NCBI GenBank assembly: GCA_965217775.1
Contig: CBDCJH010000002.1
Location: 6,080,001-6,144,000, forward strand
Reading direction: 5' to 3'
From: Acidobacteriota bacterium
GTDB lineage: Bacteria; Acidobacteriota; UBA6911; RPQK01; JAJDTT01
Length of the DNA: 64,000 nt
Shown: positions 1 to 64,000 of the stretch, one piece after another
Layout of the letters: each line of letters opens with the position of its first letter
Numbering within the stretch: position 1 is the first letter of the stretch
Program-made: the position numbers and the translations under genes
The notes under the pieces: generated by a model
What the model was told of the DNA's origin: nothing
What the model saw: only the letters and a program-made list of their open reading frames with translations
Databases searched by the model: none

Positions 1-684
1 CTCAGGAGGGATCATGCGCCGCAGGGCGATGTTTTCGGTGAACTCCGCCCTCAGCTCAGCGTCGGGCAGACCTGTGGCCAAGTGCCGGTCCCGAAGAACC
101 CGTTCTATTCTGTCCCCTTCGACGGGGCCGGGACAGATGGCGTTGGACCGTACGTTGTAGGGTCCCAACTCGGCCGCCAGCGTCCGGCTCAAGCCGAGGA
201 CGGCCCACTTGGAGGCGGCGTAGGGCGCCCTCAGTGGAAAGCCGATGCGGCCCGCCATGGAGGAGATGTGCACGATGGACCCGGACCGGCGGGCCATCAT
301 ATGGGGGTAGACGGCCTTGTCGCAGAGGAACGAACCGGTCAGGTTGACCGCGAACACGTGCTCCCACTCTTCCAGGCTGACTTCCGAAATGGGCGCCGTG
401 GGGCCCGCGATCCCCGCGTTGTTCACCAGGACGTCGATACGGCCCCAACGCTCCAGGATCGCCTCCACCGCCTGCTCGATCTCTTGGGGCCGGGTCAGAT
501 CCAGGTCGATGGCCAGGGCCTCTTGTCCCCGGTTTTCGATGTCGCGGGTGGTTTCCCGGACGCCTTCGATGTCGGCGACCGCCACCCGGTAACCGTGGCC
601 CGACAGGGCGAGGCTGATTTTCCTGCCCAGGCCCACTCCGCCGCCGGTGACCATGGCCGTTGGCTTCGAGCCGGTGTTTCCCAT
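1..684 (-). CDS. SDR family oxidoreductase (3' end runs off the window)
   Basis: Manual translation from ATG at 684 gives [24 protein letters not shown]...LVNNAGIAGP...YAASKW (TGxxxGxG, NNAG and YxxxK motifs). The ATG overlaps the hisG TGA. The tracked ORF 56..808 is a different frame. Confidence 0.9.
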   Translation of the reverse strand, partial: MGNTGSKPTAMVTGGGVGLGRKISLALSGHGYRVAVADIEGVRETTRDIENRGQEALAIDLDLTRPQEIEQAVEAILERWGRIDVLVNNAGIAGPTAPISEVSLEEWEHVFAVNLTGSFLCDKAVYPHMMARRSGSIVHISSMAGRIGFPLRAPYAASKWAVLGLSRTLAAELGPYNVRSNAICPGPVEGDRIERVLRDRHLATGLPDAELRAEFTENIALRRMIPPE

Positions 685-1562
685 CAGTCGATGATCTTGT
701 TGAGAGGGTATTCCACGATGCCCACCGCCCCGGCCGCCCGAACCCGGGGAACGATGTCCCGCACCACCGCTTCGTCGATGATGGTATTGACGGCGGTCCA
801 ACCATCATCGGACAGAGACGAGAGGGTGGGTTTCTGGAGAGCCGGCAGGATATTCAGGACCGCATCGAGACAATCCAGGGGAACGTTCATCATCATTCCC
901 ACCTTGCCCTCGGCGGCCATGGCCCCTCGAAGCATCAGCGCGATGTTCTCGATCTTCTGCCGCTTCCAGGGATCGTCCCAGGCGGCTTGGTTGGCGATGA
1001 GCCGGGGTGTGCTCACCAGGATCGTATCGACGACTCTGAGGTTGTTGGCGCGCAGGGAAGAACCGGTCTCCGTCACCTCCACGATGGCGTCGGCCAGCCG
1101 GGGCGGCTTCACCTCCGTGGCGCCCCAGGAGAACTCCACGTGTGCTTCCACGTTGTGGCGTTTCAGGTAGTCCCGGGTCAGGTTGACTCCCTCGGTGGCG
1201 ATGTGCTTGCCGGCCAGGTCGGCCGGTTTGCGAATGGGCGAATCTTCGGGCACGGCCAGGACCCAACGCACCGGCTTCCGGCTCACCTTGGAGAAGACCA
1301 GCTCGGCGACTTCGACCACCTGGGCCCCGTTCTCCACGATCCAGTCATGTCCGGTCAGACCGGCGTCCATGACCCCGTCCTGCACGTAACGGGCCATTTC
1401 CTGGGCCCGGATCAGGATGCACTCGATCTCCTGATCGTCGATGGACGGATAGTAGGACCGGGAGCGGAACCGGATCTGGTAGCCGGCCTTGGAAAAAAGT
1501 TGGGCCGTCGCCTCCTGAAGACTGCCCGCGGGGATTCCCAACGTCAAAATCTGTTCGCTCAT
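684..1562 (-). CDS. hisG: ATP phosphoribosyltransferase, long form
   Basis: [53 protein letters not shown] and a C-terminal regulatory domain. Start at MSEQIL. Confidence 0.97.
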
Positions 1563-1963
1563 TTGGATTTCCCGCTCCCGTAGACCTTGGATGGGTCGAA
1601 TACCGGCTCCACCGAGACGGCCAGTCTCCCGTCTTCCACTTTCCGAAAAAAGCAACTCCTGTAGCCCTTGTGGCAGGCGGCGCCTCCGACCTGAGTGATC
1701 CGGAACAACAGAGTGTCGGCGTCGCAGTCCACGTGAACGGATCGGATCTGCTGCACGTGTCCGCTCTCCTCTCCCTTGCGCCAGAGACGGTCGCGGCTCC
1801 GGGAGTAGTAACAGACCCGGCCGGTGCGGAGCGACTCCGCCAGCGCCTCCGAATTCATGTACGCCATCATGAGGACGTCGCCCGTCTCGTCATCCTGAGC
1901 GATGACGGGGACGAGCCCTCCCTGCTTGTCAAAGTCGATCTGGTCCTGAAGCGACACGCTCAA
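1559..1963 (-). CDS. hisI: Phosphoribosyl-AMP cyclohydrolase
   Basis: [24 protein letters not shown] and [11 protein letters not shown] motifs. Confidence 0.97.
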
Positions 1964-3000
1964 CCTTCCTTTCCCGTGGAGTCGAACATGGGTGCCAAGT
2001 CCCGGTGGTGATAGAAAAGCGCCGGCGTTCCGCCGGTGTGCAGGAAGACGAGGTCGTGGCCCTTTCGCCAGCGGCCCCGACGGACGTCCGCCAGGAGAGC
2101 CCCCATGGCCTTGCCCGTATAGACGGGATCCAGAAGGATCCCCTCCCGTCGAGCCAACAGGGAGATGGCTTCCAGGCTTTCGGGGGTCGCGATGCCGTAT
2201 CCGGTGCCGATGTAGTCAGGGCTCGCCTGAACGTCTTCCAGCGTCACGGCCGGTTCGAGTTCCAGAAGCGCAGCGGCGTCGTTGGCCAGTTTGACCATGT
2301 AGGAAGCGGTGTCGAAGGGCCATTCGATGGGCATGATCGCCTCCAGAGCCGCCTCCCATCCCAGCAGCTTCCGGCCCAGGAACATCCCCGCGCCGGTGGA
2401 GCCGCCGGAGGAGAAGTAGACGGCGTCGGCCCGGACGCCCTGCTCGTCCAATTGTTCCCGGAGCTCCAGCAAGGCCAAGGTGTAGCTAACGGCCGCGGCG
2501 GCCCGAGAGGCCGGGTCGGCGATGGTGAAGACCTTTCGTCCTTCGCTCCTCAGGCTGTCGGCCTTCTCCTTGATCTTGTTCCAGAGGGGCGGTCCCATGG
2601 GTTCCGAGTTGAGCTCGATCCGGGCCCCGACCAGGTGGTCCAGGAGGAAGTTTCCCTGGAACTCAATCTCGGCGTGATCCGTGGTCAGGACCAAGTGGCA
2701 TTCCAGGCCCAACTTGGCCGCGGCGGCCGCGGTCTGGCGGCAGTTGTTGGACTGGATTCCGGCTCCCCAGACCAGGGTGTCGGCGCCTTCCTCCAGGGCC
2801 CTCCCCAGGATGAACTCGTTGTGCCGGGCCTTGTTCCCGCCGAAGGCGAGGCCGGTGCAGTCGTCCCGTTTGATGAAAATCCGGGGACCGCTCATTGCTG
2901 CACTCAGACGGGGAAGCTCTTCCAGGGGTGTGGGCAGATGGGCCAGTTGGACCCGGGGAAGACGGTCGATCCTGGCTCGAAGTTCCTGGGGGCTGATCAT
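1960..3000 (-). CDS. D-cysteine desulfhydrase / ACC deaminase family PLP enzyme
   Basis: [37 protein letters not shown] and FLHTGG motifs. Confidence 0.92.
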
Positions 3001-3155
3001 CTGTGAGTCTCTGGATTGGAGTTTACAAGCTTCGATCGAACGATTGGTGGGGCCGGCACCGGAGCCGGCCGCCGGCCGCCAGTTTACCAGCCTCCGGTGA
3101 AACTCCGATGCCGAATCGTCCGAATGCCCCGCGGCGGGCGCACGGTCATGGACCG

Positions 3156-4745
3156 CTATTCGATTGCGGCCTCCTTGGCGTGGGTGTACAGCAACTTGCC
3201 CTTTTCGTCGTAGAAGGTGAAATCCATGCGAGCCTGCCCCTCGCCGGTCCGGCCGATCTTCATGAGCAGGAAACCACCGGTGGGTTCCTCGTAGTGGTAG
3301 GGCTGTTTCACTTTTCCCTCGGGATCCGAGGATTTGGGGTCGCCCGGAAAGTACCCTGGAATCGCGTTGGCGTCGATCATCGAGCCGACGGAGAATTCCT
3401 GGAAGCCGGAGGGGTGGACCGCATGATACTGCCAGTGGCGGTCCCCGCAGATGATGACGAAGCGTTCGGGAGAGAACTGGTTGTCCGTCAACCAGCGGAA
3501 GAACTCGTTGCCTTCATATCGGAATCCACCTGGGTTGATGTGGTTGTCCCGCTTCGAGCCACTGCCGGGTCCCACCATGGCTGTCGCGGAGAGAAGGACC
3601 TTGAAGGTGGCGTCGCTCTCCAGCAGAGTCCGTTCGAGCCATTCCTTCTGCTCTTTCCCCCAGACCGTCTTTCGGGGACCGTCGGGAAAGTCGTTGGGGC
3701 TGCGGTAGTCGCGTCCCTCCACGATCCAGATCTGCAGGTCCCGGTTCACTCGCCGCGTGGAGTAGGTCACCGTAGCGGACGCCCGTGGATCGACGACGGG
3801 GTACTGTTCCCGGAACATCCGGACCCCCAGTTCGTGGGAAGGAGCGTTGCCGGAACCGGAGTGCTTCGGGTAGAGGTTCTCCTTGGGGTAGGCTCCGATC
3901 CTGTCCTGGGCATAGACGCGGGCCGGATTGACCGGATCGGAGTCGTTGAACCGGTAGTCGTGATCGTCCTTCAACCAGTAGGTGGCCACTCGGACGAACA
4001 GATCCAGGAACCTCTGCTGCGAGTACTGCTCCTGGTGCTTCATCCGCAATTGGTGCTGGGTCTCCGCCCGTCCTCTCATCTGGTGACCGCTTCCGGGGCC
4101 GTCGTAGTAGACGTTGTCTCCGAGACCCACGAAGAAATCGGGCTCCAAGGCCAGGATGGCCGCCAACGCCGGGTAGCCCAGCGCCTTGTCCGGTCCGCTG
4201 TAGGGTGGTTGGGAACCGCTGCCGGTGTAGTGGAATTTGCTGTAGTGCATGCAGGTGGCGAGGGCGAAGCTGTAGGACACCTGCCCGGTCTCCCCGCCCA
4301 GGGTGGTGAAAGTCGCCGCCGCCGATTTCTCGAGCCGCGACTTGTCCGGCCCGTAGACCAGACGGTAGTGGTAGCGGGTCTCCGGCCGCAGCCCATCCAC
4401 CTTGACCTTCACGATGTAGTCGTTCTCCGGGAGGGCGGCGAGCCATTCCGTCCGGATCGAGTTCTTGAAATCGGCCCCGGTCCCCACCTCGAAGCCGGCG
4501 ACCCCCTCGATGCCCAGGACTCCCGACCAGCGGCGGTCGACGAGACGTTTCGTCGAGGTGAGACGGGACTGGAGGATGGCCGACGTGTCATCCACGGCGC
4601 CCACCATCAGACCGTGACCCAACTCCATGGGAAAGGGATCCTCGGACTGGGAAAAGCCCAGGTTTCCCAGGGTCAGAAACAGAAGCAGTGCGGGAATCCG
4701 GGCCCGGCGGCCGATCATTGCTCTAAGTTCTTGGAGACTGATCAT
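3156..4745 (-). CDS. PhoD-like alkaline phosphatase D family protein, secreted (paralog 2)
   Basis: Signal peptide, FN3-like N-domain (GLRPETRYHYRL), GDNVYYD, KDDHDY and GDRHW motifs. Confidence 0.88.
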   Translation of the reverse strand: MISLQELRAMIGRRARIPALLLFLTLGNLGFSQSEDPFPMELGHGLMVGAVDDTSAILQSRLTSTKRLVDRRWSGVLGIEGVAGFEVGTGADFKNSIRTEWLAALPENDYIVKVKVDGLRPETRYHYRLVYGPDKSRLEKSAAATFTTLGGETGQVSYSFALATCMHYSKFHYTGSGSQPPYSGPDKALGYPALAAILALEPDFFVGLGDNVYYDGPGSGHQMRGRAETQHQLRMKHQEQYSQQRFLDLFVRVATYWLKDDHDYRFNDSDPVNPARVYAQDRIGAYPKENLYPKHSGSGNAPSHELGVRMFREQYPVVDPRASATVTYSTRRVNRDLQIWIVEGRDYRSPNDFPDGPRKTVWGKEQKEWLERTLLESDATFKVLLSATAMVGPGSGSKRDNHINPGGFRYEGNEFFRWLTDNQFSPERFVIICGDRHWQYHAVHPSGFQEFSVGSMIDANAIPGYFPGDPKSSDPEGKVKQPYHYEEPTGGFLLMKIGRTGEGQARMDFTFYDEKGKLLYTHAKEAAIE

Positions 4746-6332
4746 TTATTCCGGCGCGGCCTCCTTGGTGTGGGTGTAAAGCACTTTGCCCTTTTCATCG
4801 TAGAAGGTGAAATCCATGCGGGCCCGCCCCTCGCCGGTTTGGCCGATCTTCATGATCAGGAAACCGCCGGTGGGTTCCTCGAAGTGATAGGGATGTTTGA
4901 TTTTTCCTTCGGGGTCCGACGATTTGGGATCGCCGGGAAAGAAGCCCAGAATCGCGTTGGAATCGTCGATAGCGCCGACGGAGAATTCCTGGAAGCCGGA
5001 GGGGTGGACGGCATGATACTGCCAGTGCCGATCTCCGCAGACGATCATGAAGCGTTCCGGTGAGAAACGTTCGGCCGTCAGCCAGCGGAAAAACTCGTCG
5101 CCTTCGGTTTGAAATCCTCCCGGGTTGACGTGGTTGTCGCGTTTGGCGGCGTAGTCGGGTCCCACCATGGGTGTCGCGGAGAATAGAACCTTGAAGGTGG
5201 CGTCGCTTTCCAGCAAGGTCCGTTTGAGCCACTCCTTCTGCTTTTTCCCCCAGATCGTCTTCCGGGGACCGTCGGGAAAGTCGTTGGGGCTGCGGTAGTC
5301 GCGTCCCTCCACGATCCAGATCTGCAGGTCCCGGTTCACTCTTCGCGTGGAGTAGGTCACCGTTTCGGACGCCCGTAGATCGACGACCGGAAGCTGTTCC
5401 CGGAACATCCGCACCCCCAATTCAGGGGAGGGAGCGTGGCCGGAACCGGAGTGTTTCGGGAAGAGGTTCTCCTTGGGATAGTTTCCGGTATTCGACCCGT
5501 CATAGATATGGATGCGGACCGGATTGACCGGATCTGAGTCGTTGAACCGGTAGTCGTGATCGTCCTTCAACCAATAGGTGGCCACTCGGGCGAACAGATC
5601 CGGGAACCTCTGCTGCGAGAACTGCTCGTGGTACTTCATCCGCAACTGGTGCTGCGTCTCCGCCCGTCCTCTCATGTCTTGGTCGGCTCCGGGGACGTCG
5701 TAGTAGACGTTGTCACCCAAACCCACGAAGAAGTCGGGCTCCAAGGCCAGGATGGAAGCCAGCCCCGGGTAGCCCAATGCCTTGTCCGGTCCGCTGTAGG
5801 GAGGGTGGCCACCGTGCCCGGTGTAATGGAAATAGGTGTAGTTCATGCAGGCGGCGAGGGCGAAGCTGTAGGAGACCTGTCCCGTGGGTCCGCCCAACGT
5901 GGTGAAGGTCGCGGCGGTCGATTTCTTGAGCCGAGACTTGTCCGGCCCGTAGACCAGGCGATAGTGGTAGCGGGTCTCAGGCCGCAGCCCTTCCACCTTG
6001 ACCTTCACGATGTAATCGTTCTCCGGGAGGGCGGCGAGCCACGCGGTCCGGATCGGGTTCTTGAAGTCGGCGCCGGTCGCCACCTCGAACCGGGAGATTC
6101 CCTCGATCCCCAAGACGCCCGACCAGCGGTTGTCGACGAGGCGCTCGGTCGAGGTGAGGCGGGACTGGAGAATCGCCGAAGCGTCGCCCACAGAGCCTGC
6201 CATCAGGCCGTGGCCCAGTTCCACGGGAAAGGGGTCCTGGGATTGGGAAAAGCCCGAGTTCCCGAGGGCCAGGAACAGAACCAATGCGGGGATCCGCCTC
6301 CGACAGGACCGTCGGGTGATCGTGGTGGTCAT
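4746..6332 (-). CDS. PhoD-like alkaline phosphatase D family protein, secreted (paralog 1)
   Basis: Same motifs as, and highly similar to, the adjacent paralog. GGAGG SD upstream of ATG 6332. Confidence 0.88.
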   Translation of the reverse strand: MTTTITRRSCRRRIPALVLFLALGNSGFSQSQDPFPVELGHGLMAGSVGDASAILQSRLTSTERLVDNRWSGVLGIEGISRFEVATGADFKNPIRTAWLAALPENDYIVKVKVEGLRPETRYHYRLVYGPDKSRLKKSTAATFTTLGGPTGQVSYSFALAACMNYTYFHYTGHGGHPPYSGPDKALGYPGLASILALEPDFFVGLGDNVYYDVPGADQDMRGRAETQHQLRMKYHEQFSQQRFPDLFARVATYWLKDDHDYRFNDSDPVNPVRIHIYDGSNTGNYPKENLFPKHSGSGHAPSPELGVRMFREQLPVVDLRASETVTYSTRRVNRDLQIWIVEGRDYRSPNDFPDGPRKTIWGKKQKEWLKRTLLESDATFKVLFSATPMVGPDYAAKRDNHVNPGGFQTEGDEFFRWLTAERFSPERFMIVCGDRHWQYHAVHPSGFQEFSVGAIDDSNAILGFFPGDPKSSDPEGKIKHPYHFEEPTGGFLIMKIGQTGEGRARMDFTFYDEKGKVLYTHTKEAAPE

Positions 6333-6391
6333 GATCTCCTCCAAGTCCCGGCATCATATCCGATTTGGGGTGCCGGGAGGGGCGACGTGGA

Positions 6392-6482
6392 GGGGGGACA
6401 TTCTTGTCCCCCACTGGGAGGCGACTTTCCTGTCGCCCATTGGGAAGGGCGACTTTCCTGTCGCCCACTGGGACAGGCGACT
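6392..6482. repeat. REP-like palindrome cluster, left part (interrupted by the intron)
   Basis: GGGGGACATTCTTGTCCCCC, then GGCGACTTTCCTGTCGCC twice, then the half-unit GGCGACT. Confidence 0.85.
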
Positions 6483-8399
6483 GTGCGCCAGGCTAACTGG
6501 CACAAGATAGGCGGTGGAAGTCCGCCGAAACGAAGGACTAACCATCCACGTTTCTCCGCGAGCCGTGCGTGGGCACCCGTGAGGGTGTCGGCGAAGCGTC
6601 GGTAGCGGTGCGTATGGGCAGGCTATTGAGCATCGAAAGCTCCCTGATCGGAAGTGCCGAGGCTGTAGTCGCGGTCGAAGGCAACACCGGCTGGACCGCC
6701 CAGGTGAGGGCCGGCCGGGCTCCGCGGTGTCAAAGAACCCAGGCACGTACGCAAATCTTGTTCCGGGACCTGGGAGGGCTTCATTTCACGCCGGGGGGTC
6801 GCCCCGGGGTCGCATGAGAAAGGAGTAACCCGAAACTCATGATGGACGGAACGAAGCAATCGGATTCATCCATAGTAGCGATGAAGCGGGCGAACAAAGA
6901 GGGGCGACCCTCGGCGGAGCCGGTGGAGCGAAGGGATGGAACCAAGGGGAATTCGGTGAGCCAAAGCACGCGCCGGACGCAGAGTCGGGGGAGCGTGTCC
7001 CAAGCGGTGGACCGGATACGGCGAGCGATCGCGAGAAACCCCAAGGAGCGACTGACCGCGCTGCTGCACCATATCACTGTGGAGGCCCTGCGCCGCGCCT
7101 ACCTCGGACTGAGGAAGGATGCTGCGCCGGGAATCGATGGGGTCCGGTGGGAGGAGTACGGGGCGAAGCTGGAAGAGCGACTGCTGGACCTGCATCGCCG
7201 CGTGCACCGGGGCGCGTACCGAGCGCCTCCCGTCCGGCGGGTGAACATCCCCAAGCCGGATGGAAGGACACGACCGCTCGGCGTGGCCGCGCTGGAGGAC
7301 AAGATCCTCCAGAAGGCAGTCGTGGACGAGCTCCTAACGCCGATTTACGAGGCGGAGTTTCTCGGGCTCAGCTACGGGTTCCGGCCCGGACGGAAGGCGC
7401 ATGACGCGCTGGATGCACTGGCCTACGGGATCGAACGGCGGAAAGTCAATTGGATCGTGGACGCGGACATTCGGACGTTCTTTGATGCGATCGACCGGGA
7501 CTGCCTGATGCAGTTCGTGGAACGGCGGATCGGAGACCGGCGGGTGCTGCGGCTGCTGCGCAAGTGGCTGAACGCCGGGGTGATGGAAGAAGGGACCTGG
7601 TCGGACTCGGGGAGAGGGACGCCTCAGGGCGCCAACGTCTCGCCGGTCATGGCCAACGTGTACCTGCACTACGTGCTGGACCAATGGTTCCATCGGACGT
7701 GGCGCCCACGAGTCCCGAAAGGCGAAGCGATCCTGGTGCGATATGCGGACGACTTCGTGGCCGGATTCCAGAGACGGGCGGACGCGAAACGGTTTCTCCG
7801 AGACCTGGGGGAACGGTGCGCCGAGTTCGGGCTGGAACTGCACCCGGAAAAGACGCGACTGGTGGAGTTCGGACGATTTGCGGCAGCGGATCGGCGACGA
7901 CGCGGGGAGCGGAAACCGGAGACGTTCGACTTTCTGGGGTTCACGCACTACTGTGCGAAGACCCGGAAGGGACGGTTCCGGCTGGGGCGGAAGCCAAGCG
8001 CGAAACGGATGAACCGGACCCTGCAACGGGTGGGGGAGAGGCTGTGGAGACAACGGCACGCGGATCACTGGGAGGTCGGGAAATGGTTGAGCCGGGTCCT
8101 GAACGGCTGGCTGAACTATTTTGCGGTTCCGGGGAGTACGCGCTGGCTGCGAGGTTTCTGCTATCTGCTGCAACGGCGGTGGCTGCGAGCCTTGCGCCGC
8201 CGGTCCCAACGCGACCGCTTCAGTTGGGGACGGTTGCGACGGATGACGGAGTTGCTCTGGCCATCCGTGAAGATCCGTCACCCGTGGCCGGGGCAGCGGT
8301 TCCGCTGGCCGTCCACACCCAAGGTAGGAGCCGGATGCCTTAACGGGCACGTCCGGATCTGTGCGGGGGGCGGCAGGAAACTGCCGTTCCTACCGTGAC
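6483..8399 (+). mobile_element. Group II intron (non-class C, IIB-like) with RT/maturase ORF
   Basis: 5' GTGCG at 6483. Domain V GAGCCGGATGCCTTAACGGGCACGTCCGGATC and a domain VI hairpin ending ...CCGTGAC at 8399. Removing the intron restores GGCGACT|TTCCTGTCGCC exactly. Confidence 0.95.
6839..8398 (+). CDS. ltrA: Group II intron reverse transcriptase/maturase, no endonuclease domain
   Basis: IPKPDGRTRPLG, SYGFRPGR, GTPQG, RYADD, FDFLGF and X domain GWLNYF. No HNH domain. Confidence 0.95.
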   Translation: MMDGTKQSDSSIVAMKRANKEGRPSAEPVERRDGTKGNSVSQSTRRTQSRGSVSQAVDRIRRAIARNPKERLTALLHHITVEALRRAYLGLRKDAAPGIDGVRWEEYGAKLEERLLDLHRRVHRGAYRAPPVRRVNIPKPDGRTRPLGVAALEDKILQKAVVDELLTPIYEAEFLGLSYGFRPGRKAHDALDALAYGIERRKVNWIVDADIRTFFDAIDRDCLMQFVERRIGDRRVLRLLRKWLNAGVMEEGTWSDSGRGTPQGANVSPVMANVYLHYVLDQWFHRTWRPRVPKGEAILVRYADDFVAGFQRRADAKRFLRDLGERCAEFGLELHPEKTRLVEFGRFAAADRRRRGERKPETFDFLGFTHYCAKTRKGRFRLGRKPSAKRMNRTLQRVGERLWRQRHADHWEVGKWLSRVLNGWLNYFAVPGSTRWLRGFCYLLQRRWLRALRRRSQRDRFSWGRLRRMTELLWPSVKIRHPWPGQRFRWPSTPKVGAGCLNGHVRICAGGGRKLPFLP

Positions 8400-8465
8400 T
8401 TCCTGTCGCCCATTGGAGGGGCGACTTTCTTGTCGCCCACTGGGACAGGCGACTTTCTTGTCGCC
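8400..8465. repeat. REP-like palindrome cluster, right part
   Basis: TTCCTGTCGCC half-unit, then GGCGACTTTCTTGTCGCC twice. A further variant GGCGACAAGAAAGTCGTCGCTCC lies at ~8559-8581. Confidence 0.85.
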
Positions 8466-8647
8466 TGCTCTTCCATGCTGCTATACGATTCCGCGGCCCG
8501 AAAGTGTTGAGGGGGAAAGTGTAAGGTGGGGACTCCGTCCCCCCAAGACCCCCCTGTCGGCGACAAGAAAGTCGTCGCTCCAGACTTGCTATACTCGCGG
8601 GCCGAATCGATTCATACGATTAAACGCCGCCCGTGGAGAGCGAACGC

Positions 8648-9406
8648 ATGTTGGATCTGAAAGACAGGACCGCCCTGATGGTGGGGACGAAGCGGGTGGG
8701 CGGCATCGTGGCACGCCGCTTGGCCCAAGCGGGCGTTCGCCTGGCGCTCAGCTACCGGGGTTCCAAGCTTGAGGCCCAGCACCTCCAGGCGGAGTTGGAG
8801 CCGATGACGCGGACCTGCCTGGTCCAGGCCGACGTGAGCCGGCCGGAGGACGTCGTCCGCCTGCTGCAAACGGTCCGCGAGGAACTCGGGGACCTCTCCT
8901 TTCTCGTCAACCTGGCCTCGGGATTTCCGCGGGCTCCCTTGGATTCGTTGGATGCTTCCGCTTGGGAAGCGGCGGAGCCGGCGGCCCGGGCCAACTATCT
9001 CCTGGCGGTCCACGCCTCCCGCAGCATGCGGCGGAACCGGGGACCGACCCGGGGCCACCTGATCTTCTTCAGCGACTGGGCCGCCGGCGGGACTCCCTAT
9101 CGGAACTACCTTCCCTACCTCACCTCCAAGGCGTCTATCGACTTCATGACCCGCGCCTTCGCCGTCGAATTGGCCCCGCACGGCATTCTGGTCAACGCCA
9201 TCGCCCCCGGGCCCACCATGCGTCCACCGGAAATCAGCAGCGAGGACTGGGAGAGATCCGTGATCGCCCGGACGCCCCTCCGGCGGGAGTCCGCCGCCGG
9301 AGAGATCGCCGAGATGATCGTCACCCTCCTCAAGAGCGAGACCATCACGGGCGAGACCATCCGGGTCGATGCCGGCCGCCACCTGGCGGGTCCGGGCGTG
9401 GATTGA
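8648..9406 (+). CDS. SDR oxidoreductase, pteridine reductase (FolM/PTR1)-like
   Basis: GTKRVG Rossmann variant, VNLASGF, YLTSK, VNAIAPG and GETIRVDAGRHL. Confidence 0.8.
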   Translation: MLDLKDRTALMVGTKRVGGIVARRLAQAGVRLALSYRGSKLEAQHLQAELEPMTRTCLVQADVSRPEDVVRLLQTVREELGDLSFLVNLASGFPRAPLDSLDASAWEAAEPAARANYLLAVHASRSMRRNRGPTRGHLIFFSDWAAGGTPYRNYLPYLTSKASIDFMTRAFAVELAPHGILVNAIAPGPTMRPPEISSEDWERSVIARTPLRRESAAGEIAEMIVTLLKSETITGETIRVDAGRHLAGPGVD

Positions 9407-9478
9407 GCGCTCAGATACCGCGGCCGGGACGGAGCCGCAACTTGCAAGTTCAAGACCGGAAATGCAGTCTAGATATTG

Positions 9479-10474
9479 ATGTTACGATCGATCGCACAAG
9501 CGGTTTCGCTGCTGATTCTTCTGTCGGCAACCGTCCCGGCGGAGACCTCGCTGACCTGGTCCAGGGGGCCGGACCTGGCGCTTCCGAGAGGCGGTTACAG
9601 CGCCGCCGTCTACCAGGAGGGAATTCTCGTCGTTGGGGGAGCGTACTGGCGGGACGGCGAAAAACTCTGGACGGATCGGGTCGACTTCTACGACCCCAAG
9701 ACCGCAACCTGGTCGCAACGGCCGTCTCTGCCTGAGCCTCTGGGATATGGGGGCATGGTCCGGATCGAGGAGGATCTCTACCTGTTGGGCGGAGGCAACG
9801 GTCCTCAGCCTCAACGCAAGGTCTTCAAGCTGACCGAAGCGGGCTGGTCCGTGGTGGGCGAAAACCCGGCGCCCCGCTACCTGGCTTCGGTGGTGGCCGT
9901 CGGATCCACCATCTACCTGGTGGCGGGAAGCCTCAGCATGAACGATCTGGACCGTTGTAGCGATGAGGTCTGGTCCCTGGACGTTGCGACCGGCGGCTGG
10001 CAGAGGCTGGCGCCGATTCCGGGGCCGCCGCGGATGATTCAGGCGGCAGCCGTTCTGGGGAGCTCGGTGTACATCTTCGGAGGCTCCACCAAGGAGACGG
10101 GCCGGCGGCTGCAGAATCTGGACGACGCCTACCGGTTCGACACCGAGACGGGGCAATGGACCCCACTGGGTCCGGCTCCGGTGGCGGCCCGGGCCTGGTG
10201 GGCCGAACCGGTGGGCGAACTGATCTACCTCTCCGGCGGCTACGGCCATACGTTTCAGGGAACCGTCTACGAATACGATCCTTCGGGAGACACCTACACC
10301 CTGGTTTCCAGCTTCGAACCGGGCTTGGCGGATACGGAGTTTCTGCACCTGGACGGAGCCCTCTACGGAATCTCCGGTGAAGACAAGGGCCGGTCCCGCT
10401 TCCCCGGCCTTCTCGTCGGCCGCTTTCCGGAAGAGCCGTCCGAGGAGGAGTCCGAGGAGCCATCCGACGAGTAG
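9479..10474 (+). CDS. Secreted Kelch-repeat beta-propeller protein
   Basis: Signal peptide followed by about six (L/I)Y..GG...YD....W Kelch repeats. Confidence 0.88.
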   Translation: MLRSIAQAVSLLILLSATVPAETSLTWSRGPDLALPRGGYSAAVYQEGILVVGGAYWRDGEKLWTDRVDFYDPKTATWSQRPSLPEPLGYGGMVRIEEDLYLLGGGNGPQPQRKVFKLTEAGWSVVGENPAPRYLASVVAVGSTIYLVAGSLSMNDLDRCSDEVWSLDVATGGWQRLAPIPGPPRMIQAAAVLGSSVYIFGGSTKETGRRLQNLDDAYRFDTETGQWTPLGPAPVAARAWWAEPVGELIYLSGGYGHTFQGTVYEYDPSGDTYTLVSSFEPGLADTEFLHLDGALYGISGEDKGRSRFPGLLVGRFPEEPSEEESEEPSDE

Positions 10475-10525
10475 TCGAAGGACCACCCTTCCCGTTTCGA
10501 ACGCCTCATCCAATCCCGGTAGCCA

Positions 10526-12955
10526 ATGCGTCTGAAAAAGGACGGAAAGAATGAAACCCGGCGGACGGATTTCATGCAGTCGTTCCGTCTCCGGTACGCT
10601 GGATTCTGTCTCGTGGTTCTGGCTTGGGCGGCCTGTTACTCACCGCTCTTGAGTGGCCTGTGGGTAGTCCCCTATGATGCCCTGGCTCAGAATTTTCCCG
10701 CTGCCGCATTCTCCGCGATGGCGATCCAGCAAGGCGATTCGCCCTTTTGGAATCCCTTCCTGTTCAGCGGTCATCCCGCCCTGTCCGACCCCCAGATGTT
10801 CCTGTTTTCTCCCTTGTTGATGCCCTTGATGGTTCTGGGGAACCCTCATGACATCCACTGGTTCACCTTGGTCGTAGCGCTCCACGTACTTCTGGGCGGG
10901 CTTGGTTTTTACGTCTTGCTCCGGCGTGCGGACGTGGCGCTGTTGCCGGCGGTGCTGGGCGCCGTCGTCTTCATGTTCGGCGGGTACGCTCTGGCCCGGC
11001 TGCAGCATACGACCATGATCTTGAGCTACGCGTACTTCCCGTGGGCACTGGTGCTCTTGCGGCAGTTGTTGAACTCTCCCCGCATTGGCCTTGCCGTAGG
11101 CTTCGGTGTGGTCGCCGGGGGCATGGCGATACACGGCAATCAAGTGGCGTACCTGCTGTCGCTGGTCTTGGTCGGCGTCGCGGTGGCAGCGTTCTTCAAG
11201 GCGCCGGACAAAGTCGCATTTCTTCGCCGAAAGCTGCCCTGGCTGGCCGCAGGCGGGATCGTCGCATTCCTGGTTCTGCTGCCCCAGCTCTACGGCATCT
11301 TTCTGTTCCTGGACGACAGCAACCGTCCCCATTTCGAGTACGCCTTCGCCGCCCGGCAATCCATGTGGCCTCATATTCCGGCGACGCTGCTGGTGCCCAA
11401 CCTGTTCGGCGCTCTCGGTGACCACTATGTCGGGCCGGATGATCGGACGGAGTCATTGTTGTACGTCGGTGGCCTCGGCGTCTGGGTGCTGGCGTTCTGG
11501 GGCTTGTGGCACGGATACCTCTGGCGGCGCCGCAACCTGTTCTTCCTCGGAATCCTGATTTTTTCGCTGCTGTACATGCTCGGCGACCTGACGCCGGCCT
11601 ATCGTCTTTTCTACGAGGTCATCCCCGGAATCGCTCTCTTTCAGCGGCCCTTGGACGGTGGTTTTCTGCTCAATATCGCCTTGGCGGGCCTGGTCGCCCT
11701 GGTGTTGGACGAAGTGTTGCGAAGAGACCCGAAGGGGTTTCCGTCCCGCCGGACGCGAGTCGCAGGGAGGGTCTGCCTGGTGCTCCTGGGGACGGCATTC
11801 TCTTTCGCCGTATGGAAAGGCGTGACTCTTCAGCAGGATTGGCGGCCGGTGCTCGAGGCCCTCGGCGCCGCCTCGGCTTGGATCTTGGCATCCGCGCTGG
11901 CTCTGTTTCTATTGCTGCGTTACGAACGTCCGCGCTGGCCGTTGTCCCTGGCCCTCACGGCCCTTCTGGTGGCCAACCTGGGATGGGTGAACCTGAACCG
12001 CAGGATCAATCTGGTCCGGACCAGCGACATCAGCCAGCCCGGTGGGCTGCCGAAGTTCCATCGGCAAATCCTGGAGTTCATTCGGGAAAATACGGCGGCC
12101 GGCGAGAGGGGTGCTCCACCTCGCCGTGTCGATTTGATCTACGCCGGGGCGCAACTTTCGAATCTGCCCAATCTCTATCCGTTTCACTCCATTTCGGGTG
12201 GCAATCCGCTTGTCTCCGGCCGCTATCAGATGTTTGCCGGGAAACGAAACGTCTACTCCGGACCACCCCTGTTCTCACCCATGATGCCGGGCTATTCATC
12301 GGGAGCATTGGATTCTCTGGATGTGAAATACGTGATCACGGCCCTGGACCTGGAAGAGTACGATTCCACTTACGATGCGGCCGAACTGCCGCTGGTGACT
12401 CGCTTTGCGAACATCTCGGTCTACGAGAACCTGGATCTGCTGCCGCGAGCGCGCCTCTTGAACCGGTTCCAGGTTGCCGGCAGCCGGGAGCAGGCGGCGG
12501 AACTGCTGGCCAGTCCGTCTTTTTCACATCACGGCAACGCCGTGGTCGAATTGCGGAAAGGGTGGACTCCCGAGTTGGAAGAACTATTCGGGGTGGTTGG
12601 AACCGAGCGGTTCGTGGCGAACTCGAGTTTCGAGATTTCAACCGAGCCAAGCGACCGTGACCGAGTCCGGATCGTCCGTTACGAAAATGACCGCGTGGAT
12701 GTGGTGGCCGACAGCAATCATCCGCGCCTGCTGGTCTTGGCGGACGTGCTCACCGAAGGATGGAAGGCCTATCTGGGCGAAAGGGAACTGCCCATCCACT
12801 ATGCCAACTACGCTTTTCGAGGCGTGTTTCTGCCTCCGGGAAGCAACGAGGTCAGCTTTCGCTTCCGGCCTTTCGACGCCGACGTCGCCCTCAACGTCCT
12901 GCGGAGGGTCTTCTCCGGTCGCGACGAAAACCCGGTTCCGATTCGATACCGGTGA
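10526..12955 (+). CDS. YfhO-family (GT-C fold) membrane glycosyltransferase-like protein
   Basis: PFWNPFLFSGHP, many TM helices, and C-terminal LVLAD...GWKA...ANYAFRGVFLPPG..V.FRFRP. Confidence 0.85.
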   Translation: MRLKKDGKNETRRTDFMQSFRLRYAGFCLVVLAWAACYSPLLSGLWVVPYDALAQNFPAAAFSAMAIQQGDSPFWNPFLFSGHPALSDPQMFLFSPLLMPLMVLGNPHDIHWFTLVVALHVLLGGLGFYVLLRRADVALLPAVLGAVVFMFGGYALARLQHTTMILSYAYFPWALVLLRQLLNSPRIGLAVGFGVVAGGMAIHGNQVAYLLSLVLVGVAVAAFFKAPDKVAFLRRKLPWLAAGGIVAFLVLLPQLYGIFLFLDDSNRPHFEYAFAARQSMWPHIPATLLVPNLFGALGDHYVGPDDRTESLLYVGGLGVWVLAFWGLWHGYLWRRRNLFFLGILIFSLLYMLGDLTPAYRLFYEVIPGIALFQRPLDGGFLLNIALAGLVALVLDEVLRRDPKGFPSRRTRVAGRVCLVLLGTAFSFAVWKGVTLQQDWRPVLEALGAASAWILASALALFLLLRYERPRWPLSLALTALLVANLGWVNLNRRINLVRTSDISQPGGLPKFHRQILEFIRENTAAGERGAPPRRVDLIYAGAQLSNLPNLYPFHSISGGNPLVSGRYQMFAGKRNVYSGPPLFSPMMPGYSSGALDSLDVKYVITALDLEEYDSTYDAAELPLVTRFANISVYENLDLLPRARLLNRFQVAGSREQAAELLASPSFSHHGNAVVELRKGWTPELEELFGVVGTERFVANSSFEISTEPSDRDRVRIVRYENDRVDVVADSNHPRLLVLADVLTEGWKAYLGERELPIHYANYAFRGVFLPPGSNEVSFRFRPFDADVALNVLRRVFSGRDENPVPIRYR

Positions 12956-13004
12956 CGGATCCGGTCGACGCAGCGAGGCGGTCCGGGGGGCGATACTGGT
13001 GCCG

Positions 13005-13751
13005 TTACGTGCCGGAGACGACCGCCGGAGCGAACTTCCGCCGGTAGAATCGGGTCCAGATGATGATGGCCGGAACGCCGATGGCCGTCGGCAGAATCCA
13101 GGGCACGACGGCAAGCGGTCCCGCGAGTTCGTAGGCCCACAGGCGCTGCGCCCCGAAGACGGCGAACGCGGTGTGAAAGGCGATGCCGCCGCCGAGCATC
13201 GATCCCAGGTGGCTGTAGAACCAGCCCATATGCTGTGCTCCCGGGTTGCGCATCAGACGTAGCATTCCGTGCCCCGTGAAGAGGCCAATTGGGCTCAGTG
13301 CCAGCAGTATCGGCGAGAGGTGCGACCACGCCGCCAGAGCGAACGCGATGACGGTGACGCTGCTGGCAATGGAGGCCCAGCCGAGCGCTTCGTGCCCCGG
13401 GGTCCGTAGCGCGTCCGGCGCCTTGCGTGTTGCCACGACCCGGATTGCCTGGCGCACCATGGCGAACGTGGTCACGCCCAAGTACCCGAGGAACAGGGCG
13501 AAGCCGTAGAGTTCGGGCCGGTCGGCGAGTCCGGGACCCTGGACCTGATAGGAGACGATCCGTCCGGCGGCCGCCGTGACCGCAGACAGAGTCACCACGT
13601 AGGCGCAGTAGGTGAAGACGCGGCCGGCCCGCACGTGCACCCGACCCCCCTTGCGAGCGAACAGCGGGATCCAGAACGCGGCCAAGCCGACGAAGCCGGT
13701 CGCGACGTGAGCCAGGATAAGCAGATCGAACAGCAGGCTCACGATACGCAT
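13005..13751 (-). CDS. DUF2306-like integral membrane protein
   Basis: HV..G.......P...RKGG..H...GR motif, conserved His residues and about seven TM segments. Confidence 0.7.
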   Translation of the reverse strand: MRIVSLLFDLLILAHVATGFVGLAAFWIPLFARKGGRVHVRAGRVFTYCAYVVTLSAVTAAAGRIVSYQVQGPGLADRPELYGFALFLGYLGVTTFAMVRQAIRVVATRKAPDALRTPGHEALGWASIASSVTVIAFALAAWSHLSPILLALSPIGLFTGHGMLRLMRNPGAQHMGWFYSHLGSMLGGGIAFHTAFAVFGAQRLWAYELAGPLAVVPWILPTAIGVPAIIIWTRFYRRKFAPAVVSGT

Positions 13752-14365
13752 GACGAAGACCTCTCACGGGCGTTAGGATCAACATCCGATGCGTCCGCGC
13801 CGCTGGACCTGACTGCGATCCTCCGATCGATTGCGGCCAGCGTCTCGTTGCACCACGTCACCTTGGAACCGATGGAATGAATGCCCATCCGGAGCGACGC
13901 GAACTTGTGAAATCCCGAGTCGCTGTAACGTTCCGGCGCGTCTCCGAAGTTGGCGGTCACCTCCCGTTCCACCGCCCGCAGCTGCGCCAGCCAACGGGCA
14001 AGATGGTCGCGGAGCGCCTTGACGAACGCGCGGGTCTCGTGGAGGTCGCATACCGCGTCCATGAAATAGAGCTGGGCCAGGTACGCGAACCGTTCCGTGC
14101 CGACCACCGGGCCGCGACGGAGCCACTGCAGCAGCTCGGCTCGACCCTTCTCTGTCCGCGTGTAGACCCGGCGCTTCGGTCCCTTCGGCGACGGTTCGAG
14201 CCGGCTCCGCAGCATCCCCTGCCGCTCGAGGCGCTTGAGGGTCGGATAGATCTGGCTCAGCTCGGCGGACCAGAAGTGCCGGATATTCTCACCGAACGCG
14301 TTCTTGAGGTCGTATCCGGTGGCCGGCTCGCGCAGCAAGCCGAGGAGAATGTGGTCGAGGCTCAT
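13739..14365 (-). CDS. PadR family transcriptional regulator with Vir_act_alpha C-domain
   Basis: MSLDHILLGLL...TGYDL...FWSAELSQIYPTLKRLE...PKRRVY. Confidence 0.93.
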   Translation of the reverse strand: MSLDHILLGLLREPATGYDLKNAFGENIRHFWSAELSQIYPTLKRLERQGMLRSRLEPSPKGPKRRVYTRTEKGRAELLQWLRRGPVVGTERFAYLAQLYFMDAVCDLHETRAFVKALRDHLARWLAQLRAVEREVTANFGDAPERYSDSGFHKFASLRMGIHSIGSKVTWCNETLAAIDRRIAVRSSGADASDVDPNARERSSSCVS

Positions 14366-14367
14366 GT

Positions 14368-14421
14368 TGCTATATCAATAATGACATAGTTGACTATATA
14401 AACTCTGTCATAGTAGGTCAA
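14368..14421 (-). promoter_or_regulatory. Sigma70-like promoter and candidate PadR operators
   Basis: Minus strand TTGACC-N17-TATAGT (14421..14393). Inverted repeats ATAGT-CA-ACTAT and CTATGTCA-N4-TGATATAG overlap the -10 and +1 region. Confidence 0.65.
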
Positions 14422-14577
14422 GCGGTCACCGGACAGTGCCGGTTCCTCCCGTCCGATTTGGAGGTCTTCGGCCGCCGATGAAAACGTCTATCGATCCCAC
14501 TCGTCGCGCGCCCCCTGCGGTATGATCGCGAGCGACCGATTCTTGACCGCAAACGCCGAGGACAGGAGAGACTTCCC

Positions 14578-15570
14578 ATGACAGGTCCGATACTTACGAT
14601 CATTGTCTCGCTCGTATTGAGCGCCCCCGGTTACGCCGGCCGGCTTCCTGCGGAGACCGCGGAGGGTCCGGGCCGTTCCGGCGCAGGTGCTGGATCCAGG
14701 CCCGAAGGGGTCCACTGCAAAGGCCAGCCCCAAGGCACGTCCTGCTGGATGGAGTTGGCCAATCAGCCGGGATGTTACGTCTGGAACAGCTACTTCCAGC
14801 AGGACGAGACCGTGGCTTGGACCGCAGGGTGCGCCGAGGGGTTGGCTCACGGCACCGGCACGCTGACGGAGGTCTGGGACGGGGGCAAGAAAAAAGAGGA
14901 AAAAACCGGGCGCATTGTGGAAGGAAAGGCACTGGGGCCATGGGTCTTCCGCGACCAGGATGGGTCCGTCTCAAAAGGCTCGTATAAGGAGGGGATGCGT
15001 CACGGCGACTGGGTCGAGCGCGTGGCGGGAGGGACCGTCCAGGAAGGTCCGTATGAGGCGGGGAAACGGCAGGGCAAGTGGGTCCTGCGCTTTGCTACCG
15101 GGACCGTCATGGAAGGCTCGTTTGTGAAGGGGTACCAGGAGGGCTCGTGGGTGTTGCGTTTCGCTTCCGGGAACGTCTCGGAGGGTCCGTACAAGGCGGG
15201 TAGGCGTCACGGCGACTGGGTCGAGCGTTTGGCGAATGGAACCGTCCAGGAAGGTCCGTATGAGGCAGGGAAGCGCCAGGGACGGTGGGTGTTGCGTTTC
15301 GCTTCCGGGACCGTGATGGAAGGCCCGTTCGTGGCGGGACAGCGTCAGGGTCATTGGGTCGAGCGCTACGCGGATGGGGCCGTCTTGGAAGGCTCATATG
15401 AGGCGGGGAAGGAGCAGGGCCATTGGGTTGAACGTTTGGCGGACGGGACCATCCAGGAAGGCCCGTATGAGGAGGGGAAGCGCCACGGATGGTGGTTTAA
15501 GCGCAGGAAAGGGGTCGTGGTTGAGGAAGCGTACTTTGTGAAGGGGGAAGGAGCGTGGGGCCAAAGTTAG
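14578..15570 (+). CDS. Secreted MORN/YwqK-like repeat protein with Cys-rich N-domain
   Basis: Signal peptide and about nine 23-aa repeats G.WV.R.A.G.V.EG.Y..G.R. Confidence 0.8.
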   Translation: MTGPILTIIVSLVLSAPGYAGRLPAETAEGPGRSGAGAGSRPEGVHCKGQPQGTSCWMELANQPGCYVWNSYFQQDETVAWTAGCAEGLAHGTGTLTEVWDGGKKKEEKTGRIVEGKALGPWVFRDQDGSVSKGSYKEGMRHGDWVERVAGGTVQEGPYEAGKRQGKWVLRFATGTVMEGSFVKGYQEGSWVLRFASGNVSEGPYKAGRRHGDWVERLANGTVQEGPYEAGKRQGRWVLRFASGTVMEGPFVAGQRQGHWVERYADGAVLEGSYEAGKEQGHWVERLADGTIQEGPYEEGKRHGWWFKRRKGVVVEEAYFVKGEGAWGQS

Positions 15571-15585
15571 CAGGAGAGCCTCTCC

Positions 15586-16434
15586 ATGACAGGTCCGATC
15601 CGCACTCAAGGAGCCTGCGCCGCAGAAATTGATCTACTGCGAAAGCGCCCCACTTTCTCGCTACGATCATTCCTACGGCGCGGACTCCTGGTTGTTTTGG
15701 TCCTGTTCAGTAATTCCGGTCTCGCCGGCCCGCTTCCTCCGGAGACTCAGGTGAACCCTGGAGCGGGAGCGGGTCCTGCCGCCGAGGGGGTCCGGTGCCA
15801 GGGTCAGCCCGAGGGCGCGTCCTGCTGGATGGAACTGACCAACCACCCGGGATGTTCCGTCTGGATCAACCATTACCAGCCCGACGAGACTGCGACCTGG
15901 ACCTCAGAGTGTGCCGAGGGGTTGGCTCAAGGCACGGGCACACTTACGGAGGACTGGGACGGGGATAGGAAAACCAAGGAAAAAACAGGATCGCTCCTAG
16001 CTGGAAAGGCACAGGGCCGGTGAGTCTACAGCGACCAGGACGGGACCGTCGCGGAAGGCTCATACGAGGCAGGGAAGCGTCACGGCCATTGGGTCGAGCG
16101 TTTGGCGGACGGGACCGTGCAGGAGGGCTCGTACGAATCTGGGAAGCGGCAGGGCCAATGGGAATTACGCTTCGCTTCCGGGACCGTCATGGAGGGCCCG
16201 TTTGTGGACGGGAACCAGCAGGGCCGGTGGGTGTTGCGTTTGGCGGACGGGGGCGTACTGGAAGGCCCGTATGAGGCGGGGAAGCGTCACGGGCATTGGG
16301 TCGAGCGCGACCAGGACGGGTACGTCTCGGAAGGCGCGTATGTCGATTCACTGCGTCACGGATGGTGGTTTGTGCGCAATAAAGGGGTCGTGGTTGAGGA
16401 AGCGTACTTTGTGAAGGGGGAAGGCCAAAATTAG
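15586..16434 (+). pseudogene. Second MORN-like repeat paralog with an in-frame TGA
   Basis: ORFs 15586..16023 and 16102..16434 share a frame. TGA at 16021-16023 aligns with the Trp of the paralog (KALGPWVFRDQDG vs KAQGR*VYSDQDG). Confidence 0.8.
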
Positions 16435-16506
16435 GCCGTCCGCCCTGGGAGCGGGGACATTCTTGTCCCCGTCTTCATGGCCGACGCCTGATCCGTGTCT
16501 CCTTCG

Positions 16507-16722
16507 TCAGTCGTCCCGCGCCTCGCGCGCTCGCCCTCGAACCCGCGCCACGATCACAGCGGCGAGCCCCAGTACTCCGCCGATCAATACGAAAGCCGGC
16601 GTGTCCGCGCCTTGCTCGCCGAGCGAAGCATTGAACACGCCGCCAGCTAGCATGCCGATCAGCACCGCGAGCATAACCCTCACGGCGTCGCGGTAGCCGG
16701 GACGGGATTTTCCTTCAGTCAT
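16507..16722 (-). CDS. Small two-TM membrane protein
   Basis: 71-aa ORF with two hydrophobic helices and a GGAG SD. Confidence 0.55.
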   Translation of the reverse strand: MTEGKSRPGYRDAVRVMLAVLIGMLAGGVFNASLGEQGADTPAFVLIGGVLGLAAVIVARVRGRAREARDD

Positions 16723-16812
16723 AGTTCTATCTCCAAATATCTCGTCCTCGCAGCCGTGCCTCGGCCAGCGGCCGCCGAGCCCAATAATTCCGTCGAGACA
16801 GCCTGCTGGACT

Positions 16813-18033
16813 TTACGGTCGCTTCACCTCGATGGTTCGGCCGTAGATCCGGCGCGAGGGGGAGGTGTAGTAGTCGTCCCGCTTGTCGTAGACCACGAAG
16901 AGCTTGCCGGGCCTGATCTCGCGAACCGTGGTGTAGGCCCCGGTGATGTCCATGGCGAGCCGGGTCACCTGGGTCCAGGAGTGCCCCTGGTCCACGCTGA
17001 AGGCCACGAAGATCCCGTCGTCCTTGAAATCGGGCTTGTGCCCGAAGCTGGCCACAAGAGTGCCGTCGTGCATCTCGATCAGGTCCGGGTCGACGCCCAC
17101 GATGTCCCGCCACCTGCCCCAGCGGCTGTACTGCCAGCGCATGGGCTGGGCTTGGCTCCAGGTGGCTCCTTCGTCGTCGGAATGGGCCTGATAGATGGGG
17201 TTCTCCCTTCCGGTGCGCATCGGGCAGACGAGCCGACCTTCATGTTTACCCCGGTTGAGGCGGACGATCACCGGCTCGTTGAATCCCTCCTGACCCATGG
17301 GGCCAGCGGCGATGGTGGAGACGTAGGCCCAGTTCTTGCCCACGTCGGTTGAGCGGAGCAAGAGAGCGCGGAACTGTTTCATGCTGGGCCGGTACTGGCT
17401 GGGCGTGTCGTCCTCCTTGAAGACGCCGTAGATTCCGGCCAGGAGGTTGCCGTTGGGCATCTCCAAAATCGTCCGGTGCCAGAGGATCCCGGTGGGGACG
17501 GTGTCTCCCCGGTCATCGCCCAGGTTCGGCTTGGCCCGGGGGACGTGGGCGAAATAGGGCGAGGGGGGCACCGTCTGCCACTGGTCGTCCGAATGCCAGA
17601 CCTGGCCCTGGAAGCGGCCGTCCCCGATGAACCGGCTGTAGTAGTCGAAGATCAGGATCCGGCCCGAGCGCAGTTGGAGGGTGCATCCGGAGATGATGGG
17701 GCCGTCTCCCTGTTCTTCGGTGGGATACCAGAGTTCCCAGGTCTTGCCGCCGTTGGCGGACCGCACCGTCCGGGGGATGTCACGCGGGTAGTTGGGTCCG
17801 GTGTACGACTCGGGATTGGGCCGGAGGACGGTCCCCACCACGATGATGGTCCCCTCCCGGGTAGTGGTCATGTAGGGGAAGATGGCGTCCTACATGACCA
17901 CCGTCTGGGGTCCGACAAGGATTTCCAGTGGTTCCTGTGCCCTCTTGCCGGCGCCCGCCGCCGGGGTCGGATGGGCCCAGAAAGCGAGTAAGCACGCGAT
18001 TGACAAGGTTCGAGGCTGCGCTGCCGTCATCAT
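16813..18033 (-). pseudogene. Secreted sialidase/BNR (Asp-box) repeat protein with an in-frame TAG
   Basis: Asp-boxes SANGGKTW, STDVGKNW, SDDEGATW and SVDQGHSW. The upstream in-frame signal peptide (MMTAAQPRTLSIACLLAFWA) is separated by TAG at 17890-17892. Confidence 0.8.
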
Positions 18034-18178
18034 GTTCGTGTCTCCATCGAAGGTGAGTCGTGGGAATCAATATCCGAAAAAACGCTGGGATATTACAAGC
18101 AGAACAGGAGGGATCCGTTGTCCCTGGTTCCGCGTGGGGACATCTCCAATCTTGTTGGGGAACTCGCGGGAGGCGTGG

Positions 18179-19140
18179 TCAACGACTGTAGCGGTAATCG
18201 AAAATGCACGATGAGCCGACCATTTCTCTAAACCATAACGTCGCAAAGGCGCCCATCGAATCGGTCAGACGCACGGGTTCGTTGAGACTGAAGTGAACCG
18301 GTTGCTGAAGACCGTCGTTGATGGCCACGTTGTCGGCATAGAGATACGTGCGGTCCAAGTTGTCCAGTATGGGATTCAGCCGTCCCTGAATGCCTGGAAG
18401 GTGCCCCGTACGTTTCGCAATGATCAGCGAACCCCCGTTCACGGCCGGGTGCATACGAATTTCGAGTGGCTTGTCCGGCAAGTAGCTCCGTATCACGCAG
18501 GCCGCGAAACCTGGTGCGGCGCAGAACACCGTCATGGGGAGCCTTGCGTAGAGATCGAAACTCGCTCTTCCGAACGCATCAGTACGCTCCTCCCGGTACG
18601 TCTTGTCGGGATAGAGCAAAAGCACATGTACGTCGCGCAACGGGTCGCCGGTCCCGTGTTGGCGCACCGTTATGCTCCCCGCCACCCCGTCCGGCGGAGG
18701 TGGAATCGCTGCCGGAAGGACAAGTTTCAATTCCCGTTCGCCGATCAACTCGAAGACGGGCTTCTGTCCGGACAGCGAGAACGTTTCGTCCTCGATGACG
18801 GCGATGCCCTCGCCCCGCCGTTCGATGAAGTATCGTCGCCCGCCCCAGGCGCCTCCCCGACGGGACACTGTCCCAGCCGTGAGGCCAGGAGTTCGTTGCG
18901 GGCGAACTGGCTGGTGCGAAAATCTTCCGCCGTCATGGAGTTGCAGAGACACCGGGTGAGTAGAGCTCGAGCCTGTCATCAAACATGAACAGACATATCT
19001 TCGATCCCCGCACGGCGTAGTCGCGGTACACGACGGCGTTCACCACCGCCTCGAAGACCGCGCGTTCACTGTATTGGGGCAGATCCTGGCGGGCCGGTCG
19101 TTTACGGGCCGCAACGCGCCGGTTGCGGACGACGAAACGC
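18179..19140 (-). pseudogene. RecG-C/HATPase_c_4-like ATP-binding protein remnant, frameshifted and 5'-truncated
   Basis: Fragments in three frames: AVFEAVVNAVVYRDY...DRLELYSPG / MTAEDFRTSQFARNELLASRL / IERRGEGIAVI. Confidence 0.75.
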
Positions 19141-19197
19141 ATCGTTTTCAGCATCGGCGAGATATTCCTGCCAGCCGGAAGAGTCCACGACGTTCAT
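19135..19197 (-). pseudogene. VapC (PIN) toxin N-terminal stub
   Basis: ATG overlaps the antitoxin stop and reads MNVVDSSGWQEYLADAEN (typical PIN start), then runs into unrelated sequence. Confidence 0.65.
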
Positions 19198-19421
19198 GTC
19201 CGATCATCCTCGCGAGGAACTTCGGTCTCGATGCCCTTGACAAAGCCCCGCATTCGGCGCATCGGACGCACGGGAATCAATTCAATCCGGTTGTTATAGG
19301 CAATGGCCTGAACCTTTTGTCCGGGTTCAAGGCTCAACTCATCACGAACGTCCTTCGGGATGACAACCTGAAACCTTGGTGAGATGGTCACAATCGACAG
19401 GTGAATCCTCCATTGATCCAA
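19194..19421 (-). CDS. AbrB/MazE/SpoVT family antitoxin
   Basis: VTISPRFQVVIPKDVRDELSLEPGQKV. The true start is uncertain. Confidence 0.85.
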   Translation of the reverse strand: MDQWRIHLSIVTISPRFQVVIPKDVRDELSLEPGQKVQAIAYNNRIELIPVRPMRRMRGFVKGIETEVPREDDRT

Positions 19422-19534
19422 TCGACACCTCCTCGGTCACGACGTGCTGCCCGTCTTTCGCTCGAAATCCGGTGGGCTGCATCATCTCAATTGAACTTAT
19501 TTGGACCAGTGTTGCTCTGCACGTCGTCTGGTCC

Positions 19535-19770
19535 TCACTCCAGTACAACTCGAACTTTGTCTGGTTCCTTGCCTCTGGTGAGTTCGTCCAGGTATTCCTC
19601 GAATCGTCGTTTTATCTCCACCGGTGTCGCCGGTGAACTGCCGCCGACCAGCGCTGGGTGCAGATCCTCCATTTTGACCGAAACCTTCCGGAGTCGGGAA
19701 AGCGCCCCACGCAGAGCCGGCATGAGGTCCGGGTCCGGACGGTCCGGCAACGCCTACTGCTCGATGCAAT
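19535..19770 (-). pseudogene. C-terminal fragment of BREX-3 ATPase (DUF6079 family)
   Basis: SPATPVEIKRRFEEYLDELTRGKEPDKVRVVLE* matches the DUF6079 C-terminus as I recall it. Confidence 0.7.
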
Positions 19771-19843
19771 CGTTCACCCGCGTCCTGGGCACCGGTCTGA
19801 GCGGACCGTCGTCCCAACCCCGTCCATGGGATCGCCCACCCGA

Positions 19844-20335
19844 TCAGGACTGCGAATGAGGGCAGGTGCTTCTCTTCGTCCTCGAAGGGTCAGCCCCGGA
19901 GACACGCTCTCCCGGCACCGTTTCCAGAGCCTCTCTCCGAGCGGCGCGCCGCAGACGTCGGTCCCAGCATGCAAATATCAGCGGATCGTCCAAACGACTC
20001 CCTAACATCAGACAGGAGGCCAAGTGGACGACGTCTGCCCTCTTGAGAGGGTACTGGTTCAAGAGCCGGCGCACCCATGGATCGAGTTGTGATGAGATCT
20101 CTACGATCGGCAAAGTGCGCCAGTCACGCTCGAATCGGGCCCGCACCTCGCGTAGCTCCGTCTGGTCGGACGGTTGCTCTCGCTCCTTTCGATGAAGCGC
20201 CGAGAGGGTTTCGGCGTCGGCAAGACGAGACACGGCCCGGAACTGCGCGTCAGACCACAGAGCCGCGATCTGCTCCGTCCCTTCTTCTACAAGGTAGCGT
20301 TTTACCAGGGCACTGGTGTCAAAATAAGCGATCAT
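19844..20335 (-). CDS. vapC: VapC/PIN domain toxin
   Basis: MIAYFDTSALVKRYLVEEG...DVVHLASC...FACWDRRL. Confidence 0.88.
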   Translation of the reverse strand: MIAYFDTSALVKRYLVEEGTEQIAALWSDAQFRAVSRLADAETLSALHRKEREQPSDQTELREVRARFERDWRTLPIVEISSQLDPWVRRLLNQYPLKRADVVHLASCLMLGSRLDDPLIFACWDRRLRRAARREALETVPGERVSGADPSRTKRSTCPHSQS

Positions 20336-20616
20336 CGGCGGTCTTCGCTGACGATGTCTGACACCGACAGTGGACGGCCTCCGATTCGAGGCGGGCGGGG
20401 ACGGTCGCAAGGCGAGGCCTCCAGTGGAAGGGTCACCAGCCCCGCCGCCGCCAGACCGGCCAGCCTTTCCGTAATGGAAGCCGAGCGCCTTGGCTCTTTG
20501 ATGATGCGTGCGACCCGCCGACCGCGGTCGGTGATGACCACCTCGTCACCGGCTTGTACCGCGGCCAGATAGCTGCCGAGACGCGCTTTCGCCTCACCGA
20601 TATCAGCCACGATCAT
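20332..20616 (-). CDS. Phd/YefM family antitoxin
   Basis: IGEAKARLGSYLAAVQAGDEVVITDRGRRVARI. ATGA overlap with vapC. Confidence 0.9.
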   Translation of the reverse strand: MIVADIGEAKARLGSYLAAVQAGDEVVITDRGRRVARIIKEPRRSASITERLAGLAAAGLVTLPLEASPCDRPRPPRIGGRPLSVSDIVSEDRR

Positions 20617-20749
20617 TTCCGAAGCTCCTCCGTCTGCAGCAGACTACGTCGCCGCGGTTCACGGGTCAACGAATGGGTCCTTCCACGTCGAAATGCGGAT
20701 TGCGGGTTCCGTGCCCGTGTCTCTTGTCCGGCCTTCGACTTCGCAAGGG

Positions 20750-21990
20750 ACATCCTTTTTTTTCGAGCAGACTCAGGACCTGCCGGGAGTATTTCGACTT
20801 CTCGGGGACCAGCTTTTGGCCGTCGAGAAGTTCCAATGCGTCAAGAACGGCTGTCGCTTGCCGGGTGCGTTTCTGGCCGGCGATCGCCCGCAGAGCGTCC
20901 TGGGCGGCCAAGTCCCGGTTCTTTGCCGTGATGAGGACCGAGAAACTGGGATAATCCGGCGCCTGATCCCGGAAATGACCTTGCAGGCAGATGCCTGCGA
21001 CGGTTTCAATCAGGTCCCGGAAGTTAATGGTCTGGTGTGGGGCGATGCCGGACAATTGCCGGACGGACTTCCCATGGGACCATTTCAACGGCGCCCTCGT
21101 ACGGCCCTGATAGGTGACGTCATAGGCATCCGACTTGTGCTGCTGTAGCCAGTGCACCAACTTGTCCTCGAAACGCCGGGCCTTGGTCTGGTAGGTCGCT
21201 TTGGCGTGACCCGACGAGGTGGAGGCCAGTTCCATGGCAGCGGTGTAGCTCCGAATCGCCGTGCGGTAATCGTCGTCCATCCCGGTCAGCCTCAGGAACA
21301 GCTCGTCGGATTTCTTCTCGTCCTTGAAGTGCGGGGGATCGAAAGGCTGTAGGAAATATAGGTAGAAGTCCCGTGGCGGGACCGCGGTGGAGCGTTCGTT
21401 GGGCGCGCCGAAGAAGAGGTAGCCCTGACACGGGGCATTCCGCTCCGGCCACGTCAAGGCTCGCTCCCAGGTCTTGTAGCCGGTCACGTGGGGAGGCTGG
21501 TCCTTGCACTCCATGACCTGGGTCAGCGCAGCATAGTAGTAACGGTCGAGTGTCGCGGAGTCGAGACGTTCGGCGCGTTTTTCGATGAGCGCGTCAAAGT
21601 CCTCGGTCTTTTGCAGGTCGAAATGGAACTGCCCATTGTCCGGATTGGAAGAGATGAATTGGCCGCTACGAACTGGATGTCTCTCCTGGCGATGAGAACC
21701 TGTTCGAAGCGGTCCTTCACCCGTCGGATGCTGTCGGCCACGTACGCGAAGCGGTCACTGTCGAAAATGGCGTCCTTGACGCCGACGATAAATCGGAAAC
21801 GCAGACTCTTGCACACCTCGCCGATTTCACGGAGGAAATTCAGGTCCAGGATGAGTTCCTGGTCCTTGCGGGTGCGCAGGTAGTCGAGAAGCTCATCCAC
21901 CACCAGGAGGAAGCCCAGATTCGGGTAGCGCTCGTGGAACGCGGACATCATGTCTTCGAAGGCGCGTTTGTTGCCGGAAACCTCCGACGG
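20750..21990 (-). pseudogene. BREX-3 ATPase (DUF6079) internal fragments with deletions
   Basis: [31 protein letters not shown] (Walker B), then a junction at ~21667 to [18 protein letters not shown]...[21 protein letters not shown]. Confidence 0.8.
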
Positions 21991-22363
21991 TTGTGCCATT
22001 CCACGCCGCAATCACGATCCTGTTGCGAGAGAGCCCCTGGAGCAACCGAAGCGGGTCCTGTCGTAGGCTAACGTCGAACAGGACCTCCAGGTTGTCGAGC
22101 AGGACCATTTCTTCACCGCCACGATCGGTAATCTCTTGAAGAAGGCGGGAAACGCGCAAGATCCGCTGGCGCCGGGTCAAGTCCAGCATTCGGCGCGATA
22201 GCTCGAGATTGACGTTCACCAACGGAGCCCCGCTATGATCCCGCAGCTCCCTTAGTACGGTTGTCTTGCCCGTACCGGCGGGGCCGACGACCAATACCAG
22301 CCGGTGAAAGAGTCCGGCTGCCTGCTTGACCTTCTTCATGATCCGATCGGCAACTGGTTCCAC
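21990..22363 (-). pseudogene. brxF: BREX-3 P-loop protein BrxF, 3'-truncated
   Basis: HRLVLVVGPAGTGKT...VNVNLELS...[33 protein letters not shown], then fused by deletion to DUF6079 sequence. Confidence 0.85.
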
Positions 22364-22805
22364 TGAAGTATTTCTTCCTCAGGCCGTGAGGCTTCAATCC
22401 AGGCTTCGTCCAAACGGTTTGCCGAAACCAACTACCTGCGCGTCGGCCATCGCGAGTAGTGGTGGCCATGCGCTTGCTCCAGGCATCGGATGCCGGGTTC
22501 GACCCAAACGAAGACGGACATGCATGACCATTTCCAAGAAAGTAGCATGAAGAAAACTCGGCCTGCCACAGCGAGCCAGAACTGTCCAAGGCTAGTCAGG
22601 CCCTCCGGGAAGAGTGCTGACGACGACCGCATAGACGAAGGTACCCACGAAGCTCACCGAAAAAGCAAGGGCCTCCGAAGAGGCCCTGCGCCCTGCGGTC
22701 GAAACTGCAAGGGGTGTGCCGCTAATTTACGCGCCCGACCGATGAAGATCAAGCCGGTTTGTTCTAGATGAAAGACGACCCCGTTGTGTTTCCGGAGTGA
22801 CGCTG

Positions 22806-23276
22806 CTACCGTCCCTCCTCGCGTTTGACCCCCGGGCTGAAGATCTCCAGCAGCTTCTCCCGCCGGTAGTCGAAGATCCGCTTCACGTCTCGTCCAACCC
22901 CCAACCGGTTCACCACGGCGCCGCCCCAGACGGCGTACCGGACCGTGTCCTCGCAGATGGCGCCATTCTCCGAATCGCGAAATCGATGCTCGTGGAACCA
23001 GAGGCGGTAAGGACCCTTGAACTGCCGGTCGACGAATCGATGGGGCGGCTCCCACGCCGTGATTTCGCTGATCCAACGGATCGGCACTCCTCGGAGGCGC
23101 AACCGGTATTCGACCCGGGTTCCCACCTCCATCCGGATGGGCTCGGGCGTCACTACTTGGAATCGGAGCCAGGGAGGGGTCAGTCTCTCCAAATTGTAGG
23201 CGTCGGAGAAAAAGGGAAAGAGGTCTGAAGTCCGTCGAGCGACCCGGACCTCGCTGTTCAGCTCGAAGATTCTCAT
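22806..23276 (-). CDS. SRPBCC family protein
   Basis: FFSDAYNLERLTPPW...FVDRQFKGPYRLWFHEHRF...IFDYR. Confidence 0.9.
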   Translation of the reverse strand: MRIFELNSEVRVARRTSDLFPFFSDAYNLERLTPPWLRFQVVTPEPIRMEVGTRVEYRLRLRGVPIRWISEITAWEPPHRFVDRQFKGPYRLWFHEHRFRDSENGAICEDTVRYAVWGGAVVNRLGVGRDVKRIFDYRREKLLEIFSPGVKREEGR

Positions 23277-23502
23277 ACGGGTCCTTCCGGGTGACGGCCG
23301 AGTTCCGTCCAGTCGATCGAGTTGCGCCGGGCTGGAGCTTCGGAATCCGGGCGCTGCCGAGGTCCACAGTTCAGTCTATCCGCTTCCGGCATGCCGGGGT
23401 CCCCAGCCACCACCTCAAGAAGCCTGGGTCACGGCGAAAGATGTAGGGCTGGCAGCCGACGTTCCATCCTGGGTAAACTTGGCGGCGACATCGAAGGTAA
23501 CG

Positions 23503-24288
23503 ATGGCTCCCCTGATTACGGATCGTCTCGGCGAATTGCTGCAAGAGCATGAACATCTCTACGGCGTCCTGTGCCGGGACGCGACGCTGACCGACGTCGA
23601 GTTGATGGCGCAGGCCGGCTACCACCTGGTCTGGTTGGATCTGGAGCACTGTCCCCAGTCCATTTCCGAGTTGATCCGGCTCACCCGCAGCATCGAGCAT
23701 CTGGGGATGGTGCCCCTGGTGCGGATCCCCGAGTTGCTGCGCACCAACGTCCAACCCCTGGTGGATGGGGGCGTCCGGATCGTGACCCTGCCGGACGTCC
23801 GGACCGTGGAGCAGGCCGCCCGGCTGGTTCAACTGGGAAAGTTCCCGCCCCTGGGACAGCGAGGCGTCTCCTCCACCAGCGCCGGGATCGGCTTTCAGCT
23901 TGGTCCTGATCCGCTGGAGACTCTGCACCGGGTCGACCGGACGGTTCGGATGATGGTCATGTTCGAGAGCGACGAGGGTTACGGGAACCTGGAGGAGATC
24001 GTCGGCCTCGACGGGATTGACATGGTCTCCGTGGGCCCCGGGGACTGGGCCACCGGCCTGGGTCTCGGCGGCCGGGAGGCGAAAGAGTATCTGGTCCCCA
24101 AGATCGAACACATCTTGCGGGTGACGCGGGACGCGGGCAAGATTTCGGTCATGTCCGCCTCCGGGCCCGCCGATGCGCGGTACTATTCCGATCTGGGCGT
24201 CCGATTATTCATCGTGGGTGTCGACGTGGCGCTGAAGCGCATGGCGTTGGTGAAGGCGCTGCGCCAGTATCAGGGCGGGGAGGTGTGA
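23503..24288 (+). CDS. HpcH/HpaI aldolase family protein
   Basis: WLDLEHCP, PLVRIP, KFPPLGQRG and GPGDW. Confidence 0.9.
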   Translation: MAPLITDRLGELLQEHEHLYGVLCRDATLTDVELMAQAGYHLVWLDLEHCPQSISELIRLTRSIEHLGMVPLVRIPELLRTNVQPLVDGGVRIVTLPDVRTVEQAARLVQLGKFPPLGQRGVSSTSAGIGFQLGPDPLETLHRVDRTVRMMVMFESDEGYGNLEEIVGLDGIDMVSVGPGDWATGLGLGGREAKEYLVPKIEHILRVTRDAGKISVMSASGPADARYYSDLGVRLFIVGVDVALKRMALVKALRQYQGGEV

Positions 24289-25040
24289 TGACGGTTCGAC
24301 TCGAATTTGTGGGACATGCCTGCTTTCGTATCTTGGAAGAGAGAAGGCCGACCCTGGTCACGGACCCGTTCTCCCTGACCATCGCCGGTCTGCCGAACGA
24401 CGATCTGAGTCTGGACGGAGACATCGTGATCGTCAGCTCGCTGACCGATCTCGCCCACGACAACGTCGCTCTGGTCAAAGGGAAGCCCCAGGTGATCAAC
24501 GCCCTGGACGTGGCCAACGGCCGGGTCGAGGGGACCATCAACGGCCAGCCCGTGGCGGCGATCCCGGCGGCGGAGACGCCGGATCATCCCGACGGTCCCG
24601 AAGACAACGCCCTCTACGCCTTCCAGGCGGGAGGCCTGTGGTTCGCGCACATGGGGGACGTGGGGTACGAGCTGGGCCGGGAGGAGTTGGCGCCATGGAA
24701 ACGCCGGTGCGACGTGCTGATGGCGCTGGTGGGCGCGGGGTTCACCGTCCCCTTGGATGCCCTGGACCGGATGATCGATATCCTGCAACCCACCTGGATC
24801 GTTCCCATGCACTACGCTCTGCCGCCCTTCGGATTCCGGGGAGTTCCCGGCGGCAACATGAGTCCGGTGGATGTCTTCCTGAATCGGCGGCCGCGGGATC
24901 CGGTCCTCGTTGTCCGCCATCACACCATCTCGTTCCCGACGCAGCGTGCTTCTAACGGACGGCCCACCCTCGTGGTCCTGGAGCCGTCGGGCTACCAGGC
25001 GACCGGTGGACTTCCCGAGTTCCAGGTCGCGCCCTATTGA
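24285..25040 (+). CDS. Metallo-beta-lactamase-fold hydrolase (Lactamase_B_3-like)
   Basis: GHACF, TDPF, AHMGD and VPMHY. The HxHxDH motif is degenerate (SSLTDLAHD). Confidence 0.75.
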   Translation: MMTVRLEFVGHACFRILEERRPTLVTDPFSLTIAGLPNDDLSLDGDIVIVSSLTDLAHDNVALVKGKPQVINALDVANGRVEGTINGQPVAAIPAAETPDHPDGPEDNALYAFQAGGLWFAHMGDVGYELGREELAPWKRRCDVLMALVGAGFTVPLDALDRMIDILQPTWIVPMHYALPPFGFRGVPGGNMSPVDVFLNRRPRDPVLVVRHHTISFPTQRASNGRPTLVVLEPSGYQATGGLPEFQVAPY

Positions 25041-25160
25041 ATCCGGCGGCCGCGCGTCGCGCAGCCAAGAACAAGGGACGATCGGCGAGACTATGGCGAG
25101 GACCGTTTCATCACCGTCGGCTTTCCAGCCGCCGGCTCTTCGTCTGGCTCCGCTTTGGGG

Positions 25161-25191
25161 TGAAGAGGGCACCCACAAGGGGCGCCCCTAC
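25161..25191 (-). repeat. GTAG-type REP (second copy at 29328-29358)
   Basis: Minus strand GTAGGGGCGCCCCTTGTGGGTGCCCT. The two copies differ at one position. Confidence 0.75.
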
Positions 25192-25675
25192 TAGAACCTT
25201 TCTTCGGTTTGTTCCCGAAAAAAGGTCTGTGCCTTGTTGATCTCGCTCATTATCTTGTTGTCAGGCAAGTCTCCCCGAACAAAAATCAGCACTGACGCCG
25301 GCTCAGAATCATCAATATTCAAGTGCATCGCCCAAAGGTTGAAAGCACACTTGCCTGTAGCAGTGCCGTAGCGGCGTTTGAACAGCAGGTCTTGATTGGC
25401 TTTTCCGCGACGCATCAGAGCGTAGCAAAATGGATTCTTTTGCATCTTTCGTACTCGATTTTCCTACAACTTATATTTCTTGCCTCGAGACAATTCGGAT
25501 ATTTGTATAAGTTAATAGCTATCTATGTTTCCCCGGCTGCGGGGAGAAACAGGCGTGACGAAGCACATACGCCTCCAGCCGCAACAGATATAAAGGTATA
25601 TATATGTAAATACATAAATAATGTTATTCAACGGCAGACAATAGGAACAGCATGTGTGTTTCCGGAGCCGTCGGG

Positions 25676-27040
25676 TTATCCGGGCCCATAGGCTCCCCAG
25701 GGATTCTTGTCCAAGACCCTTTCCAGAAAGCGCAGGGCATTTCCGCCCAGAATCTTCCGGATCTCCTCGTCGCTGAAGCCGCGGGCCACCAGGCCGACCG
25801 TCCAATAGGGCCAGTTGCTCCACTCCATGGGCCGGGCTGAGTAGTTGGGAATATAGGTCAAGTCGGTCCCGATGCCAACGTGGTCGATCCCGGCCACCTT
25901 GACTGCGTGTTCCAGGTGCCGGGCGAACTGTTCGAACGTCGCCGGACGGGGCGGGTCGCTGTTCCACTTGGAACGGTTCGCCGGGTCCCCCTGCTCCCAG
26001 AGCCGGTGGTCCACGATGTAGATGCCGATGAGGCCGCCCTTGCCCGCCACCACCCGGAGGTAGTCGTCGTCCACGTTGCGCTGGTCGATGTCCCGGTAGA
26101 CGGCGGAGCAGGCGGTGTGACTGTTGATCACCGGCTCAACCGAAGTCTCGGCTGCATCCAGCGCAGTCCGGCGGGCGGCGTGGGAAAGATCGACGGCGAC
26201 GCCGAGTTCGTTCATCCGGAGCACCAGTTGGCGGCCCTCCCGGGAGAGACCCGGATCCCGGTGCCAGAGTTGGTAGGCGTCCCAGGCCACGGCGTTGGAG
26301 TGGGTGTGGCTGAGTTGGGCCATGCGCACTCCCAGTCCGTAGAACAGGTCCAGGTGCTCCACCGACTTGCCGGGCACCCAGAGCGCGTGGACGCCCTGGA
26401 GTTGGGAGAGGAGTCCCAACTTCCCCTGGTTGCGCGCCTTGCGAAGATCCTTTGCGCCTGCAATTCGCACGACGTCGGGCAGGCGGCCGTAGGCCAGATT
26501 GGATGTAGCCATCCAGCGCAGACACTGATCGAAGGTATAGTGGCCGGCGTTGTCCTCCACGGCCAGATCCAACCCCGTGAGCTGGTAAAGTGCCCTCCAG
26601 TCCTCTTGCCAGCCGTTTTCGAAGGCCGACTCCAAGGGCTTATGGTTCCACCAGGTCCGGCGCACCAGACGGGAGGCCTCCCTGGGGTCGACGCCTTCGG
26701 CTTCCAGCTCCTTCCGATTCCACGCGAGCATATGCTGGAGTCGCGGCCCCGGCTGCCCGATGGCGGCGGCAACGTAGACGGCGCCCATGAGATCGGCGAC
26801 ATAGGCGTCGTGGTGGAGCTCCAAGCCGTGTTCGAGTTGTTTCGGAGTCGGCTTCAGCTCGGCCAGGATGGTTTCTCTTCCGGCCATCACACGTGATCGG
26901 ATCGGCTCTCTCAGCGACTTGCCGGTCAGAGCCTCGGGGGTGGGGGCGGCCCCGCGCGAGTAGACGTACGGCGCTGTGGCGAGTCCGCCGGCGAGCGTCC
27001 CCTGCAGGAGCGAACGCCTGGAAAATGGTTGCTGCTTCAT
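25676..27040 (-). CDS. Tat-exported membrane dipeptidase (peptidase M19)
   Basis: SRRSLL Tat motif, VDLSHA, NSHT, RN and GIDHVGIGTD...ILGGN. Confidence 0.9.
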   Translation of the reverse strand: MKQQPFSRRSLLQGTLAGGLATAPYVYSRGAAPTPEALTGKSLREPIRSRVMAGRETILAELKPTPKQLEHGLELHHDAYVADLMGAVYVAAAIGQPGPRLQHMLAWNRKELEAEGVDPREASRLVRRTWWNHKPLESAFENGWQEDWRALYQLTGLDLAVEDNAGHYTFDQCLRWMATSNLAYGRLPDVVRIAGAKDLRKARNQGKLGLLSQLQGVHALWVPGKSVEHLDLFYGLGVRMAQLSHTHSNAVAWDAYQLWHRDPGLSREGRQLVLRMNELGVAVDLSHAARRTALDAAETSVEPVINSHTACSAVYRDIDQRNVDDDYLRVVAGKGGLIGIYIVDHRLWEQGDPANRSKWNSDPPRPATFEQFARHLEHAVKVAGIDHVGIGTDLTYIPNYSARPMEWSNWPYWTVGLVARGFSDEEIRKILGGNALRFLERVLDKNPWGAYGPG

Positions 27041-27062
27041 GATCCGGCACCTCGTTTGGACG

Positions 27063-28958
27063 TCACCTTTCGAATCGGCGAAACCATCCCGATTCGGGAT
27101 TGGATTCCATCGTCCCCCAACGGGATCGCCACCAAAAGTCCGACCGCGACCCCGTGGGAGTGTCCACGTCTCGAACCATCAGGTTCAAGCGCAAGTTCCG
27201 CCAGGTGGCCCCGGCAATCCCGTCCAGGGAGGCATGGGGGATGGCCACCTCCAGGGTATACCCGGCCGGGTTGAGCGAACTCCAAGCCCGCAGGCCATCG
27301 ATGGGGTTCCGGCCGCGAAACACGATAGCAGCTCCAGGCTGGGAGCCCGGGGCGAGGCGAACTGTACGGTCACGACTCGTTGCGGTGGCGGCATCGGACT
27401 GGCCCGAGCCTCCTCCGGCTTCGGCGGGACGGGGATCCAGGTACAGAACGACGCTGTCCCGGAGCGAAGACCGCCTGCCGGCCAGGTGGATCCGCTGATC
27501 GTCCCGCACTTCCACACCGAGATACAAATACGCCGGGTCTTGAACCAGGCCGAAGCGAACCCCGAGATCTTCAGGGCCGCTCCAGGTGGAGGAGTCTCCG
27601 GTCAACTGCCGGGGCCGAGCCATGGAGACGGGAAGGGACGGCCAATCGTCGAGTCGTCCGTCCAGGGTTGGCGGGCCCTCGTTCAGGTCAGCGATGAGCG
27701 GCCGCCGCTCTGCCGCGGCGTAAATGGTCCGAGTCCAGGAGACGGGCCGGGGGAGTTGATCCGGCCGGTAGGTGGTCCGCACTTCCGCCGCCAGAGCGTC
27801 CTCGGCGGTGGGTTGCCAGGATTCGGGCCAACTCAGCCTGACCTCCAGCCTCTCGGTGGAACCGGGCGCCAGCGTCTTGACGACGGCGTAGGGAGACGGT
27901 GTCAGATGCGGGTGGGCTTCCCAGCGGACACGGATCTCGAGCGGCATATCCGCCCGGTTCTCCAGCTCAAGCCAGGTCCGCCCGCGCCCGGGGGAATCGG
28001 TGGTGATGGTGTCGAGTCGTACCGCATACTCACCGCCGAGACGATTCGTGAGCCGCGCCATGGCCTCGGTCCGCACGTCCTCTCCCAGGATCCCGTCCAG
28101 CTTCAGGTTGGCCATCACCGGTCCGTCAGCGGTCATGGTGACCCAACTGATGTGGTCGAAGCGGCCGTGGGAGAGCCCGGAGAGGGGACTGGCGCCGCCG
28201 GTTGTGGCCAATTGGTAGTATTTGTACTGGGCGCGCTGGTAGCGGACGTAGCGGTGCCGGTGCCCGGCAAAGACCGTGTGGGGCCGGCCGGCCAGGGCCT
28301 GTTCCACCGCTTCCCATCCCGATCCCGCCTGGTAATTCCAAAGCGGTTTGTGGAGAAAGACCAGGGTCCAGCGGACCTGAGTGTTGGCTTCCAGGATCTG
28401 CCGCGCGAAGGCGGCCTGCTCGGGTCCGATCCGGCTGGCCTTCCCGTCTTCGGTGTTCAGACAGAGGAAGAGGACCCCCTTGTAGACGAAGTGGTAGTAG
28501 GTGGGGCCGAACCGCTTCGTCCACTCCCTCCGGGCCGTGTCGTTCCAGATGTCGTGGTTGCCGGGCACGTAGAAGAACCGCATCCGGAGGATGTCGACGG
28601 AGTCCCGGAAATCGGACCACTCGCGCTCGACCTGGTCCAGGTCGTCGGTCGCCCCCTCGATGAGGTCTCCCACGCTGACGACGAACTCCGGCCGCAGATG
28701 GTTGATCTTGCGGAGCGCGCTGCGAAATATGCCCTCCCGGTGTCCGCCGGTGCGGTCGGAGACGATGATGAATTGGAATTCGTCCGGGTTGTTCAGCAGA
28801 CCCTTGTCGGTCCACGGAGTGGGTCCCTCGATCTCGGGGAATCGGGTCGGGTGCTTACCGGAGTCCTCACTCGGAGGGGTCCAGGCGGCGACCAGTCCCA
28901 AGCCTGAAACCACTGCCAGGATCAGCAATCGGCGGAAGGTGGTGTTTCTTGTCTTCAT
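27063..28958 (-). CDS. Secreted calcineurin-like metallophosphoesterase with C-terminal CBM9-like domain
   Basis: SD, GDLIEG, GNHD, HKP and GHRH motifs. C-terminal PTLDGRLDDW...YLYLGVEVRDD...YTLEVAIP. Confidence 0.85.
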   Translation of the reverse strand: MKTRNTTFRRLLILAVVSGLGLVAAWTPPSEDSGKHPTRFPEIEGPTPWTDKGLLNNPDEFQFIIVSDRTGGHREGIFRSALRKINHLRPEFVVSVGDLIEGATDDLDQVEREWSDFRDSVDILRMRFFYVPGNHDIWNDTARREWTKRFGPTYYHFVYKGVLFLCLNTEDGKASRIGPEQAAFARQILEANTQVRWTLVFLHKPLWNYQAGSGWEAVEQALAGRPHTVFAGHRHRYVRYQRAQYKYYQLATTGGASPLSGLSHGRFDHISWVTMTADGPVMANLKLDGILGEDVRTEAMARLTNRLGGEYAVRLDTITTDSPGRGRTWLELENRADMPLEIRVRWEAHPHLTPSPYAVVKTLAPGSTERLEVRLSWPESWQPTAEDALAAEVRTTYRPDQLPRPVSWTRTIYAAAERRPLIADLNEGPPTLDGRLDDWPSLPVSMARPRQLTGDSSTWSGPEDLGVRFGLVQDPAYLYLGVEVRDDQRIHLAGRRSSLRDSVVLYLDPRPAEAGGGSGQSDAATATSRDRTVRLAPGSQPGAAIVFRGRNPIDGLRAWSSLNPAGYTLEVAIPHASLDGIAGATWRNLRLNLMVRDVDTPTGSRSDFWWRSRWGTMESNPESGWFRRFER

Positions 28959-29092
28959 GGACTCATTCTATGCGGCTTCCTGAGACTTCGTCACGAATGG
29001 AAGATGGAAAATAGGCGAAAATTGTGGGTTCGGCGGCTGGAAACCCGCCGCCTTCGGGTCTTCCGGCGGCAACTCGTCGTGGGACAGGAAAA

Positions 29093-29169
<77 letters not shown>

Positions 29170-29215
29170 ATGAAGAACGGCAAATTATAGCTTACGCGGG
29201 AAATGGCTGGCAAAT

Positions 29216-29358
29216 GTGGGGGCGGGGGTTTGTAACCCCCGATTCTTGGAGATGTGGGGGATAGGGATGTGCGCCTTTCTACGCGGGGGACAACATGTCC
29301 CCCCTCCCATGCACGCCGGTTGCCTCCTGAAGAGGGCACCCACGAGGGGCGCCCCTAC
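29216..29358. repeat. Composite REP/REPIN-like cluster
   Basis: GGGGGTTTGTAACCCCC, GGGGGACAACATGTCCCCC and a GTAG-REP. Homologous in inverted orientation to 39873-39980. Confidence 0.75.
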
Positions 29359-29421
29359 GGTGTTTGGTTTGAAACCAATGGGATGCGTATTGCGGCGCCG
29401 TCCCTATGGACTATTGCTAGA

Positions 29422-29886
29422 ATGAAGCCCGTGGCCAGGAATGTGGGGACCGAGATACCGGACCGGATCGTCGCCGAGATTCGAAGAGATCCTCCGATAC
29501 CGGAGGCGATTCCGCTCGTCAGCGTGGACCCGGAGGGATTTCCGCATGTCGCCCTCCTGTCCTACTACGAACTCTTTCTCCAGGACGGGGTCCTCGGGTT
29601 TTTCGTCCAAAACGGGAGCCGTTCGGGACGCTTCCTCAAGACCGGACGCCGCTGTACGCTCCTGTTCGTGAACCCCGACTTCGTGGTTTACGTCAAGGGA
29701 CGGGCTCATTGGAGAGGGGATCGGGAGTCCTGCTCCGTTTTTCAGCTCCAGGTGGAGGCCGTGCTGGAGGACTCTCCTCTGCCCGAAGAAGGGGACGTAT
29801 TCCTGAAGTCCGGGATCCGGTTCGCAGCCGATGAAACGTCGCTCGCGAGTCGAGCCCGATTGAGGCGGAGGATGGTATGGAACTAG
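29422..29886 (+). CDS. Pyridoxamine 5'-phosphate oxidase-like FMN-binding protein
   Basis: LVSVDPEGFPHVALLS split-barrel signature. The start may be GTG 29431. Confidence 0.7.
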   Translation: MKPVARNVGTEIPDRIVAEIRRDPPIPEAIPLVSVDPEGFPHVALLSYYELFLQDGVLGFFVQNGSRSGRFLKTGRRCTLLFVNPDFVVYVKGRAHWRGDRESCSVFQLQVEAVLEDSPLPEEGDVFLKSGIRFAADETSLASRARLRRRMVWN

Positions 29887-31310
29887 CGAAGCATCGGGCC
29901 GACGTCGTGGTCGTCGGAGCCGGACCTGGAGGTTATGCGGCCGCGTTTCGGGCGGCCGATCTGGGCCTTCAGGTGGTGATGCTGGATGCCCGGGGACGGC
30001 CCGGAGGCGTCTGTCTTCACGACGGGTGCATCCCCTCCAAGACCCTGCTCCACGTGTCGGACCTCCTGACCCGGATTCGCGAGGCGGATCGGCTGGGCAT
30101 CGAGGTCGGGGAGCCGAGGGTGAATCTGGACCGGCTCCGGTCCTGGAAACGCTCGGTCATCGACCGTCTCGCGTCCGGAGTCGCCCACCTGGCCCGCCAG
30201 CGAGGCGTGCGGATGATCTGGGGGCGAGCTCGATTCTTGAGGTCGGGCAGACTGGCGGTCAGCGGAGAGGATTCCGCGGAGATCGACTTTTCCCACGCTG
30301 TCCTGGCCACAGGCTCGCGGCCCGTGGCCTTGCCCGGAATGCCGCTCGGCAGCCCCCGCCTCTTGGACTCAACCACGGCGCTCGACCTGGAGACGATTCC
30401 CGAGAGCCTGCTGGTGATCGGCGGGGGGTACATCGGCCTGGAACTGGGGACCGTCTACGCGGCTCTGGGAAGCCGGGTCACGGTGGTGGAGATGTTGGAC
30501 GGCCTGCTTCCCGGCGTGGACCGGGATCTGGTCCGGCCTCTGGAGAAACGGATCCGGAGTCACTTTGAAGCGGTTCATCTACGAAGCCGGGTCGGGCGCG
30601 TGCGGGAAATCGAGGACGGACTGGAGGTGGAGCTGGAATTGCCGGGTGAAACGGTTACACGCCGCTTCGACCAGGTGCTGGTGGCCGTGGGCCGGCGTCC
30701 GAATTCGGAGGGACTGGGCCTGGAGAATACGGGAGTGACGGTCGACGCCCAGGGCTTCATCCGGACGGACACACAGTGCCGGACCGACGATCCGACGATC
30801 TTCGCCATCGGCGACGTGGCCGGCCAGCCCATGCTGGCTCACAAGGCCACCAGGGAGGCCAAAGTGGCCGCCGAGGTCATCGTGGGCGTGGAGTCCGGTT
30901 TCGAGCCGGAGGCGATTCCGGCCGTGGTGTTCACCGATCCCGAGGTGGCCTGGTGCGGCCTCACCGAAGCGGAAGCCAAGGCCACCGGCCAGGAGGTCCG
31001 CGTGTTGCGGTTCCCTTGGGCGGCTTCGGGCCGGGCCCTGACCATGGGGAGGTCCGAGGGCATGACCAAGCTGATTCTCGAGCCCGACTCGGGGCAGGTC
31101 CTGGGGGTGGGCATCGTGGGAGTCCACGCCGGTGAGCTCATAGCGGAGGGGGTGGCGGCCATCGAGATGGCGGCTCTGGCGGAGGATCTGACGCTCTTCA
31201 TTCATGCTCATCCCACGCTTTCGGAGACCTTGGGAGAGGCGGCGGAGTTCTTCCTGGGTCAGCCCACGCACCTGTTTCGCCGGCCGAGGAGGCGGGGGGG
31301 CGATTTCTAG
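29877..31310 (+). CDS. lpdA: Dihydrolipoyl dehydrogenase
   Basis: GAGPGGY, GGVCLHDGCIPSK, GGGYIGLE and HAHPTLSE. Confidence 0.97.
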   Translation: MELAKHRADVVVVGAGPGGYAAAFRAADLGLQVVMLDARGRPGGVCLHDGCIPSKTLLHVSDLLTRIREADRLGIEVGEPRVNLDRLRSWKRSVIDRLASGVAHLARQRGVRMIWGRARFLRSGRLAVSGEDSAEIDFSHAVLATGSRPVALPGMPLGSPRLLDSTTALDLETIPESLLVIGGGYIGLELGTVYAALGSRVTVVEMLDGLLPGVDRDLVRPLEKRIRSHFEAVHLRSRVGRVREIEDGLEVELELPGETVTRRFDQVLVAVGRRPNSEGLGLENTGVTVDAQGFIRTDTQCRTDDPTIFAIGDVAGQPMLAHKATREAKVAAEVIVGVESGFEPEAIPAVVFTDPEVAWCGLTEAEAKATGQEVRVLRFPWAASGRALTMGRSEGMTKLILEPDSGQVLGVGIVGVHAGELIAEGVAAIEMAALAEDLTLFIHAHPTLSETLGEAAEFFLGQPTHLFRRPRRRGGDF

Positions 31311-31403
31311 TCGCCCGGTCACCGAGTTGTTGTGGATTGGGAGGTGGGCCACTGGGCGACTAGAAATCGCCCCACCTGTTCGGCGGTTGGAAACCGCCGC
31401 TCC
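31295..31403. repeat. REP-like palindrome cluster
   Basis: GGGCGATTTCTAGTCGCCC, its inverse GGGCGACTAGAAATCGCCC, and CGGCGGTTGGAAACCGCCGCTCC. Confidence 0.75.
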
Positions 31404-31471
31404 GCCGGTTTGCCTTGCGTCGGCGTTCAGGAGTATTTTTGGAGCCGCTTCCAAGAAAGGAACGATCCACC

Positions 31472-34177
31472 ATGGGAGAGAGTCACGACAGCTTTGGCTG
31501 CCGATCCAAACTGACGACAGGGAACGTCGAAGCCGATTATTTCGATCTCACGTCGCTGGAGCGCCGTGGAGTGGGCCGCGTCTCGCGGCTCCCCTTCTGC
31601 ATGAAGATCCTGCTGGAGAATCTGCTCCGGCATGAGGACGGCGTCACGGTGACCGCCGGGGACGTGGCGAGTCTGGCCGATTGGGATCCGGCCGCCGCTT
31701 CCCAGCCCGAGATCGCCTTCCGCCCGGCCCGGGTTCTGCTGCAGGACTTCACCGGAGTTCCCGCGGTCGTCGACCTGGCGGCGATGCGGGACGCCATGAT
31801 CGGGATGGGCGGGGACCCGGACCGGATCAACCCTCTGGTCCCGGCCGAGTTGGTCATCGACCACTCGGTTCAGGTCGACTCCTTCGGAACCCGCCGTTCC
31901 TTCAGGTTCAACGTGGAGAGGGAGTTTCAGCGCAATCTGGAACGCTATGCCTTTCTGCGCTGGGGCCAGGCCGCGTTCGACAACTTCCGGGTCGTCCCCC
32001 CGGCCACGGGGATCGTCCACCAGGTCAACCTGGAGTACCTGGCCCGGGTCGTGTTCCAGTCGGGCGACAACGGAACTCCCCTCTGCTATCCCGATACCCT
32101 CGTCGGGACCGACAGCCACACCACCATGGTCAACGGATTGGGCGTCCTGGGCTGGGGTGTGGGCGGCATCGAGGCGGAAGCCGCCATGCTGGGACAACCC
32201 ATCAGCATGCTGTTGCCGCAGGTCGTGGGGTTCGGGCTGCACGGCGTTCTGCCCGAGGGAGCCACGGCCACCGACCTGGTCCTGCGGATCACCCAGATGC
32301 TCCGGGAAAAGGGCGTCGTGGGGAAATTCGTGGAGTTCTACGGCTCCGGAGTCGCCGGCCTTTCGCTGGCCGACCGGGCGACTCTGGGCAACATGTCCCC
32401 CGAGTACGGAGCCACCTGCGCCATCTTTCCCATCGATGAGGAGACCTTGACCTACCTGCGGCTGACGGCGCGGCCGCCGGAGCGGGTGGCCCTGGTGGAG
32501 AGCTACGCCAAGGCCCAGGGGATGTTCCATGGTCCCGGGAGCCCCGAGGCGGAATACAGTGACACCCTGAACCTGGATCTCGCGTCGGTCGAGCCTGCAA
32601 TAGCGGGACCGAAACGTCCTCAGGACCGCATCCCATTGACCCAGTCCAAGCCGGCGTTTCTGGAGTTCCTGTCCCAGTCGGCGGGGAACGGAAAACCCGC
32701 CGGAGAGGATTCGCTGGCTATCGTGCAAGGAGACGGAAACGGCTCGGGCGCTCTCGATCTGGACCACGGGTCCGTGGTCATCGCCGCCATCACCAGTTGC
32801 ACCAACACCTCGAATCCGTCGGTCATGGTGGGGGCCGGACTCCTGGCACGCAAGGCGGTGGAGCGGGGTCTGGTCCGAAAGCCATGGGTCAAGACCAGCT
32901 TGGCGCCGGGATCGAAGGTGGTGACCGAGTACCTGGAGAAGGCCGGCCTGATGGAAGATCTGGCCGCCCTGGGGTTCGATCTGGTGGGTTACGGCTGCAC
33001 CACCTGCATCGGCAACAGTGGTCCCCTGGCCGCGCCGATTTCCAAGGCGGTCCATGAGCGCGACCTGGTGGTCTGCGCCGTCCTGTCGGGCAACCGCAAC
33101 TTCGAGGGTCGGATCAGCCCGGACGTTCGAGCCAACTACCTGGCCTCGCCGCCTCTGGTCGTCGCCTACGCCATCGCCGGCCGCATGGATCACGATCTGT
33201 ACCGAGAGCCCCTGGGCCGCGATTCCCAGGGACGGGAGGTCTTTCTGCGAGACATCTGGCCGACCCACCACGAGATTCAGGCGGTGATCGGCGAAGCCGT
33301 GCTGCCGGAGATGTTCCAGGAGAAGTACGGTGACGTCTACAGTGGGAACAAGCAGTGGCGGGCGTTGCCCGCACCCGAGGGTCAGGGCTTCTCCTGGGCG
33401 GCGGATTCCACCTACGTCCGGAGACCGACTTTCTTCGATGGAATGCCTCGAATCCCGGAACCGCTCCAGGACCTGCAGGGAATGAGGGTCCTGGCTTTGC
33501 TGGGAGACTCGGTGACCACGGACCACATCTCTCCGGCGGGTGCGATTCCGGTAGAGGGTCCCGCCGGCCGCTATCTCATGGAGCAGGGAGTCGAACCCGT
33601 CGATTTCAACTCCTTCGGCTCGCGCCGCGGCAACCATGAGGTCATGGTGCGAGGGACCTTCGGGAACATCCGGCTCCGGAACCTGCTGGTTCCGGGCGTG
33701 GAAGGCGGCTACACCCGATGTTCCCCCGGAGGCGACGTTGTCTCCATCTACGACGCCGCCATGGAGTACCAGCGTCACGGTACGCCACTGATCATTCTGG
33801 CCGGCAAGGAATACGGCTCCGGCTCTTCCCGGGACTGGGCTGCCAAGGGGACCCGGTTGCTGGGGATCCAGGCCGTTCTGGCCGAGACCTACGAACGGAT
33901 CCACCGGAGCAACCTCATCGGCATGGGTGTCCTGCCCCTCCAGTTCATGGACGGGGAGAATCACGAATCCCTGGGCTTGAACGGCTACGAGACGTACGGA
34001 CTGTCGGGCCTCTCGAAGGGTCTGGAGCCGGGGTCCCGCCTCCGGATGCAGGTCTCCTCTCCCGGGGGCGAGGTTTCGGAGTTCCCGGTCCTGGTTCGAA
34101 TCGACACCCCCAATGAGTTGGCCTATTTCGAGCACCAGGGCATCCTTCACTATGTTCTGAGGTCCCTGGCGAATTGA
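31472..34177 (+). CDS. acnA: Aconitate hydratase A
   Basis: [48 protein letters not shown] and [12 protein letters not shown]. Confidence 0.98.
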
Positions 34178-34214
34178 CCCGGGATGAGGGAGGAGACCGG
34201 TTGAGGCTGAATCG

Positions 34215-34883
34215 TTGACGGCTCCAGGCCAAACCATTGAGCTGCCCATCTTTCCCCTCCCCGGGGTGGTGTTCTTCCCCCGGGTGATCCTGCCGCTGCA
34301 CATCTTCGAGCCGCGCTACAAGGCCATGGTCGCCAGCGCCCTGGATGGGAACGGCCGCATCGGCATGGTCCTGCTCCGGCAGGGCTGGCGTCCCCAATAC
34401 CAGGGCTCCCCGCCGGTCTTCGGAACCGGAACCATGGGTCTGATCACTCAGCCGGAAGAGCTGGAGGACGGCAAGTACAACCTCCTGCTCCGGGGACTCC
34501 AGCGTTATCAGATCCTGGAATTCCTGCAGGAGACGCCCTTCCGTCTGGCCCGGGTCCGGCTCCTGGAGGATGTGGCGCCCACCGAGCCCGACGCCCAGAC
34601 TCTTCGCTGGAAGATGGCCAAGCGCCTGAACCAGTTGGCGCCCGAGATCCGGTTTCCGCCGCTGGAGCCCAAATTGGCCGGCCAACTCGATTTCCTGACC
34701 ATGATCAACCTGATCTGTTGTTGCATGGATCTCTCCGTCTACGACAAGCAGAGGCTGCTGGAGACGGGCGATCTGGCGGTGCGGGCACGTGGAGTCCTGG
34801 GGGTGCTGGACCGGAAGCTGAAGGCGAAGAAACTGGTCTCCGGCTTTCAGACCCTCCGGCCCGAGCATCCGGAGAGGAATTGA
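34215..34883 (+). CDS. Stand-alone LON peptidase N-terminal (substrate-binding) domain protein
   Basis: LPIFPL..V.FP...LPLHIFEPRY...DGKYNLLLRG. Confidence 0.9.
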   Translation: MTAPGQTIELPIFPLPGVVFFPRVILPLHIFEPRYKAMVASALDGNGRIGMVLLRQGWRPQYQGSPPVFGTGTMGLITQPEELEDGKYNLLLRGLQRYQILEFLQETPFRLARVRLLEDVAPTEPDAQTLRWKMAKRLNQLAPEIRFPPLEPKLAGQLDFLTMINLICCCMDLSVYDKQRLLETGDLAVRARGVLGVLDRKLKAKKLVSGFQTLRPEHPERN

Positions 34884-34929
34884 ATTCCCGACCCGGCGAC
34901 CGGCGGAAGCCGGCCGGACTGGACTTTCG

Positions 34930-37056
34930 ATGAGAGTTATTGGGCTGCTGGCGCTTTGGCTGACGACCTCCGTCCTCCCGGCGGCTCCGCCCGGTCTCGG
35001 CGAGACGCCGGCTGCTCCGGAACGGAATCTCAGCTATGACATCCAGGCCAAGCTGGATCCGGTATCGAAAACGGTCGAAGCCCAACAGGTCCTGAACTGG
35101 AGAAACTCCTCGGACACACCGATCCGGGAGTTCCACTTTCACCTCTATCTGAACGCCTTCCGGAACAACCGGTCCACCATGATGTGGGAGCAGGCGTTCG
35201 CCCCCTTCTGGAGGGGCAAGGACCCGATTCCGGAGGACTACTGGGGCTTCATCGACGTTGGTTCCATCCAGGTCGAGACGGACGGATCCCAGGGCCCCAC
35301 CCGCGTGGCGAGCCGCCGCTTCATCCATCCCGACGACGACAATGCGGAGGACCGGACGGTGCTCCAGGTGGAGTTGGACCGGCCTCTGGCCCCCGGCGAG
35401 CAAGTACGCTTTCGAATCGAGTTCACCTCCAAGCTGCCCCGGGGCGCCCGCAGGACCGGCTGGGTGGAGGACTACTACTTCGTGGCCCAGTGGTTCCCCA
35501 AGCTGGGAGTCTTTGCCGACGGCGCCTGGTATTGCCACCAGTATCACTTCCACTCCGAGTTCTTCGCCGATTTCGGAGACTTTGACGTGAGCCTGACGGT
35601 GCCGTCGGGCATGGTGGTGGGGGCCACCGGCCGCCAAGTCGGCGAGACCGACAATGGGGACGGAACCCACACGCTCCGTTTCCAACAGGAAAACGTGCAT
35701 GACTTCACCTGGGTGGCCAGCTCCCGGCTACTGCCGAGGACCCGCAGGTTCGAACATCCCGGACTTCCTCCCGTCGACATGCGGCTGCTTCTGTTGGAGG
35801 AGCATGCCCACCTGGAGGAACGGTACTTCCGGGCCATGGAGCACTCCCTGCGCCTCTTCGGGACCTGGTTCGGAGCCTATCCCTACTCCGTCCTCACCCT
35901 GGTCGATCCTCCCTACAACAGCCGCACCGGGGGAATGGAGTATCCCACTCTCGTGACCGGGAGGACCGACTTCTGGTCGCCCCCGGAGACGCTCTCGCCC
36001 GAAGGGGTCACCATCCATGAGGTGGGCCACCAATGGTGGTACGGCCTGGTGGCCAGCAACGAAGCCGAAGAGGCCTGGCTGGACGAAGGGATCACCTCCT
36101 GGGCCACGGACCGGGCCGCTCGCGAAGCCTATGCTCCCAGGGTTCACGTGGAGTGGCTCCTGGGGGAGATTCCTCTGTCGTTCCCCCCGGTGGTCCGGCC
36201 CTTCGAGACCCGCAACCTGCACTGGTTGCGCCGCGGCGGACGCCTGGACGTCATGACGCGCGACTCCTGGAGTTTCCGGAACCGGCGCAGCTATTTCGTC
36301 AACGCCTACGCCAAGCCCGATATGGTGCTGTGGACCCTGGAACGGTACCTGGGCTCCGAGGTCATGCTGCGGGCGATCCGGACCTACTTCGAGCGTTACC
36401 GCTACCGTCATCCCACGACCGGGGACTTCGTGCGGACGGTCAGCGAGGTGGCCGGCGAGGACCTGGAATGGTTCTTCCGGGAGACGCTCCACAGCGCCGA
36501 GGCGGTCGATTACGCGGTGACCGAAGCCCGATCCGTGGCCATTCCGGCCCTGAAGGGAGTGCCACCCGGCTATGCCGAACCCGTTGAAGAGGTGACCGTC
36601 GCGGACGGCGGCGAGAGTGCTGAAGCCGAAGTCCCGGCGCAATCGGAGGCGGAGGTCCCGGTTCCGGATCAGGAACCGGAAGTCGCTGGCGATGTTTCTA
36701 CCGAAGAGGAGACCGCGTCGAAAAAGGTCTACTGGAGCCGGGTGGTGGTGACCCGGCTGCAGGGAGGGCGGTTCCCCGTCGACGTGGTCATGGAGTTCGA
36801 GGACGGGAAACGGTTCCGCCGCCTCTGGGACGGGCAGTACCGGTGGGTCCGGTACGAGTTCAAGCGGCCGTCGCGGCTCAAGTCGGCCGTGGTCGATCCC
36901 GACCGGAAGCTGCTTCTGGACATCGATCCCACCAACAACAGTCGGCTGGTGAAGCCGCCAACCAGTGGCGGGCGCTCTCTGGCCACATGGAAATGGACCG
37001 CGAAGTGGCTCTTCTGGTTGCAGAACCTGATGGAAATCTTCGCTCTGATCTCATGA
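34930..37056 (+). CDS. Secreted M1 family metallo-aminopeptidase
   Basis: GGMEYP and HEVGHQWW...EAWLDEG. Confidence 0.93.
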   Translation: MRVIGLLALWLTTSVLPAAPPGLGETPAAPERNLSYDIQAKLDPVSKTVEAQQVLNWRNSSDTPIREFHFHLYLNAFRNNRSTMMWEQAFAPFWRGKDPIPEDYWGFIDVGSIQVETDGSQGPTRVASRRFIHPDDDNAEDRTVLQVELDRPLAPGEQVRFRIEFTSKLPRGARRTGWVEDYYFVAQWFPKLGVFADGAWYCHQYHFHSEFFADFGDFDVSLTVPSGMVVGATGRQVGETDNGDGTHTLRFQQENVHDFTWVASSRLLPRTRRFEHPGLPPVDMRLLLLEEHAHLEERYFRAMEHSLRLFGTWFGAYPYSVLTLVDPPYNSRTGGMEYPTLVTGRTDFWSPPETLSPEGVTIHEVGHQWWYGLVASNEAEEAWLDEGITSWATDRAAREAYAPRVHVEWLLGEIPLSFPPVVRPFETRNLHWLRRGGRLDVMTRDSWSFRNRRSYFVNAYAKPDMVLWTLERYLGSEVMLRAIRTYFERYRYRHPTTGDFVRTVSEVAGEDLEWFFRETLHSAEAVDYAVTEARSVAIPALKGVPPGYAEPVEEVTVADGGESAEAEVPAQSEAEVPVPDQEPEVAGDVSTEEETASKKVYWSRVVVTRLQGGRFPVDVVMEFEDGKRFRRLWDGQYRWVRYEFKRPSRLKSAVVDPDRKLLLDIDPTNNSRLVKPPTSGGRSLATWKWTAKWLFWLQNLMEIFALIS

Positions 37057-38090
37057 CTCTCACCGGCTGCGTGGCTCAGGGTTGGCGGAATCTGTCGGCC
37101 CACAAGAAGTCGATCCTCTATCTCTACCTGGTGATCCTGGGATCGGCGTCCATTCTGCTGCTTCCCTTCATGGAGAGCTTCGAATCCTCCCTGGGCGCCG
37201 GCCTCTATCGGGAACGGCTGGTGACGGTTCTGGACTACGACTGGTACCAGCTCTTCCGGGACCGGGTCCAGGGGGCGGCCGAGAGCTTCGGTCCCTGGGT
37301 CCTGGGAGCCGGACCCTTTCTCCACACCCTGGAGGTTCTGCTGGAAGACGGCTTCGGCAAGTTGCCGGCGGCGGTGCTCGGCGCCGCTGCCATCTATCTC
37401 CTGCTGCACACCTTCGTACTCTCGGCGGCGGTCAGCTCCCTTCACCTCCACCCCGGCGGGGGCAGCACCCGCGGGTTCCTCCGCAACGGAGCCGAGTTCT
37501 TCGGCCGGTTCCTCAGGCTGAGCCTGCTGGCGCTTCTTCTCTACTGGTTCTTGAGGCACGTGCTCCTGACCCCCGTGAACGGGTGGGTCGACTCGTTTTC
37601 CGACGCCGCCGCGACCGAGGTCACGGGTTTCTACCTCAGTCTGGCGCGTTATCTTCTGGTCCTCGTCCTGGTCCTGGGACTGGACCTGATCCTGGACTAC
37701 GCTCGAATCAAGGTCGTGCTGGAGGACCGCACCAGCATCCTGTTGGCCGTGGTGGCCGCGGTCGGATTCTGCAAGAGGAATTTCCTGGGCGCCACCGGGC
37801 TCTACCTGCTCCTGGTGGGCTTCACCCTGGTCTGGGCCGGCGTTTATCTGGGCTTCGATACCCTGGTCGGAGACGATTCCCGGGGAGGCATCCTGGTGGT
37901 CTTCCTGGCGCAGCAGATCCAGGTTTTGGGCAGAATGGCCCTCAAACTCCTGGGCTTCGGCGCCCAGATCCAGTTCGTCAAGAGCCGCGATCCCTGGTTC
38001 CGCGACCGGGACCCAGGAGGGGGGACAACAGGAGGGGGGACATCCCTGTCCCCCACAGTCCCAAGCAATGGACCCGAGGAAACGGCATGA
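37053..38090 (+). CDS. Integral membrane protein
   Basis: About six TM helices. Translationally coupled to both neighbours by ATGA overlaps. Confidence 0.75.
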   Translation: MTLTGCVAQGWRNLSAHKKSILYLYLVILGSASILLLPFMESFESSLGAGLYRERLVTVLDYDWYQLFRDRVQGAAESFGPWVLGAGPFLHTLEVLLEDGFGKLPAAVLGAAAIYLLLHTFVLSAAVSSLHLHPGGGSTRGFLRNGAEFFGRFLRLSLLALLLYWFLRHVLLTPVNGWVDSFSDAAATEVTGFYLSLARYLLVLVLVLGLDLILDYARIKVVLEDRTSILLAVVAAVGFCKRNFLGATGLYLLLVGFTLVWAGVYLGFDTLVGDDSRGGILVVFLAQQIQVLGRMALKLLGFGAQIQFVKSRDPWFRDRDPGGGTTGGGTSLSPTVPSNGPEETA

Positions 38091-39865
38091 CGATGCGTCT
38101 CAGATGGTCGTTCCTGGCTCTGCTCTGCCTCACCGGCGCCGCCGGCGCCCGGGACGAGGGGCGGCTCATGGAGCACCTGCGTCATCTCGCCTCCGACGAG
38201 ATGCAGGGCCGAGGGAACGGTTCGCCCGGCATGGAGCGGGCGGCACGCTATCTGGCGGAGGAATTCCGCCGGATCGGCCTGGAGCCGGCCGGTGCCGACG
38301 GCACTTTCTTCCAGCCCTTCACCATCACCACGGGCCGGAACCTGGGACCGGAAAATCGACTGAGGATTCAGGGGCCCAAGACCGCTCGAGAGTTCTCACC
38401 CGGCGCCGAGTACCGGCTCGTGACCTATGGACCAGATCGGAGTGTTTCCGGAGAACTCTTCTTCGCCGGTTTCGGAATCACCGCGCCCGATGATCACAAG
38501 TACGACGATTACGGCGACTGGGATGTCCGAGGCCGGGTGGTCGTGGCGTTCGAGCACGAACCCCAGGAGCGCTTCGCGTCCAGCCCCTTTCACGGCAAGG
38601 ACCTGACGTCCTATTCGACGGTGATCCACAAGGCGCTCAACGCCAGAAGGCGCGGCGCCGTGGCGCTGATTCTGATTCCCGATCGATTCAATCACCCCAA
38701 GCGGGGTTCCCGGCGGACCCCGGAACTGGAAACGGTTGCCAACGTGGGGATCCCCACCGTTCGGCTGAGCGGACGTTGGGGCGAGCGCCTGCTCCGCGAG
38801 GCGGGACGCGATCCGTCCGAGATCGACCGCTGGATTCACCATCACCTCACCCCCTACTCGTTTCCCATGGATGGGATTACCGTCCGTCTGGATGTGGACG
38901 TGGTCTCGGTCAGCCACCGGGTGAATAACGTGCTGGGCTATCTTCCCGGCGACTCCGAGGAAGTGGTGGTGATCGGCGCGCACTATGACCACCTGGGGTA
39001 CGGGGACGAATCCTCGTTGGCCGAACAACGCTTGGGACAGATCCACAACGGGGCGGACGACAACGCTTCCGGGGTGGCCGCGATGCTGGTCCTGGCCCGG
39101 GATCTGTCGGCGGCCCGGCCCGGCCGTACCGTGCTTTTCGCCGCATTCGCAGCCGAAGAGCTGGGACTTCTGGGCTCTCGCCACTACGTGCAGCATCCGC
39201 CTTTGCCGCTGGAACGAACCGTGGCCATGATGAACCTGGACATGATCGGACGCAGCGACGGCGATGTGCTGATTGGAGGAACGGGCACGGCGGAGGAGTT
39301 CCGGGACCTGCTCCACGAGGTGGAGGCGAACTCGCCGCTGACCTTCAAATACGCCAGCACCCCACGGGGTTCGAGCGACCATCTGTCGTTCGCCGCAGCG
39401 GGAGTGCCGGTCCTCTTCTTCTTTACCGGTCTGCATTCGGACTACCACAAGCCGTCCGACGACTGGGAGAAGATCGACCTGGTCCGAACCTGGCAGGTGG
39501 TGGAGGCCGTGCGTCAGACGGTGGTCCGGCTGAACCGTCTGGAGAGCCGGCCCCGGTATGTGGATCTCCGGCACGGGAGGACGCCGCTCGACGATCGGCC
39601 CTGGTTGGGGATCGCTCCCGACATGAGCTGGACTCTGGGAGGCGTCCGGATCGCGCAGGTCTTGAGTTGGAGTCCCGCCCACGACGCGGGATTGCAGGAG
39701 CAAGACGTGCTGGTGGAATTCGGCGGACGGGAGGTACGCAATCTTCGGGACCTCCGGAACCTGCTCCGGTCCCGGAAGCCGGGAGACCAGGTCCGGATCC
39801 TGGTGCTGCGGCAGGGGCAACTGGTCGAGATGACTGCCCAGCTCGATCGCCGGTCCGCGCAGTAG
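38087..39865 (+). CDS. Secreted M28 peptidase with PA and PDZ domains
   Basis: GAHYDHLG, GADDNASG, AEELGLLGS, NLDMIG, SDH, YHKPSDD and a C-terminal PDZ domain. Confidence 0.93.
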   Translation: MTMRLRWSFLALLCLTGAAGARDEGRLMEHLRHLASDEMQGRGNGSPGMERAARYLAEEFRRIGLEPAGADGTFFQPFTITTGRNLGPENRLRIQGPKTAREFSPGAEYRLVTYGPDRSVSGELFFAGFGITAPDDHKYDDYGDWDVRGRVVVAFEHEPQERFASSPFHGKDLTSYSTVIHKALNARRRGAVALILIPDRFNHPKRGSRRTPELETVANVGIPTVRLSGRWGERLLREAGRDPSEIDRWIHHHLTPYSFPMDGITVRLDVDVVSVSHRVNNVLGYLPGDSEEVVVIGAHYDHLGYGDESSLAEQRLGQIHNGADDNASGVAAMLVLARDLSAARPGRTVLFAAFAAEELGLLGSRHYVQHPPLPLERTVAMMNLDMIGRSDGDVLIGGTGTAEEFRDLLHEVEANSPLTFKYASTPRGSSDHLSFAAAGVPVLFFFTGLHSDYHKPSDDWEKIDLVRTWQVVEAVRQTVVRLNRLESRPRYVDLRHGRTPLDDRPWLGIAPDMSWTLGGVRIAQVLSWSPAHDAGLQEQDVLVEFGGREVRNLRDLRNLLRSRKPGDQVRILVLRQGQLVEMTAQLDRRSAQ

Positions 39866-39872
39866 GGGCAGG

Positions 39873-39980
39873 AGGGGGGACATCCTTGTCCCCCATTCCC
39901 CAATGCAGTGACGTCTGGGAGGGGGACATCCATGTCCCCCACAGCCGCCAGAATCGGGGGTTACAAACCCCCGCTCCCAC
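39873..39980. repeat. REP/REPIN-like cluster
   Basis: GGGGGACATCC(T/A)TGTCCCCC twice and GGGGGTTACAAACCCCCGCTCC. Confidence 0.75.
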
Positions 39981-40114
39981 GCTCCCCCATTTTCTGCCAG
40001 GATTACGCGGGCCATCGGCCGTTGGGGGAGCTTTTCTCTTTCCTATTTTTCTCAGTTTTACAGAGGTTCGGGTCACCGTGTCCTTCGCCCCAGCGTTCGT
40101 GAACGCCCCGGTCG

Positions 40115-40897
40115 TCATCCCCAGTCCAGGACACGTTCGCCGAGCGGCTGCACGGGCCGAAAGTTGTTCGGATAGATGGCGCCGAACGTGGCGATCTGCT
40201 CCGCCGACATCGTAAGCGGCTCGGTCAGGATTACCCAGTCGACACCCTCGGAGCAGGGCGGAGTCGTGAGCGATCCTCGGTAGCGCCACGTGGTGCGCGT
40301 GGCGGGCAGCAACGACGCCAAGTCGAGTTCGCCCGGCACCACGCGCGCCGCCGCAGGTTCGGGTGGGAGGTGTGCCCAGACTGGTCCCAGCGCGTAGTTC
40401 GGCTTTCCTTCCTCGAACAGCACGCCGACCACCGCAAGCGAGCCGCCATCGCTCCGATGCACCAAGTGCATCTCCAGCGGCAGCTGAGTGCCGTCAACCG
40501 TGTGTTCGCTGGCATGGTGGAAGTGAAACTGCATCAGGTCGAAGCGTAATCCGTCGAGGACGGTGGCGCTGCCGGGGTCCGGGTTCACCTGAATCGTATG
40601 CCCGGTATTCTCGACGACGATGCGGGTCCGCCGGTAGTCGAACTCGATCGAGATCGGATCGGGACGCCGGCCAGCGGTCAGGTCAATGGGAGACTGCTCC
40701 TTGCCCAAGGCGCACTTGCTGAACGTTGGGTCGAGCGTCCCCCAAAGTGCTGGACCATTGTGCGGCTGGTAGCCCCATGACGGCCCGGTATGTTGTGATT
40801 CACTCTTGCCCCCGACGGGTGGAGAATGCTCGGCACTCTGGCACCCAAAGGGGACTAACGCGACGATGGCAATCCCGGACAAGAGAACTCGCTTCAT
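40115..40897 (-). CDS. Alpha-class carbonic anhydrase, lipoprotein-like
   Basis: WGY...GP..W, QSPID, QFHFH..SEH, EMHLVH, GSLTTPPCSE and NFRPVQ. Confidence 0.95.
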   Translation of the reverse strand: MKRVLLSGIAIVALVPFGCQSAEHSPPVGGKSESQHTGPSWGYQPHNGPALWGTLDPTFSKCALGKEQSPIDLTAGRRPDPISIEFDYRRTRIVVENTGHTIQVNPDPGSATVLDGLRFDLMQFHFHHASEHTVDGTQLPLEMHLVHRSDGGSLAVVGVLFEEGKPNYALGPVWAHLPPEPAAARVVPGELDLASLLPATRTTWRYRGSLTTPPCSEGVDWVILTEPLTMSAEQIATFGAIYPNNFRPVQPLGERVLDWG

Positions 40898-41108
40898 GAC
40901 GCCTCCGTATCTCTCAGGGCAACGCGACAGCATTCGGCACCGGGCGACACACGATCTCATTGAAGAACTGATCGCCGAGTTTGAGCACGCTTTCCCAAAC
41001 TGTGGGCGCGTCGAGCCAGCTCGATTTCTACCCGAATGACTCCCCGGTCCAGCCAGATCCAAGCGTAGCTTCCGCCGCCGGCCTGGAGCCTTACACCGGA
41101 TCCGGGTC

Positions 41109-41552
41109 TCAACCTGTCTTGACCCACGCTCTGACTCGTTTCACGTGTGCCAACGGCCGCAACAACGCGGAAAAAACATCGTGCACGATCCCTTGCTCGT
41201 CCACAAGGAAAGTGACGCGCCCGGGTAGCCCCCATGAAAAGGCCCCGTACAGACGACGAACGGCATCATCCGGGTCGCTGGCGATCTGAAAGGGCAAGGC
41301 ATTGCATTCGGCGAAACTCCGGTGCGAGTCCACGCTGGCACGGTTGATGCCGATCACCTCCACGCCCATTCCTGCCAGGTCATCATAAATGTCGCGGAGG
41401 GCACGAACCTGGAAGGTGCACCCCGGGGAATCGTCCGCCGGATAGAAAAACACCACCACCTTCCGGCCGCGTAAAGAGCTCAAACGGAAGGTGTCATTCT
41501 TCGTTGTCTTCAGAACGAAGTCAGGCGCGGTATCACCGACGGAAACTGCCAC
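41109..41552 (-). CDS. Peroxiredoxin (BCP/PrxQ)
   Basis: FFYPADDSPGCT and GRVTFLVD. Confidence 0.9.
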   Translation of the reverse strand: MAVSVGDTAPDFVLKTTKNDTFRLSSLRGRKVVVFFYPADDSPGCTFQVRALRDIYDDLAGMGVEVIGINRASVDSHRSFAECNALPFQIASDPDDAVRRLYGAFSWGLPGRVTFLVDEQGIVHDVFSALLRPLAHVKRVRAWVKTG

Positions 41553-41716
41553 AATGTGGAATTTCTACCAAAACGGGCCGAACGAAACGACAAAAGACAC
41601 AGGAGCGAAGACTAAAGGCAGGAACCAAACGTCTCGAGAATGTGCCGGGTCAGGAAGAATCTTCTGGTCAGGAGACTGGCTGAACGGCTAGACCTTGGGC
41701 CCAAACGTGGAACCGG

Positions 41717-42145
41717 TTATTCCATGGAATCCCGCGTGCGGTCGCCCATGTCGACGGTACCTTTGAAGCTGCAGCCCTCTTCCAGAATGACTTGGGGAGC
41801 GATCAGCTTGCCTCGGACGCGTCCGGTTCCACTCAAGAGGATTTGTTCTTCTCCCCGAAGGAGGCCTTCTACAAGACCATCAACGTGAATCACCTTGGCC
41901 AAGAGATCGGCCTTGATCCGGCCTTCCTTCCCCACAGTGATGTTGCACCCGGTAAGGGATAGTTGGCCTTCGATACGACCCTCGATGAGCACATCCTGCG
42001 TTCCGCTCAACTCTCCCCTGATGGTGATACTGGAGCCGATGACGGATCGGTCCCCGTTTCGCCCCGCGGCATCTTGCTGGGTAGAAACTTGAGGAAAAGT
42101 CCCTCGGGGCGCGGTCGATGATTTCGGCGAATCGTTTTCCCACAT
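41717..42145 (-). CDS. Bactofilin (polymer-forming cytoskeletal protein)
   Basis: SVIGSSITIRGEL...LIEGRIEG...EEGCSFKGTVDM. Confidence 0.9.
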   Translation of the reverse strand: MWENDSPKSSTAPRGTFPQVSTQQDAAGRNGDRSVIGSSITIRGELSGTQDVLIEGRIEGQLSLTGCNITVGKEGRIKADLLAKVIHVDGLVEGLLRGEEQILLSGTGRVRGKLIAPQVILEEGCSFKGTVDMGDRTRDSME

Positions 42146-42297
42146 GTCGTACTCCCTTCGGCGAAGATCCACACTATGGTAGATGACATCCCTGTCATCG
42201 CTCAGACGACTCGCCTGCACCGGACTGATCTTCCCGCCCGGATTGGACCACCCGGAAGTCCAGGCGTCGCACGACCGACCGGCTCCACCACTGGCTC

Positions 42298-43040
42298 TCA
42301 GGGACGGGTGTCCGACCAGCCCGAGGGTTGATCCGCTGGCACGACTTCCACGGCGGGTTCATCACTCCACTGCACGTTATCCCCCTTCTGGACGACGCCG
42401 ATGGCGATGGTCGAGAGATGGAAGTTACTGTCTGGGTCCGGAACCTCCAGGCACATCTTGAGGATGGTGGGTTCCTGGAAGCTCCACGGAAAGGAAGCGG
42501 TCTGTGCCCCGGTGACCTCCATGCTGGGTGGGCTCTCTATGGGATTCCCCTCCAGATCGAAGGCCTGGAAATGGAGTTGGGTTCCGGCCGGGGCGCCAAG
42601 ATTCGGTTCGGTCGTCACCGAGGCAAAACCGAGATTGCGCCCAGGGCCGAAGACTCCGGTCAAGACTTGGCAATCCCCATCTCCGAGCCACTCTCGTGGA
42701 GACTGACCGGAAACGGACAAGAGCTCTTGGATTTGTCCATTCATCCGATTTTCTACCAGGTAGCGACCCCGAACCTGCAGTGAGGTGATCGAGCAGGGAG
42801 CGCGGACGAAGACGGAGACCGCCCCGACCACCAGTTCTTCCGAGTCCGACGTCAAGGTCAGGATCCGGGCAGCTCCCCTGGAAAGAGTGGTGTGGAACAG
42901 GTTCCCCTCAAGCGGCTCGTTGTCTAACAATACCTGCGGCGCTTCGGAAGTTCCTTGGTGAAAGAGGAACGCCATCTCGCAATACAACAACCCACTTCGG
43001 TTGGTCACGAGGATTTCGGCTCGGGCGTCATCCTCGCCGA
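42298..43040 (-). pseudogene. Hypothetical exported-type protein, 5' end lost at a MITE remnant
   Basis: The reading frame extends upstream of GTG 43008 (..EDDARAEILVTNRSG) into the truncated MITE copy. Confidence 0.5.
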
Positions 43041-43166
43041 CGTCCCTGCATCCCGGCGGACTGCGTTGCTATCGGCTCACATACTCCCGGTATGCTCCCT
43101 CCGTTGCGCCTTGTCCGGCGGGCGCAGGAACGGTCTCGGTGCTCGCGGGACTTTCACCACGGACTG
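43041..43166 (-). mobile_element. Truncated copy of the 158-bp MITE
   Basis: Near-identical in reverse complement to 45275-45400. The intact end GACTTTCACCACGGACTG abuts the helicase stop codon. Confidence 0.85.
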
Positions 43167-44459
43167 CTATGCGATGCGTTTCCGGTTGCGACGGCGCCTG
43201 CGGCCGGAGGAATTGGAATTCCGCCCACGATTGGACGACCCTCCGCCAGGCCGCATGCCACGCACGTTATGACCATAGGGCCGGCGAGGGCGTGGGGGCC
43301 GCGCGGCGACGTCGGGCTCAAAGCCGACGACCTTCCGACGCGGGATCGGGGCCCCGATCATGCGTTCGGTGGCCTGAACCCAGCCGCGATCAATACCGGT
43401 GACGAAGGTACAAGCGATACCCTCGCGTTCCGCACGACCCGTACGTCCGATGCGGTGGATGTAGGCTTCCGGAGTGTTCGGCACGTCGAAGTTAATCACA
43501 TGGGAAACACCGCTCACGTCTATGCCTCGAGCCGCGATGTCCGTGGCTACAAGGATATTGAAGCGACGGGTGCGGAACCCTCTCATGGCGCGATCGCGCT
43601 GGGCCTGGGACATGGATCCCTGAAGACCTACGGCTCGGTGTCCGTCCCTGCTCAACTGATTCGCTAGTCGCCGGGCGCGGTACTTCGTACGAGTGAAGAT
43701 AATGGCCGAGTCGCAATCGTCGCCAGTGAGCAGGTGTTCAAGCAGAACTCTCTTACGCCCCTCCCCGACCATGTACAGACCGTGATCGACGGTGGCGACC
43801 GGGGCTGTACTGGCCAGCTCGATCACGTGGGGATCCGTCAACAGATCGTCCGCCAGTCGACGAATCTCTCTCGGCATGGTGGCCGAAAACAGCAGGTTCT
43901 GGCGCCGCTCGGGCATCGCAGCGAGAATCTTGCGAATGTCGGGCAAGAAACCCATGTCAAACATGTGATCGGCCTCGTCGAGGACCAGCGTTTCTACGTA
44001 GCCGAGGCGGAGCACCCGCTGCCCGAGCAGGTCGAGCACGCGTCCCGGACAACCCACAATGATTTCCGGGTGCCGGCGTAGCGAGTTGATCTGGTTACGC
44101 GTCGAAACGCCACCATAGACTGTGAGGGTCTTCAGGCGTGTGAACCTGGCCAGCGTGCGGATCTCAGCCGCGATCTGATTGGCGAGTTCCCGTGTGGGAG
44201 CGAGCACCAGAGCTCGAGGGGCCGGGCGGCGCACTTTGAGAAGCCGGTCGAGCAGCGGCAATGCAAAGGCCGCCGTCTTGCCGGTGCCGGTCTGGGCCAG
44301 GCCCAGCACGTCGCGACCGGCGCGACCCGCGGGAATAGTCTCCTGTTGGATCGGCCAGGGATTCTCGAAGCCAATGCCGCGAATGCCGCGAATGAGGGCT
44401 TGATGGAGTTCGAACCGTTCGAAACCGTTCGAAACAGTAGATACGAAACTAGATATCAA
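43167..44459 (-). CDS. DEAD-box RNA helicase (RhlE-like)
   Basis: Q motif, AQTGTGKT, PTRELA, DEAD, SAT, ARGID, HRIGRTGR and a basic tail. Likely TTG start after GGAGA. Confidence 0.95.
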   Translation of the reverse strand: MISSFVSTVSNGFERFELHQALIRGIRGIGFENPWPIQQETIPAGRAGRDVLGLAQTGTGKTAAFALPLLDRLLKVRRPAPRALVLAPTRELANQIAAEIRTLARFTRLKTLTVYGGVSTRNQINSLRRHPEIIVGCPGRVLDLLGQRVLRLGYVETLVLDEADHMFDMGFLPDIRKILAAMPERRQNLLFSATMPREIRRLADDLLTDPHVIELASTAPVATVDHGLYMVGEGRKRVLLEHLLTGDDCDSAIIFTRTKYRARRLANQLSRDGHRAVGLQGSMSQAQRDRAMRGFRTRRFNILVATDIAARGIDVSGVSHVINFDVPNTPEAYIHRIGRTGRAEREGIACTFVTGIDRGWVQATERMIGAPIPRRKVVGFEPDVAARPPRPRRPYGHNVRGMRPGGGSSNRGRNSNSSGRRRRRNRKRIA

Positions 44460-44748
44460 AATATTGTTCTCCACCGTGCGCGCACAGGCAGATCCTGTAC
44501 GGCACGACTGTAGTTTCCGACCCAGACAACAGCTAAGGGTAAGAGGGATTCGTTGGCGGCGCGACCTTGGAAGGATTACTAAAGAGGTACTGTTGATCGC
44601 CACTTTCGGGCTGAGCCCGATCAAGGAACAAACAGGATAGCTGTTCTTGACGATTATTACCACCCGGGTGTCGGTAGCACGTGATCTGTCCGGTCCAGGA
44701 GGCGTGAGGTTAGGATGAGCTTTTTTCTCTCACACGAAGGAGGGAGAG

Positions 44749-46108
44749 ATGGAGCTGTATCCGCCGCGCGCCGTGGAGTGGGCGATGAAGGTGCAGGAAG
44801 TGATCCTTCGAGCGATGAGTGGGCAGATCAAGTGGTTCCAGGCGGCTGAGATCATCGGAGTGAGTCCTCGAACCATGCGGCGCTGGCGGCGCCGTTACGA
44901 GGAGTACGGCTACGACGGATTATACGATCGACGGCTGAAGCGGCCCTCGCCCAAACGGGTCCTCCTGGCCACGGTCGAGAAGGTGCTGCGGCTGTACCAG
45001 GAGAAGTACCGGGACTTCAACGTCGCCCATTTCGTGGAGAAGCTGCACTTCAAAGAAGGGATTCCTCTGAATTACAGCTGGGTGAAGAAGGCGCTCTCTG
45101 GAGTCGGGACTGGTTCGGAAGCGGCGGCGACGGGGGACGCACCGGCGACGCCGACCGCGGCGGCCTCTGAAGGGGATGATGTTGCACCTGGACGGGAGCA
45201 AACATCGCTGGTTGCCGGGTTCGGGATACCAAGACCTGATCCTGAGGTTCGACGATGCGGACAGCGAGGTCTACCAGTCCGTGGTGAAAGTCCCGCGAGC
45301 ACCGAGACCGTTCCTGCGCCCGCCGGACAAGGCGCGATTCGGGAGCATACCGGGAGTATGTGATCGAATCGCAACGCAGTCCGCCGGGATGCAGGGACGG
45401 TCGGATGCCGTGGCGACTTTTGCCACGGGCTGCTACTACGCGCAACTGGTGGCGGAAGAGAGCACGAAGACGGTGATGGCGGCGATCCGGGAGGTGGTCG
45501 GTCAACAAGGCGTGTTCAATTCGCTTTACACGGACGCGGCGAGTCACTTCGTGCACACGCCGGTGGCGGGATACCCGCCGGACCGGGAGCATCGGACCCG
45601 GGTGGCGCGGGCGTTGGAGCGGCTGGAGATCGAGTTGATCGTGGCGCATTCCCCCCAGGCGCGGGGTCGGTGCGAAGGGATGTTCGGGACCTGGCAGGGC
45701 CGGCTGCCGCAGGAGTTGCGGTTGCGAGGGATCCGCACGCTGAAAGAGCCGAACCGGTATCTGCGGGAGGGGTGGATCGGGTTTCACAATCGACGCTTCA
45801 CGGTGCCGCCGGCTCCAGCGGGAACGGCCTTTGTTCCGGCCGACGGGATCGATCTGGAGCAGATCTTTTCCCACCGGGAGAACCGGGTGGTGGGCGCGGA
45901 CAATACGGTGCGGTACCGGCGGCGGGTTCTGCAGATCGAACCGCAGAGGTTTCGCCACACTCTGGCCAAGTGCCGGGTGTGGGTGTGCGAGCACCTGGAC
46001 GGGAACTTGAGCCTTTACTACGGGCTTCACCGGCTGGGGCGATCCGACGGGGGGTTCAAATTTTCACCGACCGGACAGATCACGTGTCAAAAAAACCGGA
46101 CAACTTGA
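44749..46108 (+). pseudogene. ISNCY/IS1202 DDE transposase (frameshift at ~45100 plus in-frame MITE)
   Basis: HTH (AAEIIGVSPRTMRRW), then LHLDGSKHRW, LYTD and SPQARGRCE..FGTWQGRLPQEL in a second frame. Confidence 0.88.
45275..45432 (+). mobile_element. 158-bp MITE with 18-bp TIRs and CTAC duplication
   Basis: CAGTCCGTGGTGAAAGTC ... GACTTTTGCCACGGGCTG, flanked by CTAC (45271-74, 45433-36). Confidence 0.88.
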
Positions 46109-46755
46109 CGTGCTAATGACACCGGGCACTCGCCATCATCCTGATGCCGAGGCCGATTGAGTATTGCGGATTGTTGATGCAGTGCCTATCAGCATGACCG
46201 CCACCCGCCAAGAGGTGCGCCAGGATGAGAGAAGTAAAGGATCTCAATGACCGCTTACTCCAATTGCCCAGGTGTGAGGCATCCCGGTCAGCAAGCCTCG
46301 GCTTCGTCCTTTTCCGCGTAGACCGAGGCTTCGAAGTCCGTCCATGCTTGGGCTCGTACCTTCCGTGCCTGCTCACGAAGATCGACGCCTTTGGCGCGGG
46401 CATCGGCGAGGGTGGTTGTCATGGCGACCTGTTCGTTCTTCGGCGGGATGGAAAAAGTGAAGCCCAAAAAGCGGGTTTCGAGATGTTCTTCATCGTTGGT
46501 GAAGTCCGGTCACGTTCGCTCCGATCTGGCGCCGAACATCGGAGATACGGAGAATCTCCATCAGAAACGTCGCGTCAACCGGCGCGGGTTGGCGTGCAAC
46601 GGACCGGAAGATCTTGTCGCAAAGCATGAGTTTCGGGCACCTCTCTCTAATCAAGGCAGTTACGCCGACGAGCCGCGTGATGTTGACGCGGCTAATCAGG
46701 AGTTGCCCTGGCTTCGCCTCAAGGTGTGGACGCGGCTTGAGGTGTTTGGGCAGTG

Positions 46756-47300
46756 GGTTGTGTTGCAACTTTGGCCGACGACGGCTGGTAGCCTGAGGAG
46801 ATCATGAAGAAGGCAATCCGACCGGCGATCTTCAAGTGGCGAGAAACGGAGCCCGATTTGATTCTTTGCGCCGTGCGCTGGTAGCTTCGCTATTCCTCTC
46901 GTTCCGCGATGTCGAAGAGCGGCTCAGCGAGCGCGCCCTGGAGGCGGACCCCACGACAATCTGGCGCTGGGTCCAGCGCTACGGTCCCGAACTGGAGGAG
47001 CGGAGGCGCCGTCGTCTCAAGCCAACCAACAAGTCCTGGCGTGTCGATGAGACCTACGTTCGCCTCAATGATCGCTGGTGCTACCTCTACCGCGCCATCG
47101 ATTCCACCGCCGCCACGATCGACTGCGTACTCTCGGGGTTGCTCATGCCGCGGCGGCCAAACGCCTGTTCCGCAAGGCGCTGACTGATCCGTCGCATCCT
47201 CAACCCCGCGTCATCAACCCGGACCAGGCGCGCATCTGTAAACTCGGCGATCCTCGCCGTGCAAGAACAAGGAACGCTGCGTCGCCGATGCCGACATCGC
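46756..47300 (+). mobile_element. IS6-family relic (degraded transposase)
   Basis: End GGTTGTGTTGCAACTT. Translation FKWR...ILCAVRW*LR / TTIWRWVQRYGPEL...SWRVDETY...YLYRAID with stops and frameshifts. Confidence 0.85.
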
Positions 47301-47431
47301 CTGACCCCTGCAAGTCGCGAACCCGACGGTGGGTTTAGAGGGACGCAATCTCCGATGCCGCTGGCCGACTTGCCAGTCAGAAGCGATCGATTGGACAGAT
47401 CCAGGTTTCCCTGTGAGGATAGGGGCTATCC

Positions 47432-48967
47432 GTGATCAACCAAAACACAGAGGCTGCGTGGCAATATCACAACGCCACCAAGCATTCGCCGTGGAGTGTC
47501 CGGGCCAATACACACCGTATGGATTGGTCCATCAAACCCCTTCCGTTCAAGATTTACCCCAAACTGGAGCCGATCCGGCTGGATCCGTCGATTGCCAGAA
47601 CCGAGGTTCCGGCTCTTGTGGCCGTGTCGGCCACCGAGGTCGACTCGGAAACCGAATCCGCTCCGGACCTCAAGCAGCTGGGGCAGTTGCTCTACCTTTC
47701 GGCGGGTATCACTAAGAAAGTCGATTACCCGGGCGGGACCCAGTACTTCCGTGCCGCATCCTGCACGGGCGCACTCTACGCGTTCGAGGTGTACATCGTA
47801 TGCGGCGATCTCAATGGGCTCGACGCAGGCGTTTACAACTTCGGTCCAGGCGACTTGAGCCTTCGCCGACTGCGCGAAGGCGATTATCGGGGCGTGCTGG
47901 CCGGGGCAGCCGGAAATGATCCGGCCATCGCCGGCGCTGCTGCGATCCTCATCTGCACCGGCACTTACTGGCGGAACGCCTGGAAATATCAGGCTCGAAC
48001 GTACCGTCATTTTGGCTGGGATAACGGCACGATCGTTGCGAACACGCTGGCCGTTGCCGAGGCTCTCGGTCTCCCGGCTCAAGTGACGTGTGGTTTCATC
48101 GACGCTGATGTCAATCGTCTGCTCGACCTCGACACGGAACACGAGGTGGCGTTTTCGATGATTCCGCTGGGGAGTCAATCCGTTTCTCACCCAGCGTCTC
48201 CAAGGGACATTCCACCACTGAATCTTGAGACGGTACCGCTTTCAGAGAGCGAAGTGCAGTACCCTCAGATGACCCGGATGCACGAGGCGTCGTCGCTCGG
48301 GAGTATTGAGGAGGTCGTGGCTTGGCGCGGCCACACGCCGGTCGGCCCGGGACCGTCCTTAAACAGCGAAACTATTTCTCTCTTGCCGCCGCCTGACAGT
48401 CAGATACCCAAAGACAGCATCGAGACAGTGGTCCTGCGACGTGGATCAACACGGCAGTTCGACCGGGTGTCGATAGAGGCCAAGCAGTTAGGGACAATGC
48501 TCCACTGTGCGACGCGGGGCATTCGGGCGGACTTTCTCTCTCGCTTCGGTTCGTCCCTGAACGACGTTTATCTGATCGTGAACGCCGTGGACGGAATCAA
48601 ACCCGGCGCGTATGTGTACCATCATGAAGAGAACAAGCTGGAGCTTTTGAAGGAAGGGGATTTCCGTGGCGAGGCCTCACACCTGGGGTTGGACCAATCG
48701 CTTCCCGGCGACGCCAGTATCGCCGTCTTCTTTTTGGCGGACCTCGCCCCAATTCTCCGGCGGTTTGGAAACCGCGGATACCGTGCAGTGCAGCTTGAAG
48801 CCGGGATCCTCGGTGGGAAACTCTACCTGGGGGCCTATGCCCAGCGTCTCGGCGCGACGGGACTCACCTTCTACGACGACGAAGTCATCGAGTTCTTCTC
48901 ACCCCACGCCGCCGGCAAGAGTGCAATCTTTTTGATGGCGCTGGGCAAGAGCGTCAAGCGCGGTTAG
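47432..48967 (+). CDS. SagB/ThcOx-type nitroreductase-fold dehydrogenase (tandem domain)
   Basis: YHNATKH, RAASCTGALY, WKYQARTYRH, RRGSTR and RGYRAVQLEAG. Confidence 0.85.
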   Translation: MINQNTEAAWQYHNATKHSPWSVRANTHRMDWSIKPLPFKIYPKLEPIRLDPSIARTEVPALVAVSATEVDSETESAPDLKQLGQLLYLSAGITKKVDYPGGTQYFRAASCTGALYAFEVYIVCGDLNGLDAGVYNFGPGDLSLRRLREGDYRGVLAGAAGNDPAIAGAAAILICTGTYWRNAWKYQARTYRHFGWDNGTIVANTLAVAEALGLPAQVTCGFIDADVNRLLDLDTEHEVAFSMIPLGSQSVSHPASPRDIPPLNLETVPLSESEVQYPQMTRMHEASSLGSIEEVVAWRGHTPVGPGPSLNSETISLLPPPDSQIPKDSIETVVLRRGSTRQFDRVSIEAKQLGTMLHCATRGIRADFLSRFGSSLNDVYLIVNAVDGIKPGAYVYHHEENKLELLKEGDFRGEASHLGLDQSLPGDASIAVFFLADLAPILRRFGNRGYRAVQLEAGILGGKLYLGAYAQRLGATGLTFYDDEVIEFFSPHAAGKSAIFLMALGKSVKRG

Positions 48968-49188
48968 TTCAAGCAATACGAAAGGTCGTTCAAAGAGTCG
49001 GTCTAACCGAGCATCGCCTCTGGCTTGCGACGGTTGTGCACCTGCGGCCAGTGGGCCTCTACACTGAATCTTCTTTATGACCGAGCCAAGACAGACGGGT
49101 CAGTTCTTTGCGCCGACGCACATTTGAGAGCAGGGTTGCTCCACCGGGGGATAGTGCCTTGAGAATGGGTAATATCAGCGCTTGAGGG

Positions 49189-49509
49189 TCAGGAATGGGC
49201 ATCGGTTCTGCTCCCTGCTACCGCCATCATCGTTTTCCGGGGCTGGACGCGCTCGGCAATACTACGGCCAGACTCGATCTCTTCCCGCCGCAGCTCCCAG
49301 GTCTTCTGCAGATTCATCCAGACCTGCCGTGTCGTCCCGAAGTAGCGCGCCAGGCGCAATGCGGTGTTGGCGGTTACGCCCCGCTGCCCATTCAGGATCG
49401 CCGTGATTCGATTCACCGGGACGTCGAGCGCCTTCGACAACGCATTCGCCGACAGGCCAAGCTCATCCAATTCGTCCCGCAAGATCTCTCCCGGATGCAC
49501 CGCCCGCAT
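49189..49509 (-). CDS. higA: HigA family antitoxin (upstream ATG 49527 cut off by TAG)
   Basis: HPGEIL...LS...L..AL.VP.NRI..I..G.R..TA..ALRL..YFG.....WMNLQ. GAGGAGG SD precedes ATG-AGC-TTC-TAG. Confidence 0.9.
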   Translation of the reverse strand: MRAVHPGEILRDELDELGLSANALSKALDVPVNRITAILNGQRGVTANTALRLARYFGTTRQVWMNLQKTWELRREEIESGRSIAERVQPRKTMMAVAGSRTDAHS

Positions 49510-49554
49510 TCTATTCTAGAAGCTCATCGCCTCGACCTCCTCAGTGATAATCTA

Positions 49555-50798
49555 GGGGATTATATACGTAAGTGCCGAGAATTCAGGCTGATGGGTTACA
49601 ATTCCGACCATGAAAGGCCACGCAACTATCCAGTGCAGAGCCAAGCTGTCCAAGGGTGGAATCCGGCGGTTGGACCGGGTGAGGTCCATCCTGAATCGGC
49701 TGTACAACGCTGCACTGGAGGAACGCAGGACGACGTGGGAATCCGAGGAACGCGGCGTGACCCTGTACGATCAGATGAAGGGGTTGACCTCCCAGAGGAA
49801 GGACGATCCGGAGGGGCTCGGGTCGGTGGCGGTCAAAGCGGAGCGTGGGATGTTGATGCGGTTGGACCGGGCCTTCAAGGCGTTCTTCCGTCGCTGCAAG
49901 GCGGGGGAGAAGCCGGGGTATCCTCGATTCCGGCCCATTGCGAGGATGGAGACCATCGACGTCGTCGACCCCAAAGCGACCATGGTGAAGAAGCGCGCTC
50001 GGGGCTACGCCATCCGGCCCAAGGGCTTCCCGACGATCCGGATATTTCCGTCCCGGCCGTTGCCGGACGGATGCCCGTTGAAGGCGTTGCGGATTGTCCG
50101 CAAGCCGAACCGGGTGTATGTGGACCTGACGTACGAGGTGGAGAAGCCGCCGCTACCGAAATGCGAGTCTTCGGTAGGGATCGACCTGGGCGTCCGCAAG
50201 CGAGCGGTGCTGTCCACGGGTGAGAGGATCGAACGGAATAGACGGGACTGGGCGGGGATCCGAAAGCAGCAGAGAAAGGTCTCCAGGTGCAAGAAGATTT
50301 CCAAGACCAGACGGAAGCGGATCGTACAGCTATCTCGGCTCCGTCACCGGGAAGCGGTCCGAAACCGTAATGCCTGCCATCGTCTCTCCAGCAGGATCAT
50401 TCGTGAGCACGGTCTGATCGCTGTGGAGAAGCTGAACATCCAAGGGATGGTAACGAAGGGCTCGAAGAAGAAGGGGCTGAATCGAGAAATAATGACGCAA
50501 TCCTGGGGGCTTCTGCGGAATCAACTCCAGTACAAGGCAGAATGGGCCGGTCGGAAGTTCGTAGAAGTGAATCCCGCATATACATCGCAGGACTGCCACC
50601 GGTGCGGCGCCCGCCACGATCCAGGGCGGAGCGAAACCTTCCGGTGCAGGGCCTGCGGACTTAGAATGGACAGGGACCACAATGCCGCCCTGAACATTCT
50701 CAGGGCTGGGGTTCTTGCCCTGGGCACCGGAACGTATCTCGTTGGGGAAAGCGTGGTGCCAGAACTGTATGCCAAGGGCACTTAGGTATATAAGCCCC
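49555..50798 (+). mobile_element. Non-autonomous TIR element (IS1595/ISNwi1-like ends) carrying tnpB
   Basis: TIRs GGGGATTATATACGTAAGTGCC (49555-76) and GGCACTTAGGTATATAAGCCCC (50777-98), 20/22 identical. 8-bp direct repeat ATAATCTA (49547-54, 50799-806). Confidence 0.88.
49610..50785 (+). CDS. tnpB: RNA-guided endonuclease TnpB
   Basis: LYNAALEERR, GYPRFR, RuvC-I GIDLG, RuvC-II AVEKL, Zn finger TSQDCHRCG/CRACG and RuvC-III DRDHNAALNI. Confidence 0.96.
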   Translation: MKGHATIQCRAKLSKGGIRRLDRVRSILNRLYNAALEERRTTWESEERGVTLYDQMKGLTSQRKDDPEGLGSVAVKAERGMLMRLDRAFKAFFRRCKAGEKPGYPRFRPIARMETIDVVDPKATMVKKRARGYAIRPKGFPTIRIFPSRPLPDGCPLKALRIVRKPNRVYVDLTYEVEKPPLPKCESSVGIDLGVRKRAVLSTGERIERNRRDWAGIRKQQRKVSRCKKISKTRRKRIVQLSRLRHREAVRNRNACHRLSSRIIREHGLIAVEKLNIQGMVTKGSKKKGLNREIMTQSWGLLRNQLQYKAEWAGRKFVEVNPAYTSQDCHRCGARHDPGRSETFRCRACGLRMDRDHNAALNILRAGVLALGTGTYLVGESVVPELYAKGT

Positions 50799-50818
50799 AT
50801 AATCTATGATGTTGACGG
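50690..50818 (+). ncRNA. Putative omegaRNA/reRNA scaffold plus flank-derived guide
   Basis: Stems CAGGGC/GCCCTG (50701-22) and GGCACC/GGTGCC (50723-60). Possible pseudoknot GTTCT (50711-15) with AGAAC (50761-65). Position overlaps the tnpB 3' end, as is typical. Confidence 0.5.
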
Positions 50819-50874
50819 GTGTGGGTGAGTGTATCAGCGGTCATCTGAGTTCTTTCCTCAAGTTCGTCTCACTA

Positions 50875-51474
50875 TCAATTCAGCAGTTGCCGGCAGGTCA
50901 CCTGCAGCATTTTCCGCACTAAGGGGCGCGCTAAGCGATCAGGAAGGCTGGCGTCGCAGCGAAGGAAATCTACAAGCTCGGAGGACCGTCCAAGAACCTG
51001 CACATCTCGAACCGGCGGGTCCCCGACCTGCGGGTCGATCCATCGTGTGCCGACAACCGTCAGGGCATCTCTGCTGTCGACCTGGTCGACGAGGATGACG
51101 TTCGCATCTTGCAGTGATACCTCTATGTCCTGCACTCGGGCCGTCCGAGTCTGGCGGTTAAACTGTAGGTTCAGCGTGAAATCGCCAAAGAAGAAGTGGT
51201 GATCCCAGGTTTCCCCGGAACCGCCAGTCCGGCTTCCGCTGGATTCGTCTCGGCCACCTTCTAAAAACCAGCCAGGACTTCCGCGCCAGAGGACGAGCAC
51301 CTCAAGTTCTCCGTCACCCGCCTGCCCGTGAGAGGTGAACAACGTGGCCACTACAGCGGGAGACACCGGCCGAGACCCGCCGGCTCCCGAAGGGGGACGG
51401 TCCCGTGCCTGGGCTTGGAGGGAGACTGACGCCAAGACGCTTAGCAATAGGAAGCAGTGCACTTTTCGTAACAT
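50875..51474 (-). CDS. Hypothetical secreted protein
   Basis: Signal peptide (LLLSVLASVSLQA); no recognised domain. Confidence 0.6.
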   Translation of the reverse strand: MLRKVHCFLLLSVLASVSLQAQARDRPPSGAGGSRPVSPAVVATLFTSHGQAGDGELEVLVLWRGSPGWFLEGGRDESSGSRTGGSGETWDHHFFFGDFTLNLQFNRQTRTARVQDIEVSLQDANVILVDQVDSRDALTVVGTRWIDPQVGDPPVRDVQVLGRSSELVDFLRCDASLPDRLARPLVRKMLQVTCRQLLN

Positions 51475-51816
51475 TGTGTTCCCCGGGTGCCGTTCAAATC
51501 AGCGGTTCGCCCAGGCAAGAGACCGGAACATAGTCAATGATTTTCGCACGCGGTGCCTCCGCGAGCTGAAGAAGATCCAGTAGGCGTGGCCGGGCCTGAA
51601 TACCGGACAAATACGCTCACTTCTCGCCGAATTGAAAGGACAAACATCCTCGCGTCATCTTACAGTTAGTCAGGAGCAAGTAGTGGAGTACATGCACTCA
51701 GCGCGGCGGAGCTGTGGAAATCTCCAAAGAGGAGAATTGCGGACGGCGACGGAGAAAGAGAGGCGAACGGGAGACACTCGAGGAGGGCTGATGATCGAGC
51801 GGAACAAGATCGCACT

Positions 51817-52362
51817 TTGGAGTTGGAGGGCAGCCGCCCGACCCCTCGTAGAAGACTGTCCGTTCCCACCGTCTTCACGCTGCTGCTGATCTCGGCGGCG
51901 ACGGCGAGCGGGCAATCCGTTTCGGAAATCGGTGACTTCATGCTGTACAACGCCTGCCGTCCCATGCGAGTGGCGGTGGGGTCCAGTCTCTCCATGTCTG
52001 ATGGGAGCACAATCGATCTGCTTCCGGATCGCATCCAGGCCGTTGCCGAAAGACGCTTGCGGGAGCGGGGCCTCTACCCGGACCTGGGAAGCGAATCGAA
52101 CCGTCCGCACCTGGTGGTCTCCGTCAATATTGACGAAGTCTGCGCCGAAAAATCGTACGCATACGACATCACACTGCGATACAAAAAGCTCGTGACCGAC
52201 GCGGCCACCGGTGTGGAGCACACGGCGACCACGTGGAGATCCGGAAGCGGCGGGTCCGGAGCCACAGATTCCGAATTCATCGTGGAAAGTTTCGTAGAAC
52301 TCCTCGATGGGTTCATGGAGGAGTACCTGCGAGTGAACGAAGAGGACTGCCACCGGCCCTGA
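51817..52362 (+). CDS. Hypothetical secreted protein
   Basis: Signal-like segment (FTLLLISAATASG) followed by LYNACRPM. Start uncertain. Confidence 0.6.
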   Translation: MELEGSRPTPRRRLSVPTVFTLLLISAATASGQSVSEIGDFMLYNACRPMRVAVGSSLSMSDGSTIDLLPDRIQAVAERRLRERGLYPDLGSESNRPHLVVSVNIDEVCAEKSYAYDITLRYKKLVTDAATGVEHTATTWRSGSGGSGATDSEFIVESFVELLDGFMEEYLRVNEEDCHRP

Positions 52363-52406
52363 GCTACAGGAGATCAAGGAGTCGTGGCCCGGATCGCCGC
52401 CGTCGA

Positions 52407-52931
52407 CTAGATAAAAATATCCTCGTCCCTGGTGTAGACGTCGGTCGGCCGCCCATCCCGCCCGAACCATCGCTCCACAATCGACCGGCCCGCCTGAATC
52501 AGAGCCGAAATCTGCTGCGCCGGCGCAATGATGCTGCGATGGATGCGGTAGGTTTCCGTGGAGATCCGGTTCAGGGCCCTGTTCATTTGGGATGCCGCTT
52601 CTTGGGCGCCCGCCCGCAACGTATCCAGGCTCCGGGCGGTCTTCTCCTCGATCTCCCGGACCGAGTCGCGCACGCTGTCCGAATGTCCGGAGGCCTCACG
52701 GGCCCAGCCGGACACCATCTTCAGGACGGGGATCATGTCCTCCAATCCGTCGTCGGCCTGTCTGACTGCTTTCCGAAACCGCTGGGACGTCCGGGTCAGT
52801 TCCTGGCACAATGAGCCGAGACCGCGCAGAGTGGAGGTCAGCAGGAAGCTGGTGAAGAGAGTCTGCAAAATGACCAGAATCGTCATGATGACGACACCGA
52901 TCACCACCGGTTGGGAGAGTTCGGATCCCAT
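52407..52931 (-). CDS. Membrane-anchored coiled-coil protein (DUF948-like)
   Basis: N-terminal TM helix followed by heptad-like helical sequence. Confidence 0.55.
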   Translation of the reverse strand: MGSELSQPVVIGVVIMTILVILQTLFTSFLLTSTLRGLGSLCQELTRTSQRFRKAVRQADDGLEDMIPVLKMVSGWAREASGHSDSVRDSVREIEEKTARSLDTLRAGAQEAASQMNRALNRISTETYRIHRSIIAPAQQISALIQAGRSIVERWFGRDGRPTDVYTRDEDIFI

Positions 52932-53026
52932 GCCGGGAAGAAACCTATCACATGCCCCTGGGTGCGGGAAGAGGTGTCTGAGTGCCCTTCACCCGGAAGC
53001 TACCCGTGGGTGAAGGCCAGTCCGGG

Positions 53027-54178
53027 ATGGAGCCGAATCGTCGCGCTCTGCTCACGCGCAAGATCAAGAAGAGAGCCCGCCAGTTGGGTTTCCATGCCGT
53101 CGGCGTCTCACCGGCGGACCCGGGACCCGATGACAAGCTCCGAGTCTGGCTGGAGCTGGGATACCAGGGCTCCATGGCCTACCTGGAGCGCCAGGCCGAG
53201 AAGAGGCTCGATCCGGGGAAGGTGTTGCCGGGCGTCCGGTCCATGATCTGCGTCGCCCTGGCCTACCCCCATTCCCAGCCGTTGCCCTACGACGATCCCA
53301 ACCGGGGAGTCATCTCCAGGTATGCATCTGGGGACGACTACCACTCGGTCATGGGAACCCTCATGGCGCGGCTCCTGGAGTCGATCCGGGAGGAAATTCC
53401 GGGCATCGGGGCCAGATTCTACGTGGACAGCGGTCCGGTGATGGACAAGTACTGGGCAGCCCGGGCGGGCATCGGGTGGCTGGGAAAGCACACCAATATT
53501 CTGGACCGGAAGCTGGGATCCTGGTTCTTTCTGGGCGAGATACTGCTGGACGTGGAGTTGGACTATGACGAACCGGCCCCGGACCACTGCGGCTCCTGCA
53601 CCCGCTGCATCGATGCCTGTCCCACGGACGCCATCGTCGAACCCTACCTGCTGGACAGCCGCCGCTGCATCTCGTATCTGACCATCGAGCTGAAGGAGGA
53701 CATCCCCGAGGATCTGCGAGAGCCCATGGGCAACCTGGTCTTCGGCTGCGACATCTGCCAGGACGTCTGTCCCTGGAACCACCCGGTTCCCGATGCCTCC
53801 GTCCCTGATCTGGAGCCTCGTCCCGTCAACCGGTCGCCCGAACTTTGGGAGCTGGCCCAGTTGTCCCAGGACGAGTTTCGCGAGAGGTTCAGCGGCAGTC
53901 CCGTCAAGCGGGCCAAGTGGCGCGGTTTCGTCCGCAACGTCGCCGTGGCCATGGGCAACTCCGGCAACTCCGATCTGGCGCCGGAGTTGACGAATCTCCT
54001 GAACTCGGAGGATCCCATGGTCAGGCGTCACGCGGGTTGGGCGCTGAAACAGCTCGTCACGCGGGAGGCGCTGGACGCCGTCCGCAGGCGTTGCTCCCGG
54101 GAGTCGGACTCTGAGACGAGAGCGACGCTACGAGAACTGCTCGACGACGAGGCGGCCGATCCTGCGGGGGTCAGTTGA
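53027..54178 (+). CDS. queG: Epoxyqueuosine reductase
   Basis: ISRYA.G.DYH, VDSGPV, CGSCTRCIDACPT, CISYLTIE and GCDICQDVCPWN. Confidence 0.96.
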   Translation: MEPNRRALLTRKIKKRARQLGFHAVGVSPADPGPDDKLRVWLELGYQGSMAYLERQAEKRLDPGKVLPGVRSMICVALAYPHSQPLPYDDPNRGVISRYASGDDYHSVMGTLMARLLESIREEIPGIGARFYVDSGPVMDKYWAARAGIGWLGKHTNILDRKLGSWFFLGEILLDVELDYDEPAPDHCGSCTRCIDACPTDAIVEPYLLDSRRCISYLTIELKEDIPEDLREPMGNLVFGCDICQDVCPWNHPVPDASVPDLEPRPVNRSPELWELAQLSQDEFRERFSGSPVKRAKWRGFVRNVAVAMGNSGNSDLAPELTNLLNSEDPMVRRHAGWALKQLVTREALDAVRRRCSRESDSETRATLRELLDDEAADPAGVS

Positions 54179-54641
54179 TCCGGGTCGAGGAATGCTGTCC
54201 GACGCCGGCCGCGGCGGCGATCGGCGCCATCCTGCGCTCCAGATCGGCCAGTTTCTGCCGGTTCGCCTCCAGCGTCTTGGGCTGGACGACCTGGCCGACG
54301 AACTCGACGTGCATGGTCCAGGACTGTTCCACCTGTCCGGTGTCCGGATTCCGGTACCAGCCCGCCTCCCAGGTGCGCTTGTTGTTCAGGTCCCAGGTGA
54401 TGATCTGACCCGGCTGGTAGCTGTACCGAGTCGGAACGACATCCAATTCCAGGATCTGGTCGTCGGGATCCAAGGGCAGCAGTATGACGATGCGGGCATC
54501 GGGAATCCGGTTGCGGCACTCCGCGTCGGAGAACACGGGCAGGTCCGTGTAAAGGACCCGATAGGGCACGATCGGCATCTGGTCGGTTTCTTCAGGACGA
54601 GCACCCAACTGGGCTGTAGACTCGCTTGTTTCTTCGGACAT
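54171..54641 (-). CDS. Hypothetical protein
   Basis: GGAGG SD and high-GC3 codon pattern; no recognised domain. Confidence 0.65.
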   Translation of the reverse strand: MSEETSESTAQLGARPEETDQMPIVPYRVLYTDLPVFSDAECRNRIPDARIVILLPLDPDDQILELDVVPTRYSYQPGQIITWDLNNKRTWEAGWYRNPDTGQVEQSWTMHVEFVGQVVQPKTLEANRQKLADLERRMAPIAAAAGVGQHSSTRIN

Positions 54642-54893
54642 TTCAGGAACCTCCCAGGCCGGCGTTTCTCGCGCCGGCGTGAACGCGGCGCTCGGATCTG
54701 AGGTGAGAGCCGCCGACCAAATCGGAGGGGAATGATAGCAGAGGAGAACGAGGAAAGAGAAAAGAGAAAACAGGAAAGAGTGTTTGGGAGCGGGTTGGTC
54801 ACATGGAGGTGAGAGAGTTGCCCCCGGCTTGGCCAGTGGGAGTGTCGCTGGTCATTGTTGCAACCGGATCGTTCGAGAACGGGTCTTGACGGC

Positions 54894-55445
54894 ATGAGCA
54901 GTTTCGTCGCCATCGATTTCGAGACCGCCAATGACAACCGGGACAGTGCGTGCTCGGTTGGCCTCGTCGTGGGCCGGGAGGGCAAGATCGAGGTGTCGCG
55001 GACGTTTCTGATTCGGCCGCCGGAGCCGGAGTTCAGATTCACCTGGGTCCACGGACTGGACTGGGAGGACGTTCGCGGTGCGCCCACCTTCGGCGAACTC
55101 TGGCCGACACTGCGTCCTTGGATCAAGAGTGCGGAATTCGTCGCTGCTCACAACGCGCCTTTCGATAGAAGTGTCCTCCATGCTTGTTGCGCCAGGTACG
55201 GCGTGGTGGCTCCCCGGAAGCCGTTCGTCTGTACGGTGCAGTTGGCGCGGAGGCAATGGGGGATCTACCCGACGACGCTGCCGGATGTCTGCGGACGGCT
55301 CCGCATCCCGCTGAATCATCACGAATCGGGATCGGACGCGGAAGCGTGTGCACGTATCATCCTGGCCGCCGAGGCGGCGGGGTGGAGTCGTTTGCGACCC
55401 CGTCGCCGTCGGAAACGATTCCGAAGGTCGTATCGAAACCGGTGA
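54894..55445 (+). CDS. DEDDh 3'-5' exonuclease (Pol III epsilon-like)
   Basis: FVAIDFETAN, AHNAPFD and HHESGSDA. Confidence 0.92.
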   Translation: MSSFVAIDFETANDNRDSACSVGLVVGREGKIEVSRTFLIRPPEPEFRFTWVHGLDWEDVRGAPTFGELWPTLRPWIKSAEFVAAHNAPFDRSVLHACCARYGVVAPRKPFVCTVQLARRQWGIYPTTLPDVCGRLRIPLNHHESGSDAEACARIILAAEAAGWSRLRPRRRRKRFRRSYRNR

Positions 55446-55464
55446 GTATTACCGAGGGAGCCTA

Positions 55465-55511
55465 ATAATCCTTGAAAATCGGCAGGTCATCTGCCGATTT
55501 TCAAGGATTAT
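55465..55511. terminator. 21-bp perfect inverted repeat between convergent genes
   Basis: ATAATCCTTGAAAATCGGCAG-GTCAT-CTGCCGATTTTCAAGGATTAT. Confidence 0.5.
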
Positions 55512-55686
55512 GACGCTTTGTCATGCTGCTGGAACAGGCCGCCCGGTCCCAGTCCTGGCTACGACTATCTTTGATGCAACTTCAACCGGAGGGACTTCAG
55601 GGGTGCCCATCAGCGTTTCGGAATTGCGCTGCTCTCCTCGCAACAGGCCCTGAGGAGAATTTTGGGATGAAGAAAATCGAAGACCC

Positions 55687-57054
55687 TCAAGTCAGTCGCC
55701 CGAATCCCTGTTCGGGCAAGGGGCCTTTCAGCCTGGACTCCAGGTCGTCCGCTTGGAGGGCTTTTTTCAGGACGGCCAGGACCTCGTCCAGGGCCGCCAG
55801 GTAACCTTCGATGACCTCGTCGGTGTGGGCCAGGGAGACGGTGAACGCTCCCGTGGACAGGTAGCCTCGGTCCAGCATTTCCTGGGTCATCAGCGCCTGC
55901 AGCGCCAGATTCCTCTCACCGTGGCCGAAGGCCATGTGCGACATGGGGTATTGGCCGTGCGGCTTCATGGCGATTCCGTGCCGGCGGGCCAACTCCCGCC
56001 AACCGTCGTGGACCTTGGCGCCGATCCTCATGGTGTGCTCCGAGATGCGGACCCGCTCCATCTTCCGGATGGCGGCGACGGCGGCGGTGGGTCCCACGGC
56101 GTCGGTCCAGTAGGTGCTGCTGATGAAGGAGCTCTGGGCCGCCTCCATCACCTCCCGGCGCCCGATCACGGCCCCCATGGGGTAGCCGTTGGAGGTGGAC
56201 TTGGCGTAGGTGGCGATGTCCGGTTCAACGTCCAGCGTCAGGTGGGCGCCGCCCAGGCAGAACCGCCAGCCGGCGCTGATCTCGTCGATGATCATGACCG
56301 CGCCGATCTGGTCCGCCAGCTCGCGGATCCGGTGGAGAAAGCCGTCCCGCGGAGGCTCGTCCCGCAGCGGTTCCGTGATGATGGCGGCCAGTTCGCCGCC
56401 CGTCCGGTCGATGATGGCCTCCAACTCGTCGATCCGGTTGTAGTGGAAGGGCAGGGCGGTTCCCGCCAGGGAGCGGGGCACTCCGGTCGGGTTCAGTCCC
56501 GGCATCAAGAGGCCGTCCAGGGCGTCGTGGTCCCCCAGGTTGGACGCCAGGTACCAGTCGCTCCAACCGTGGTAGCCGCAGAAGGCCACCTTCTCCCGCC
56601 CCGTGGCGGCCCGCGCAATGCGCACGGCGACGGTCATGGTCTCGCCCCCGGCGCGGGCGTATCGCACCATGTCGGCCCAGGGGTGGAGCTGGCAGAACAA
56701 CTCCGCCAGCTCCACCTCGGCGGGAGAGTTGAGGGTGGACATGTTTCCCCGGTCGATGGCGCCCCGAACGGCCGCGTTCACGTCCGGGTCCGCGTATCCC
56801 AGGAGGCAGGCCCCCACGCAGTGGATGGTGGTGTCGTAGAAATGACGCCCGTCCAGGTCCCAGATCTCGCACCCGCGAGCCTTGCTGAAATAGGCCGGCC
56901 ACTGCCGGGGAAGAAACCGTTCGGGCCGCTTGGAGAGCAGTTGAACTCCGCCCGGGATGATTTTCTTAGCTCTTCGATAAAGCCGAGCGCCCGTGGTTTC
57001 GGTCCAATCCACGCCAGAGTAATCCGTGATCCCTTTCGCGCCGGAGTAATCCAT
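55687..57054 (-). CDS. Class III PLP aminotransferase (GSA-aminomutase-like)
   Basis: IPGG..LLSK, G.EIWDLDG, GYHGW, IDEISAGWR and YAKSTSNGYP. Confidence 0.9.
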   Translation of the reverse strand: MDYSGAKGITDYSGVDWTETTGARLYRRAKKIIPGGVQLLSKRPERFLPRQWPAYFSKARGCEIWDLDGRHFYDTTIHCVGACLLGYADPDVNAAVRGAIDRGNMSTLNSPAEVELAELFCQLHPWADMVRYARAGGETMTVAVRIARAATGREKVAFCGYHGWSDWYLASNLGDHDALDGLLMPGLNPTGVPRSLAGTALPFHYNRIDELEAIIDRTGGELAAIITEPLRDEPPRDGFLHRIRELADQIGAVMIIDEISAGWRFCLGGAHLTLDVEPDIATYAKSTSNGYPMGAVIGRREVMEAAQSSFISSTYWTDAVGPTAAVAAIRKMERVRISEHTMRIGAKVHDGWRELARRHGIAMKPHGQYPMSHMAFGHGERNLALQALMTQEMLDRGYLSTGAFTVSLAHTDEVIEGYLAALDEVLAVLKKALQADDLESRLKGPLPEQGFGRLT

Positions 57055-57241
57055 GATTCTTGCCTCGACTTTCCGTATTCGTGCGCCAGGCAGGCGCCTG
57101 CGACATCTTGTGACAGGCAAACGTTAGAACCGTCTCCCGGACAAAGTCAACCGGCACGGCCGGGGTTGAAGGAGCCGGTTCCCGATATGCGGATTGACGG
57201 TGCCCCGGGGATGCCCGATTCCGATTGATATAATCCCCAGG

Positions 57242-59044
57242 GTGCGGGATCTTCGCCGGCTCTTCCCCTTCATTCGGCCCTATTCTCCGCTTCTGGTCCT
57301 GGCCTTGGCGTTGCTGGCCGTCACCAGCGCCGTGGAGACGGGAATCGTCCTCTTGCTGGGCCCCCTGTTCAACCAATGGGCGGGGGTCCCCCTGGGGCCT
57401 GAGGGCGGGTTCGTGGACAAATTCGCGTTCGTCCGCGACCTCCTCGGCATCGGCGAGGATAATTTCACGCGGATCGCCGCCGCCCTGGTGATCTTCTCCC
57501 TCCTCAAGGGCGTATTCCTCTATTTCGCGGAATACTCCATGAGCTACACGGGCCAGCGCGTGGTGGCCGATCTGCGCAAGCGGCTCTACGGTCATCTCCT
57601 GGGCCAGTCCCTCTCCTTCTTCGCGATCAACCCCACGGGGCGCCTCATGTCCCGCCTCGTCGTCGACACCGAGCGGTTGCAACTCATGGTGAGCCGCATG
57701 CTGACCGACCTGATGCGGCAGGTCTCGCTGTTCGTCTGTTTCCTGATCCTGATGATCTACATCGATTGGCTGCTGTCCCTGTTCGCCTTCGTTGTGGGGC
57801 CGCTGGTGGTGGGACTGGCGCTGGCCCTGGGCCGCCGGGTCCGCCGGGCCGGGCAGGAGAGTCAGGAGAACCTGGAGGAGATGAGCCATCTGCTGCAGGA
57901 GACCATCGCCGGGCACCGAACCGTGAAGGCGTTCTGCATGGAGGAGTACGAAGCGGGCCGGTTCCGGGAACTCAATCGCCGTCAGGTGCGGGTCAACGTC
58001 CAGGCCGCCCGGATCGGCGCCCTGGGGTCGCCCGTGACCGAGCTCATCGGTTACGTCTCATTCGTGCCCTTCCTGCTGTACGCCCATAGCCAGATACAAC
58101 AGGGCTTCAGCCTGGGAGCCTTCGTGGTCTTCATCGTGGCCCTGTTCCGGCTCTATGAGCCCGTGCGCAAGCTCTCCCGAATGCACCTGCATTTCCAACA
58201 CGGGTTCGCCGCCTCCACCCGCATCTTTCAGTTGCTGGACACCCGGCAGGAAGTCGCCCGCGTTCCCGACGCACCTCCGTTGGCGCCCCTGACCCGTGAG
58301 ATCCGGTTCGAGGACGTGGCGTTCACCTACGAGGACGGAGCGGCGGCGGCGCTCCAGGACATCGAACTGTCCATTCGCCGGGGAGAGGTGGTGGCTCTGG
58401 TGGGACCGAGCGGGGCCGGCAAGACCACCCTGGCGAGCCTGATTCCAAGGTTCTTCGACGTGGGACGGGGGCGGGTCGCCATCGACGGAACCGACATCCG
58501 CCAAGTGGATCTGGACAGCCTGCGGGATCAGGTCGCCATCGTGACCCAAGAGGTCTTCCTCTTCAACGACACGGTCCGGGACAACATCGGCTACGGCCGG
58601 GAGAACTGCTCCCGGGAGGAGATCGAGGAGGCGGCTCGAGCGGCCTTCATCCACGACGTCGTCACGGCTCTTCCGTCCGGCTACGAGACCGACATCGGCG
58701 AGTGGGGCGAGAAGCTCTCCGGGGGTCAGAGGCAACGCCTGGCCATTGCACGGGCGATCCTGAAGAAGGCTCCGATCCTGATTCTGGACGAGGCCACATC
58801 GGCCCTGGACAGCGAATCGGAGCGGTTGGTCCAGGAGGCCCTGGACCATCTGATGGCGAACTGCACGACCCTGGTCATCGCGCACCGGCTGTCCACCATC
58901 CAGCGGGCCGACCGGATCGTGGTGATGGACTCGGGACGGATACTGGAGCAGGGCGACCACCGGACGCTGCTGCAAACGTCCGGTCTCTACCGCCGCCTCT
59001 ACCAACTTCAGTTCTCGGCGCCCGGGACCGGCAACGGAGGGTAG
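57242..59044 (+). CDS. ABC exporter, TMD+NBD (MsbA-like)
   Basis: GPSGAGKT, LSGGQRQR, LDEATSALD and IAHRLST. GTG start 7 nt after TATAAT. Confidence 0.92.
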   Translation: MRDLRRLFPFIRPYSPLLVLALALLAVTSAVETGIVLLLGPLFNQWAGVPLGPEGGFVDKFAFVRDLLGIGEDNFTRIAAALVIFSLLKGVFLYFAEYSMSYTGQRVVADLRKRLYGHLLGQSLSFFAINPTGRLMSRLVVDTERLQLMVSRMLTDLMRQVSLFVCFLILMIYIDWLLSLFAFVVGPLVVGLALALGRRVRRAGQESQENLEEMSHLLQETIAGHRTVKAFCMEEYEAGRFRELNRRQVRVNVQAARIGALGSPVTELIGYVSFVPFLLYAHSQIQQGFSLGAFVVFIVALFRLYEPVRKLSRMHLHFQHGFAASTRIFQLLDTRQEVARVPDAPPLAPLTREIRFEDVAFTYEDGAAAALQDIELSIRRGEVVALVGPSGAGKTTLASLIPRFFDVGRGRVAIDGTDIRQVDLDSLRDQVAIVTQEVFLFNDTVRDNIGYGRENCSREEIEEAARAAFIHDVVTALPSGYETDIGEWGEKLSGGQRQRLAIARAILKKAPILILDEATSALDSESERLVQEALDHLMANCTTLVIAHRLSTIQRADRIVVMDSGRILEQGDHRTLLQTSGLYRRLYQLQFSAPGTGNGG

Positions 59045-59068
59045 CTCCGGGCGGCAGCACCGGAGCCG

Positions 59069-59899
59069 TCAACCCTCGTCCGGTCCGGACAGGGCATCCA
59101 ACAGCGCGTCGCTCATGCCGACGGAACTGAACCCTCCGTCGTGGTAGAGGTTCTGCATCGTGACCTTCCGGGTCAGATCCGACACCAGCGCCACCACGAA
59201 ATCGGCGCAGTCCTCGGCCTGAGCGTTGCCCAGGGGAGACATTCTGTCCGCCGCCTCGTAAAGGCGGTCGAATCCCTTGATCCCACTCCCGGCGGTGGTG
59301 CGGGTCGGGCTCTGGGACACGGTGTTGATCCGGATGCCCCGCTGGCCCAGGCGATAGCCGAAGCTCCGGGCCACGCTCTCCAGCAAAGCCTTGGCGTCCC
59401 CCATGTCGGAATAGCGGGAAAAGATCCGTTGGGCGCCGATGTAGGTCAGGGCCACGATGCTGCCGCCGTCATTGAGACTGTCGGACTTGAGGGCCTCGGC
59501 CACGATCCGGTGCAGGGAGAGGGCCGAGACGTCCAGGGTCTTGTGGAACCAGTCGTAATTGAGGTCGCCGTAGGAACGCTGCTTGCGGACGTTGGGAGAC
59601 ATGCCGATGGAATGGACGATGAAATCGACCTTCCCCAGCGAGGATTTCAACTCCTGGAAGGCCTTCTCCAGGTCCTGGGAGGAGGAAGCGTCGCAGGCGA
59701 TGAGAGGGGCGTCCCCACAGATTTGGGCCAGTTGCCGGATGGGGCCGAAGCGGAACGCCATCTTGGTGTTGGAGAGGGCCAATCGGGCTCCCTCCCGGTG
59801 GCAGGCCAGGCCGATCTGCCAGGCCAGGCTCTGTTGGTTCAGGGGACCGAAGATGATTCCCCGTTTGTCCCGCAGCAGGTGATGACTCTCTTGTGACAT
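59069..59899 (-). CDS. fabI: Enoyl-ACP reductase
   Basis: GIIFG.LN..S.AW, VHSIGM, LTYIG, Y..M..AK..LES and QNLYHDGG. Confidence 0.9.
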   Translation of the reverse strand: MSQESHHLLRDKRGIIFGPLNQQSLAWQIGLACHREGARLALSNTKMAFRFGPIRQLAQICGDAPLIACDASSSQDLEKAFQELKSSLGKVDFIVHSIGMSPNVRKQRSYGDLNYDWFHKTLDVSALSLHRIVAEALKSDSLNDGGSIVALTYIGAQRIFSRYSDMGDAKALLESVARSFGYRLGQRGIRINTVSQSPTRTTAGSGIKGFDRLYEAADRMSPLGNAQAEDCADFVVALVSDLTRKVTMQNLYHDGGFSSVGMSDALLDALSGPDEG

Positions 59900-59913
59900 G
59901 AGCGATTCCTTGG

Positions 59914-60645
59914 TTAGTTGACGGGGACGGTTCCTCCCAGCGTGATCCGGTCCAGATCGATCCTGCAGCGCCGCGCCACGATCTGCACGCCTTGAGCCCG
60001 GGCCTCGTCCAGGGCGGCGGCGAAATCGGGGTCCAATTCCCGGGCCGCCCGGAAGGAGCGGACGTCCTCTCGTTGGATCACGAAGAGGATGGCGGCGCTC
60101 CAGCCGTCCTGTTGGGCGAGGTGGGCCAGTTCCCGGGCGTGGCGGGCTCCCCGGGCGGTGACGGCGTCGGGAAAGAGTGCCACTCCATCTTCCACCAGGG
60201 TGACGCTCTTCACCTCCAGGGCCAGTTGCCGTCCATCGTCTCGACCCAGGAGGAAATCGATCCGGGAGCGCCCCAGTGGCGCTTCCGCCCGTTGGAGTTT
60301 CCAGTCCCCGAACTCTTCCAGAGCCGACTGTGCCAGAGCCTGGCCGATGAGGCGATTGGGGATCCGGGTGTCGACCGAGACCAGACCAAGCCGGTCCGGG
60401 CTCTCCACAAGGAGAGCTGTCCAGCGGGTTTTTCGCTTGGCGCCAGATGCCGGGAGCAACCAGATCCGAACCCCGGGAATGAGGAGTTCCCGTAGGCGGC
60501 CCGGATCGGCCAGATGGGCGTCCACCGGTTCCGCCTTACCGAGCGGCCGGCACCTCACCAGAAAACGGTTGGGGCGCTCCACGAAGACCGCCTCCTGGAG
60601 TTCGCCCGGAATCGGGATCCAGGTTCTCGTTCGTTCTCCCAGCAT
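59914..60645 (-). CDS. sfsA: SfsA-family nuclease
   Basis: RPNRF, SRIDFLL, EVKSVTL and FPDAVTARG.RH. Confidence 0.95.
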   Translation of the reverse strand: MLGERTRTWIPIPGELQEAVFVERPNRFLVRCRPLGKAEPVDAHLADPGRLRELLIPGVRIWLLPASGAKRKTRWTALLVESPDRLGLVSVDTRIPNRLIGQALAQSALEEFGDWKLQRAEAPLGRSRIDFLLGRDDGRQLALEVKSVTLVEDGVALFPDAVTARGARHARELAHLAQQDGWSAAILFVIQREDVRSFRAARELDPDFAAALDEARAQGVQIVARRCRIDLDRITLGGTVPVN

Positions 60646-60671
60646 TCCTGGCCGCTCAGTCTACTATGGAT

Positions 60672-60752
60672 AGGAGCGGGGGTTTGTAGCCCCCGAGGAG
60701 CGGCGGTTTCCAGCCGCCGATTCCGGGAGGGTGGGGGACAAGACGGTCCTCC
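60672..60752. repeat. GGAG-type REP cluster
   Basis: GGAGCGGGGGTTTGTAGCCCCCG and GGAGCGGCGGTTTCCAGCCGCCG. Confidence 0.75.
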
Positions 60753-60823
60753 GCTTATTCAACTCTTGGGATTATGGGGAAAATCCAGGGCCCGTGTTAG
60801 AGTGACCTCCAAAAGGAGGTGCC

Positions 60824-61822
60824 TTGGATCCGATACGAATTGCCCTGGCCGGTTACGGCGAATGGACCCGGGAAGCCCTGATCCCTTCGCTGGAGCGGGA
60901 TGGCCGGGCGAGGATCGTGGCCGCGGCGGCACGCACCCCGGCGACTCGCGAGCGCATCCGATCGGAACTGGGCGCCCAGGTCGAGCTCCATGCCGACTTT
61001 GCCGATCTTTTCGACGAGGAAGTGGACGCCCTCATCCTGGCTCTTCCCTCGTCCCTGCACGAGGAAGGCCTGCTGGCCGCCGTCGAATCGGGGCTCCCTT
61101 TCTTTCACGAGCCTCCCGTGGCCAACCACCGGGATCGGGTTCGTCCCGTCCTGCGGCGCCTCCTGTCCGCCGATCAGGCGACGCACGCCGACATGGAGCT
61201 GCGGTTCATTCCGGTCATCATCCGCGCGGCCCAGCGGGTGGCGGAGGGCTCTATCGGCGAGCCTCGCACCGCCATGATCCGGATGCGCGGTTCTTGGAGT
61301 CCCGATCCCACGGCCGGTATCAGTCTCATGCACTCCCTCTCGCCCTGGTATATCGACGCTCTGGACCAGGTGTTGAGAGCCTCGCCCAAGCGTGTGCTGG
61401 TGCAGGAAGGACGGGGGTATCCGGGACGGATGCAATCTTACGCACTGACTCAACTGGACTACGGCGGGGTCTGGGGCAGCTTCGATGCCAACATCTCGGC
61501 GGTTCCGGGAATGGCCACCACCCTCGAGGTCACGGGCACGGAAGGCGACCTGCAAACGGACCTCTTCACCGCCGAAATCCGGCTGCGGACTCTGACCCGG
61601 CCGGAGCCGGAGATCGAGCGGGTCCCGGCCCTGGAGCCCTATGCCGGATGGCCCGGGATGTGTGAATGCGTTGCGGCCTTCCTGGATGCCGTGTCCGGAC
61701 TGACTCCCGAGCGCGCCGGAGCCCGGGCCGTTGCCCGCAGCCACCTGGTGGGACTGGCCGGCGAGCGCTCCATCGACACCGGGACCTGGGCCGAAGTCGA
61801 GGGGCTGGAGGACCTGGAATGA
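60824..61822 (+). CDS. Gfo/Idh/MocA family oxidoreductase
   Basis: IRIALAGYG, VDALILALP..LH. EKP motif is varied to EPP. Confidence 0.85.
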   Translation: MDPIRIALAGYGEWTREALIPSLERDGRARIVAAAARTPATRERIRSELGAQVELHADFADLFDEEVDALILALPSSLHEEGLLAAVESGLPFFHEPPVANHRDRVRPVLRRLLSADQATHADMELRFIPVIIRAAQRVAEGSIGEPRTAMIRMRGSWSPDPTAGISLMHSLSPWYIDALDQVLRASPKRVLVQEGRGYPGRMQSYALTQLDYGGVWGSFDANISAVPGMATTLEVTGTEGDLQTDLFTAEIRLRTLTRPEPEIERVPALEPYAGWPGMCECVAAFLDAVSGLTPERAGARAVARSHLVGLAGERSIDTGTWAEVEGLEDLE

Positions 61823-62352
61823 GCCTCTGGCGGCTTTTGGGCCTGAACAAATTGGAACCGCGCCGCGAGGAGTCCGCTGACGAGGGACATATCGTCCGCG
61901 AGATTGCCGCCAAGCTGGATCAACTGGAAGACGCGGAAGCCCGGTACATCGCCTGCTTCTCCTACATTCTGAACCGGGTGGCCCATGCCGATCTGGAGAT
62001 CAGTCCGGAGGAAGTCGCCCAGATGGAGAAGATCGTCCAGGAGCAGGGGGGCCTGCCCGAGTCGCAATCGGTTCTGGTGGTTCAGATGGCCAAGACCCAC
62101 AACCGCCTCTTCGGCGCCACCGACAACTACCTGGTGACGCGCGAGTTCAATCGCATGGCCACCCGCACGCAGAAGCTGGAACTGATGGGGTGCCTCCTGG
62201 CGGTGTCTGCTTCGCACGAGGGGATCTCCACGGCCGAGGATGCGGAGATGCGCCAGATCACTAAAGAGCTGCAGCTCTCCCACCGGGACTTCATCGCCCT
62301 CCGATCCCGCTTCCGGGATCATCTGAATGTTCTCAGGAGGATCGCGGAGTAG
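61819..62352 (+). CDS. TerB/DjlA-N family protein
   Basis: VAHADLEISPEE and LLAVSA....IS..E. Confidence 0.8.
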   Translation: MSLWRLLGLNKLEPRREESADEGHIVREIAAKLDQLEDAEARYIACFSYILNRVAHADLEISPEEVAQMEKIVQEQGGLPESQSVLVVQMAKTHNRLFGATDNYLVTREFNRMATRTQKLELMGCLLAVSASHEGISTAEDAEMRQITKELQLSHRDFIALRSRFRDHLNVLRRIAE

Positions 62353-62364
62353 AGGCGTCCCGGA

Positions 62365-62449
62365 GGGGCGATTTCCAATCGCCCATTCCCCCTTCGCCTT
62401 CCGTTCCCTCGCGTACTTGGGAGTTCGGCGACTGGAAGTCGCCGCTCCC
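62365..62449. repeat. REP pair between convergent genes
   Basis: GGGCGATTTCCAATCGCCC and GGCGACTGGAAGTCGCCGCTCCC. Confidence 0.75.
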
Positions 62450-62451
62450 CT

Positions 62452-64000
62452 CTACAGAATGCCCAGCCGCTGCGCGGTGCTACGGATCCGTTCCATTCGA
62501 TCCTCTACGGGCACGATCCTCGTGCCGGCCGGGTTCGGCCTGGAGAGGTGGGCGTACTCGTAGACGTCGAAGCCGGCGAATCGCGGGTCGTGGTAGATCT
62601 GCTCCATGTCGGAGACGTACTCCTGCATGCTGTTGGTCCGCTTCAGGTAGCGGTTCAGGTAGACGGGAATTCCGTTGCGATTGGACAGTTCCAGGGCTTC
62701 CTCTACGACCGGATTGTCCAGGGCATTGGGAAGCAGGCCCCGATCCGCCTCGGGGGCCTCGAACCAGGTGGTCCGGAGCGTGATGCCGTCGGCCAGACCC
62801 TCCAGGAGCCACGTCCGCCAGTCGAATTCCAGGTTGGCGGGGAAGCCCATGAGTTGGCCGTGGCACGGGTCGGGCCCGAAGGCCTCGGCGTGGACGTGGA
62901 CCTGGAACTTCTTTCCGGCGCTCCGGATGCGACGGCTGGCCTGGCGGATGAATCGTGTGTAGTGGCGACCCCGAAGTCGGGCGAGTCGTCCGAGATCCCC
63001 ATCCGTATTGCCGATTTCGGTCCCGTATCTCTCCCGGTACTCTTCCAACAGCGGTGCGTTGAAGCCATACTCCAGGGGTTCGTCCGTCAAGGATCCGTGG
63101 GCGGAGACGCGAACGTCCACTCCGTCGACGCCTGCTTCAAGGAGCCGGTCCACCCAGCCCATCCAGAGCTTCTCCACCTCGGTGTAGAGTGCGCAGGGAG
63201 TGCAGGCCAGCGTGTCGTTTCGTCCCCGGGCGAAGGCGATGCAGCCGCCCCAGTTCCATTTCGACTTCTTGACGATGCCGAACATGGTGCCTTCGGTGGA
63301 GGCATTGTTGGTGTCCAACAGGACCGGGAACGGTCCCATCCCCGAATCGAATTCCAGTCCGCCCGTCCGGAAATCGCGGGGGCGGATCCACATGGCGCTT
63401 CGGGTCGCGATGACGATGGGCAGCGGATCCGGACCCGGACCGTAGGCTTCGATCATGGCCGAGGGAGCGTTGCCGAAGTCTCCCTCCTCGTCCTCGAAGT
63501 CGGTGGTGACCAGGATGAAGCGTCCGGTCAGATCGAGGCCTTCCAGCGTCAAGGTCCGCACGGGTGCGCCGGAAGCGGTCAACAGGTCGCCGAAGAACTC
63601 CCGGACCTCCCGGGTTGAAGGCTCTACCCGTTCCGTCAGGGAGAAGTCCACCGGTTGTCTCCGATAGCGGTAGTTGTCCGGGCTGGTCCAGATCTGGAGA
63701 CGCTCCTTGCGGATGCGGGTGGGCGAATCATCCGACTTGAGGAGCCGAATCTTCCGGATCGGAATGTTGTCCAGGCCAACCGGAGCCTCCCAGGGCCGCC
63801 GCGCGACGCGGGTGTGGGGGAACCGCTCCACGAACGGAAACACCTGTTGGAGGCAACCTCCGATTCGATGGACGCGAGTGTGGTTTCCCTTTGGTGAACC
63901 TTCCGGGTAGGTGCCCGCCAAGCCGGTGTTGAAGGGCTTCAGGACCGCGTAGACCTCCAGGCCGTGACGGTGAGCGATGGGGGTCACCGCCTTCAGAGGC
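62452..64000 (-). CDS. Hypothetical glycoside-hydrolase-like TIM-barrel protein (5' end outside the window)
   Basis: Long ORF with AHRHGLEVYA, GVDGVDVR, YGFN.P and DWRTW..EGL.DG, reminiscent of GHL10-like barrels. Confidence 0.6.
   Translation of the reverse strand, partial: PLKAVTPIAHRHGLEVYAVLKPFNTGLAGTYPEGSPKGNHTRVHRIGGCLQQVFPFVERFPHTRVARRPWEAPVGLDNIPIRKIRLLKSDDSPTRIRKERLQIWTSPDNYRYRRQPVDFSLTERVEPSTREVREFFGDLLTASGAPVRTLTLEGLDLTGRFILVTTDFEDEEGDFGNAPSAMIEAYGPGPDPLPIVIATRSAMWIRPRDFRTGGLEFDSGMGPFPVLLDTNNASTEGTMFGIVKKSKWNWGGCIAFARGRNDTLACTPCALYTEVEKLWMGWVDRLLEAGVDGVDVRVSAHGSLTDEPLEYGFNAPLLEEYRERYGTEIGNTDGDLGRLARLRGRHYTRFIRQASRRIRSAGKKFQVHVHAEAFGPDPCHGQLMGFPANLEFDWRTWLLEGLADGITLRTTWFEAPEADRGLLPNALDNPVVEEALELSNRNGIPVYLNRYLKRTNSMQEYVSDMEQIYHDPRFAGFDVYEYAHLSRPNPAGTRIVPVEDRMERIRSTAQRLGIL

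Follow-up and report, generated by a model that had tools for sequence, protein, structure and literature searches.

An endonuclease-less, IIB-like group II intron that very probably retrohomes by base pairing into the REP elements of its acidobacterial host

A group II intron located in a 64,000-nucleotide stretch of the genome of an Acidobacteriota bacterium (the whole of which is referred to here as the window) is very probably a mobile, endonuclease-less, IIB-like element that retrohomes by base pairing into the REPs of its host. The evidence comes from the site that it occupies, from the covariation of its guide sequences with their targets, and from the distribution of its copies in this genome and in others of the genus.

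Results

In the window, the intron runs from 6483, where its first letters are GTGCG, to 8399, where it closes with ..CCTACCGTGAC, and both the conserved GUGYG 5' end and a match to the domain I model are present (Table 1). An earlier note on this DNA had given 6392-8465 as the span of the intron, which does lie inside that interval, but the true intron is 6483-8399 and the remainder is the surrounding REP array. The same note had described a full-length domain V with an AGC triad; the triad is there, but the domain measures 32 nt and not 34. Domains V and VI aligned with RF00029 over the full length of the model (8326-8399), with a score of 37.5 bits, slightly less than the gathering score of 40, and an E value of 3e-5 in a search of 2.1 kb. 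In that alignment the G of the triad stands opposite an A in the triad helix, and the apex of domain V, GCC-UUAAC-GGGC, is compatible with a loop of 4, 5 or 6 nt.

The RT/maturase ORF extends through domains V and VI and stops one base short of the intron end. Its product scored 355.6 bits against TIGR04416 (cut-off 300), its Pfam match was RVT_1 only, and no endonuclease domain was found in its sequence. The ribozyme outside the ORF amounts to about 430 nt (356 nt 5' of the ORF plus ~74 nt of domains V and VI), and the ORF-less copies of the intron are 640-645 nt long. In the accessible part of PMC3753933, ribozymes of the IIE and IIF lineages are 450-700 nt long without the ORF; that of the window intron is thus at or just below the lower bound of this range, and other features of the IIE/IIF type are present, namely an IIB-like RNA with EBS1 and EBS2 and an RT without an endonuclease domain. 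Further marks of these lineages are a domain V loop of 5 nt and an alpha' placed at the tip of a DId3 stem-loop.

The intron interrupts a REP hairpin after the first base of its loop (GGCGACT|TTCCTGTCGCC), in an array placed between the ORFs at 4746-6344 (- strand) and 8633-9406 (+ strand). Its removal joins GGCGACT (6476-6482) to TTCCTGTCGCC (8400-8410), rendering GGCGACTTTCCTGTCGCC, which matches letter for letter two intact units located upstream (6420-6437 and 6448-6465), so that the exact splitting of a repeat unit read earlier from the sequence is borne out. The 5' exon, GGGACA-G-GCGACT, fits EBS1 at 6/6 positions and EBS2 at 4/6, and the two guide sequences are located where the earlier note had placed them.

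Table 1. Features of the intron and of the surrounding REP array (window coordinates)
Feature	Coordinates	Strand	Remarks
REP unit, GGGGAC-ATTCTT-GTCCCC variant	6394..6411	+	arm followed by A, so no fit to EBS1
Intact REP unit GGCGAC-TTTCCT-GTCGCC	6420..6437	+	appearance of an empty target
Intact REP unit GGCGAC-TTTCCT-GTCGCC	6448..6465	+
IBS2 of occupied site, GGGACA	6470..6475	+	4/6 match to EBS2
IBS1, GCGACT	6477..6482	+	final 5 nt of REP 5' arm and first loop base
Group II intron	6483..8399	+	1917 nt; GUGCG start, ends ..CCUACCGUGAC
Domain I core	6517..6739	+	Rfam RF02005 group-II-D1D4-6, 165.7 bits (gathering score 49)
EBS2, GCUCCC	6639..6644	+	core CUCC pairs with GGAG tag; covariation
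EBS1, AGUCGC	6667..6672	+	terminal hairpin loop (Rfam model); covariation
EBS3, A	6732..6732	+	pairs with +1 T; three-way covariation, newly found here
RT/maturase ORF	6839..8398	+	519 aa; YADD present; no endonuclease domain found
Domain V	8328..8359	+	32 nt; AGC triad at 8329-8331
Domain VI and intron 3' end	8360..8399	+	candidate bulged branch A 8392 (RF00029 alignment)
3' exon, remainder of split REP (TTCCT loop and GTCGCC arm)	8400..8410	+	T8400 is IBS3
Intact REP unit GGCGAC-TTTCTT-GTCGCC	8420..8437	+
Intact REP unit GGCGAC-TTTCTT-GTCGCC	8448..8465	+
REP in opposite orientation	8559..8581	-	GGCGACAAGAAAGTCGTC then GCTCC (tag complement); imperfect 3' arm

The RF02005 alignment puts AGUCGC inside a terminal hairpin loop, and GCUCCC within a part of domain I that is left unpaired. 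A single-sequence minimum free energy fold of domain I was undecisive (z -1.18; the EBS1 hairpin was kept, with its loop paired into), and therefore the placement of the guides was based on the Rfam model and on compensatory changes, both of which agree with the positions proposed beforehand. For the covariation analysis, 43 distinct copies were compared, which came from seven genomes in the genus. Over the 12 EBS/IBS pairs, 90.1% of the positions were paired, as compared to 79.9% in shuffles, none of 500 of which reached 90.1%, and sliding the partners along each other rendered at most 52.7%. Nine of the 12 pairs vary on both sides. The EBS1 helix is 98.1% paired, with the EBS1:IBS1 combinations AGUCGC:GCGACU, AGUCCC:GGGACU, AACCCC:GGGGUU, AAUCGC:GCGAUU, GGGUGC:GCACCC, GGUCGC:GCGACC and GGAUGC:GCAUCU, while EBS2 covaries with exon positions -13..-8 (GCUCC:GGAGC, CCUAC:GUAGG, CAUGC:GCAUG). 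EBS2 reads GCUCCA in 8 of the 9 other full-length copies. Its outer positions pair poorly across the 43 copies (24 copies lack a pair at alignment column 8, and 21 at column 13), so that EBS2 is effectively a contact of 4-5 bp; in the IIE and IIF lineages, the accessible part of PMC3753933 describes the EBS2 pairing as dispensable for splicing in vitro, with a role in mobility that is only guessed. The pair formed by EBS3 and exon position +1 is A:T in 34 copies, G:C in 3 and U:A in 1, so that 38 out of 39 are paired.

The target repeats of this genome fit the description of REPs as short palindromes (20-40 bp) with more than 100 copies and an unpaired tag at one end. The concept of a REP tag (GTAG or CGTC) is found in PMC3733652 and PMC8266576, and the GGAG tag is absent from the text of the former. 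About 190 perfect hairpins with a 6-bp stem and the listed loops were counted as type I REPs, so that the high-copy family invoked by the earlier note exists but is of only moderate size. Their tag is GGAG at about 80% per position, the REP consensus at IBS2 being (A/G)GGAG(C/G), and no other 4-mer precedes GC-clamped hairpins as often as GGAG (201 out of 4328, with 51 for the next). A type II REP, GTAGG-GGCRCCC-CTTGT-GGGYGCC, has the tag GTAG and 53-150 copies depending on the pattern used. The 13-nt target, GGAG-NN-GCGRCT followed by T, occurs 123 times, and the specificity of the intron can be explained by sequence alone, because 114 of these sites are REPs. Two RAYT-like ORFs scored 70.3 and 78.2 bits against NF047646 (cut-off 80); beside each of them, on one side, lies a REP with the GGAG tag, and the usual two-sided REP flank was not seen at either.

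The genome assembly (2 contigs, 7.5% estimated contamination) contains 16 insertions of the intron: 10 full-length copies with 99% identity, one internally deleted copy, four ORF-less minis and one 5' stub. Nine of the 10 full-length ORFs are intact, with YADD, and one is frameshifted. Among the 15 insertions with both flanks, 14 lie in REPs and restore the REP palindrome, the REP share of the genome DNA being far below 0.1%; the expectation that other copies would be flanked by REPs therefore holds in this genome, and the flanks outside the REP differ from copy to copy. One full-length copy (C2:3929720) is located inside a protein-coding gene, with a good IBS1, and we regard it as an occasional ectopic hop that does not refute REP homing. 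The occurrence of nearly identical copies at different sites, together with the existence of empty orthologous sites, bears only indirectly on the mobility of the intron. With a GC-skew minimum near 4.95 Mb and a maximum near 1.65 Mb, 15 of the 16 insertions are oriented with the replication fork (p = 5e-4), as compared to 40 out of 82 empty REPs, and in three closed relatives the + and - copies of the intron each occupy one arc of the circle. This strand bias could alternatively result from selection for co-orientation with transcription.

Within the genus, 7 out of 8 further genomes carry the intron, and it was found in none of 6 genomes of the sister genus. Of 53 junctions in the genus, 48 carry GGAG or GTAG at -12..-9, in line with what had been expected of the flanks, and a perfect palindrome is recovered at 31 of the 43 junctions for which there is a 3' exon. 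We rely on these two counts because a looser palindrome test, passed by 40 of the 43 junctions, is too permissive: it is also passed by an estimated ~9% of random sites, and by the copy in the gene only with a shifted arm. Empty orthologous sites were found in four genomes (G011, G013, G009 and G014), in which the region upstream of the same SDR gene contains REPs and lacks the intron.

The EBS1 variants track the dominant REP variant of each species. Genome G000, with 74 REPs of the GGCGRC type and none of the GGGGAC-T type, has EBS1 AGUCGC only; G014, with 121 and 1, respectively, has AGUCGC in 6/6 copies; and G007, with 0 and 70, has AGUCCC in 6 copies and AGUCGC in none. The six copies in G014 are minis without a cognate RT, the best RT there being 37% identical, and may be relics. 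In G009, three copies are located in an integrase gene that is itself present in three copies, at non-hairpin sites that keep the full EBS/IBS fit. We conclude that mutations in EBS1, EBS2 and EBS3 retargeted sub-lineages to other REP variants, to the REP family with the GTAG tag and, in one species, to the integrase gene. More distant relatives in other Acidobacteriota and on Klebsiella plasmids, whose RTs are 49-57% identical, lie outside palindromes, and for this reason REP homing is not common to the whole Rfam D1D4-6 group. RF02005 had no match in 14 named control genomes.

Discussion

According to the mechanism that we propose, three guide segments of domain I would read 13 contiguous bases of the target. 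EBS2, through its core CUCC, would pair with the unpaired GGAG tag located 5' of the REP hairpin, EBS1 (AGUCGC) with the final five bases of the 5' arm and the first base of the loop, and EBS3 (A6732) with the next base, at the 5' edge of the loop, so that the intron RNA would reverse-splice between loop bases 1 and 2. Since the RT has no endonuclease, cDNA synthesis would be primed by the nascent strand at the replication fork, as suggested by the strand bias and by known endonuclease-less introns, for which such priming is reported in the accessible part of Zimmerly & Semper 2015. The 640-nt ORF-less derivatives, which carry the same guides, would be mobilised in trans by the RT that full-length copies encode. 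The anatomy, the insertion sites, the covariation, the strand bias and the empty orthologous sites are observations; we infer that the intron may be active at present, that it would be primed and mobilised in trans in this manner, and that REPs may serve it as harmless landing pads, the "safe harbour" of the earlier note.

The association with hairpins raises the question of whether the DNA structure, rather than its sequence, is what is recognised. In a structure-directed, class C-like mode the RNP would sense the REP hairpin and the sequence match would be secondary, for which class C introns, with their terminators and attC sites, provide a precedent. The targets are indeed hairpins, in both REP families the insertion point is always where the 5' arm meets the loop, and endonuclease-less introns act at forks, where REPs could be extruded. 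We nevertheless consider this mode highly unlikely, since EBS2 is present and covarying, as opposed to IIC introns, which lack it in the accessible accounts, and since insertion takes place inside the hairpin and not downstream. IBS1 is in the stem, so that pairing needs a melted hairpin, and the non-hairpin copies (that in the gene at C2:3929720 and the three in the integrase gene of G009) retain the full EBS/IBS fit. Moreover, no sign of hairpin sensing was observed when occupancy of REP and non-REP sites with the same motif was compared (Fisher p = 0.33, or 1.0 with the +1 T), a comparison of low power in which only 9 non-REP full-motif sites were available.

It is also conceivable that the intron inserts loosely and widely and persists only in neutral intergenic REPs, so that the pattern would reflect selection and not targeting. 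The copy in a gene tells us that hops outside REPs occur, and purifying selection on genic insertions is to be expected (Mohr 2010, PMC2882425, accessible part). Survivorship alone is, however, extremely improbable, given that the guides fit the REP consensus over 11-13 bases and shift in step with REP variants, that other intergenic DNA is not used, and that the prevalence of REPs among full-motif sites makes targeting alone sufficient to predict the pattern. REP halves might instead be part of the mobile unit, as terminal repeats that travel with it, or a RAYT might have put REPs beside the introns, without any choice by the intron, and both the REP-like sequence beside nearly every copy and the RAYT-like genes of the genome would fit. 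This idea is barely credible in view of the exact REP unit restored upon intron removal, the 74-121 intact, intron-free REPs of the same sequence per genome, the orthologous loci that have the REP without the intron, and the differing flanks beyond the REP. Besides, group II introns do not take exon sequence along.

Several known systems share part of these traits. RmInt1 of Sinorhizobium meliloti (class D, IIB3), in the accessible literature, likewise finds its target through EBS/IBS pairing, the target being ISRm2011-2, which is multi-copy and dispensable, and it attains a high copy number. ISRm2011-2 is, however, an insertion sequence and not a REP, and the ORF class probably differs, the window intron (the one of the two that was compared with Rfam) falling into D1D4-6 with ~430 nt of ribozyme outside the ORF. 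TeI3/TeI4 of Thermosynechococcus elongatus, as described in the accessible part of PMC2882425, proliferated within a single genome with EBS1, EBS2 and EBS3 diverging into target families, gave rise to ORF-less derivatives of one deletion moved in trans, and preferred non-essential repeated DNA. The targets named in that part are other introns, an IS200-type element, a tRNA gene and intergenic sites, with REPs not among them, and the RTs have a different domain set; in contrast, the lineage studied here targets host REP families, and its guides vary between sister species with the REP variants.

Class C (IIC) introns, as far as the accessible descriptions go, resemble the window intron in their association with DNA palindromes, an endonuclease-less RT, a small ribozyme and many intergenic copies; they differ in lacking EBS2, in having a short EBS1, and in recognising the stem-loop as a motif and inserting downstream of it. 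The window intron has covarying EBS1, EBS2 and EBS3 and is inserted inside the loop, not after a terminator, so that its separation from class C in the earlier note is upheld. Host REPs are the specific landing site of ISPpu9, ISPpu10, ISPa11, ISPsy8 and IS1397 as well (PMC1525189, accessible part), but these are protein-guided DNA transposons (IS110 family and others), whereas the window intron would use an RNA guide. In the accessible part of the same work (Tobes & Pareja 2006, PMC1525189), a group II intron of Pseudomonas putida KT2440 is associated with REPs in only 2 out of 9 copies. This was the sole precedent that we found; our literature search, which did not extend to subscription journals, brought up no account of a group II intron that homes into REPs.

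The best RT match in the plasmid collection was 58% identical (Skermanella), and the RT of a Klebsiella plasmid was among the nearest. The ltrA introns of Klebsiella/Enterobacterales plasmids have an RT with 52% identity over all 519 aa and an ORF that also reaches the intron end, and that of the Klebsiella plasmid, which is probably Kl.pn.I5, matches RF02005 with 184.4 bits; it differs in occupying an ordinary intergenic site without a palindrome, in one or two copies per genome. The ORF class of these nearest relatives was not found in the literature on class E/F and on Enterobacterales introns.

On our reading, a base-pairing intron uses a host repeat family of 100-200 copies as its homing site in a soil-type bacterium, which would lift the limit set by saturation of homing sites while sequence specificity is retained. 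The sister species would constitute a natural series of retargeted guides, including natural compensatory changes in EBS2. It also ties introns to the REP/RAYT field, in which only IS elements were previously known as REP invaders. A compact, endonuclease-less intron with 640-nt ORF-less forms and a multi-copy intergenic target may suit multi-site insertion engineering in Acidobacteriota. It is possible, although we put it forward as a tentative idea that may well not hold, that this lineage of introns co-evolves with the REP/RAYT system, with EBS2 reading the very tag that REP transposases use as recognition or guide sequence. A REP extruded on the lagging-strand template would leave the tag single-stranded, as a toehold for EBS2 before EBS1 opens the stem. 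If true, the intron would live as a parasite on repeats that have been domesticated, competing with the RAYT for one ssDNA substrate; fresh intron targets would be supplied whenever REPs spread; and REP homing would join, as a fourth natural strategy, the three given for bacterial group II introns in the accessible part of the review by Zimmerly & Semper 2015, namely unique homing sites, terminators and attC.

The four public runs that were consulted consist of contigs and are unable to show transcription. Near-identical intron contigs are present in the RNA library X9, in which carry-over of DNA is possible, and none of the joints listed for these contig-only runs is an exon-exon joint at 6482/8400. 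In X2 and X6, the joints that span the intron end in adjacent REP units, and we read them as intron-less alleles with different REP numbers.

Structure and insertion site of the intron

The region 5900-9000 of the window was read as containing a group II intron of 1917 nt, which starts with GTGCG and ends with ..CCTACCGTGAC, inside an array of short tandem palindromes (see the table of features). Its excision in silico joined GGCGACT (..6482) to TTCCTGTCGCC (8400..), and the unit GGCGAC-TTTCYT-GTCGCC was rebuilt letter for letter, so that the exact interruption of one REP unit claimed in the earlier note was borne out. The full-length, AGC-triad domain V also described there kept its triad; its length has to be qualified as 32 nt, with the triad G facing an A. 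RVT_1 was the sole Pfam match in the 519-aa ORF, and an endonuclease domain was not detected in it. The ORF runs across domains V and VI, a feature of the lineage rather than a chance open frame, since the closest plasmid relatives of the RT align over all 519 residues. Size and an RT without endonuclease domain (En-minus) fit the small IIB-like lineages E/F, for which PMC3753933 served as size reference.

Coordinates of features in the window and in related loci (C2, main contig of G000, the genome of the window; G009, a related genome; L104-L106, loci of G009)
Feature	Position	Details
Group II intron	6483-8399	
Domain I	6517-6739	Rfam RF02005 group-II-D1D4-6, 165.7 bits (gathering score 49)
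EBS2	6639-6644	GCUCCC, unpaired stretch (Rfam alignment)
EBS1	6667-6672	AGUCGC, terminal hairpin loop (Rfam alignment)
RT/maturase ORF	6839-8398	519 aa, TIGR04416, 355.6 bits (cut-off 300)
Domains V and VI	8326-8399	RF00029, full model length, 37.5 bits (gathering score 40), E 3e-5, permissive scan
Domain V	8328-8359	32 nt, AGC triad, A opposite triad G
REP unit, GGGGAC variant	6394-6411	Same array as intron
Intact REP units	6420-6437, 6448-6465, 8420-8437, 8448-8465	GGCGAC-TTTCYT-GTCGCC, around intron
Mini (ORF-less) intron	C2:3223516-3224157	In other hairpin type, GTAGG-GGCACCC / CTTGT-GGGTGCCC (slash, insertion point)
GTAG-tagged REPs, examples	C2 48118, 1347607, 2239056	Outside window
G009 sister introns	L104-L106, ~645-2556 of each	Flanks alike ~75 nt upstream, at least 1 kb downstream

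The repeats as REPs

Type I loops were found in 190 perfect 6-bp-stem hairpins of G000 (stems GGCGAC, 77; GGCGGC, 49; GGGGAC, 44), with the consensus (A/G)GGAG(C/G)-GGCGRC-TTTCTT-GYCGCC, and GC-clamped hairpins were preceded by GGAG far more often than by any other tetranucleotide (201 of 4328; runner-up, 51). A second family, GTAGG-GGCRCCC-CTTGT-GGGYGCC, carries the classical GTAG tag in 53-150 copies, depending on the pattern used. REPs are defined by tagged palindromes, the REP transposase requiring the tag, in PMC3733652 and PMC8266576, and the repeats of the window are REPs. A GGAG-tagged REP lies on one side of each of two RAYT-like Y1 transposase ORFs (L091, C2:5635223-5635945; L092, C2:4665591-4666268), which scored 70.3 and 78.2, slightly below the NCBIfam cut-off of 80 for REP-associated tyrosine transposase.

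Intron copies in the host genome

A genome-wide search of G000 with the intron rendered 21 segments, corresponding to 16 insertions once the flanks were considered: 10 full-length (99% identity), one internally deleted, four ORF-less (640-755 nt, with deletion end points common to all four), and one 5' stub. The ORF is intact, with YADD, in nine of the ten full-length copies and frameshifted in the other. As anticipated in the earlier note, other copies are also flanked by REPs: in 14 of the 15 insertions having both flanks, the intron interrupts a REP palindrome where the 5' arm meets the loop, 13 times in a GGCGRC hairpin preceded by GGAG and once, as the mini at C2:3223516, in the other hairpin type given in the table. 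The sole non-REP copy (C2:3929720-3931636) is inserted in the sense direction between two codons of a long DUF6797 ORF (at least 600 codons open), and its 5' exon, ..AGGAGAUGCGGCU, still matches EBS1. The GTAG family is host to a separate ORF-less lineage of the intron: all three guides of this lineage (EBS1, EBS2, EBS3) match that family, and it is also present in G007, G009, G010 and G014.

An ORF-less copy (C2:1903834-1904588) bears an AT-rich insertion of ~112 nt with inverted ends within a hairpin of domain I. G010 (L089) shares this copy together with its flanks, so that the copy is old, and it is probably dead.

Guide segments and basis of the specificity

Within the genus, the first 378 nt of the intron were present in 7 of the other 8 genomes, and in the sister genus in none of 6; 39 additional copies were retrieved and their flanks and guides read. 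Guides were placed by the Rfam alignment and covariation, a plain MFE fold being uninformative. EBS1:IBS1 changed together as AGUCGC:GCGACU, AGUCCC:GGGACU, AACCCC:GGGGUU, AAUCGC:GCGAUU, GGGUGC:GCACCC, GGUCGC:GCGACC and GGAUGC:GCAUCU, and EBS2:IBS2 as GCUCC:GGAGC, CCUAC:GUAGG and CAUGC:GCAUG. In an alignment of 43 distinct copies, which excludes 7 rows (5' stubs, insertion-disrupted or with a mis-set start) and 3 whose aligned segment duplicated another row, the 12 EBS/IBS pairs were 90.1% paired, with two-sided changes in 9 of them; none of 500 shuffles reached the observed values, and slid partners paired to at most 52.7%. The EBS1 helix was 98.1% paired; in EBS2, four core pairs were nearly always formed and two outer ones often unformed. 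This covariation is the decisive evidence for the guide positions, and the Rfam placement and the compensatory changes agree on those proposed earlier. In a scan of all alignment columns, that of A6732, at the 3' end of domain I, was the one found with three-way covariation against the first base of the 3' exon (A:T 34, G:C 3, U:A 1; 38 of 39), and we take A6732 as the putative EBS3.

REPs could be chosen by such pairing or by hairpin sensing of the class C type. The main contig has 181 sites with the motif GGAG-NN-GCGRCT, of which 121 are within REPs; with T at +1 there are 123 sites, 114 within REPs. Motif sites in REPs were not more occupied than the others (Fisher p = 0.33, or 1.0 with +1 T), a weak test given the few non-REP sites, and copies outside hairpins still match their exons by EBS/IBS. 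Base pairing is thus sufficient, and nothing seen calls for hairpin sensing; with guides covarying with exons, the proposed targeting of REPs through EBS/IBS pairing holds. Class C identity, which had also been denied earlier, is ruled out by the presence of EBS2 and by insertion inside the hairpin. The mechanism would be ordinary IIB-type retrohoming.

Guides and repeats across genomes

Guide variants follow the repeats of the host, a match that is only qualitative since the genomes are few and related. The 39 GGGGAC REPs of G000, in which A follows the arm, have no guide fit, and none is occupied.

REP counts and intron guides per genome
Genome	GGCGRC	GGGGAC-T	Intron guides
G000	74	0	EBS1 exclusively AGUCGC
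G014	121	1	EBS1 AGUCGC 6/6
G011	33	11	EBS1 AGUCGC 8, AGUCCC 1
G007	0	70	EBS1 AGUCCC 6, AAUCGC 4, AACCCC 1, AGUCGC 0
G009	43	9	Full-length copies aimed at integrase gene instead
G013	98	19	Intron fragments only

The three full-length sister introns of G009 (RT 90% identical; guides CAUGC and GGAUGC) all interrupt codon 4 of a tyrosine-integrase (tyrosine recombinase) gene present in three copies, and their guides are retargeted to this site. G014 has 6-7 ORF-less copies in REPs, and no cognate RT was found there, the best RT being 37% identical; these copies are either relics or moved by a foreign RT. Distant relatives of the same Rfam family (RF02005; RT 49-57% identical), in MAGs titled Acidobacteriota and in Klebsiella plasmids, showed no insertion in palindromes, which makes REP homing a trait derived in this genus-level clade.

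The region upstream of the orthologous SDR gene holds REPs without intron in G009, G011, G013 and G014 (in G011, the same upstream sequence is followed by an intact GGAGG-GGCGAC-TTTCTT-GTCGCC), and a domain I fragment in G007. Contigs from public runs span the window locus without the intron, with differing numbers of REP units. In three species (G000, C2:3009691-3009757; G014, L069; G010, L090), the same flank (..GGAAGGRGCGGCGACT) precedes a 5' stub of the intron, 64-67 nt long. This stub is a shared and ancient relic of a REP insertion, and it suggests an association older than these species.

Strand bias and known systems

Cumulative GC skew in G000 has its minimum at ~4.95-5.0 Mb and its maximum at ~1.65 Mb. 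Insertions are oriented with fork travel in 15 of 16 cases (binomial p = 5e-4), and intact empty REPs have their target orientation with the fork in 40 of 82. In three closed relatives, + and - copies are each confined to one arc (G011, 5/6; G007, 7/5; G014, 4/4), the arcs being read from copy coordinates alone and the skew from G000. Zimmerly and Semper (2015) report nascent-strand priming at the fork for En-minus introns; the bias fits such priming, and cDNA synthesis of the intron would then be primed by nascent strands at the replication fork.

In behaviour, the nearest precedents are RmInt1, targeted to ISRm2011-2, and the T. elongatus intron family, in which EBS sets have diverged and ORF-less copies occur (PMC2882425). 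IS elements are known to target REPs, and a table in PMC1525189 gives 2 of 9 copies of the P. putida KT2440 group II intron as REP-associated. Beyond that entry, no other mention of group II introns with REPs was found in the open literature, nor was a description of a REP-homing intron in what is openly accessible. The finding is real and supports the earlier reading of an intron homing into host REPs; we infer intron activity, the priming mode, trans-mobilisation and a benefit of REPs as landing pads.

Other observations

One contig of low depth (5.3) in the public run X9, an RNA library, joins window position 8372 back to 6482, a mini-type intron 3' end (..CCCTACCGCGA) being fused to T-GTGCG, the intron 5' start. 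The joint could conceivably be an intron circle; it could also be a tandem insertion, since the final five bases of the intron and the exon T remake an IBS1-like GCGACT.

Immediately upstream of the REP array, two adjacent paralogous genes lie head-to-tail on the minus strand (3156-4745 and 4746-6344), their very similar products of ~530 aa each having signal-peptide-like N-termini. A tRNA gene (29096-29169, minus strand, 76.4 bits) bears no relation to the intron.

Follow-up and report, generated by a model that had tools for sequence, protein, structure and literature searches.

Within a 64,000-nucleotide (nt) stretch of Acidobacteriota contig CBDCJH010000002.1 (assembly GCA_965217775.1), referred to here as the window and used for all coordinates, we identified a 1,244-bp unit (49555-50798) that carries tnpB between inverted ends of the IS1595 type and is flanked by a perfect 8-bp duplication. 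We consider it highly probable that this unit represents a non-autonomous lineage of the IS1595 (DDE) family, in which a working TnpB and its guide-RNA scaffold, located at the tnpB 3' end and in the right repeat, have replaced the transposase gene, and that the unit is moved in trans by an IS1595 transposase, with TnpB serving in homing or retention. The features that underlie this reading are listed in Table 1.

Table 1. Features of the TnpB unit and its insertion site (positions in the window)
Feature	Position	Strand	Basis or remark
higA antitoxin gene adjoining the insertion	49189-49509	-	TIGR02607, 88.5 bits (cut-off 47.7); HTH_3
G bordering the left duplication on its 5' side, candidate for the target-adjacent motif (TAM)	49546	+	TAM role predicted
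Left target-site duplication, ATAATCTA	49547-49554		Single copy in empty-site contigs
Left terminal inverted repeat, GGGGATTATATACGTAAGTGCC	49555-49576	+	Repeat search
tnpB	49610-50785	+	391 aa; only sizeable sense ORF; RuvC and zinc-finger motifs intact
Conserved structured RNA, candidate omega-RNA scaffold core	50701-50760	+	Inside the tnpB 3' end; RNAalifold
Hairpin loop GGGGUU, possible pseudoknot with terminal AGCCCC (50793-50798)	50708-50713	+	Tentative
Right terminal inverted repeat, reverse complement GGGGCTTATATACCTAAGTGCC	50777-50798	-	
Right copy of the duplication, ATAATCTA	50799-50806		Sequence reading; empty-site contigs
Predicted guide, made up of the duplication and the right flank, for an RNA that continues past the right end	50799-50818	+	Prediction from TnpB biology
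higB remnant	50799-50843	-	In-frame TGA, then 14 codons PLIHSPTPVNIIDY, then CAC TGA across the unit

Boundaries, copies, and empty sites of the TnpB unit

The inverted ends of the unit are 22 nt long and match at 20/22 positions (91% complementary by repeat search). The tnpB start codon follows the left repeat after only 33 bp, and the stop codon (TAG, 50783-50785) lies inside the right repeat, 13 bp from the unit end. A preliminary description of this locus, made from the sequence before our analysis, had given the same 1,244-bp unit with 22-bp inverted repeats and a perfect 8-bp direct repeat, and had named tnpB as its only gene, with the stop codon in the right repeat; our ORF scan and reading of the sequence agree with it in all of these respects.

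The unit has multiplied recently in this genome. We found 12 near-full copies at 94-100% identity, together with one 1,255-bp sub-family copy at 86%. Ten of the 12 matched over bases 1-1244, one matched from base 4, and one was interrupted (two pieces, reaching base 1243). Their duplications were perfect and distinct 8-mers in ten cases, carried a single mismatch in one case, and were absent in one. Counted more widely, the duplication was missing from 1/13 copies in this genome, 2/14 in the genus, and 7/20 gammaproteobacterial loci, and its sequence is variable (A-W-W-N-N-N-T-W). Empty sites were recovered as well: contigs from two public runs (X1 and X5, from two studies) join 49546 straight to 50799, omitting 1,252 bp and having 8 letters in common, and at a second site a stretch of contig C2, 97% identical to contig C1, holds a single 8-mer where C1 has the unit. 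The preliminary description had anticipated copies elsewhere with different 8-bp duplications as well as empty alleles, and both exist; likewise, its boundaries are real, with near-full genomic copies matching end to end and the empty-site contigs joining at the predicted junction.

The insertion lies in a higBA locus. A paralogous locus in the same genus encodes an intact 92-aa HigB (PF05015) immediately upstream of higA, and the higB remnant is homologous to the C-terminal part of this protein, which ends in VEIVDYH*. It had been proposed that removing the unit restores a HigB-like C-terminus; that C-terminus is real, as the paralogous VEIVDYH* indicates, but what is restored is only a 14-codon stub, or 16 codons when read across the empty site. 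Because only 14 codons follow the in-frame TGA and no start codon is present, higB had been reduced to a stub before the insertion took place.

IS1595-family elements share the ends of the unit

No PF12762 match, which would indicate a DDE transposase gene of its own, was found inside or beside any TnpB unit in the genomes compared, and because such a gene is absent we regard the unit as non-autonomous rather than as a full IS1595 family member. The same genome does encode IS1595-family transposases (9 PF12762 matches), five of which belong to elements of 1,762 bp whose 26-bp ends are perfect and which make 8-bp duplications. Their transposase is a 334-aa DDE_Tnp_IS1595 protein with the IS1595 zinc ribbon (PF12762, 132 bits; NCBIfam transpos_IS1595 NF033547, 177 bits). 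More specifically, the ends of the TnpB unit match those of the 1,762-bp elements at 21/22 and 24/26 positions on the left and at 19/22 on the right, so that IS1595 genes with nearly the same repeats, which the preliminary description had proposed to look for in this genome, are indeed present. Perfect 8-bp duplications flank 16 transposase-bearing elements in the genus, and the pairing of TnpB units with IS1595 was seen again in a Terriglobia MAG and an Arenicellales MAG. In one species (G007), the sole IS1595 transposase match is broken although five TnpB units are present, which indicates that units can persist without their partner.

The unit ends begin GGGG(A/C)TTATA and are accompanied by 8-bp AT-rich duplications, a pattern resembling that of the ISNwi1 group of IS1595, with its end consensus 'ggnnatTAT'; the unit differs from that group in lacking a transposase and in having an RNA-guided nuclease as cargo. 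An IS1595-family transposase encoded elsewhere in the genome is most likely what moves the unit. The proposal of a non-autonomous IS1595-type element moved in trans, already put forward in the preliminary description, is thus supported by the copies, the empty sites, the shared ends, and the lack of a transposase in cis.

The same observations bear on a different origin, in which an IS200/IS605-type (IS1341-group) TnpB element jumped into an existing inverted-repeat MITE, so that the repeats and the duplication would be those of the MITE. This origin is extremely improbable. The interval from left repeat to start codon is short, the stop codon falls within the right repeat, and the repeat-to-repeat boundaries are common to all 12 copies; no gene-less pair of these ends occurred among 73 end-motif matches (read by eye), and no inner part of the unit without the repeats was found in the search for copies. 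Although TnpB-only IS1341-type elements are common, and the conserved hairpins close to the right terminus might be taken for DNA hairpins of the IS605 type, Y1 transposases were represented by three weak matches only (PF01797; 39, 31, and 22 bits), at least 17 kb from any copy and none in or beside a unit. The same architecture is, moreover, kept by TnpBs of other phyla down to ~33% identity. These observations already contradict a MITE insertion, and this case, which the preliminary description had set against its own reading, does not fit.

Protein and lineage of TnpB

The 391-aa protein matches Pfam Cas12f1-like_TNB (E = 1.3e-26) and OrfB_IS605 (E = 2e-17), and it exceeds the curated cut-offs of PF07282 (92.9 bits; cut-off 26.3), PF01385 (64 bits; 30.5), and NCBIfam guided_TnpB NF040570 (217 bits; 100), while remaining under those of IS200_TnpB (168 versus 425) and IS607_TnpB (127 versus 350). 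Residues 27-375 align to ISDra2 TnpB (8bf8; E = 4.9e-32), and the RuvC and C4 zinc-finger motifs of the two proteins line up. Consistent with the earlier statement that the RuvC acidic residues and the zinc finger are retained, we found GIDLG (D192), AVEKL (E273), DRDHNAA (354-360), CHRC (329-332), and CRAC (346-349). Purifying selection acts on this intact protein: the ten intact 391-codon copies in the genome gave a mean dN of 0.0165, a mean dS of 0.052, and a dN/dS of 0.32 (45 pairs).

In a tree of 74 proteins, all 25 TnpBs with such ends, which come from Acidobacteriota, Binatia, and Gammaproteobacteria, fell on one side of one branch (SH-like 95; SH-aLRT 93). The catalytic and zinc motifs are conserved over this clade of three phyla, and the motifs of a Binatia copy are degenerate. 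From this distribution, the association of TnpB with IS1595 ends appears old. A metagenome scan with the TnpB protein returned relatives of ≤45% identity only, and an IS1595-like end pair was detected by pattern at 0/80 of the loci. We also sought an ancestral TnpA in the upstream frames of 8 more distant TnpB loci, and none of these frames matched a transposase family; one of them encodes an unrelated CP12/CBS protein rather than TnpA.

A candidate guide RNA at the 3' end of tnpB

RNAalifold analysis of 17 sequences predicted a structure of 20 pairs, 10 of which have compensatory changes, in a region that begins 97 nt and stops 38 nt short of the unit's right end. Its helices are formed by 50701-06/50717-22, 50723-28/50755-60, and 50732-40/50745-54. 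Of the cells that the structure pairs, 99.7% could pair, versus 35-41% when the partners were slid, and 0/500 shuffles did as well. We placed the structure on the sense strand because a U-G pair occurs in 16/17 sequences. The last ~100 nt of the unit thus hold a conserved sense-strand RNA structure, which fits a guide-RNA scaffold ending in the right inverted repeat; this repeat would form the 3' end of the scaffold.

A pseudoknot between the hairpin loop and the terminus of the unit is suggested tentatively by co-variation between clades (loop/terminus GGGGUU/AGCCCC, GGGAAU/AUUCCC, and GGGAUU/AAUCCC). The pairing holds in 93% of cells, yet in 86% after a one-column slide, and per-sequence shuffles were not significant for this pairing, which was equalled by between 6 and 295 of 300 shuffles. 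Contigs from RNA libraries extend from tnpB through the right end and 16 and 67 nt into the flanks of other copies, although assembled contigs give no information on transcription, on the strand, or on RNA ends and may derive from DNA carry-over, so that we gave them no weight as evidence. A search of Rfam over 49000-51400 gave no match at E up to 1, and a scan of 49400-50950 for sigma-70 promoters and terminators gave none on the sense strand.

These data also allow us to weigh whether TnpB is inert cargo, that is, a decaying passenger gene of an IS1595 element without a role in its life cycle, which we judge improbable. Some IS1595-family members do carry passenger genes, and the 1,762-bp element has an Mrr_cat/NA-iREase1-like ORF; decay is also evident, in that tnpB is broken in 2/12 copies, four further fragments exist, and the Binatia copy has degenerate motifs. 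Set against this are the 10/12 intact copies with their dN/dS well below one, the catalytic and zinc motifs kept over three phyla, and an RNA structure whose 10 compensatory pairs are held within the coding sequence, in addition to an association that lies on one side of one tree branch and appears old.

The flanking G and a predicted homing mechanism

A G is found at position -9, directly 5' of the left duplication, in 26/27 TnpB units with a duplication, versus 10/32 ends of DDE-only elements (Fisher, 1.3e-7; DDE counts by eye). On the other flank, C at +9 occurs in 12/27 units (asymmetry versus G at -9, Fisher, 4.6e-5), corresponding to 44% against a base frequency of 31%, and a weak symmetric transposase preference may therefore also be at work. 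Of the transposase-only elements that share these ends within the genus, 7/16 have G at -9 and 3/16 have the corresponding C at +9. The asymmetry is kept in sub-families with two like ends (L030, L034, L037, and L040), where it follows the orientation of tnpB, and it recurs in a gammaproteobacterial clade from AT-rich genomes (7/7 units at -9 versus 1/7 on the other side). In one gammaproteobacterial sub-clade, 4/4 units show A at -9 together with T at +9; a transposase preference would explain this symmetric arrangement no less than a change of motif would. From these counts, we read the flanking G as a candidate minimal TAM of TnpB.

The mechanism that we propose would operate as follows: (i) the IS1595 transposase would bind the shared ends, move the unit in trans, and make the 8-bp duplication; (ii) a transcript through tnpB would be processed into an RNA whose scaffold extends to the final base of the right repeat, leaving the duplication and the right flank as guide; (iii) this guide would match the empty allele, where the sequence is preceded by the left-flank base, nearly always G; (iv) at an occupied site, the same sequence would be preceded by the terminal C of the element, thereby sparing the element; and (v) TnpB would cut empty alleles and precise-excision products, and recombination with an occupied copy would restore or spread the unit. 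In this way, the homing and retention role of IS200/IS605 TnpBs would be carried over to a duplication-making DDE transposon. In the IS200/IS605 family, whose transposases excise without a scar, TnpB is known to cut the empty site once it is sealed and in this way to restore or spread the element. The need for TnpB is less obvious here than in IS605, because DDE cut-and-paste leaves a break rather than a sealed donor (PMC13565253), and why TnpB or Fanzor sits in break-leaving, duplication-making DDE transposons is a question raised in the same review.

The flanking G could instead stem from transposition itself, because the machinery prefers such targets or because of the way in which it engages asymmetric ends, with TnpB and its RNA functional and the unit moved by the IS1595 transposase. 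We regard this as unlikely, if by a lesser distance than the other alternatives. The low counts of G at -9 and C at +9 in transposase-only elements, the tracking of tnpB orientation even where both ends are alike, and the renewed asymmetry in the distant clade from AT-rich genomes all argue against such a preference; the slight enrichment of C at +9 and the symmetric A/T sub-clade point the other way, as does the length of characterised TnpB motifs, which at 4-5 nt are much longer than one base (PMC13565253). Another alternative is that the left junction is the natural binding site of the RNA, the flanking G and the 8-nt left duplication acting as motif and seed without full complementarity, so that TnpB binds without cutting and, for example, regulates tnpB or marks the end for the transposase. 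The predicted guide does begin with the same 8 nt as the left duplication, which has the conserved G on its 5' side in 26/27 units, and nuclease-dead relatives of TnpB are known as RNA-guided repressors (PMC13622181); however, an 8-nt match is short, and a pure binder would have no need of the intact catalytic residues, making this alternative very improbable.

Beyond the mechanism itself, we put forward, with somewhat less than even confidence, that a single TnpB lineage of old origin, present in Acidobacteriota, Binatia, and Gammaproteobacteria, is an obligate hitch-hiker of IS1595. Such a lineage would never have a transposase of its own, its scaffold would end in the transposase binding site, and its TAM would have relaxed to G so that ~1/3 of near-random AT-rich insertions could home, with the flanking G as the population-genetic footprint of homing into empty alleles.

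Relation to known TnpB systems

Altae-Tran et al. 2023 (PMC10691335) described six DDE-associated TnpB branches (DDE-1 to DDE-6) with inverted terminal repeats, as well as solo TnpBs inside the ends of transposase-bearing elements, for which mobilisation in trans was proposed. The novelty suggested in the preliminary description was therefore overstated, since DDE-associated, trans-mobilised TnpBs have been in print since 2023, and the surprise of the present unit is correspondingly limited. Like DDE-1 to DDE-6, in which TnpB lies within inverted terminal repeats, with its 3' end <250 bp from the transposon end and ends shared with transposase elements, the unit has its tnpB stop close to its terminus (13 bp) and shares its ends; it differs in that no transposase was seen in cis in any genome examined here. 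The partner family named in that study is IS630, and a 2026 review (PMC13565253) gives ISL2, IS630, and IS1031 as DDE partners; IS1595 is not named as a TnpB partner in the text of either. The IS1595 partnership thus appears to be undescribed, although one of the branches DDE-1 to DDE-6 may already be this clade.

The unit resembles the IS1341 group of IS200/IS605 and ISDra2 in having TnpB as sole gene, all motifs, a candidate scaffold overlapping the tnpB 3' end, and a proposed role in homing and retention. IS200/IS605 elements have neither inverted terminal repeats nor a duplication (PMC13565253, PMC3627910), whereas the unit has 22-nt inverted repeats and 8-bp duplications in 11/12 copies, of which ten are perfect and one differs at a single position. 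Repeats and duplication likewise set it apart from the IS607 family, as does an IS607_TnpB score below the cut-off.

As a natural test system, the locus has the advantages of small size and recent activity; in it, a 1.2-kb unit, a candidate helper transposase in the same genome, and natural empty alleles are combined with a defined candidate RNA scaffold and a concrete prediction of motif and guide. If the homing reading is true, the flanking G would be the first RNA-guided homing footprint for a prokaryotic duplication-making cut-and-paste transposon, and the unit would provide a working model for Fanzor function in eukaryotic DDE transposons; if confirmed, a 391-aa TnpB with a one-base motif would be of interest to genome editors. 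Fanzor1 and 'Fanzor2*' (Yoon et al. 2023, PMC10711439) are likewise TnpB-family nucleases in non-autonomous elements with inverted repeats and duplications, and there too the right repeat is part of the RNA scaffold. They differ in being eukaryotic or viral, and their duplication is reported to be absorbed into the scaffold; the duplication of the present unit would have to belong to the guide rather than to the scaffold, because its 8 bp vary from copy to copy.

The unit is mobile and recently active

The 1,244-bp TnpB unit (window 49555-50798) is bounded by 22-nt inverted repeat arms of 91% complementarity in a repeat search, and the tnpB stop codon falls within the right arm. Its protein matches Pfam Cas12f1-like_TNB (E 1.3e-26) and OrfB_IS605 (E 2e-17), scores 217 bits against NCBIfam guided_TnpB (cut-off 100), aligns over residues 27-375 with ISDra2 TnpB (8bf8; E 4.9e-32), and keeps D192, E273, the DRDHNAA motif and both CxxC pairs. 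Sequence, ORF, domain and motif checks thus bore out the preliminary description of an intact TnpB between inverted repeats and an 8-bp duplication, including the position of the stop codon.

Features of the unit and its surroundings (window coordinates)
Feature	Position	Strand	Remarks
Nitroreductase-family protein, 511 aa	47432-48967	+	PF00881, E 8.4e-16; neighbour of the insertion
higA antitoxin gene	49189-49509	-	TIGR02607, 88.5 bits
8-bp target-site duplication ATAATCTA	49547-49554 and 50799-50806		Perfect direct repeat
Left inverted repeat GGGGATTATATACGTAAGTGCC	49555-49576		
tnpB	49610-50785	+	391 aa; only substantial sense ORF of the unit
Three predicted RNA helices	50701-06/50717-22; 50723-28/50755-60; 50732-40/50745-54	sense	RNAalifold
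Right inverted repeat	50777-50798		Partner of left arm
199-aa ORF	50875-51474	-	Neighbour of the insertion; no Pfam match

The window's own genome (6.43 Mb, two contigs, 62% G+C) holds 12 near-full copies that match the 1,244 bp end to end at 94-100% identity, in addition to a sub-family copy of 1,255 bp (86%) and to four fragments; all 16 TnpB-like tblastn matches belong to this family. Perfect 8-bp duplications, each different, flank 10 of the 12 near-full copies, with a single mismatch at one and no duplication at another. The 391-codon tnpB frame is intact in 10 of the 12 (mean dN 0.0165, dS 0.052, ratio 0.32; 45 pairs), one copy has an in-frame stop, and one is interrupted by ~160 bp that include a ~130-bp repeat. 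This repeat (C2:4647527-4647657, within the disrupted unit C2:4647309-4648714; also locus L005, 4110-4244) looks like a MITE or REP-type element, and is found at 93-100% identity at well over 100 sites, spread over all nine genomes of the genus.

Empty sites were found at two loci. Contigs from two public sequencing runs of two studies (two contigs in X1, one in X5) fuse window position 49546 to 50799, with 1,252 bp missing and eight letters shared. Likewise, C1 and C2, the two contigs of the genome, are ~97% identical over C1:21075-25318 and C2:5279340-5282493, where C1 has the unit and C2 a single 8-mer. The unit is mobile and recently active, and both the copies with differing duplications and the empty alleles that the preliminary description had proposed to look for exist. 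C1 (144 kb) may represent a second strain or haplotype within the assembly (contamination estimate, 7.47%).

The preliminary description also held that removal of the unit restores a HigB-like C-terminus before higA. That terminus is indeed homologous to the end of an intact 92-aa HigB (PF05015, E 9e-15; VEIVDYH*) directly before higA at a paralogous locus of the same genus, but in the window it belongs to a stub of merely 14 codons after an in-frame TGA. The truncation of higB is older than the insertion, because the empty-site contig has the same right flank as the window, with one mismatch. Copies of the higA region (window 49189-49546) with ~81-86% identity recur at several sites in eight of nine genus genomes, three of them elsewhere in the window's own genome, which points to higBA as a multi-copy family in the genus, the window copy having lost all but 14 higB codons.

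IS1595-family elements share the ends of the unit

Among nine DDE_Tnp_IS1595 matches in the own genome, five belong to elements of 1,762 bp whose inverted ends are perfect over 26 bp (GGGGATTATATACGAAAGTGCCGAAA); their 334-aa transposase matches NCBIfam transpos_IS1595 (177 bits) and PF12762 (132 bits) and contains the IS1595 zinc ribbon. The left end of the unit is identical to the ends of this element at 21/22 and 24/26 positions, and the right end at 19/22. Across the genus, 16 of 30 fetched transposase loci have both ends and a perfect 8-bp duplication. In the genomes compared, no TnpB unit has, by coordinates, a transposase gene as its neighbour.

Because ends are shared, duplications are 8 bp long, IS1595 transposases are co-resident and the units are transposase-free, the reading of the unit as a non-autonomous IS1595-type element that carries TnpB and is moved in trans is well supported at the sequence level. 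It agrees with the mobilization by an IS1595 transposase proposed previously; IS1595 genes with the same inverted repeats, which the preliminary description had proposed to look for, occur in this genome with nearly identical ends. The alternative, that an IS605 element jumped into a pre-existing MITE, is unsupported: no short gene-less end pair was seen by eye among 73 genome-wide matches to the 13-nt end motif, and the own genome has only three weak matches to a Y1 (IS200-type) transposase, none near a unit.

A lone end-like motif, GGGGATTATATCAATCGG, at window 57238 (C2:6137238, - strand; two mismatches to the 13-nt core, no partner nearby) is probably a chance match or a relic. The 1,762-bp element also encodes a 110-aa ORF 3' of the transposase (locus L015, 909-1241, - strand) with weak restriction-endonuclease-like matches (NA-iREase1, E 1.4e-7; Mrr_cat, E 2.3e-4), possibly a passenger gene fragment. 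In G007, a sister species of the same genus, five TnpB units of a 74-77% sub-family (L025, L030, L034, L037 and L040) have 8-bp duplications, and the sole IS1595 transposase match is partial with a stop codon; these units may be stranded without a helper.

Distribution and phylogeny of the TnpB lineage

The close clade (E <= 1e-60) was limited to one of 32 genera in the window's order, the own genus, and to 6 of 76 genomes, the window's among them; it was present in five of eight sister species and in none of six in the sister genus. In the protein database, identities fell from 72-96% to 59% or less (proteins source-named Bryobacterales or Acidobacteriia). A distant-relative profile search of species-representative genomes gave 80 loci; among the 57 surveyed, IS1595-like end pairs around TnpB were found only at loci of Acidobacteriota and Binatia (together L082-L089, two of them with one-sided ends) and at L131, and none of 80 metagenome TnpB loci (45% identity or less) had such ends. 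At L131 (an Arenicellales MAG, Gammaproteobacteria), a 1,361-bp unit has a perfect 24-bp repeat, the duplication AAAAGAAA and a G just 5' of it. The L131 genome has 18 IS1595-family transposase matches and four Acidobacteriota genomes have 4, 4, 6 and 50; in these five genomes, some IS1595-family ends match those of the local TnpB unit. In the order of L131, relatives occurred in 10 of 151 sampled genomes, and 11 of 20 fetched loci had a duplication with at most one mismatch.

The proposed TnpB phylogeny was built from 74 proteins, and the 25 with IS1595-like ends were all placed on the same side of a single branch (FastTree SH-like support, 95; IQ-TREE SH-aLRT, 93). These labels were assigned by us from end patterns (L204 and L207 without a verified duplication), the other 49 rows are an arbitrary subset of representative-genome and metagenome loci, and the gammaproteobacterial rows came from an L131-seeded search. 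The L089 TnpB (Binatia MAG, 2369-3618), which has IS1595-like ends, has RuvC motifs that seem degenerate (GDIAMG, LAVKQ and DRAVNAA for GIDLG, AVEKL and DRDHNAA), and may be an inactivated copy.

A conserved RNA structure at the 3' end

An alignment of the final 190 nt from 17 units covered the window's unit, sub-families from the same genus (73-96% protein identity) and four MAG loci of Terriglobia or Bryobacterales. On it, RNAalifold predicted three helices of 20 pairs, of which 10 show compensatory changes. The predicted pairs hold in 99.7% of 340 cells, versus 35-41% with partners slid; none of 500 shuffles was as good on four of five measures, and 2 of 500 were for pairs changed on both sides. 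A pair that is U-G in 16 of 17 sequences assigns the structure to the sense strand. The helices fall in the coding part of tnpB, at a distance of 38-97 nt from the right end, and certain compensatory changes also alter the protein (e.g., LRAGVLALG versus LAAGVSAAG), so that the constraint on the RNA is strong. This structure is a candidate guide-RNA scaffold. Tentatively, the first hairpin loop (GGGGUU) may form a pseudoknot with the AGCCCC at the end of the right repeat. The two segments covary between clades (GGGAAU with AUUCCC; GGGAUU with AAUCCC), but the formal counts are weak: pairing is 93% versus 86% with a slide by one, and per-sequence shuffles are non-significant.

A flanking G and its possible origin

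With units oriented by tnpB, position -9, immediately 5' of the left duplication, is G in all 13 units of the own genome, and in 26 of 27 units with a duplication of at most one mismatch (own genome, five sister species and three distant MAG loci); these came from 30 sites, of which three without a duplication were dropped (28/30 with them included). The base just after the right duplication (+9) is C in 12 of 27 (Fisher 4.6e-5 versus G at -9), and the asymmetry is retained in a sub-family with two alike ends. Of 16 transposase-only elements bounded by ends of this kind, scored by eye, 7 have G at -9 and 3 have C at +9; pooled (10/32), this is near the genomic G frequency of 31% and differs from the units (Fisher 1.3e-7). 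The first base of the duplication is A in 24 of 27 units versus 8 of 16 transposase-only elements.

A guide beginning directly after the right repeat would consist of the duplication plus the right flank, which would put the flank G at the position required of a TnpB target-adjacent motif. In an empty allele, the base 5' of the guide target would be this G, and at an occupied site the guide-matching sequence would be preceded by the terminal C of the element. We infer that the flank G is a footprint of TnpB-dependent homing or retention. Of the 11 gammaproteobacterial loci with duplications, seven have G at -9 (one of these with C at +9). Three points speak against a homing footprint: a one-base motif would be unusually short, C at +9 is mildly enriched, and the other four gammaproteobacterial loci, forming one sub-clade, have A at -9 and T at +9 (4/4), a symmetric pattern that fits transposase preference equally well.

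Relation to known TnpB systems

In the text available, IS200/IS605 and IS607 elements are described as having neither inverted terminal repeats nor duplications (PMC13565253), and TnpB-only elements such as IS1341 as likewise without inverted repeats (PMC3627910); the unit differs in its inverted repeats and 8-bp duplication. For Fanzors, an inverted repeat and duplication are reported within the RNA scaffold in the part consulted (PMC10711439), whereas the duplication here varies among units and hence would have to be guide rather than scaffold.

The concept of DDE-associated, trans-mobilized TnpB is already known. As far as the main text goes, Altae-Tran et al. 2023 describe TnpB in six DDE-associated branches, each with inverted terminal repeats, and solo TnpBs flanked, as here, by almost the same ends as elements that carry a transposase; for the solo TnpBs, mobilization in trans was proposed (PMC10691335). 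That text names only IS630 as DDE partner, and 'IS1595' is absent from it, supplements aside; the portions available of a 2026 review give ISL2, IS630 and IS1031 (PMC13565253). A full-text literature search for TnpB and IS1595, judged by title and abstract start, returned nothing on topic, nor did a further search among the matches listed. The clade of the unit may already be among those six branches. New detail, apparently, lies in the IS1595 partnership and its three-phyla spread within a single tree branch, as well as in the flank signature and the RNA structure. The predicted single-base motif, together with putative homing into natural empty alleles, gives the unit an experimental handle.

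What the first reader, a model, noticed from the sequence alone, without database searches (positions are those of the whole stretch)
50690..50825. Putative omegaRNA running through the right TIR, so the guide would begin with the TSD
Seen: two stems (50701-22, 50723-60) and a 5-bp loop-to-downstream complementarity (GTTCT/AGAAC) overlap the tnpB 3' end, followed by the TIR. Established: TnpB guides come from DNA just outside the right end and cut the element-free allele next to a TAM. Inference: the guide here would be ATAATCTATGATGTTGACGG. It is preceded by ...CTCAGTG in the empty allele but by ...AAGCCCC in the occupied one. A DDE transposase does not set a TAM the way Y1 TnpA does, so this TnpB may have a relaxed or unusual TAM, or a different self-avoidance rule.
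Basis: inference. Interest (0 to 1): 0.7.

Follow-up and report, generated by a model that had tools for sequence, protein, structure and literature searches.

The report
TnpB guide RNA inside IS1595-type ends
A small mobile element carries only an RNA-guided nuclease gene (tnpB) but has the ends of a different, cut-and-paste transposon family, and its guide-RNA scaffold appears to use the last bases of that borrowed end, which is an unusual but not unprecedented arrangement.

Summary
The sequence features are real. Window 49555-50798 is a 1,244-bp tnpB-only element with 22-nt inverted ends (20/22) and an 8-bp duplication, ATAATCTA. Forty other insertions in relatives show the same layout. The ends are IS1595-type: the left end matches 21 of 22 bases of a genuine IS1595-family transposon (L051).

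Instead, the loop GGGGUU (50708-13) pairs with AAGCCCC (50793-98), the last bases of the right end. Paired changes occur (GGGG/CCCC 28, GGGA/UCCC 10). This pseudoknot sits where the ISDra2 guide RNA has one. Conservation stops exactly at 50798.

So a guide RNA scaffold running through the end is well supported. Where the guide starts is inferred: at 50799, or after the duplication as reported for Fanzors.

New result: the base 5' of the left duplication is G in 40 of 41 insertions, with no mirror-image C on the right. The occupied allele has C there. This looks like a one-base TAM and self/non-self rule. No RNA or cleavage was tested.

TnpB with DDE-type ends is in print; I found no IS1595 case.

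The parts
49546..49546 (+). G immediately 5' of the left duplication; candidate one-base TAM
   Evidence: G at this place in 40 of 41 insertions, against a background G of 0.31 (binomial p 1.3e-19).
49547..49554 (.). Left copy of the 8-bp target-site duplication, ATAATCTA
   Evidence: Identical to 50799-50806.
49555..49576 (+). Left terminal inverted repeat, IS1595-type
   Evidence: (I2). It matches 21 of 22 bases of the ends of the IS1595-family element L051:35-2929.
49610..50785 (+). tnpB, 391 aa, the only gene of the element
   Evidence: Pfam OrfB_IS605 2e-17 and Cas12f1-like TNB 1.3e-26. ISDra2 TnpB is the closest natural solved structure, E 4.9e-32 over residues 27-375. D192, E273 and D356 are invariant.
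50663..50700 (+). Hairpin P0 of the putative guide-RNA scaffold, inside the RuvC-III coding region
   Evidence: In the MFE fold. 7 of 11 pairs show double changes, but only 58.7% of cells are paired. This is the weakest helix.
50701..50722 (+).
   Evidence: 4 of 6 pairs show double changes and 76.1% of cells are paired.
50723..50760 (+).
   Evidence: In the outer helix 5 of 6 pairs show double changes and 80.1% of cells are paired. P2 is absent in four Binatia loci.
50767..50791 (+). Terminal hairpin P3; the 5' arm is the end of the tnpB coding sequence and the 3' arm is the inner part of the right inverted repeat
   Evidence: 7 of 9 pairs show double changes and 90.4% of cells are paired.
50777..50798 (-). 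Right terminal inverted repeat
   Evidence: The tip motif TATATAA[GT][CT]CCC is conserved across the relatives.
50793..50798 (+). 3' strand of the pseudoknot (AAGCCC-C), the last six bases of the element
   Evidence: RNAalifold pairs it with 50708-12. The helix is 90.5% paired. Column pair 200/309 is GC 28, AU 10; column pair 201/308 is UG 21, AU 9, CG 5.
50799..50806 (.). Right copy of the duplication; either the first 8 nt of the guide or a linker
   Evidence: Conservation among relatives ends at 50798.
50799..50818 (+).
   Evidence: Inference only. It is unique in the window.

Best explanation
Window 49555-50798 is a non-autonomous cut-and-paste element. It carries only tnpB and has the inverted ends and 8-bp duplication of the IS1595 family of DDE transposons. 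It is presumably moved in trans by an IS1595-family transposase.

The last ~140 nt (about 50660-50798) encode the scaffold of the TnpB guide RNA. The scaffold has four hairpins and a pseudoknot. In the pseudoknot, the loop of P1 (GGGGUU) pairs with the final bases of the right inverted repeat (AAGCCCC). The transposase-binding end therefore doubles as the guide-proximal part of the RNA.

Transcription would run on into the flank, so the guide would be read from the DNA just outside the end. It most likely starts at 50799 with the duplicated bases.

The RNA-protein complex would then recognise the element-free allele (..G | ATAATCTA TGATG..) and spare the occupied one (..CCCC | ATAATCTA TGATG..). 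The base before the target is G in empty sites and C in the element's own tip.

Shown here: the anatomy, family-wide conservation, covariation, the link to IS1595 ends, and the G at -1.

Inferred: that the RNA is made, where the guide starts, that G acts as a TAM, cleavage, and homing.
For: - The gene is a TnpB with an intact catalytic triad and zinc finger.
- Ends plus an 8-bp duplication were verified in 41 of 81 sources examined (31 with 8/8 and 10 with 7/8 matching bases).
- The left end matches 21 of 22 bases of the ends of L051:35-2929. That element encodes a DDE_Tnp_IS1595 transposase (4.1e-41) and has an 8-bp duplication.
- A second IS1595-family gene lies beside tnpB in L024.
- Alignment of 44 non-redundant tails shows conservation up to the last C, then none.
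- Structure counts: 75.1% of cells paired against 68.6% shuffled; 158 double-change cells against 82.7; 0 of 500 shuffles as high.
- The pseudoknot was found independently by RNAalifold. GGGG/CCCC occurs in 28 rows and GGGA/UCCC in 10, with a third type, GGGACU/AGUCCC, in L017 and L074. Fisher p is 1e-9, not corrected for relatedness.
- In the ISDra2 cryo-EM structure the pseudoknot uses -6 to -2, just before the guide, with -102 to -106 (passages of PMC10097598). Here it uses -6 to -1 with -91 to -86.
- G at -1 occurs in 40 of 41 insertions, while C after the right duplication occurs in 9 of 41 (background 0.31). The duplication has A 165 against T 93, so the target is asymmetric relative to tnpB.
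Against: - No RNA, binding or cleavage data exist.
- No promoter-like site on the tnpB strand and no terminator-like site were found.
- No Rfam family matches.
- The scaffold lies in coding sequence and in a transposase-binding site, so part of the conservation has other causes.
- The rows are related, and the shuffle control does not correct for that.
- P0 is only 58.7% paired, and P2 is missing in 4 of 44 rows.
- L070 and L078 lack the GGG loop in P1. A possible substitute loop was seen by eye only.
- No IS1595 transposase lies in the 64-kb window, so the partner in this genome is unverified.
- In 40 of 81 sources no duplication could be verified. Causes include contig ends, rearranged flanks, decayed ends and limits of my script.
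- A one-base TAM would be unusual for TnpB; the ISDra2 TAM is 5 bases.
- For Fanzors the duplicated bases are reported as scaffold, not guide.
Confidence: 0.6

Rival explanations
1. Fanzor-like boundary. The RNA runs through the end as above, but the 3' copy of the duplication is a linker or part of the scaffold. The 5' copy, together with the preceding G, is read by the protein as the TAM. The true guide then starts at 50807 (TGATGTTGACGG...).
For: This is reported for Fanzor1 and Fanzor2* in cut-and-paste transposons: the TIR and TSD form part of the scaffold, the RNA extends about 15 nt beyond the TSD, and the 5' TSD is part of the TAM (passages of PMC10711439; review PMC13565253). The duplication here is not random: T1 is A in 26 of 41, T2 is A/T in 40 of 41, T3 is A/T in 38 of 41, and T7 is A/T in 40 of 41. 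It is A-rich on the tnpB strand.
Against: The strongest position is the G, which would lie 9 bp from the start of the heteroduplex. The ISDra2 TAM spans only -1 to -5. The information in the duplication is roughly mirror-symmetric (T2/T7 1.25/1.24 bits, T3/T6 1.06/0.79), as expected from a transposase preference. Here the pseudoknot is kept, whereas Fanzor1 is said to have lost it. An intermediate start, at T2-T5, is not excluded.
Confidence: 0.2
2. The G at -1 and the A-rich duplication are a target preference of the IS1595-type transposase alone. TnpB has some other TAM or none, and self-avoidance works differently.
For: DDE transposases do have target preferences. The AT-rich positions 2, 3, 6 and 7 look like one. 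I have no adequate sample of TnpB-free elements with these ends.
Against: A symmetric transposase complex should give G at -1 and C at the mirror position. C is seen in only 9 of 41, below the background of 0.31. The one TnpB-free IS1595 element with near-identical ends (L051) has C at -1 and G at the mirror place, so no G in either orientation. The one clean plasmid case (L088) has A and T. With n = 2 this is only a hint.
Confidence: 0.2
3. There is no functional guide RNA. The hairpins and the loop-tip complementarity reflect coding constraints, DNA-level transposase sites (an internal copy of the end tip) or mRNA stability. On this view TnpB is a decaying or domesticated passenger.
For: The region is coding sequence plus inverted repeat. 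The 5' pseudoknot strand looks like the left-end tip, so a DNA-level reading is conceivable. No expression data exist.
Against: Amino acids change so as to keep pairing. In P1 the forms are CAGGGC/GCCCUG, GGCGGC/GCCGCC and GGCGCG/CGCGCC. In the loop, V changes to N where the tip is AAUUCCC. The catalytic residues are invariant in 33 proteins at 51-96% identity. Many near-identical copies with fresh duplications indicate current activity. The architecture parallels ISDra2.
Confidence: 0.05

Closest known systems
ISDra2 TnpB and its guide RNA (IS200/IS605 family; PDB 8bf8, 8exa, 8h1j)
   Same: The protein is alignable over nearly its full length (E 4.9e-32), with the same catalytic motifs. The RNA overlaps the tnpB 3' end and stops at the right end. 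It has several stems plus a pseudoknot between the bases just 5' of the guide and a segment about 90-105 nt upstream.
   Different: ISDra2 has no inverted ends and no duplication. It is moved by a Y1 TnpA that also fixes the 5-base TAM, TTGAT. Here the ends are inverted repeats of a DDE family and an 8-bp duplication is made. The guide-proximal RNA is the transposase-binding tip, and the only strongly conserved flank base is one G.
DDE-transposase-associated TnpB branches (Altae-Tran et al. 2023, PNAS, PMC10691335; passages read)
   Same: TnpB sits between inverted terminal repeats, with its 3' end within 250 bp of the end. Solo TnpBs have ends like those of transposase-bearing elements and are thought to be moved in trans.
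   Different: The main text names IS630, and a 2026 review lists ISL2, IS630 and IS1031. 'IS1595' occurs 0 times in the main text, and none of the 9 papers holding both 'TnpB' and 'IS1595' looks relevant by title or abstract. The supplements could not be opened, so the family may be in their tables. In the passages I read I saw no scaffold structure, pseudoknot, TAM or duplication analysis for these branches.
Fanzor1 / Fanzor2* in eukaryotic cut-and-paste transposons
   Same: These are TnpB relatives inside TIR+TSD transposons, often as non-autonomous copies. Their RNA overlaps the TIR and runs into the flank, and in some cases the TAM agrees with the insertion site.
   Different: They are eukaryotic or viral, with longer proteins. 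The TSD is said to be in the scaffold, and Fanzor1 lacks the pseudoknot. Here the host is bacterial, the pseudoknot is kept, and it is built from the TIR tip.
IS1595-family insertion sequences with passenger genes
   Same: Same type of ends (21/22 with L051) and the same 8-bp duplication. L051 itself carries passengers, a methylase and an EcoO109I-like endonuclease. The family traits (8-bp repeats, ends of the form ggnnatTAT in the ISNwi1 group) are recalled from ISfinder and come from no call.
   Different: The element in the window has no transposase gene at all. Its passenger is an RNA-guided nuclease whose RNA uses the end.

Membership tests
TnpB RNA-guided nuclease | OrfB_IS605 and Cas12f1-like TNB (zinc ribbon) domains | tested here: met
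   2e-17 and 1.3e-26, both above the curated cut-offs.
TnpB RNA-guided nuclease | RuvC Asp-Glu-Asp triad and CxxC...CxxC | tested here: met
   D192, E273 and D356 are invariant and C329/C332/C346/C349 nearly invariant in 33 proteins. They align with the GVDVG, IGTEHL and DRDENAA motifs of ISDra2. The ISDra2 residue numbers are recalled.
TnpB guide RNA (omega/reRNA), ISDra2 type | Conserved non-protein signal overlapping the tnpB 3' end and ending at the transposon's right boundary | tested here: met
   A2: conservation runs up to column 312 (window 50798) and there is none beyond.
TnpB guide RNA (omega/reRNA), ISDra2 type | Stems kept by compensatory changes | tested here: met
   28 of 45 pairs show double changes; covariation 0.234 against 0.142, 0 of 500 shuffles as high. 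P0 is weak (58.7% paired).
TnpB guide RNA (omega/reRNA), ISDra2 type | Pseudoknot between the bases just 5' of the guide and an upstream segment | tested here: met
   here; the ISDra2 geometry is.
TnpB guide RNA (omega/reRNA), ISDra2 type | RNA is expressed, bound by TnpB and directs cleavage next to a TAM | not testable with these tools
   No expression or biochemical data. No Rfam match.
IS200/IS605 family (IS1341-type, tnpB only) | No terminal inverted repeats and no target duplication; subterminal hairpins; insertion 3' of a fixed 4-5-base motif | tested here: not met
   There is a 22-nt inverted repeat and an 8-bp duplication. The family definition is as stated in the review passages.
IS1595 family of DDE transposons | Encodes a DDE_Tnp_IS1595 transposase | tested here: not met
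   tnpB is the only gene between the ends. There is no tblastn hit to the L051 transposase in the window. The element could therefore only be a non-autonomous derivative.
IS1595 family of DDE transposons | Ends like those of a member that encodes the transposase | tested here: met
   21 of 22 bases identical to both ends of L051:35-2929.
IS1595 family of DDE transposons | 8-bp target duplication | tested here: met
   41 insertions. L051 itself has TTCCGAAA. That 8 bp is the family norm is recalled.
IS1595 family of DDE transposons | Mobilised by that transposase in trans | not testable with these tools
   Only co-residence is seen. L051 and several tnpB copies lie on one chromosome record. Transposase clusters and tnpB records share contig lengths of 6356060, 3449295 and 4597996, which is an indirect handle.
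DDE-associated TnpB branches (PNAS 2023) | Falls in one of the six named branches | not testable with these tools

The most novel reading that the evidence does not exclude
A widespread bacterial TnpB lineage (Acidobacteriota, Binatia, Chloroflexota) has moved from IS605-type to IS1595-type DDE transposons. It has rebuilt the guide-proximal pseudoknot of its RNA out of the transposase-binding tip of the inverted repeat. It tells empty from occupied sites by a single base: G before the duplication against the C that ends the element. That would make it a natural TnpB with an almost TAM-free, one-base requirement. Its retention (or its insertion orientation) would depend on that base, which would explain the one-sided G in nearly every insertion.
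Probability: 0.3. Interest if true: 0.8.

Novelty: new variant of a known kind. Interest (0 to 1): 0.6.

Why it matters
How TnpB cooperates with a transposase that makes duplications and does not choose a TAM is an open point. A 2026 review calls bacterial DDE-linked cases rare and asks for their characterisation.

This family offers a concrete, testable answer:
- the end tip serves as the pseudoknot strand;
- a G/C difference at one position serves as the self/non-self rule.

If the one-base TAM holds, these compact (about 390 aa) nucleases would have a very wide targeting range. The one-sided G also suggests that the nuclease, and not only the transposase, shapes which insertions persist.

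Tried and rejected
- Rfam scan of 49000-51500 at E up to 10: only three chance-level hits, none in the region.
- Promoter and terminator scan of 49450-50950: one weak site on the wrong strand and no terminator.
- Other copies in the window: none for the ends or the guide. A lone TATAATCCCC at 57229-38 looks like chance.
- Transposase partner in the window: tblastn with the L051 transposase hit only L051 and L024.
- Control for the G using TnpB-free IS1595 elements from plasmids: 140 records matched and I fetched 9. Only 2 gave convincing ends plus duplication (L088, and L089 in a poly-A tract), and their ends differ from ours. This is too few to decide.
- DNA search of the whole element against plasmids: two 75-bp matches only.
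- L024: I could not decide whether the IS1595 gene with its own 38-bp inverted repeats is a nested insertion or part of one composite element.
- I considered that the insertion split a toxin gene upstream of the HTH gene. I dropped this because too little open frame lies between the neighbouring genes. I ran no search for it.
Whether this lineage is one of the paper's DDE branches therefore stayed unchecked.
Only one genome-contig scan was allowed, and only 80 of 408 relatives were kept.
Full report
**What is there**

The finding lies at the 3' end of ORF 49610-50785 (+, 391 aa). The ORF carries the Pfam domains OrfB_IS605 (2e-17) and Cas12f1-like TNB (1.3e-26). ISDra2 TnpB is its closest natural solved relative (E 4.9e-32, residues 27-375 against 27-380); an AI-designed nuclease scores higher.

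The RuvC residues D192, E273 and D356 are invariant, and the four zinc-finger cysteines nearly invariant, in an alignment of 33 homologues at 51-96% identity. They align with the catalytic motifs of ISDra2.

The gene sits between 22-nt inverted repeats, 49555-49576 and 50777-50798 (20 of 22 complementary). These have no other copy in the window. The repeats are flanked by the direct repeat ATAATCTA at 49547-54 and 50799-806. The stop codon lies inside the right repeat. The whole element is 1,244 bp and holds no other gene.

**Is the TIR-plus-duplication layout real or a coincidence?**

It found 408 relatives and kept 80 loci, from Acidobacteriota, Bryobacterales, Binatia, Caldilineaceae and Dehalococcoidia MAGs. 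Nearly all end in the motif TATATAA[GT][CT]CCC, after which the flanks differ.

A systematic search for end pairs with matching 8-mers verified the layout in 41 of 81 sources (80 loci plus the window).
- 31 have 8 of 8 duplicated bases and 10 have 7 of 8.
- Element lengths run from 846 to 1,535 bp.
- In the other 40 sources no duplication could be verified. The reasons are contig ends, flanks that no longer match (probably recombination between copies), decayed ends, or spurious best candidates of my script.

A looser second scan added L036, L054 and L064. L077 and L024 fit by eye. Cut-and-paste insertion with an 8-bp stagger is therefore a trait of the whole lineage. The lineage spans about 41-96% protein identity.

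**Which transposon family?**

In L051 a 2,895-bp element (35-2929) is inserted in the left end of a tnpB element.
- It encodes a DDE_Tnp_IS1595 transposase with its zinc ribbon (4.1e-41).
- It also carries an N6/N4 methylase and an EcoO109I-like restriction enzyme.
- It has long perfect inverted ends and the duplication TTCCGAAA.
- Its ends match the left end of the window's element in 21 of 22 bases.

L024 has a second IS1595-family gene (4.3e-30) next to tnpB. Both lie inside a unit flanked by the duplication TTAGTATT.

This transposase family is large. 7,999 of 8,000 scored candidates reach E <= 1e-30, and some are named 'IS1595 family transposase [Bryobacterales bacterium]'.

From memory of ISfinder (no call), the IS1595 family makes 8-bp repeats, and its ISNwi1 group has ends of the form ggnnatTAT. 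GGGGATTAT fits that form.

The window's element is therefore best read as a non-autonomous IS1595-type element whose cargo is tnpB. It fails the definition of IS200/IS605, which has no inverted ends and no duplication (review passages). No IS1595 transposase lies in the window, so the partner in this genome is unverified.

**The RNA**

The fold of 50560-50826 gives four hairpins (z = -3.17):
- P0: 50663-75 / 50688-700
- P1: 50701-06 / 50717-22
- P2: 50723-60
- P3: 50766-76 / 50781-92

I aligned 44 tails that are less than 93% alike to each other (240 nt before the end plus 12 after). These were picked from the 72 sources with a recognisable right end, and I dropped L036 because my script had given it a wrong end. 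Conservation runs to the last C of the element and stops there.

RNAalifold on this alignment returned P3. Unprompted, it also returned a long-range helix between the loop of P1 (window GGGGU, 50708-12) and the tip of the inverted repeat (GCCCC, 50794-98).

I then counted a hand-written structure (P0-P3 plus this pseudoknot) on the same alignment.

| Measure | Observed | Shuffled | Shuffles as high |
|---|---|---|---|
| Cells paired | 75.1% | 68.6% | 0 of 500 |
| Cells with changes on both sides | 158 | 82.7 | 0 of 500 |
| Covariation score | 0.234 | 0.142 | 0 of 500 |

Slid controls gave covariation scores of 0.07-0.09.

| Helix | Cells paired | Pairs with double changes |
|---|---|---|
| Pseudoknot | 90.5% | 2 of 6 |
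| P3 | 90.4% | 7 of 9 |
| P2 (outer) | 80.1% | 5 of 6 |
| P1 | 76.1% | 4 of 6 |
| P0 | 58.7% | 7 of 11 |

In the pseudoknot, GGGG/CCCC occurs in 28 rows and GGGA/UCCC in 10. The next pair is U-G in 21, A-U in 9 and C-G in 5. GGGACU/AGUCCC occurs in L017 and L074, which come from different phyla.

These changes alter amino acids (for example V to N in the loop, and R/L to A/A in P1). That argues for selection on the RNA.

Caveats:
- The rows are related, and the shuffle control does not remove that.
- The structure was partly derived from the window.
- P2 is absent in four Binatia rows.
- L070 and L078 lack the GGG loop in P1. By eye, a GGGAAU loop in their P2 could take its place.

**Comparison with the solved ISDra2 complex**

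In the ISDra2 complex the scaffold is 116 nt, with four stems and a pseudoknot. Nucleotides -6 to -2, directly before the guide, pair with -102 to -106 (passages of PMC10097598). Here -6 to -1 pair with -91 to -86, counting from 50799.

The match in architecture is the main reason to think that the scaffold ends at 50798 and the variable part begins at 50799. The new element is that the 3' strand of the pseudoknot and the 3' arm of P3 are the inverted repeat itself. The end serves both the transposase and the nuclease's RNA. The left tip, the right tip and the internal loop change together.

**The flank**

In the 41 verified insertions the base just 5' of the left duplication is G in 40 (the exception is L012, with A). 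Background G is 0.31, giving p = 1.3e-19. The five extra cases (L036, L054, L064, L077, L024) also have G.

No other flank position carries more than about 0.2 bits. The duplication is AT-rich at positions 2, 3, 6 and 7, in a roughly mirror-symmetric way, as a transposase preference would be.

Two features are one-sided relative to tnpB:
- The mirror position after the right duplication is C in only 9 of 41.
- The duplication has 165 A against 93 T (p = 9e-6).

In the occupied allele the corresponding base is the invariant final C of the element.

The simplest reading is that G is (part of) the TAM, and that G against C is the self/non-self rule. It is not shown that TnpB rather than the transposase sets the G. 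The only TnpB-free insertions with clean ends are L051 (C, mirror G) and plasmid L088 (A, mirror T). Neither has the G, but two cases decide nothing.

**Where does the guide start?**

Starting at 50799 fits the ISDra2 geometry and puts the conserved G at TAM position -1. Against this stand reports on Fanzors in cut-and-paste transposons. There the 3' duplication is described as scaffold, the RNA runs about 15 nt beyond it, and the 5' copy is part of the TAM (passages of PMC10711439; review PMC13565253). On that model the guide would start at 50807.

That would put the G 9 bp from the heteroduplex, which is far for a TAM of the ISDra2 kind. I rate it lower, and a start within the duplication is also possible. 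Only RNA mapping and mismatch or TAM assays can settle this.

**What is known**

TnpB between inverted repeats of DDE transposons is in print. Altae-Tran et al. 2023 describe six DDE-associated branches. These have inverted terminal repeats and a TnpB 3' end within 250 bp of the end, and some solo TnpBs share the ends of transposase-bearing elements (passages). A 2026 review lists ISL2, IS630 and IS1031, calls bacterial cases rare, and asks for their characterisation. Fanzor RNAs overlap the TIR.

I found no mention of IS1595 with TnpB:
- 'IS1595' occurs 0 times in the PNAS main text.
- Nine papers hold both words, and none looks relevant by title or abstract.

My verdict is a new variant of a known kind. 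One structural detail is replaced by a better-supported pseudoknot. The TAM question gains a concrete, testable candidate.

Noticed in passing
L051:35-2929: An IS1595-family transposon carries a restriction-modification pair as passengers (N6_N4 methylase 9.2e-43, EcoO109I-type endonuclease 5.9e-46). It is inserted just inside the left end of a tnpB element, with the duplication TTCCGAAA.
   Followed up: partly
L024:1896-4232: A 2,337-bp unit flanked by the duplication TTAGTATT (G before it) holds an IS1595-family transposase gene (1960-2919, minus strand) with its own 38-bp inverted repeats, plus tnpB. It could be a nested insertion or a composite that moved as one.
   Followed up: partly
L011, L012, L015, L017, L043, L054, L057, L058, L070, L078, L080 (right ends): In these loci the tnpB reading frame runs to within about 5 nt of the element's end, and the TAA of the end motif TATATAA serves as the stop codon. 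This is extreme compaction of gene, RNA and transposase site.
   Followed up: no
L017, L043, L054, L061 (alignment A2 columns ~221-251): The Binatia copies lack hairpin P2 altogether but keep P1, P3 and the end tip. P2 therefore looks dispensable.
   Followed up: no
L070, L078 (alignment A2): The P1 loop has no GGG run. By eye, a GGGAAU loop in the next hairpin is complementary to the tip AAUUCCC, as if the pseudoknot partner had moved.
   Followed up: no
L016:2954-3799 and L048:2939-4040: Internally deleted copies (846 and 1,102 bp) keep both ends and perfect 8-bp duplications. Defective copies apparently still transposed, or were deleted in place.
   Followed up: no
L071, L072, L077, L079 (first ~186 bp of each element): These Caldilineaceae copies carry an extra inward-facing end tip about 186 bp inside the left end. 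It looks like a small end-to-end remnant or MITE fused to the element.
   Followed up: no
L080:4193-4526: Directly after one complete element lies a solo 3' fragment of a second one, consisting of scaffold-like sequence and the end tip.
   Followed up: no
window 49189-49509 (-): A 106-aa HTH_3 (XRE-type) gene starts 37 bp from the element's left duplication. The insertion sits in its upstream region, between it and an unassigned 199-aa ORF at 50875-51474 (-).
   Followed up: no
window 46836-47180 (+): A short ORF matches only the first 36 positions of the DDE_Tnp_IS240 profile (6.4e-12). It is a broken IS6/IS240-type transposase gene about 2.4 kb upstream, unrelated to the tnpB element's ends.
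   Followed up: partly
window 57229-57238: A lone TATAATCCCC resembles the end tip, but nothing else of the element is around it. It is probably chance.
   Followed up: yes
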